This document shows, in pieces, positions 1 to 20,000 of a DNA stretch of 20,000 nt. Below the pieces are notes generated by a model that saw only the letters and a list, made by a program, of their open reading frames with translations, ran no database searches and had not been told where the DNA came from. Numbering within the stretch: the first letter of the stretch is position 1; the number at the start of each line of letters is the position of its first letter. The position numbers and the translations under genes were made by a program. Source of the stretch: an uncultured virus (IMG/VR IMGVR_UViG_3300048502_000073). Lineage: Duplodnaviria > Heunggongvirae > Uroviricota > Caudoviricetes. Location: the IMG/VR virus record IMGVR_UViG_3300048502_000073. The stretch is one strand, 5' to 3'.

Positions 1-675
1 AAGCTGGAGCGGGCAGACGTGCCGTTCATCCGAATGCTCACGTGCCTGCTGGACGTTGAGCGTATCGGTCTGGCGGATATCCATCCAGACAGGCGATGCC
101 CATTGCTGCCATTGCTCGACAGGGAACGTGTCGCGATCCTGCCCAACAGGCTCCACGTTCTCGCCTGGCGCACGGAACACAAGGACGTAGTCGGCCATGC
201 CTTGGCGCGAGCGGGTGCTGTCCTTCTGTAATTGCTTATAGAGCAATCCCAACGCCTTTGTCCGCGTCATCTCGACCACTGGGTCTTTCCACACGGTAAC
301 ACGGCTGTGGAGTATCCATCCTGCCGCCTCGTGAGCGCGGATCAGATCGCCGCTGAAATCCTTGATACCGATTACGCCATCCTTCCATTTAGTCAACGGG
401 AGGTCGGAACAATGGACGGCGGCGAGGCGCCCGGGCTTCATGACACGCGTAAGCTGTTCGAGCATGAAGCCGTAATGCCGGAAAAATTCGGCATCGTTGG
501 CGCTGTTGCCCATGTCGCTCTCGCTGTCCGAGTAGACGAACAGATTTGAGAATGGAGGGGAGTAGACGCTGAATCCGGCCGATCGATCCGGCAACTGGCG
601 CAAAACGTCCACGCAGTCGCCGTTATACAAGCTCCAGTCCTGACCGTGCGCATCATTCAAGCAGCGGATAACCAT
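1..675 (-). CDS. DNA methyltransferase, N4-cytosine/N6-adenine family (beta-class order), 3'-truncated by window edge
   Basis: Not in the ORF track because it runs off the end. Manual translation from ATG at 675 (GGAG upstream): MVIRCLNDAHGQDWSLYNGDCVDVLRQLPDRSAGFSVYSPPFSNLFVYSDSESDMGNS...RVMKPGRLAAVHC...TVWKDPVVEMTRTKALGLLYKQ...WASPVWMDI...ERHVCPLQL. GDC, SPPF catalytic motif IV and KPG are present; the open frame continues to base 1. Confidence 0.9.
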   Translation of the reverse strand, partial: MVIRCLNDAHGQDWSLYNGDCVDVLRQLPDRSAGFSVYSPPFSNLFVYSDSESDMGNSANDAEFFRHYGFMLEQLTRVMKPGRLAAVHCSDLPLTKWKDGVIGIKDFSGDLIRAHEAAGWILHSRVTVWKDPVVEMTRTKALGLLYKQLQKDSTRSRQGMADYVLVFRAPGENVEPVGQDRDTFPVEQWQQWASPVWMDIRQTDTLNVQQAREHSDERHVCPLQL

Positions 676-2024
676 GCCGGCAATCTCCCATCGTGCTGCG
701 GATCATAGGCAACCTTGATATTCGATGACTGGCCCATCGCCCGACGTGCGGCAGAACGCATCGAGCGCTTCATATGCTCGTGGCCATCGGCCTTGCGATC
801 GATCGCGCGGCCGATCTGATCCTCGCCCTCGGCAACGATGATGTGGACGTGGACAGGGCGTGTTTGCCCGAACCGCCAGCATCGGCGAACGCATTGATAC
901 CACATCTCGTAAGAGAACGATCGGCCGACGAATACCTGTCGCGCACAGTGCTGATAGTTTAGTCCTTGGCCGGCAATCTTGCCTTTGGTCACAAGAGGGC
1001 GCCCCGATGTGAGAAACGCCAAAAGCCCTTCCTCCTTGCGCTCAGGTGTCATCGATCCACGAACATCGATGGCATCCGGCAACCGGCTCAGGACGGCGTC
1101 AGCCTCATGGTCGGTATCTACCCAGATCAACCACGGTTCATTTTGTTCGGTCCCGATAAGCCGCGCAACTTCGTCGGCGCGCACATCAGATGTCTGCCGC
1201 TTGAGCTTAAACATCTCAGTCGCAGAGACGTTGAAACCAAACAAACCGTCGTCGGGTGTGATCTCAGCCGTTACCTTGTGCTTATGGATGGACATCGGCG
1301 GCAGGACGAACCTCGATCCGTCAAACCCAAGATCGTCCGGCGATGATGCCATGACGGCCCACGATGCGACCCAATCCCAAAAATGGTTTTGAGCGTGACC
1401 CTTGAGCCGCCAGGTGCCGGTATCACTCGTGTCGTTGATAAACCACCTCATAAGCATATCGGCCTGTGGCATGATCCCGAGAAACTCGGAGTGCGTGCCA
1501 AGTTCCATGTGGTCATTAGGCGCGGGGGTGGCGGTGGCGCACAGACGGAACGGTGTGTCGGCAAACATGGAAGTCAGAGCGCGCGTTGTCGATCCCGCGA
1601 AGTTTTTCAAGATCGAGCTTTCATCCAGCACGACACATCCAAACGCGGACGGATCAAGCTTATCAATCCGGTCATAATTACAGATATTGATGCACATACG
1701 CACATCAGACATCTCGCGGATGACGTGGCAATCGTAACCGAAACGATGACCCTCTGCTTCGATCTGACGTGCGACCGCAAGAGGTGTCAGTATCAGCGAT
1801 GGTGATCCGGTGAATGCCCTAGCTTGATCGGCAAACTCAAGCTCGCAGATGGTCTTGCCCAGACCTGTATCAAGAAACAGCGCCGATCGCCCCTGCCGCA
1901 GGCAAAACTCTGTCGCCGCGGACTGATAATCGAACATGTGGCCAGGCATAGGGCGGGGATCGATGCCAACAGGATCGGCCCGAGGCGCTTTCGCTGACAG
2001 AAAGGCCAGATATTCCGGGGTCAC
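657..2024 (-). CDS. SNF2-like superfamily 2 helicase/ATPase (phage type)
   Basis: Walker A LDTGLGKT, Walker B LDESS, motif III ATATPAPN, motif V AGQGLNYQ, motif VI QCVRRCWRFGQ. Start moved to GTG 2024 (GGAGG upstream, GTGA overlap with the upstream stop). Confidence 0.9.
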   Translation of the reverse strand: MTPEYLAFLSAKAPRADPVGIDPRPMPGHMFDYQSAATEFCLRQGRSALFLDTGLGKTICELEFADQARAFTGSPSLILTPLAVARQIEAEGHRFGYDCHVIREMSDVRMCINICNYDRIDKLDPSAFGCVVLDESSILKNFAGSTTRALTSMFADTPFRLCATATPAPNDHMELGTHSEFLGIMPQADMLMRWFINDTSDTGTWRLKGHAQNHFWDWVASWAVMASSPDDLGFDGSRFVLPPMSIHKHKVTAEITPDDGLFGFNVSATEMFKLKRQTSDVRADEVARLIGTEQNEPWLIWVDTDHEADAVLSRLPDAIDVRGSMTPERKEEGLLAFLTSGRPLVTKGKIAGQGLNYQHCARQVFVGRSFSYEMWYQCVRRCWRFGQTRPVHVHIIVAEGEDQIGRAIDRKADGHEHMKRSMRSAARRAMGQSSNIKVAYDPQHDGRLPAWLSAA

Positions 2025-2584
2025 GTCAAACCTCCCAAAACGATGTTCTCGAACTCCCGCTCGGCCATAAGCGCCTCTTTCTGCCGCTGCGCTCCGCGTT
2101 TCTGCTCCCGCCAACCCACATCCTTGGGCGCGACAGGCGAAACCTTCCCCTCCGCCTCCAGATCGGCCGCCAAATGGCGCTGGTGAAGCTCCCGGACGAT
2201 GTTTTTGGCGTTCCCGTGCAGCTTAAACCCCGAGTCAACCGCCCAATCATGCACTTGCGGGATCGTCCAGGCACATCCGGCCGGTATTTTCCGCTCTTCC
2301 AGCAGCCGAATCGTCACTTCCTGGCCCGCAGACGGCTTGTTGTTCCCTACTTTTAGCTCCAATTGCCCAAAAATGCCCGTTTCACGCTGGTAAACATACC
2401 AATCCAGATGCGCCGGCTTGATCCCGCGCGCCTTGCGCAGCGTTTCGGCTCGCATCCTGGCCTCGTCGGTGGCGCCTTTCATGTAAACGCCGGTCTCCAC
2501 CGCCGTAAACCAGCAATCGCCCACCAAAACGCGCTCGAAATAGGCGTTCACGTAGTGCGAAAAGCGGTGCTCACGGTGGTTCAC
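2021..2584 (-). CDS. VRR-NUC-like PD-(D/E)xK nuclease
   Basis: N-terminal REH, GIKPAHLD, ELKVGNNKPSAGQ pattern typical of phage VRR-NUC proteins, next to a helicase. GTG 2584 has GGAG upstream and overlaps the stop of the upstream gene. Confidence 0.7.
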   Translation of the reverse strand: MNHREHRFSHYVNAYFERVLVGDCWFTAVETGVYMKGATDEARMRAETLRKARGIKPAHLDWYVYQRETGIFGQLELKVGNNKPSAGQEVTIRLLEERKIPAGCAWTIPQVHDWAVDSGFKLHGNAKNIVRELHQRHLAADLEAEGKVSPVAPKDVGWREQKRGAQRQKEALMAEREFENIVLGGLT

Positions 2585-2865
2585 TCGTATCTCCAATTGC
2601 TACCAATGCAGACTTGCTTCCGCTCGGCCGCCCGGGCGACGTGTATCTCATGCATCTCGAGCCGCGTCGCCTTCCCGTAGTGGGCGATGTCGAGCTGGTC
2701 GATGTAGGTCTCCCATTTCTCGTCCCCGTATGGCCTGATATCAGACCAGAACCGGCCACACGGGGTATTGTCAGTCTTTGGCCGCACACACCGGCCCAGG
2801 ACGAAGTCATGACCGGCTATCCTGACAGGCGGGATATCCTTCGCGGTTGGACCCCGAGCCGGCAC
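2581..2865 (-). CDS. hypothetical protein (94 aa)
   Basis: Fills the gap in a tightly coupled minus-strand gene run; stop overlaps the next start. Confidence 0.65.
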   Translation of the reverse strand: MPARGPTAKDIPPVRIAGHDFVLGRCVRPKTDNTPCGRFWSDIRPYGDEKWETYIDQLDIAHYGKATRLEMHEIHVARAAERKQVCIGSNWRYE

Positions 2866-2871
2866 AGCGCG

Positions 2872-3546
2872 TCAGTGAACGGCGGGCAGCGTCGTTACGG
2901 GCGCCACAACCACGGGCACCGCAGCCGCATTCGCCGGCGGCGTGGTCGGGATCGCCTGGAACAGAGCACACGCGGCAGCAACCGCGGTCGACGCAGCACC
3001 CGTCACCGCGACCGGCGCGCCCGCCAGGTTGGCCAGCACAAACACAGCCGGCAGCGCCGACCCGGCCGGCGACTGGCAGAACAGCGCACCTTGCGCGACG
3101 AACTTGTCCGCGGTCGTGTTGGTCTGCGCCGCCAACGCGCCCAACGTCAGCACCGCCTGCGCACCAGCCGTCACCTGCGCCGGGGTCGGCGTCGAGCTGC
3201 ACCCCGATAGCGTCCCGCCGACCGCAGCGGCAAGAAGGACAGCCAGCGTCGTGAACTTGTGCGGGAAGCCACCCGACAGCGGCCCGCCCCGGTCCTTCGG
3301 CTGGAGGCTCCGCGGATAAGCTAGGACCGGCTCATCCAGGCTCGGATGGTGCTCCGTCACCTTGACCTTGATGCGGAACTCAGCCGGCAAGGCCGCGCCA
3401 TCCGGCAGGTCCTCGTGGTCGAGATTCACCAGGAAGTCGGCCCTCGATTGCCGATCCCGCAGCATACGCGAAACCACGTCCATCGCGCCCTCCGGCGTCC
3501 GGCGTCCGCCACGCGTCAAGCCCATCAGCCAACTGACAATGCCCAT
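2872..3546 (-). CDS. hypothetical protein with internal hydrophobic segment and lipobox (LSGC, Cys116); lipoprotein-like C-terminal half
   Basis: ATG 3546 with GGAGG upstream. KFTTLAVLLAAAVGGTLSG-C at residues ~97-116, then an Ala/Thr/Pro-rich domain with two more Cys. Confidence 0.7.
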   Translation of the reverse strand: MGIVSWLMGLTRGGRRTPEGAMDVVSRMLRDRQSRADFLVNLDHEDLPDGAALPAEFRIKVKVTEHHPSLDEPVLAYPRSLQPKDRGGPLSGGFPHKFTTLAVLLAAAVGGTLSGCSSTPTPAQVTAGAQAVLTLGALAAQTNTTADKFVAQGALFCQSPAGSALPAVFVLANLAGAPVAVTGAASTAVAAACALFQAIPTTPPANAAAVPVVVAPVTTLPAVH

Positions 3547-3581
3547 TTTCAAGCCTCCAAAAGAACGCCCACCACATCGGT

Positions 3582-3857
<276 letters not shown>

Positions 3858-3871
<14 letters not shown>

Positions 3872-4145
3872 ATGCGGCAAATGTCGCCTCCGCTTTCTCA
3901 CTCAGAAGCAAATACTCAATCGCATTCGTCAAAACGACCTCAGTCGTTCGATTGAGCCTGCTCCCCTTGCCAACACCATTATCCGCGACAGACGAAAGAG
4001 ACAGAGCCCCACCATCCCACTTCCACAAACGATAACCGTCTACCAAATGAGCATCCATACCGTCCGCCGATACCAACGTCCCGATATGAACGCCAGCCGA
4101 ATACGTCCGAACGATCACTCGCTTACCAATCAGTGGATTATTCAT
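3858..4145 (-). CDS. DUF6948-like phage protein
   Basis: MNNPLIGKRVIVRTYSAGVHIGTL...RLWKWDGGALSLSSVADNGV matches the family signature as I recall it. ATG 4145 with GGAGG. Confidence 0.75.
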
Positions 4146-4147
4146 TT

Positions 4148-4204
4148 TCAAACCTCCGACCAAATGCACAAAAGCACGACGCAGAAAAGAAACAGCCAGC
4201 CCAT
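4148..4204 (-). CDS. putative 18-aa hydrophobic peptide
   Basis: MGWLFLFCVVLLCIWSEV; TGATG coupling with the upstream ORF; ends just before the DUF6948-like start. Confidence 0.35.
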   Translation of the reverse strand: MGWLFLFCVVLLCIWSEV

Positions 4205-4293
4205 CAAAACAGACCAACTAACGAAGCGATCAGTGCCATTAGTATGACCGCCCCACTAGCAATCAGTATCGAGGCAACGATGATTACAAACAC
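4204..4293 (-). CDS. putative small single-pass membrane peptide (~29 aa)
   Basis: VFVIIVASILIASGAVILMALIASLVGLF is entirely hydrophobic; start codon uncertain (GTG 4293). Confidence 0.4.
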   Translation of the reverse strand: MFVIIVASILIASGAVILMALIASLVGLF

Positions 4294-4312
4294 GCCTCGA
4301 TCGACGTTGGCC

Positions 4313-4648
4313 TTACAGACATATTTTCCGCTCCGACATCGCGATTGCATCATCCCACGCTGCCATGAGGTCGCCATGCGTCGTCTCGTCCGCATCGTTC
4401 ATGTGGATGATCCCGTGAAACCCCCGCATCCGCGCCGCCGCGTCGAGGTGGTGCCGCGCCATCGCCATGTCGGCTTTATACAGATCAGCCTCGACGAGCG
4501 CCGTCACCAAAGCCCCCATCGAGCAATGGCGCACCGACGAAGCCCCGGCATGCATCGATCCCTTGACCCACAGGGGAGCCGGTATCAACGACCTGGCGTG
4601 CCGCAGCAACGCCGTCACCTCGGTCGAAACCCAGCCGTCTAACGGCAT
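4313..4648 (-). CDS. DUF6197-like phage protein
   Basis: Pattern W.KG...HCSMGAL...I.HMNDADETTHGDLMAAWDDAI resembles the WxxG/CxxGA/ND..T..V...D.AI family. ATG 4648 with GGAG. Confidence 0.6.
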   Translation of the reverse strand: MPLDGWVSTEVTALLRHARSLIPAPLWVKGSMHAGASSVRHCSMGALVTALVEADLYKADMAMARHHLDAAARMRGFHGIIHMNDADETTHGDLMAAWDDAIAMSERKICL

Positions 4649-4818
4649 GACTGCTTCTCCCGATCCCGCCTCACCTCGCGCAGCGGCCAAGCCTCCGTCA
4701 CCGTGTGCCGGCCGTCCAGAGCGTAATTGATCTCCGTCTCCCGGTCGTTCAGCACAGGACGATCCACCCCGCCCGACACCAGATAACCCTTCCGCAAGCC
4801 CTTCAGTTCGTCGCTCAT
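4639..4818 (-). CDS. hypothetical protein (59 aa)
   Basis: MSDELKGLRKGY...; GGAGG upstream of ATG 4818. Confidence 0.55.
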   Translation of the reverse strand: MSDELKGLRKGYLVSGGVDRPVLNDRETEINYALDGRHTVTEAWPLREVRRDREKQSCR

Positions 4819-4819
4819 T

Positions 4820-4981
4820 CTACCCTCCCACCTTCGCCTCGCGCGCCATCGCGCGGAGCTCATCAAATATCTCGACGTGCATATCAATCGACTCGCAGCG
4901 GCCAACCACGTGCCACCGCTCAACCCGGCACACAGGGCACACCCAACGCTTCGGCGTCTTGTCCGGGCCGGTGACCTCCAT
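4820..4981 (-). CDS. hypothetical protein with CxxC motif (53 aa)
   Basis: MEVTGPDKTPKRWVCPVCRVERWHVVGRC...; TGATG coupling to the upstream gene. Confidence 0.55.
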   Translation of the reverse strand: MEVTGPDKTPKRWVCPVCRVERWHVVGRCESIDMHVEIFDELRAMAREAKVGG

Positions 4982-5166
4982 CAGACAGATGCCCCGCCAT
5001 CGTCCCGGGCAAAATACGGCGTGTTCTCTTCCAGCGCCCGCTTCTGCCATGCCTCCAGGCGCCATATCTCCCGGATCGCCTCGTGCACCAGCGGGTGCAA
5101 CTGCGGGTCACAATACCGCTCCCGCAGCGCACGAACCAACTCAGACACCATCGCTATTTCCGTCAC
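4981..5166 (-). CDS. hypothetical protein (61 aa)
   Basis: GTG 5166 with GGAGG; ELVRALRERY...LVHEAIREIWRL helical pattern common in small phage proteins. Confidence 0.6.
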   Translation of the reverse strand: MTEIAMVSELVRALRERYCDPQLHPLVHEAIREIWRLEAWQKRALEENTPYFARDDGGASV

Positions 5167-5428
5167 GGCACAATCCTCCCGAACTTCCCGCCCGGCAGGC
5201 GATATACCATCCCACCATCCCACACCGCAGCCTCTACCAAATTCGTGGCAATCACCTCTATCTTCGGAATGCCATAACCCTTCGGCTGCCCATACAAACA
5301 ACCGTCCGGCTGCTCCCAAGCCTCCAAACGACCATTCGGGACATCCAAATGCGGCACACGCAGCCAACCAAAACGCCACGCATACGACCAACTATTACCA
5401 CTCTTCAGACGCTCGCCGTCGTCTATCA
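5163..5428 (-). CDS. hypothetical protein (start approximate)
   Basis: Trp-rich C-terminal part of ORF 5163..5627; GTGA coupling to the next gene; start codon not resolved. Confidence 0.45.
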
Positions 5429-5557
5429 ACTGTTGCGTGCTAGAGCGTTGGTCCAGCGCGGTCCCATCGCCTCGCAGATTCACCCATGGCCTGGCGCCCC
5501 GCTGCCGGCCCCCGCCCCGAACGGCTCGACCCGAAAAACTCGGCCTCCAAGGCCGTT

Positions 5558-5595
5558 TGCGCCATTGGATTTCAATGGCGCATTTCAATGGCGCA
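5558..5595. repeat. 10-bp-stem inverted repeat overlapping a 13-bp tandem duplication
   Basis: TGCGCCATTG-gattt-CAATGGCGCA (5558-5582); ATTTCAATGGCGC x2 (5569-5594). Confidence 0.85.
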
Positions 5596-5711
5596 CTGCC
5601 GCATTCGAGCTCGGGAGGACCCGGCAAAATGGGAACAGAGCGTTAGTGGCACTCACAAGATTTGTTCGTAACGATATGCCGTTGATATCACTGATAGAAT
5701 CGTCAGGAGGT

Positions 5712-5739
5712 CGACCGTATAATGGCTATTATGTTAAGT
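5712..5739 (+). other. dif: XerC/XerD dif-like site-specific recombination site
   Basis: CGACCGTATAA-TGGCTA-TTATGTTAAGT in 11-6-11 layout. The XerD arm differs by 1 nt from E. coli TTATGTTAAAT; the XerC arm keeps the CG(T/C)ATAA inner core. Confidence 0.85.
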
Positions 5740-5959
5740 CGAGCGCTAGTGCCTTATTTGGTTCGCGTGGCGTTCTGGCTCCTGGCGCCAAGCGCTGCCG
5801 CCGAACATGCGTCGACCGGGCGCCGAGTGCGGGGTAGATCGGGGTAGATGGACGGCGATGCCGCCTGCCAGCCCTAAGGACGGATATACAATGGATGTAC
5901 GAGAACGTGGCGCAATCCGCGTAGGCACTGCTCTGTATGGTCGGGGGGTGGCGTTAAAC

Positions 5960-5975
5960 TGTAGTGGCCACTACA
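5960..5975. promoter_or_regulatory. perfect 16-bp palindrome, putative protein-binding site
   Basis: TGTAGTGGCCACTACA equals its own reverse complement. Confidence 0.5.
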
Positions 5976-6115
5976 CAATCGCGTCACGTGCGTTCCACTG
6001 GCTATGTCCTTGGACGGGCAGGACATTTCCAGGTTTCCAGCGCCACATACTGTCACTTCTCCCTCGACCGTATAAATGGAGCGCGGTGCAGCATTGGCGT
6101 CGGGATCGTCGCCGT

Positions 6116-6280
6116 ATGCCTTCCTCGTCGGCTCGCGCGTTAGCTGCTGCGATTGAGGTTCGGGTTATTGAGGGTCAGGCGTTGATTCTGGAGCTGCGTG
6201 AGTATGCGGCCGCCGAGGATGCGCGCGTGAAGCCGTTGCAGGGTTTCTTCAGGGTTGAGAAAGAGCCCTTTCGCCGGTGA
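6116..6280 (+). CDS. putative hypothetical protein (54 aa)
   Basis: MPSSSARALAAAIEVRVIEGQALILELREYAAAEDARVKPLQGFFRVEKEPFRR; protein-like composition, TATAAA about 40 nt upstream, no clear RBS. Confidence 0.35.
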   Translation: MPSSSARALAAAIEVRVIEGQALILELREYAAAEDARVKPLQGFFRVEKEPFRR

Positions 6281-6318
6281 TGACGGATGCCATTTGGGGC
6301 GTCCCTGGGTGGCATCGG

Positions 6319-6519
6319 ATGACGACCTCTATGACGACCATGACGACTATGACGACCTTTTCCGTACTTAGCTATTGTAACTAGGATTCGTGTTCATGTG
6401 TCTTTTTGAAAAAGGTTGTCATAGGTCGTCATAGGGGCAAAAAGTCGGCCTGTATGGCCGATCACAGGCATGACGACGGGTCGTCATAAGGTCGTCATTT
6501 TTTGGCAAAAGGTCGTCAT
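6319..6519. repeat. iteron array (ATGACGACC), putative replication origin
   Basis: Forward copies at 6319, 6331, 6340, 6349, 6470; inverted copies at 6414, 6424, 6479, 6490, 6511. The first two clusters face each other across an AT-rich spacer (6358-6413). Adjoins the helicase gene 3' end. Confidence 0.85.
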
Positions 6520-6530
6520 TGGGAGGGGTT

Positions 6531-7904
6531 TTAGGTTGGTTTTGCATACCATCTGCGCTGTGTGTTGCGCATAAGTTTCCAGCCTAAGTGTTTGAGAATG
6601 TTAGAAACACGCATCTGCAACGATCGTGTTTGTTGTGGTATGGGGATACTCAAATGGTCAAAAATGTCGCCGACGGTGACGACCTGCAGGGCATTTTGGG
6701 CTAAAAACATGACGACCTTTGGTTGCCAGGCGTCTTGATCGAAGCGTGCTGCCTGTTCGGGTGCGATGATGGTTCGTTCGAGCTCGGGATGGGGCCACCA
6801 CGGCTCATCGCGCATGAAGAGGTGCATGGCTTCGGCGAAGAGTTGATCGCGGTCGGCGGTTAGTGCGGGGAGGTCGATGGTGCCGCATTTGACGGGCCAG
6901 AAGCGTCTCGCGCCTGTTGCGTCGCGGAGGTAGTGTTCATCGTTGGTGCTGCCGATGAATAGGCACTGGCGTGGTTCGTGGACCTCGTATCGTCCGTATT
7001 TCGGGGTGTAGATTTCCTCGCATTGGCTGATGAATTTCTTGATATCCTCGACTTCCGCGGCGCCGAATGACGACATTTCGCCGATTTCGACGAGCCATTT
7101 CCCGCGGAGGTGCATTGACACGCGGACTGGGTCGCCGCGCTTGATGTCGGGCAGATTGTCGCTGAACCACAGTCCGCCCGCGAGCGCGCGGCATGCGCTC
7201 GACTTTCTGGCGCCTTGCGGTCCCTCGAGCACGATCATATGGTCGGCTTTGCAGCCTGGCCGCATGATGCGGGCGACCATGGCGATGAGGAAGCGCTTGC
7301 CGATCTCGGCATAGTAGAGGACCTTCTTGGCGAGGTCGTCATTGTCTGGCACATCGGCGCCGAGGTAGTTCACCAGCCATGTGTCGATCCGGTCGTTATG
7401 GTCCCACCTCAATTTCTCGAGGTAGTCACGCACCGGATGAAATTTATGCTCCACGGCTTGCATCATCATGGCGTCTGCAACAGTGCCACTGACGACTCGC
7501 CGGAAGCCAATATCCTGGAGGATATGCTGCACGACCGTTACGTCATTGTCGGCGAGCGGCCTCGGCAGGTCGCCGCGCGATCCGTCTGGTTCCCTGACGA
7601 GAAATGGAAGGCGCATCATCTCGTCATATTTGACGATCGGGAACATCCAGTGATTATCGAGCGCGAGTTTGGCATTGTAGAGATTGGGGATCGGGGTCGC
7701 GCTATTTGAAAGCTGTATCTTCTTGCGCCATTCTGCCCGCGCGTTGCCGGTGTCGCCGGGAAACGGTGAAGGTGATGCCTTAGCCGGGCGTCGCGGCTTC
7801 GGTGCCGGTTTCGGCGGCGGATTGGGCGATGATGCCGCGCGCGGCGGCGGCGCTACATACGGTTCGTTGTCGTCATCGTCGTCCAGCGGGTTGAGTGGGG
7901 TCAT
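6531..7904 (-). CDS. VapE-like (virulence-associated protein E family) P-loop replicative helicase
   Basis: HPVRDYL..LRWD...RID, VARIMRPGCKADHMIVLEGPQGARKSS (Walker A), WLVEIGEM (Walker B), FIGSTN, DATGARRFWPV, RDQLFAEA, C-terminal winged-helix-like segment. Confidence 0.92.
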   Translation of the reverse strand: MTPLNPLDDDDDNEPYVAPPPRAASSPNPPPKPAPKPRRPAKASPSPFPGDTGNARAEWRKKIQLSNSATPIPNLYNAKLALDNHWMFPIVKYDEMMRLPFLVREPDGSRGDLPRPLADNDVTVVQHILQDIGFRRVVSGTVADAMMMQAVEHKFHPVRDYLEKLRWDHNDRIDTWLVNYLGADVPDNDDLAKKVLYYAEIGKRFLIAMVARIMRPGCKADHMIVLEGPQGARKSSACRALAGGLWFSDNLPDIKRGDPVRVSMHLRGKWLVEIGEMSSFGAAEVEDIKKFISQCEEIYTPKYGRYEVHEPRQCLFIGSTNDEHYLRDATGARRFWPVKCGTIDLPALTADRDQLFAEAMHLFMRDEPWWPHPELERTIIAPEQAARFDQDAWQPKVVMFLAQNALQVVTVGDIFDHLSIPIPQQTRSLQMRVSNILKHLGWKLMRNTQRRWYAKPT

Positions 7905-8197
7905 TCATACCCCAGCAGCCAATGCAACGCTTCGTCGACAATCTCTGCGGCGGCCTCGGGCCGCGTATCAATGTCGTCGATTACATCGAGAAACCGTGTC
8001 GCGATCCAGTCGTCGATTTCGGCCAAGCCATTGTCGCCAAGCCTGTTGGCGCCCAAGGCGCGGGCTCGACACGCCACGAAGTCAACCGCCTCGTCAAAGG
8101 TGCAACGATTGCGCGCCACACTTAGAGCCTGAAGTCGCACTTCTCGCAAAAGTTTCGGCATCGATATCCGTCGAAAAGTGCGCGCGAAATCAGACAT
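7901..8197 (-). CDS. hypothetical protein (98 aa), coupled to the helicase gene
   Basis: ATGA overlap with the VapE-like start; helical composition. Confidence 0.7.
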   Translation of the reverse strand: MSDFARTFRRISMPKLLREVRLQALSVARNRCTFDEAVDFVACRARALGANRLGDNGLAEIDDWIATRFLDVIDDIDTRPEAAAEIVDEALHWLLGYE

Positions 8198-8483
8198 GGC
8201 CAGCGGCCTGCAAAGCCTTGATCACGGCCACAGACCACGTGTCCGAACGCTCCCTGTCGATAAACGAGACGATGCGATCGTATTGCACCTTGCCGGCAGC
8301 GTCCTTGACGACAGTGCCGCCTGCGGCGATCCGGGCGCGCGACGGTGGCGCACACCATGGCGCGCCGTCCCGCTCGAACACAGGGCACTCGTGCAGCGTC
8401 ATCCCGGATGGCATCTCGACGGTGACGAAGCCGACCAGAGCGCCGCTACGTCGGGCTAACGCTGCCCATTTCAAGATTCGCAC
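8190..8483 (-). CDS. hypothetical protein, SpoVG/SSB-like beta-rich pattern
   Basis: GALVGFVTVEMPSGMTLHECPVFERDGAPWCAPPS...GKVQYDRIVSF resembles SpoVG-like proteins of phage replication modules. Confidence 0.6.
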   Translation of the reverse strand: MRILKWAALARRSGALVGFVTVEMPSGMTLHECPVFERDGAPWCAPPSRARIAAGGTVVKDAAGKVQYDRIVSFIDRERSDTWSVAVIKALQAAGHV

Positions 8484-8674
8484 TGGCCGGTCTTTTGAGC
8501 TGCGGCGGGGGGATCGGCCTCGTATCCCTTCAATCCCGCCTCCAACAGCAGGATCAAGGCGTCGTTTTCGTATTTCAGGCGTCGGTTGAAACGGAAGTCG
8601 TCAATCCGCCGCAATAGGTCTACGGTCTTGAAGTTGATGGTGCGGTTCAGGCGCGTTGTTCGGTGTTCTGGCAT
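8471..8674 (-). CDS. ribbon-helix-helix type DNA-binding protein
   Basis: RTINFKTVDLLRRIDDFRFNRRLKYENDALILLLEAGL: alternating beta strand plus two helices as in CopG/Arc/MetJ. Confidence 0.7.
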   Translation of the reverse strand: MPEHRTTRLNRTINFKTVDLLRRIDDFRFNRRLKYENDALILLLEAGLKGYEADPPAAAQKTGQCES

Positions 8675-8680
8675 ACGGGA

Positions 8681-8708
8681 ATGTTATCACCGTCAGTGGC
8701 CGTTGCAA
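8681..8708 (-). promoter_or_regulatory. putative sigma70 promoter giving a leaderless transcript of the RHH gene
   Basis: TTGCAA-16 nt-TAACAT, then 6 nt to the ATG at 8674; no SD sequence. Confidence 0.5.
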
Positions 8709-8748
8709 CATGTTTTCGGTTTCAGGGTCGTTTGGTTCCGATCGTCGC

Positions 8749-8977
8749 TCATTTCGCATACTCCGGGACGAGGGATAGCGCGACGCGCTTGCCAGCGTCG
8801 GTGAGCACATCGACGATCCGGATGTCTAGCGTGTCGGAGAGGGTGCGCCACGCTAGCGATCTCGCTTTGCCCGCCGTAGCCGCATAGAAGACATCCGGGC
8901 CGTCGTAGCTCCTGACCCATACGCGCCAGGCTTTTGCGCAGCCGGGTTGCCGGCGTCGTCGTATCAGGCTTGGGCAC
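8749..8977 (-). pseudogene. small phage gene with apparent +1 frameshift in an A4 run (8932-8935)
   Basis: GTG 8977 with AAGGA. Removing one A gives ...RLRKAWRVWVRSYDGPDVFYAATAGKARSLAWRTLSD...LSLVPEYAK*, far more protein-like than the track frame. Span is 229 nt = 3n+1. Confidence 0.55.
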
Positions 8978-9182
8978 TGTTGTTTTCCTTTCGTGCTGGA
9001 GGCGGGTTGCGCTCGCGAAATCGGGCCAGTCTTTCAATCCAAGCGGCGTCGGCATCCGGGATTTTCACCTTGCCAGCGAGGTATTGCCTGATCGCGGCTT
9101 CCTGCCTGGATAACTGCCGTCCCGCCTCGCGCTGGGTCCATCCCAGGATAGCGATGCACTCAGCGATCCGAGCCGGCGTCAC
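8964..9182 (-). CDS. XRE/Cro-like HTH protein (paralog 1)
   Basis: MTPARIAECIAILGWTQREAGRQLSRQEAAIRQYLAGKVKIP...; GTG 9182 with AAGGA; aligns along its length with 9872..10081. Confidence 0.8.
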   Translation of the reverse strand: MTPARIAECIAILGWTQREAGRQLSRQEAAIRQYLAGKVKIPDADAAWIERLARFRERNPPPARKENNSAQA

Positions 9183-9423
9183 GAAGAACATCCTTTCTCG
9201 CTCTTTGCAGCGGCTCTTTCTCATTTTCGTAGCAAAGCACCGTGCGGCCATCCCTTTCAGCGTATGCCTTAGCCTTCGCTAGATCGGCCTCGGTGCCCTT
9301 GTTGAGCCACATGCAGGCCATCGGCTTCGGCACTGCTTTGAACTTGTGGGGACGCCCTATGTCGGGCTGCCCCTCTTGAACCATCACGCAATCCTCATCC
9401 AACCAAGCGAGAACGATTTGCAT
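9160..9423 (-). CDS. hypothetical protein (87 aa)
   Basis: GGAGG upstream; coupled in the cassette operon. Confidence 0.7.
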   Translation of the reverse strand: MQIVLAWLDEDCVMVQEGQPDIGRPHKFKAVPKPMACMWLNKGTEADLAKAKAYAERDGRTVLCYENEKEPLQRARKDVLRDAGSDR

Positions 9424-9426
9424 TTC

Positions 9427-9582
9427 TTAGCCCTCCTGCGCCCACTGGTCTGCCTTCATCGAATACCATTCGTTAGCTTCCAGGTCGGTCATGTCGCCGC
9501 TCTCAACCATGTTGCAGAGGTCTGACATCAGTTCGCGAAGCATTTGTTCGCGGCGGGCTTCGAAGCGGGATGGATGGATCAT
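9427..9582 (-). CDS. hypothetical protein (51 aa)
   Basis: MIHPSRFEARREQMLRELMSDL...; GGAG upstream of ATG 9582; first gene after promoter A. Confidence 0.65.
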   Translation of the reverse strand: MIHPSRFEARREQMLRELMSDLCNMVESGDMTDLEANEWYSMKADQWAQEG

Positions 9583-9620
9583 CTGAAGTCTCCGTGGTGT
9601 GTCTGTTTCCGATAACCAGG

Positions 9621-9680
9621 ACAATACGCATATTGCGTATCTTCGTCCACCGCAAAATGCGTATCAGCGCAAATTATTTT
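9621..9680 (-). promoter_or_regulatory. promoter/operator A
   Basis: TGGACG-17-TATTGT, with operator CGCATATTGCG (9627-9637) in the spacer and CGCAAAATGCG (9651-9661) upstream. Confidence 0.75.
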
Positions 9681-9687
9681 GGTGATT

Positions 9688-9879
9688 TCACTCATCGATC
9701 GGCATTCCTTCATATGGCGGCAGCGGGTTGTAGTAAGGAAACTCGCCGGCGTTGGAATCGTAGCCACATGACCGGCAGAACTCGCGGATAGCGAGGTTCA
9801 TCGTCTTGCAGTGTAGACAGTCCCAGTTTGGTGTCGATGTCCATAGGGCTTCTTTGGTCGTCTTAATTTCATCATTCAC
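9688..9879 (-). CDS. RanBP2-type zinc finger protein (63 aa)
   Basis: WDCLHCKTMNLAIREFCRSC fits W-x-C-x2-C-x3-N-x6-C-x2-C exactly. GTG 9879 with GGAG 8 nt upstream. Confidence 0.7.
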   Translation of the reverse strand: MNDEIKTTKEALWTSTPNWDCLHCKTMNLAIREFCRSCGYDSNAGEFPYYNPLPPYEGMPIDE

Positions 9880-10081
9880 TTTCTGCACTCCGCTTTGGTA
9901 GTGGGTTGCGTTCATGGTATCGAGCCAGCTTGTCGAGCGCTGCTGCAATCTCATCAGGTATCTGAACTACACCTCTCGCCCATTGCCGCACGGTGCCTTC
10001 CTGGCGCCCAAGCATCCTGGCTAGACCCCGTTGGGTCCAGCCGATTGCCTCCAAGCATTCCCGCAAGCGGGTGGGGGTCAT
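9872..10081 (-). CDS. XRE/Cro-like HTH protein (paralog 2)
   Basis: MTPTRLRECLEAIGWTQRGLARMLGRQEGTVRQWARGVVQIP: canonical HTH pattern. Confidence 0.88.
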   Translation of the reverse strand: MTPTRLRECLEAIGWTQRGLARMLGRQEGTVRQWARGVVQIPDEIAAALDKLARYHERNPLPKRSAESE

Positions 10082-10416
10082 GCCCCCATTCCCCTCGCGT
10101 AATCAATAGCCTTGCTCATGATCTGGCGCGTAACATAAACCTGGGCCGCCGGGGCTGTGTGGCCAACCGCTTTTAGCGCTGCACGGAACTTGCGGTCGTC
10201 GTCGCCGCAAAGCCGAACCAAAAATTCCCACTGCTTTATTGTTGCCTGCATGGCCTCGGGGATGACCGGCGCAACCGGCTCAAAGCGAACACCAGCCGCC
10301 TTGCTCGTCAGTTTGCCCGAACCACTGCACTGGAAGCACACGCCGTTCGCGATGCCGGAAAAAGCTGCGATCTTGCCGGAGCCGGAGCATTTGAAGCATT
10401 CGAAGGTTGCGGTCAT
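10078..10416 (-). CDS. protein with CxxCxGxG zinc-finger repeats
   Basis: CFKCSGSG...GVCFQCSGSG (DnaJ-type zinc ribbon); first gene after promoter B. Confidence 0.8.
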   Translation of the reverse strand: MTATFECFKCSGSGKIAAFSGIANGVCFQCSGSGKLTSKAAGVRFEPVAPVIPEAMQATIKQWEFLVRLCGDDDRKFRAALKAVGHTAPAAQVYVTRQIMSKAIDYARGMGA

Positions 10417-10460
10417 CGGGATAATCCTCGTTTCCGGGCATCATCGCCTCGGTGAAGATA

Positions 10461-10520
10461 GATATACGCATATTGCGGATAACGGTCAACAGGAAATATG
10501 CGCAATCTGCGGATTATTTT
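10461..10520 (-). promoter_or_regulatory. promoter/operator B
   Basis: TTGACC-17-TATATC, with CGCATATTGCG (10467-10477) in the spacer and CGCAATCTGCG (10501-10511) upstream; homologous to 9621-9680. Confidence 0.8.
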
Positions 10521-10720
10521 TGATCGAGGGCTGGAGGGGCAGAGCAACGATCGCAATCCTCAAAATACCATCCGTGATATTGCCGATCGCCATACGTGCG
10601 CCATTGCTCCGCTGCGCCGACGCCATGACAGATCGAGCAGCCGGGATCAGGGTGCCAATCGAATTTGAGCCAGCCGTTTGGCGTCCATACTGTGCGCGTG
10701 CGCGCGGTCGTATTAGACAT
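10514..10720 (-). CDS. small zinc-ribbon protein
   Basis: CSICHGVG...CDRC; ATG 10720. Confidence 0.65.
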   Translation of the reverse strand: MSNTTARTRTVWTPNGWLKFDWHPDPGCSICHGVGAAEQWRTYGDRQYHGWYFEDCDRCSAPPALDQK

Positions 10721-10922
10721 CGGGGATAATCCTTTCATGCCGCCACGTTGCCCACGCTGCTTTGCGCGGAGATAGATCGCTCATCCCCTTGGTCTGCCAC
10801 AGACCGCCGGTCCACAGAGCTTCGAATTCCTCTCGGGTAGAGCCATCCCCGACCTCGGCAGACAGCCAGTGCATCGTAAAGTCGTCAGTTCCGGTTGGTG
10901 GAAGGCACAGTTCGTCACTCAT
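10713..10922 (-). CDS. hypothetical Trp-rich protein (69 aa)
   Basis: MSDELCLPP...; AAGGAG upstream of ATG 10922. Confidence 0.65.
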   Translation of the reverse strand: MSDELCLPPTGTDDFTMHWLSAEVGDGSTREEFEALWTGGLWQTKGMSDLSPRKAAWATWRHERIIPDV

Positions 10923-11613
10923 TGGGTTTCTCCTTCTTCGCGACGCGCCGCTTCCGGCGCTTGGGTTGCTTTCTGACCACTGGCGTCTTCGCTTTTCGAA
11001 GTTCCTTGGCTGCTTTCTCGACAGCATCGGTCTTGTGGCCCAGGTCAAGAAATAGGGTTCTGATGCCGACTTTTACGCCCGTCTGTGCCTGAATTTCAGC
11101 AGCAATCTGACGCGCGCTCAGGTCTTGGCGGCCCCACAACTCCCGTGCCAGCCTCATCACATCGCCGGAAAGCAGCTTCGGCCGCCCTAAGATTGGCCCA
11201 CTGTTGTTCCGGACCCGCGCATTCTCACGTGTCAGTATCTTGGCGCCATTGGCGATCAGACCGGCGATCTCGGCAGTCTGCGGCGTGAAGTCAAATATCC
11301 GCCCATCAGCCATCATCAGCGACGCCGCGCGTTCTCCTATCGCCGCGTGCGCTTCCCACAGGCCGCCCTCCGTCAGCCCCAACGAGGCTTCATCGAACAC
11401 CACCAGGGTATCGCCAGAGCGAAGCGACTGGACCGCCGCTATAAGCTGAGGTTGCGGCGGCTGGCCGCGCCTCGGCACCATGTCCACATAGATCGGCGGA
11501 TGAGTTCCATCGACCCGAACGCCGGCTTTAATCAGCGCCGCCCGTTGCTCATCTACCGATGGCCCCTTCTTCCGCTCTCTGATGTAGCCTCTTAGCATTC
11601 GGCGCCCATGCAT
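10915..11613 (-). CDS. serine recombinase (resolvase/invertase family) homologue, predicted catalytically inactive
   Basis: Fold signatures GYIR, Q.AAL..AG, LRSGDTLVV, GRPK and a C-terminal HTH are present. YxRVS reads YIRER and DRLGR reads ASLGL. Start is 11613 or 11598. Confidence 0.8.
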   Translation of the reverse strand: MHGRRMLRGYIRERKKGPSVDEQRAALIKAGVRVDGTHPPIYVDMVPRRGQPPQPQLIAAVQSLRSGDTLVVFDEASLGLTEGGLWEAHAAIGERAASLMMADGRIFDFTPQTAEIAGLIANGAKILTRENARVRNNSGPILGRPKLLSGDVMRLARELWGRQDLSARQIAAEIQAQTGVKVGIRTLFLDLGHKTDAVEKAAKELRKAKTPVVRKQPKRRKRRVAKKEKPNE

Positions 11614-11672
11614 AAATTATTTATGCACTTTATACATATCCACTTGCACGGAGTCAAGGGTCATGTCATAAG
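11609..11672. promoter_or_regulatory. divergent promoter pair with a 19-bp palindrome
   Basis: Leftward TTGACT(11657-11652)-17-TATAAA(11634-11629); rightward TTGCAC(11644)-17-CATAAG(11667); palindrome TGCATAAAT-T-ATTTATGCA at 11609-11627. Confidence 0.7.
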
Positions 11673-11717
11673 GGGTGCAGGAAATCGAAACACCCCAAGA
11701 CGGACGGAGAAAGTGGC

Positions 11718-11927
11718 ATGGCAACCCTGACCCTGACCACCAGCCAAGAAGAAATCATCGGATACGCCCTGCGTCTTGCGATTCGGGACCAGAAAGCCAA
11801 GCTGGATGCGCTGTTGACGATGGGATCACAAGCCATCGGCAAGACATTCGTGGCGCAGGTTGACGGCCTTTATGCGCGAATTGCTCAGTTGGAAGACGCC
11901 TACAACGCGCTTCCGGTAGAAGCCTGA
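11718..11927 (+). CDS. hypothetical protein (69 aa)
   Basis: GGAG upstream; first gene of the rightward unit. Confidence 0.7.
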   Translation: MATLTLTTSQEEIIGYALRLAIRDQKAKLDALLTMGSQAIGKTFVAQVDGLYARIAQLEDAYNALPVEA

Positions 11928-12085
11928 TGGCAACGACGCTGGAATACCTGCAATCAATCGTGGCAACCGCAGTCCAGGCGCAGCAGGCGCTAGAGCGCGG
12001 CGACCACGATGCGACGCTAGACCTGTCGGGCAGTATCAGGGATGACCTGGATGCCGCCGAAAAGCAGGTAACTGAAAAACTCTAA
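11927..12085 (+). CDS. hypothetical protein (52 aa)
   Basis: Below the ORF track cutoff. MATTLEYLQSIVATAVQAQQALERGDHDATLDLSGSIRDDLDAAEKQVTEKL; TGATG coupling. Confidence 0.65.
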   Translation: MATTLEYLQSIVATAVQAQQALERGDHDATLDLSGSIRDDLDAAEKQVTEKL

Positions 12086-12101
12086 ACGGAGAAATGATGC
12101 C

Positions 12102-12290
12102 ATGGATATCAAGAAGGGCCAGATCGTTCGTTTGAAAGGCGAATATCTTACTCCCAGCGAAAATAACGCCCTGCATGTCGCGATTGAAGATTCATTCGAT
12201 GGCGTAGTCAGGGTCGAACCTGTCGAATTTGCCTATAATTTCAAGCCGATCAACGACTGGAGCACGGCTTGGGTCGAGGTTGTGCAGTGA
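12102..12290 (+). CDS. hypothetical protein, SH3/KOW-like pattern (62 aa)
   Basis: MDIKKGQIVRLKG...; GGAG upstream. Confidence 0.65.
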   Translation: MDIKKGQIVRLKGEYLTPSENNALHVAIEDSFDGVVRVEPVEFAYNFKPINDWSTAWVEVVQ

Positions 12291-12916
12291 TCGCTGCCCT
12301 CTATATCGAGGCCGGCGGCTGTTACTCTGGACTGCCCGGAGTTGACCCCTGGGACGCGGTGCGAGATGCCAGATTATATGCCGGCCCGCACCCGGTTGTG
12401 GCTCATCCGCCATGCCAGCGTTGGGGGCGATTCTGGCACGGAAGTCCGCGGAAACCGCACCAGTTTACGATCGGCGATGATGGCGGTTGCTTCGCCGCAG
12501 CGCTGGCCTCGGTGCGCGCCTGGGGTGGTGTGCTTGAACATCCCGCCGACAGCTTGGCATGGCGCCACCACGGTTTGACGCGGCCACCGCGCTCTGGCGG
12601 CTGGCATGTGGCTGACCTTGAGGGCGGTTGGACTTGCTACGTCGAGCAGGGTTTCTACGGCCACGCGGCACGCAAGGGCACATGGCTCTACGCCCATGGG
12701 GTCGATTTGCCATCGCTACGCTGGGGCAAGGGTGAACAGCGCCTCGATCCCGTGATGGTCGAGCGCTACGGTTACGAATATGCCCGGCGAAAAGGTCTGG
12801 TCTCGATGGTCGGTGGCAAGCGCAAGACCGAGATCAGGAACGCCACACCGATCGAGTTTCGAGACTTGCTTTTATCAATCGCGCGGACGGCCGAAAATCG
12901 GTCGATAGCGGCATAG
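12287..12916 (+). CDS. C5-cytosine DNA methyltransferase-like protein (short, divergent)
   Basis: AHPPC (motif IV), LEHP (VI), QGFYGHAARKGTWL (VIII-like), RNATPIEF (X-like). GTG 12287 overlaps the upstream stop. Confidence 0.65.
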   Translation: MIAALYIEAGGCYSGLPGVDPWDAVRDARLYAGPHPVVAHPPCQRWGRFWHGSPRKPHQFTIGDDGGCFAAALASVRAWGGVLEHPADSLAWRHHGLTRPPRSGGWHVADLEGGWTCYVEQGFYGHAARKGTWLYAHGVDLPSLRWGKGEQRLDPVMVERYGYEYARRKGLVSMVGGKRKTEIRNATPIEFRDLLLSIARTAENRSIAA

Positions 12917-12960
12917 CAAGAGAAATTTGCGCGCCAATCAACATAGCTCAAACGGAGGCG

Positions 12961-13251
12961 ATGATGGACTGCCCGCCTAACATCCACACTTGCATTGACG
13001 TGTTGAGCACCGCAGTCGTTGAGCGGTCCACTGCGGTAGACATGCCGATATGCTTGGGAACGTGGATGCCTATTTCGACAGAAGGAAACAATGTGGGAGC
13101 GGGCAGCTACGGCGAAGTCTTTTTGGTCAGGGCGACGCGTGATGGCGTCGTTGCTTCTGTCATGCTTGGCGGTCAACTGGTGGCAATTATCCGCCCGCCT
13201 GATGTGCGGGCGTGGCAGTGCGCCGCTGACCGGCCCGAAACTACATCTTAA
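12961..13251 (+). CDS. hypothetical protein (~96 aa)
   Basis: GGAGG upstream of ATGATG; fills the gap in the rightward unit. Confidence 0.5.
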   Translation: MMDCPPNIHTCIDVLSTAVVERSTAVDMPICLGTWMPISTEGNNVGAGSYGEVFLVRATRDGVVASVMLGGQLVAIIRPPDVRAWQCAADRPETTS

Positions 13252-13261
13252 ACGGAGGTAA

Positions 13262-13378
13262 ATGATGACCTGGATCATATGGATCGCGTTCGCGATCGTT
13301 ATCGGTCTCCCCGCGCTATTCGCGATCCCGATGTGGATTTTGGCATCCGTCGCCTTCCATCCGGTCGGGAAAAAATGA
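13262..13378 (+). CDS. small membrane protein (38 aa)
   Basis: MMTWIIWIAFAIVIGLPALFAIPMWILASVAFHPVGKK; GGAGG upstream; ATGA coupling downstream. Confidence 0.6.
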   Translation: MMTWIIWIAFAIVIGLPALFAIPMWILASVAFHPVGKK

Positions 13379-13701
13379 CAGATAAAGAAGCTCAAGAGTG
13401 GGTTAGGCGCGACTGCGAATGGTTAGCGACCAAAGATGGGAGCAAATACATTAGCGAACAGGTCGGCTGCCCTCGCTGCCATGGCGGAGGTGACAGGCCA
13501 GACAAGGCGTGCTGGCTCTGCGAGCCGGTCATCACCACCCGCAAGGGCCGCAAGCGGTGGCGCGAGCGCGCATCCATCATTCTTCTTACGCCAACCGTGG
13601 CAGCGATCGTGGCCATATGGGCGGGCTATCCGGCGCTTGGCGTCGGCATGGCGTTGGGCAATCTTATAGGCACGGTCGTGCTCGAGGTGGTGCGGCCGTG
13701 A
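13375..13701 (+). CDS. zinc-finger membrane protein
   Basis: CPRCHGGG...CWLC followed by two hydrophobic helices; ATG 13375. Confidence 0.65.
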   Translation: MTDKEAQEWVRRDCEWLATKDGSKYISEQVGCPRCHGGGDRPDKACWLCEPVITTRKGRKRWRERASIILLTPTVAAIVAIWAGYPALGVGMALGNLIGTVVLEVVRP

Positions 13702-14180
13702 GCAACAGCCGCTATGTGCTGGCCAAAGCGGTATGCGAGGCGGTCGGTAGGCACTTGGCCCGGAACGCTGAGCGTGAGCGATCTGCAGAGGACCGGTGGC
13801 GGCGCGTTTCACATCTGGAAATGGTCATGCGTGAGTGCTGCGATGCGATCAGAGACAATGACGACATGGGTGCGCTGCGAATGCTGGAAATCGCTTTGAA
13901 GGAACAAGCCCCGGCCCACGTCGATTCCACCTTGGGTGACGTGCGGAACGCATTCGAAGCGTGGGATGCGGACCGGAAGCCACGGATCAAGAACGGCCCC
14001 ACCGCGAGGGCTGCTGCTGACCCCGCGCTCCGGGCAATCGCGGCCGACATGAGCCTAACATCGAAGCAGGCGGCTGCGATTTGGGGATGTCACTACAACA
14101 CCATCCGCGCGGTGCGTCGGGCCTTGCGGGAGAGCAAGGGGCTCCAGGCAAAAAAAAACCGGCGTGTGACCGCCGGTTAG
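13698..14180 (+). CDS. hypothetical protein with C-terminal HTH
   Basis: GTG 13698 overlaps the upstream stop; LTSKQAAAIWGCHYNTIRAVRR is HTH-like. Confidence 0.65.
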   Translation: MSNSRYVLAKAVCEAVGRHLARNAERERSAEDRWRRVSHLEMVMRECCDAIRDNDDMGALRMLEIALKEQAPAHVDSTLGDVRNAFEAWDADRKPRIKNGPTARAAADPALRAIAADMSLTSKQAAAIWGCHYNTIRAVRRALRESKGLQAKKNRRVTAG

Positions 14181-14255
14181 TTTAAAAAGGGGGAGGAAAC
14201 CAAAACACAAGTCCACTTGCGACCCCAAAATAGCTTTAATGGGACGCAAGGCGCA

Positions 14256-16031
14256 ATGAGCTTATCGCGGCGAAACGCACTTTTGGGCGCCGTCTCCGGT
14301 TTGGCGGCATCGCAGGCACTCGCCCAACCAGCGCCCCCCTACATAGCCCCAGGTTCCAACTCCTACGTCACCACGACGGGCGCCCTGACGGCGCGGACTC
14401 TGGCGAACCGGTTCGGCACACCGTTCAACATTATGGATTTCGGAGCGCCGAACAACGGGGGCAGCAACCCCGCGTCGGGCCGCTATGCGTCGCTCGGGGC
14501 ACTCCAGGCTGCAATCGCGACCGTGACAGGCGGTGGCGGCACGACGCTGCAGGGCGTGACCGTTGCCACGACCATGGAGCTGGATTGGATCGCTTACGGC
14601 TTGGCGCTCTATAAGGCATCGGTCTACGGCGGCGTGATCTACATGCCATCGGGCGCCGGCTACCAGTTCACCAACTCGAACTCGGTCAGCGACGGCAGCG
14701 GCACGCTAACCCTCCCGGCGACCACCACCATCAGCTACAGCGACGGCGTGTCGATCCTGGGCGACTGGCCTGGCAGCGTCCTGAACTGGCCGAATGATCT
14801 CGGAAGCGGCGTGGCCGCGATCACGTGCGGCGGGCGCGGCAGCGCGGGCGGGACGGGCGGATCGTCGGGCGGGTTCATCGTCGGCATCACGATGGTGGGT
14901 CCCGGTGTGGGCGGCACGTATGGGTCTTCATCCTCCAACATGCAGGGACTTGCGACGAATGATCGCCGTGTGCTGGAAAAGTGCAATATCAACGGGTTCA
15001 AGCAAGCCATTAACGTCGTCGGCGGCCAAACATCCTGGCGGGACCTGTTCTTGCAGGGTTACTACGGGATGTATTGGGACTATTACAACACGAGCAACTT
15101 CGGCGACATGCACATCGAGCGCGTGGTCGTGGGGACGTGTCTGCTCGCGGCGCTGGCGGTCAACTACCAGTGGGCACTTTCGAACATCGTGTTCACGAAG
15201 TGCTTTTTGGGGACCGCGCCATTCTCCTGCTACAAAGAGACGAACGGCGGGTCCGGCGCTCACTACACATCGGTGATCTTCAGCGGCGTCGAGCAGGACG
15301 AATGCCAGTATGAGAACATCGGCCAGGGGATGATCGCCGACGACCAGGCGTCCACCACGCCGCTCGTCCAGGTCTACAACTGCATTTTCCGCCATCCCCA
15401 GTTCTCGTGGAACTCAGGCATCAAGGTTGCTGGTGCGAGCGCGTATGCCGTCATGTCCCTCGGATCGGCGAACGGCCTTCTGTTGGACGGCATCGACAAC
15501 CCCGAAGGATGGTTCCCTGGGACGATCTCGATGTTCCGCATCGGCGGCAACCTGGGCTTCGATCTCCGCGGCGACGTGGGGCTCATGCTGACGAACTGCA
15601 CGAATGCGGTGTCCCCCCAGGTCAACGTGTTCGCCTCCGGGGACTGGGACTATTACAGCTCCCGACTCGAGCAGTATGGGGGCGACAGCACAGGGCACTG
15701 GATTGGCAAGGTGGTCGACGCGGGGAGCCTGCCCAGCGTCGGCAACGTCATGGTCTACAGCGGCGGCCAGAACGTCGCGGTCAGCACGGGCAGCGGAACG
15801 GAGCAAGTCGCCGGCGTGGCCATGTATGTGCCGGGAAGCGGAAACTTCATCGTGATCGCTTATGAGGGACCGGTCCTGGTGACCACGACCGGCACGCCGA
15901 CCGCCGACCTCGGATTCCACACCGCAGCGTCGGGGAATGCCTCCACCGCAAACACGAGCAATTCCTACGTGGGCGTTGCCATAAGCTCTGGCTCGGGCGG
16001 CTGGAATGCTCTCCTGAGTTTGCCGCACTGA
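14256..16031 (+). CDS. tailspike-like beta-helix protein with N-terminal twin-arginine (Tat) signal peptide
   Basis: MSLSRRNALLGAVSGLAASQALA|Q; ARTLANRFGTPFNIMDFGA (pectate-lyase-3-like entry motif), GGVIYMPSG..Y, beta-helix repeats; Gly-rich C-terminal beta domain. Confidence 0.75.
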   Translation: MSLSRRNALLGAVSGLAASQALAQPAPPYIAPGSNSYVTTTGALTARTLANRFGTPFNIMDFGAPNNGGSNPASGRYASLGALQAAIATVTGGGGTTLQGVTVATTMELDWIAYGLALYKASVYGGVIYMPSGAGYQFTNSNSVSDGSGTLTLPATTTISYSDGVSILGDWPGSVLNWPNDLGSGVAAITCGGRGSAGGTGGSSGGFIVGITMVGPGVGGTYGSSSSNMQGLATNDRRVLEKCNINGFKQAINVVGGQTSWRDLFLQGYYGMYWDYYNTSNFGDMHIERVVVGTCLLAALAVNYQWALSNIVFTKCFLGTAPFSCYKETNGGSGAHYTSVIFSGVEQDECQYENIGQGMIADDQASTTPLVQVYNCIFRHPQFSWNSGIKVAGASAYAVMSLGSANGLLLDGIDNPEGWFPGTISMFRIGGNLGFDLRGDVGLMLTNCTNAVSPQVNVFASGDWDYYSSRLEQYGGDSTGHWIGKVVDAGSLPSVGNVMVYSGGQNVAVSTGSGTEQVAGVAMYVPGSGNFIVIAYEGPVLVTTTGTPTADLGFHTAASGNASTANTSNSYVGVAISSGSGGWNALLSLPH

Positions 16032-16456
16032 TGCGCGCGTTCCTGACCCTTCTGCTGCTCCTGCCGTTCGCGGCGAGCGCGCAGAACTACGCCCTCGTGC
16101 CGCAATCGAGCCTCATGCTCGAGGGCAGTCACGTCTTCTGCCAGGGCACGTGCAAGCTCTACTCAGCGTCCATCACGACCGGCGGGGTGGGCGGGTTCTT
16201 CATGATCTTCGATGCCCCCTCGGACCCGCCGAACGGCGCCCTTGTGCAGCCCGTGCCCGGTGCCCGCCAGGCCGCGCCGAAATACTGCTTCCCGTTCCCG
16301 GCCAACTTCGGCCAGGGATATAGCTGGTCCGGACTCGGGGCGCCGAACAACGGGGCGCTGTTCCAAACGGGCCTTGTGCTGGTGTTCTCGGTCGGTGCGG
16401 ACTGCATGCACAAGACAGAAAGCGCCACGGCAAACTTCACCGTCCAAACCCAGTGA
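16031..16456 (+). CDS. small secreted beta-sandwich-like protein (Sec signal), possible spike/fibre adaptor
   Basis: MRAFLTLLLLLPFAASA|Q; four Cys; FMIFDA...P..G...P...FPA...G..F.TGLV pattern seen in small phage structural-region proteins; TGATG and GTGA coupling on both sides. Confidence 0.7.
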   Translation: MRAFLTLLLLLPFAASAQNYALVPQSSLMLEGSHVFCQGTCKLYSASITTGGVGGFFMIFDAPSDPPNGALVQPVPGARQAAPKYCFPFPANFGQGYSWSGLGAPNNGALFQTGLVLVFSVGADCMHKTESATANFTVQTQ

Positions 16457-19400
16457 AGAGGCTTCTCTTCGCGCTGGCGTTCCTGCTGCTGGGCGCGACC
16501 GCGCACGCGCAACTGGTCATACCGCTTACGCCAGTCGTGCCGTCGTCAGGCGGAGGCTGCTCGCATAACTGCACGTTCACGGGCATCACGACGACCGCGG
16601 GGATTGACGATACCGTCGGCATCAACACACCGTCGATCGGCGCGCTATCGCCGGGAACCGGCGTGTTTACGACGCTCCAGTCGAACGGCGAACTGAAGCT
16701 GGGCGACGGGGCTTTCCTAAATTCGGGCACCGTGCCCGGGTTGCTCTACTTCGCAGGACTCACGGGGCCGGCGCTCACGGGCGCCCAGGCAGACGCCAAT
16801 CTGATCTTCTGCACATCAGACGCTTTGACCAGCAGTGGCGGCGCGTCCTGCTTCAACATTCTGCACAACTACGGCGGCGGAACGCTGACGGGGGGCAGGA
16901 ATACCTTCCAGATCAAGAGCACGCTCACCGCCCAGAGCGGCCAGACCAACGGCAACTATACCGGTCTCCAGGTCTACACGTCGGCGGACGCAAACGACAA
17001 CGGCACGTCCGGGACCCCGAGCGGCGCGTTCTGGGGCGAGAACATCATCGTCAAGGGATACACGCCGGCATCGGGTAGCAGCTACTACAACGCTGTCACG
17101 GGCAACGAGTATGATATCGGGTGCCAGACAAACGTCACGTGTCAGCAGAAGTTTGGCGTCTATGTCCTGGACACGTTCGATGACGCCAATGCCGCGACCA
17201 TCGGGGCCGTCGCGTTCGATGTCGCGGCGCAGACACCGTCCAACGCACCGGGCTGGGATTGCGCGTTCTGCCTCGGTTACTCGGCGGGGGACTGGCCGTT
17301 CCTGAGCGGAGCCGGCATCGCCTACGGCGCGTTCCAGAACAAGGCAGGCGTCAGCCCGAACGGACTCGTCCCGAACCGCGGCCTAACCACGACGTTCGAC
17401 GCGACGACCATGCGGCCGACCAAGTGGCAGTTCGCTGGGTCTGGATTCGATGTCAGCCCAACCGGGACGGTCTACGTGGGAACGGGCGCCATCGCCCCGA
17501 CATCCACCGGCATGTCGATCGACGTGACCACCCAGAGCCAGGTCAGCGCCGTGGCGGTCGCGACTGGCGGGGCCAACTACACGACCAGCGACTACGTCTA
17601 CGGCCCCAACGGCGGCGTCTACCACGTCACCGGGCTCGGTGCCGGGAACGCGGTCACGTCCCTGTCGATCATCTCGCCGGACGTTTACCCGGTGGGATCG
17701 ACGCCATCCAACCCGGTGACCCTGCGCTATGGCATGGGCAACCAGAACCTGACGGTCAACTTCACCTGGACCGCCGGGACAATACTCGCGATTGCAAACC
17801 CAACGATTACCGCCGGCACTATGACGGGAACGGATGCCTCAGCGGCGAATGTGACAGCGACAGCAAGCACCACGGCGCGGACGCTGGCGGTTCGTGCGGC
17901 CAATGTCATTAACGTCAAAGACTTTGGTGCGGTGTGCGACGGAACAACGGACGATTCTTCGCATATCGCAGCGGCACTAACACAAGTGGCCGCCGGAAAC
18001 GTGACGACCGTATATTTCCCGCCATCGGCAACAGCCTGCATGTCAAGCGCGGCGCTTACGGTTCCATCAGGGACGACGCTTTGGGCTTATCCGGGAACAG
18101 CAACGCTTCAAATGGCGGCAGGGAGCACGGCTAACCCAGGATTGCTAAGTATCGCCAACGTATCAAATGTCTTGGTATATGGCTTGATCCTGGACGGAAA
18201 TTTGGCCGGCGTGCCTGCGGGCAACAATGTTAACACTGTGTTCCAATCATCGAACGTGGTGTTTGACCACGTGACGGTTCAGAATACGCGCGGGATTGGC
18301 GCAGTTTTCTCAACTCAGATCGTTAATTCCGGCATCCGTGATAGCTCGTTCACGAACGTCGGGAACTATTGGATAACGAGCGGGTCAAATGCGGATCAAC
18401 AGCAGGGCGTGGTGTTCTGCTGCGGGACGCTGGCCAATAACCACGACAATTTTGTCACGGGCTCGCAATTCACTTCTACGGGCCTTGACGCTATTTCGAT
18501 CGCATCGCAGGCTAATTTCGTGGCGAGTGCCAATCGGTTTAAGAGCGTGGGTGGGCGGTATACGAACGGCGGCGCGGCGATCTACGCGGCAAACAACAGT
18601 TCCGCAGTGATCGGCCAAAACTCCGTTAACGGGGCGTATGGGAACGGAATCGACGTCATCGCGACTCCACTCGCGACTATCGTTCATAACGATGTGCAGT
18701 TCGCGGGCGGCGCTGGTATCAGCTACGCGCAAGGTTCTTGGTCGTCAATCGTCGGAAACGTGTCGTGCAACAATAACCAGGGTGCCGGGGCGAGCGCCCT
18801 TCAGGCGGGAATTTCGCTCAACGGAAACACGACGGCGGTTACAGAAACGACGGTGGCCGGCAACACAGTCTGCGATACGCAGGGGTCACCGACGCAAACG
18901 TGGGGCATACAAGAAGTCACGAGTGGAACCTATACGAACGTCTGGATCGATCAAAGCAACACTCCTGACGGGAATGTGTCCGGGCCATTCGGTCAAGCGC
19001 TTTCGGCATATACGCCGCTGAAGGTGGGAACAACGGTCGGCGGCATCGCGCAGACGGGCACTACCCCGAATCAGGGCGTTGCGCTCCTCCCTACCGGGAC
19101 CGGGGCAATAATGGGTGCGGTGCCGAACGCCGCACCATCTGGCGGCAACGCTCGCGGGTCTGGCGCGATTGATTTGCAGTTAAGCCGAACGGCGGCCACA
19201 CAGGTGGCATCCGGGCTTGACGCCGTTTTGATCGGTGGGGCAAACAGCACGGGGATTGGCGCAAATTCCGTAACGCTGTGCGCGCAATGGTGCTTAAACA
19301 CCGGAGCAAACGGGCTGGCGTTTGGCTCGTTCGCTAATACTGAATTTCGCAATTCAGGATTTTCGTTCGCGTCAGGGCAGTTTGCGGGGCAGGGTGACAG

Positions 19401-19815
19401 TCAATTAGCGATACAACCTCTGCGGGCGACAACAACGGGGACTGGCGCGGTCCAGTTGACATCGACTGGCGGCGGCGATCCGAACAACACGAATATTATG
19501 AATGTGGGCATTGCAAACATATCTATAAACCACGCGGTCGGCGGCACGTTCGTTGTTACAGCGCGCAGCGCAGCGCCAGACGTTAAAGTGTGGACATGCA
19601 CTTGGGGCATAAACGGCGGCGCGACAGCGTCTACCGTTACTCTGGTGTCGGGGTCGGCGTGCACATCTTCCGTTGCCACGACGGGCGCCTCAACTTGGGC
19701 GCTGACGATCGCGGCAGACAACACGAACGGCGGCGTTAATCTGGCCGGTGCCGGGGCCGCTGCGACGACGGTTCATTGGACTGCGGTTCCCTACGCGACA
19801 GAAACGGGGAACTGA
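16453..19815 (+). CDS. multi-domain tail fibre/tailspike-like protein with Sec signal peptide (1120 aa)
   Basis: MKRLLFALAFLLLGATAHA|Q; ARTLAVRAANVINVKDFGAVCDGTTDDS...VYFPP beta-helix; C-terminal GNARG..AIDLQ..R..ATQVASG...ADNTNGG...W fibre-type domain. Confidence 0.85.
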   Translation: MKRLLFALAFLLLGATAHAQLVIPLTPVVPSSGGGCSHNCTFTGITTTAGIDDTVGINTPSIGALSPGTGVFTTLQSNGELKLGDGAFLNSGTVPGLLYFAGLTGPALTGAQADANLIFCTSDALTSSGGASCFNILHNYGGGTLTGGRNTFQIKSTLTAQSGQTNGNYTGLQVYTSADANDNGTSGTPSGAFWGENIIVKGYTPASGSSYYNAVTGNEYDIGCQTNVTCQQKFGVYVLDTFDDANAATIGAVAFDVAAQTPSNAPGWDCAFCLGYSAGDWPFLSGAGIAYGAFQNKAGVSPNGLVPNRGLTTTFDATTMRPTKWQFAGSGFDVSPTGTVYVGTGAIAPTSTGMSIDVTTQSQVSAVAVATGGANYTTSDYVYGPNGGVYHVTGLGAGNAVTSLSIISPDVYPVGSTPSNPVTLRYGMGNQNLTVNFTWTAGTILAIANPTITAGTMTGTDASAANVTATASTTARTLAVRAANVINVKDFGAVCDGTTDDSSHIAAALTQVAAGNVTTVYFPPSATACMSSAALTVPSGTTLWAYPGTATLQMAAGSTANPGLLSIANVSNVLVYGLILDGNLAGVPAGNNVNTVFQSSNVVFDHVTVQNTRGIGAVFSTQIVNSGIRDSSFTNVGNYWITSGSNADQQQGVVFCCGTLANNHDNFVTGSQFTSTGLDAISIASQANFVASANRFKSVGGRYTNGGAAIYAANNSSAVIGQNSVNGAYGNGIDVIATPLATIVHNDVQFAGGAGISYAQGSWSSIVGNVSCNNNQGAGASALQAGISLNGNTTAVTETTVAGNTVCDTQGSPTQTWGIQEVTSGTYTNVWIDQSNTPDGNVSGPFGQALSAYTPLKVGTTVGGIAQTGTTPNQGVALLPTGTGAIMGAVPNAAPSGGNARGSGAIDLQLSRTAATQVASGLDAVLIGGANSTGIGANSVTLCAQWCLNTGANGLAFGSFANTEFRNSGFSFASGQFAGQGDSQLAIQPLRATTTGTGAVQLTSTGGGDPNNTNIMNVGIANISINHAVGGTFVVTARSAAPDVKVWTCTWGINGGATASTVTLVSGSACTSSVATTGASTWALTIAADNTNGGVNLAGAGAAATTVHWTAVPYATETGN

Positions 19816-20000
19816 ACCCCGGCCGGGCGGCTGGCGGTCATTCCCGCTCGCAATCCATCAGGACGAAAACGGAATCCGCGACAACGGCCCTCCCGCGCAA
19901 CAGAACCTGACGCGTTGCCCCGTCGCACGTAACGTTGATCATCACTGAGCCGTTCCCCGCCAGCGCGCGAAGCAACCACAGCCTAACCTTGAGCCACAGC

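Follow-up and report, generated by a model that had tools for sequence, protein, structure and literature searches.

Mobile elements make use of XerC and XerD, which are recombinases of the host, in several ways. CTX-type elements carry a pair of inverted dif-like sites, separated by about 90 nt, that fold in single-stranded DNA; TLC-type elements have a degenerate XerD arm, a centre homologous to host dif and the activator XafT; and gokushoviruses are likewise IMEXs with a dif-like site. Plasmid sites of the cer and psi type are accompanied by accessory sequence, about 180 bp in length, at which PepA acts together with ArgR or ArcA. In phage P1, the loxP recombination site lies near the packaging origin, and Cre circularises terminally redundant DNA and resolves dimers. 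Sin-type serine resolvase systems reportedly use HU or IHF. In the available text of the literature (including PMC5357621, PMC9226527, PMC12715192 and 10.64898/2026.09.14.751567), viral use of XerCD consists of integration by filamentous or tailless viruses, and non-integrative Xer use is that of plasmids with PepA, ArgR or ArcA as accessories. VGJphi integrates by XerC-only exchange at a single site with centre mismatches (PMC5357621, available text). The literature searched, which covered few subscription papers, contained no account of dif-like sites in tailed phages or of IHF as a Xer accessory, and the accessible portions of 10.1101/633727 and PMC11769102 hold nothing on P1 circularisation or on dif sites of tailed phages.

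We analysed a 20,000-nt stretch of DNA (the window) from an uncultured tailed phage, which contains one dif-like core site and, downstream of it, a partial repeat of that site.

5712-5739, plus strand: dif-like Xer core site (XerC arm 5712-5722, centre 5723-5728, XerD arm 5729-5739)
6064-6075, plus strand: second, exact copy of the XerC-arm 12-mer, inside the boundary gene, with no XerD arm

The 28-mer at 5712-5739 reads CGACCGTATAA TGGCTA TTATGTTAAGT on the plus strand and has the layout of a Xer core, with 11-bp arms, a partial dyad and a 6-bp centre. It is the single match to the pattern ATAA-N6-TTATGTTAA in the whole window, with 0 mismatches, and the shuffled window yields 0.09 matches even when up to two mismatches are allowed. 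By manual count it agrees with E. coli dif at 21 of 28 positions (XerC arm 7/11, centre 4/6, XerD arm 10/11; Table 1 in the available part of PMC2731167). An E. coli-type pattern (up to two mismatches) stayed at control level over 48 relatives, so a matrix built from 55 alphaproteobacterial dif-like sites was used instead. Under this matrix the 28-mer scores 30.4 bits, compared with a top score of 15.9 bits in reversed or complemented controls over 31 records; the training set was gathered with patterns derived from such sites, which biases the scores upward. The XerD arm and the inner XerC arm agree with the host consensus, the XerD arm being identical to that of several Acetobacteraceae dif-like sites, and the inner left arm CGTATAA is the same as in Gluconobacter and Granulibacter (PMC3025954, available part). 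The first-pass annotation had proposed a near-consensus dif site with an 11-6-11 layout at this position, and the profile scan places it far above chance. Judged by its sequence, the 28-mer of this tailed phage is a Xer core site of the host type and is conserved; XerCD would be expected to bind and exchange strands there. The 12-mer copy at 6064-6075 is probably due to chance, given its E value of 0.13 and its absence from three other dif-positive lineages.

The locus shares features with each of the systems above and departs from all of them. Like chromosomal dif (FtsK-activated, Acetobacteraceae type), it has an 11-6-11 layout, the same XerD arm and 23 of 28 positions in common with the dif-like site of a candidate host genome (G002). 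Unlike chromosomal dif, it is phage-borne, has a centre with an ending other than ATA and lies beside an IHF-like motif; its context is that of a phage rather than a terminus with converging KOPS, and 32.5 kb of the phage hold 0 copies of GGGCAGGG and 1 of GGGNAGGG, with no polarity. Like plasmid cer (ColE1) and psi (pSC101) and the dif sites of secondary replicons, it is an extrachromosomal core for host Xer with a likely role in self-recombination (PMC5357621, available text). Unlike cer and psi, it is carried by a tailed phage with no ParA/ParB found in the records searched, its candidate accessory is IHF rather than PepA, ArgR or ArcA, and its centre is 6 bp rather than the 8 of cer. With the IMEXs (CTXphi, VGJphi, TLCphi, GGI and the dif-type double-jelly-roll phages, as described in the available texts) it has in common a dif-like site and a putative reliance on host XerCD. 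It differs from them in belonging to a tailed dsDNA phage of about 64 kb with no integrated form found in the sampled genomes, and in having a single site, whose XerD arm is canonical, and no XafT-like domain; in addition, a relative encodes an integrase. A CTX-like hairpin with the second arm copy is ruled out, as the site is single and the copy is direct, without a XerD arm. The TLC type is likewise not matched: the XerD arm is canonical, the centre is unlike the host-type sites compared, and DUF3653, presumably the domain linked to the XafT activator, was absent from the five records searched. For the VGJ type, which has a single dsDNA site whose centre matches that of the host on the XerC side only, the first two bases of the centre are compatible with G002-type centres. 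P1 encodes both its recombinase and a partition system; for the present phage, the recombinase would be the host's. The likeness to Sin lies in a bending protein beside a resolution site, and Sin is a likely model for the resolvase found elsewhere in this family; unlike in Sin, the recombinases here would be host tyrosine recombinases, and no phage recombinase gene lies beside the site.

The phage is tailed and about 64 kb long (one contig of the same phage measures 63.7 kb). Two records were used to examine it, G001, which is the nearest and spans 32.5 kb, and an overlapping one, G359; between them they cover about 46 of the 64 kb. G001 encodes a large terminase whose homologs are so annotated in GenBank, with 587 relatives. 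No isolated close relative of the phage was found, and the 72,556 plasmids searched contain no close terminase. The 24 listed runs that contain this stretch are all peat or permafrost metagenomes. The site and its flanks are the same in five near-identical records, and three public sequencing runs, one of them possibly the source of the window itself, span the site with no joint or loose end. The site is thus internal to the phage, and the earlier view that it is not an attL/attR boundary stands.

A pattern scan of 2.9 million viral contigs returned five loci, two of which are copies of this phage. Among the other three is G009, a distant syntenic relative whose terminase is about 33%, portal 23% and TPR protein 22% identical to those of G001; the sole DNA match between the two is the 28-mer itself (26/28). 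We then took 29 relatives whole, by length, from the best 80 of at least 593 terminase matches, and scored them with the matrix. Strong sites were found in G001 (30.4 bits), G009 (33.6 bits) and G322 (26.7 bits), against a control maximum of 15.9 bits, and five weak matches of 14.5-18 bits lie elsewhere in the relatives' genomes. Two more dif-positive lineages are represented by L094 (24.1 bits) and the complete genome G857. Position is conserved as well as sequence: in all five lineages the site is upstream of terL by 3.7-9 kb, the distance being 3.7-7 kb in the four lineages other than this phage, and in G001, L094, G322 and G857 it occupies the interval between a small boundary gene and the late block, although the boundary-gene match in G857 is weak (E 0.0015). 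No boundary gene was found in G009 before the end of the record. The conservation expected of a functional site is therefore seen in four other lineages, upstream of the packaging block, and the flanks are not conserved across four dif-positive lineages. The site is nonetheless a minority trait, present in 3 of the 23 boundary-gene records whose interval is covered and missing from the other 20, which rules out a family-wide site. In two unrelated phages (L342 and L325), a dif-like site also adjoins a small-terminase-like gene.

The surroundings of the site in the window comprise the following features.

5433/5434, unstranded: junction at which 90 bp are missing that are present in 5/5 near-identical records and two runs
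5434-5806, unstranded: non-coding interval before the late/packaging gene block, a putative packaging-origin and promoter region
5807-6280, plus strand: small boundary gene, family-wide, whose start may be 5858; a synteny anchor
6319-6520, unstranded: origin-like array of short repeats, direct and then inverted, around an AT-rich spacer, with more copies up to 6720
6531-7904, minus strand: VapE-like primase/helicase (PF05272, E 2e-70; phrog_256)

The 28-mer lies in a 373-bp gap between divergent genes. Within the 90 bp missing at 5433/5434 lie a C-run/A-run motif and the codon at which the leftward gene starts; the gap possibly marks a join, from assembly or from processing, at a putative genome end. 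Of 21 family records, 17 have the C-run/A-run motif, which was picked by eye, in this interval, compared with a background of 4.4%, and promoter-like sequence comes after it in the family intervals. These features suggest that 5434-5806 serves as a packaging origin. Rfam gave no match over 5000-7000, promoter and terminator scans of the window were near shuffle level, and contig ends were not significantly overrepresented around viral dif sites (15 against 10.9 expected, P = 0.09). At 6296/6297 the window is short of another 34 bp, which are also absent from run X1. The interval also holds a 13-bp tandem pair at 5569-5594 that doubles as an imperfect palindrome of 25 bp. Two other contigs, both from run X7, match 5611-5654 over 30-44 bases, 60-100 bp from the dif-like site, and then continue into unrelated DNA, which may reflect a sister phage or a repeated element.

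Homologs of the boundary gene were found in 23 of 32 family records. Its product has no Pfam match and is probably an HTH protein, the HTH leads all falling below the tool's bar; a role as dif-specific activator is ruled out, because dif-less relatives also have the gene. Within it, 5960-5975 forms a perfect 16-bp palindrome, a possible operator, and by eye similar TGTAGT...ACTAC(A) dyads occur in several relatives at the promoter after the C-run motif. The array beyond the gene, situated where the VapE gene has its 3′ end, is made up of repeats of 9-12 bp that run in both orientations; by analogy with P4, it would be a primase-helicase origin. By eye, similar arrays follow VapE in about 5 of the 9 VapE-bearing relatives and are remote from the boundary interval; in G322, VapE itself gave no match. 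A link between site and array finds no support, their closeness being peculiar to this genome and not conserved in relatives. The first-pass annotation had set the site in a non-coding region about 600 bp from an iteron array. The site does lie in a gap and the array does begin 580 bp away (at 6319), but the gap spans only 5434-5806, a real gene (5807-6280) fills most of the remaining distance, and the array appears origin-like rather than composed of plasmid iterons.

Many relatives encode a recombinase of their own. A serine recombinase of about 230 aa, with PF00239 and a weak or short Recombinase domain, is encoded by half of the 32 records (16), in most cases immediately upstream of the TPR gene within the late operon (e.g., at 31301-31996 in G329), and its catalytic motifs are intact in all 16 aligned rows. 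Phages carrying it mostly have no integrase. Of the interval-covered records, 14 carry the resolvase alone, 3 the site alone and 5 neither of the two, and 1 could not be assigned; that is, 0 of the 14 interval-covered resolvase-positive records carry a dif-like site. In a second sample, which includes some near-copies, 13 resolvase-positive loci are without a site and 2 loci have neither. With seven interval-covered records having neither feature, neither can be essential. Conversely, the resolvase is present in 0 of the 5 dif-positive lineages (including G009 and G857), and the sister taxa G322 and G328 carry dif and the resolvase, respectively. The nominal P value of this exclusion (P = 0.006, Fisher's exact test) is overstated, because 13 of the 14 rows with the resolvase, and none of those with dif, belong to one clade of 16 rows; moreover, G001, G009 and G857 entered the sample by virtue of their dif site. 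The exclusion thus rests on about two independent contrasts, with G322/G328 as one clean extra contrast. Against it stand G858, a phage outside the family with a dif-like site and a resolvase together, and the resolvase-positive L497, which has a borderline match of 19 bits (null maximum 17.2).

Tyrosine recombinases are rarer (3 of 32 records), and the sole strong one is a 369-aa integrase in G322, located 20 kb from the dif-like site of that genome. In the records examined, integrase and site thus coexist in G322, which would not need the site as attP given its own integrase. The search for integrase and partition genes suggested by the first-pass annotation gave a mixed picture: besides the integrase of G322, there was none in about 46 of the 64 kb of this phage, and the complete G857 contains neither PF00589 nor PF00239. 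ParA/ParB (PF13614, PF02195) were absent from G001, G359, G009 and the complete genomes G322 and G315. The plasmid-like state once envisaged for the phage thus finds no counterpart in partition genes over about 46 of 64 kb and two complete relatives, or in a terminase match among plasmids. One further recombinase homolog was found in the window.

10915-11613, minus strand: Gin-like serine-recombinase homolog without the catalytic serine and DRLxR, with a weak invertase match (E 0.05)

This ORF does not match the family resolvase profile and is ruled out as a decayed copy of it; from its sequence, its product was possibly reused as a DNA-binding regulator.

A second element recurs beside the cores, and was first spotted by eye.

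5675-5687, minus strand: IHF-consensus-like 13-mer with 1 mismatch to WATCAANNNNTTR, 24 bp from the XerC arm, with its WATCAA end coreward

Taking WATCAANNNNTTR as the IHF consensus, we found an exact motif in G322 on the XerC side at a 13-bp gap (the only exact match in 62 kb), and motifs on the XerD side at a 14-bp gap in both L094 (exact) and G009 (one mismatch). An exact match turns up in 0.25% of random windows and one with a single mismatch in 6.4%, so the motif of the window itself is weak when taken alone, and exact motifs flank 0 of 56 bacterial dif sites. We further listed at least 120 viral matches, most of which look like chance in AT-rich genomes, and divided the matches listed by left arm before counting IHF motifs (22 distinct GCATAA-type and 55 other). 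Among the matches listed, an exact motif within 60 bp is found at 10 of 49 distinct non-family viral sites, compared with 1 of 49 in the reversed control, and at 0 of the 55 chance-like sites. Five of these 10 exact-motif sites, again among the matches listed, have the 13/14-bp gap that had first been noticed in the family (nominal P = 3×10−8). In dif-bearing phages, relatives and unrelated ones, the motif recurs in one orientation at a fixed spacing of 13-14 bp, against 24 bp in the window, and IHF may bind there. It is not exclusive to dif, since many dif-less relatives have such motifs in the interval, and G857 has a different arrangement without the fixed geometry. G857 (L414, about 10030-10045) and the window (5675-5689) share an identical 15-mer that includes a one-mismatch IHF-like motif, in a different orientation and at a different spacing to the dif-like site. 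In an AT-rich phage (L309, around 10001), four exact IHF-consensus motifs surround a dif-like site.

We put at about one half (0.5) the probability that host XerCD recombines the phage DNA with itself, monomerising or circularising it beside the putative packaging origin. The 28-mer would be the binding and crossover site for host XerC and XerD ahead of the packaging genes, and recombination between two direct copies, present either on a multimeric circle or on an incoming genome with terminal redundancy, would yield a monomer circle. Host Xer would do the job of the small serine resolvase found in relatives, and host IHF bound beside the core would shape the synapse; P1 Cre/loxP is the model for such circularisation and dimer resolution. 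The first-pass annotation had proposed that host XerCD either resolves multimers or integrates the phage. Self-recombination appears the better fit of the two, because no integrated form was found, G322 combines an integrase with the site, and the phage centres are unlike the host-type ones. Counting against it are the absence of KOPS polarity and of a DUF3653 activator. A broader proposal is offered tentatively, and we regard it as somewhat doubtful: an undescribed class of Xer sites in diverse tailed phages would consist of a dif core and a fixed-register IHF site by the packaging origin, would circularise or monomerise genomes without FtsK, PepA or XafT, and could replace a serine resolvase within one family.

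The 28-mer could instead be the attP of a tailed IMEX, with XerC-only strand exchange at host dif completed by replication, giving integrase-free lysogeny of the VGJ type. We consider this unlikely, even though a single site with centre mismatches recalls VGJphi (PMC5357621, available text), the complete G857 is without an integrase, and the centre begins with TG like the host-type site of G002, with 23/28 identity overall; the true host site may differ. The five phage centres (TGGCTA, TGGTGA, GGTGTA, TCGCTA and GGCCCA) never end in ATA, in contrast to 19 of 35 Acetobacteraceae-type dif-like rows (one site counted twice) and to the Acetobacteraceae rows in the available part of the PMC3025954 supplement. 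This difference disfavours TLC-type exchange with host dif, which depends on a homologous centre, and does not speak against XerC-only integration of the VGJ type (PMC5357621). The search for prophages at chromosomal dif came back empty, with no integrated family prophage in about 800 sampled alphaproteobacterial genomes, many of them incomplete, and no family genes within 20 kb of the dif-like site of G002. The three bridging runs contain no joint at the site, though contigs drop rare forms, and G322 has an integrase of its own.

Three other explanations carry still less weight. It is improbable that the reaction runs in the reverse direction, with XerCD fusing replicated circles into a concatemer whose tandem packaging signals feed the terminase. 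The family site does lie a few hundred bp from the conserved C-run/A-run motif, the sites in the unrelated L342 and L325 adjoin small-terminase-like genes, and the records searched yielded no partition genes, which would call for monomers. However, what seems to stand in for the site in relatives is an enzyme of the resolvase type; enzymes of this kind normally work intramolecularly, and a bending-protein site beside the core usually imposes resolution selectivity. More improbable yet is binding without exchange, in which bound XerCD would halt a translocase (FtsK or terminase) or serve it as a landmark, repress the neighbouring promoters or act as a decoy for host Xer. FtsK is said, in the title of one study, to stop at XerCD-dif, the site lies between divergent genes, and across the five lineages the arms are conserved and the centres vary freely. 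A variable centre is equally expected under self-recombination, though, and the non-overlap with a recombinase gene points to strand exchange. The least probable explanation is a non-working site, be it a relic from a host or plasmid, the operator of another protein, or chance. The 20 of 23 interval-covered relatives without a site would accord with it, but G001 and G009 have no conserved DNA other than the 28-mer, the arms agree with variants of host dif (of the TTATGTTAAGT or TTATGGAAAAT type), and the family sites score 23-34 bits against a null maximum of 16-17.

If self-recombination by host XerCD is true, a tailed phage borrows Xer for genome processing, a further mode of use with IHF as a possible accessory, and xerC, xerD and ihf become host factors of phage growth. 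A dif-like site alone would then be poor ground for calling a phage temperate. As the arms track host dif types, they may also aid host prediction. The comparison of the arms with host dif, which the first-pass annotation had recommended, led to Acetobacteraceae, several of whose dif-like sites have the identical XerD arm. A GcrA domain, that of an alphaproteobacterial cell-cycle regulator, is present in G001 at about 7415-7980 (L074) between the TPR gene and terL, and suggests an alphaproteobacterial host. Of 401 Acetobacteraceae genomes, one, that of an uncultured Rhodopila sp. (G002), contains the family terminase, on an all-phage contig of 7.3 kb; it is in none of 400 further Alphaproteobacteria. 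G002 had been chosen independently for the likeness of its dif-like site to the 28-mer (23/28). Together, these two findings indicate that the host is probably, though not certainly, an acidophilic member of the Acetobacteraceae. G002 and a second candidate host (G003) have XerD-like and XerC-like genes that score below the curated cut-off. On a contig of G002 (C101; L268, 2604-5859), two more dif-like or Xer-type sites lie near a tyrosine recombinase and a toxin-antitoxin-like pair, possibly a pdif-like module.

Some further variation was observed away from the site. A tail-spike-like gene in the window diverges from G001 and L041 after 17889 (27991 onward in G001), and L307 has the downstream tail part of G001 with another 5′ end plus another terminase-like gene. 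The divergence at 17889 looks like swapping of a tail-gene module or a chimeric assembly. An exact 48-bp repeat occurs at 13321-13368 in the window and at 8433-8480 in G001, in two genes 15 kb apart. Finally, a tract of 6/12-bp repeats of the Gly-Ser-Gly-Tyr type at 3542-3868 differs in length among near-identical records and breaks assemblies.
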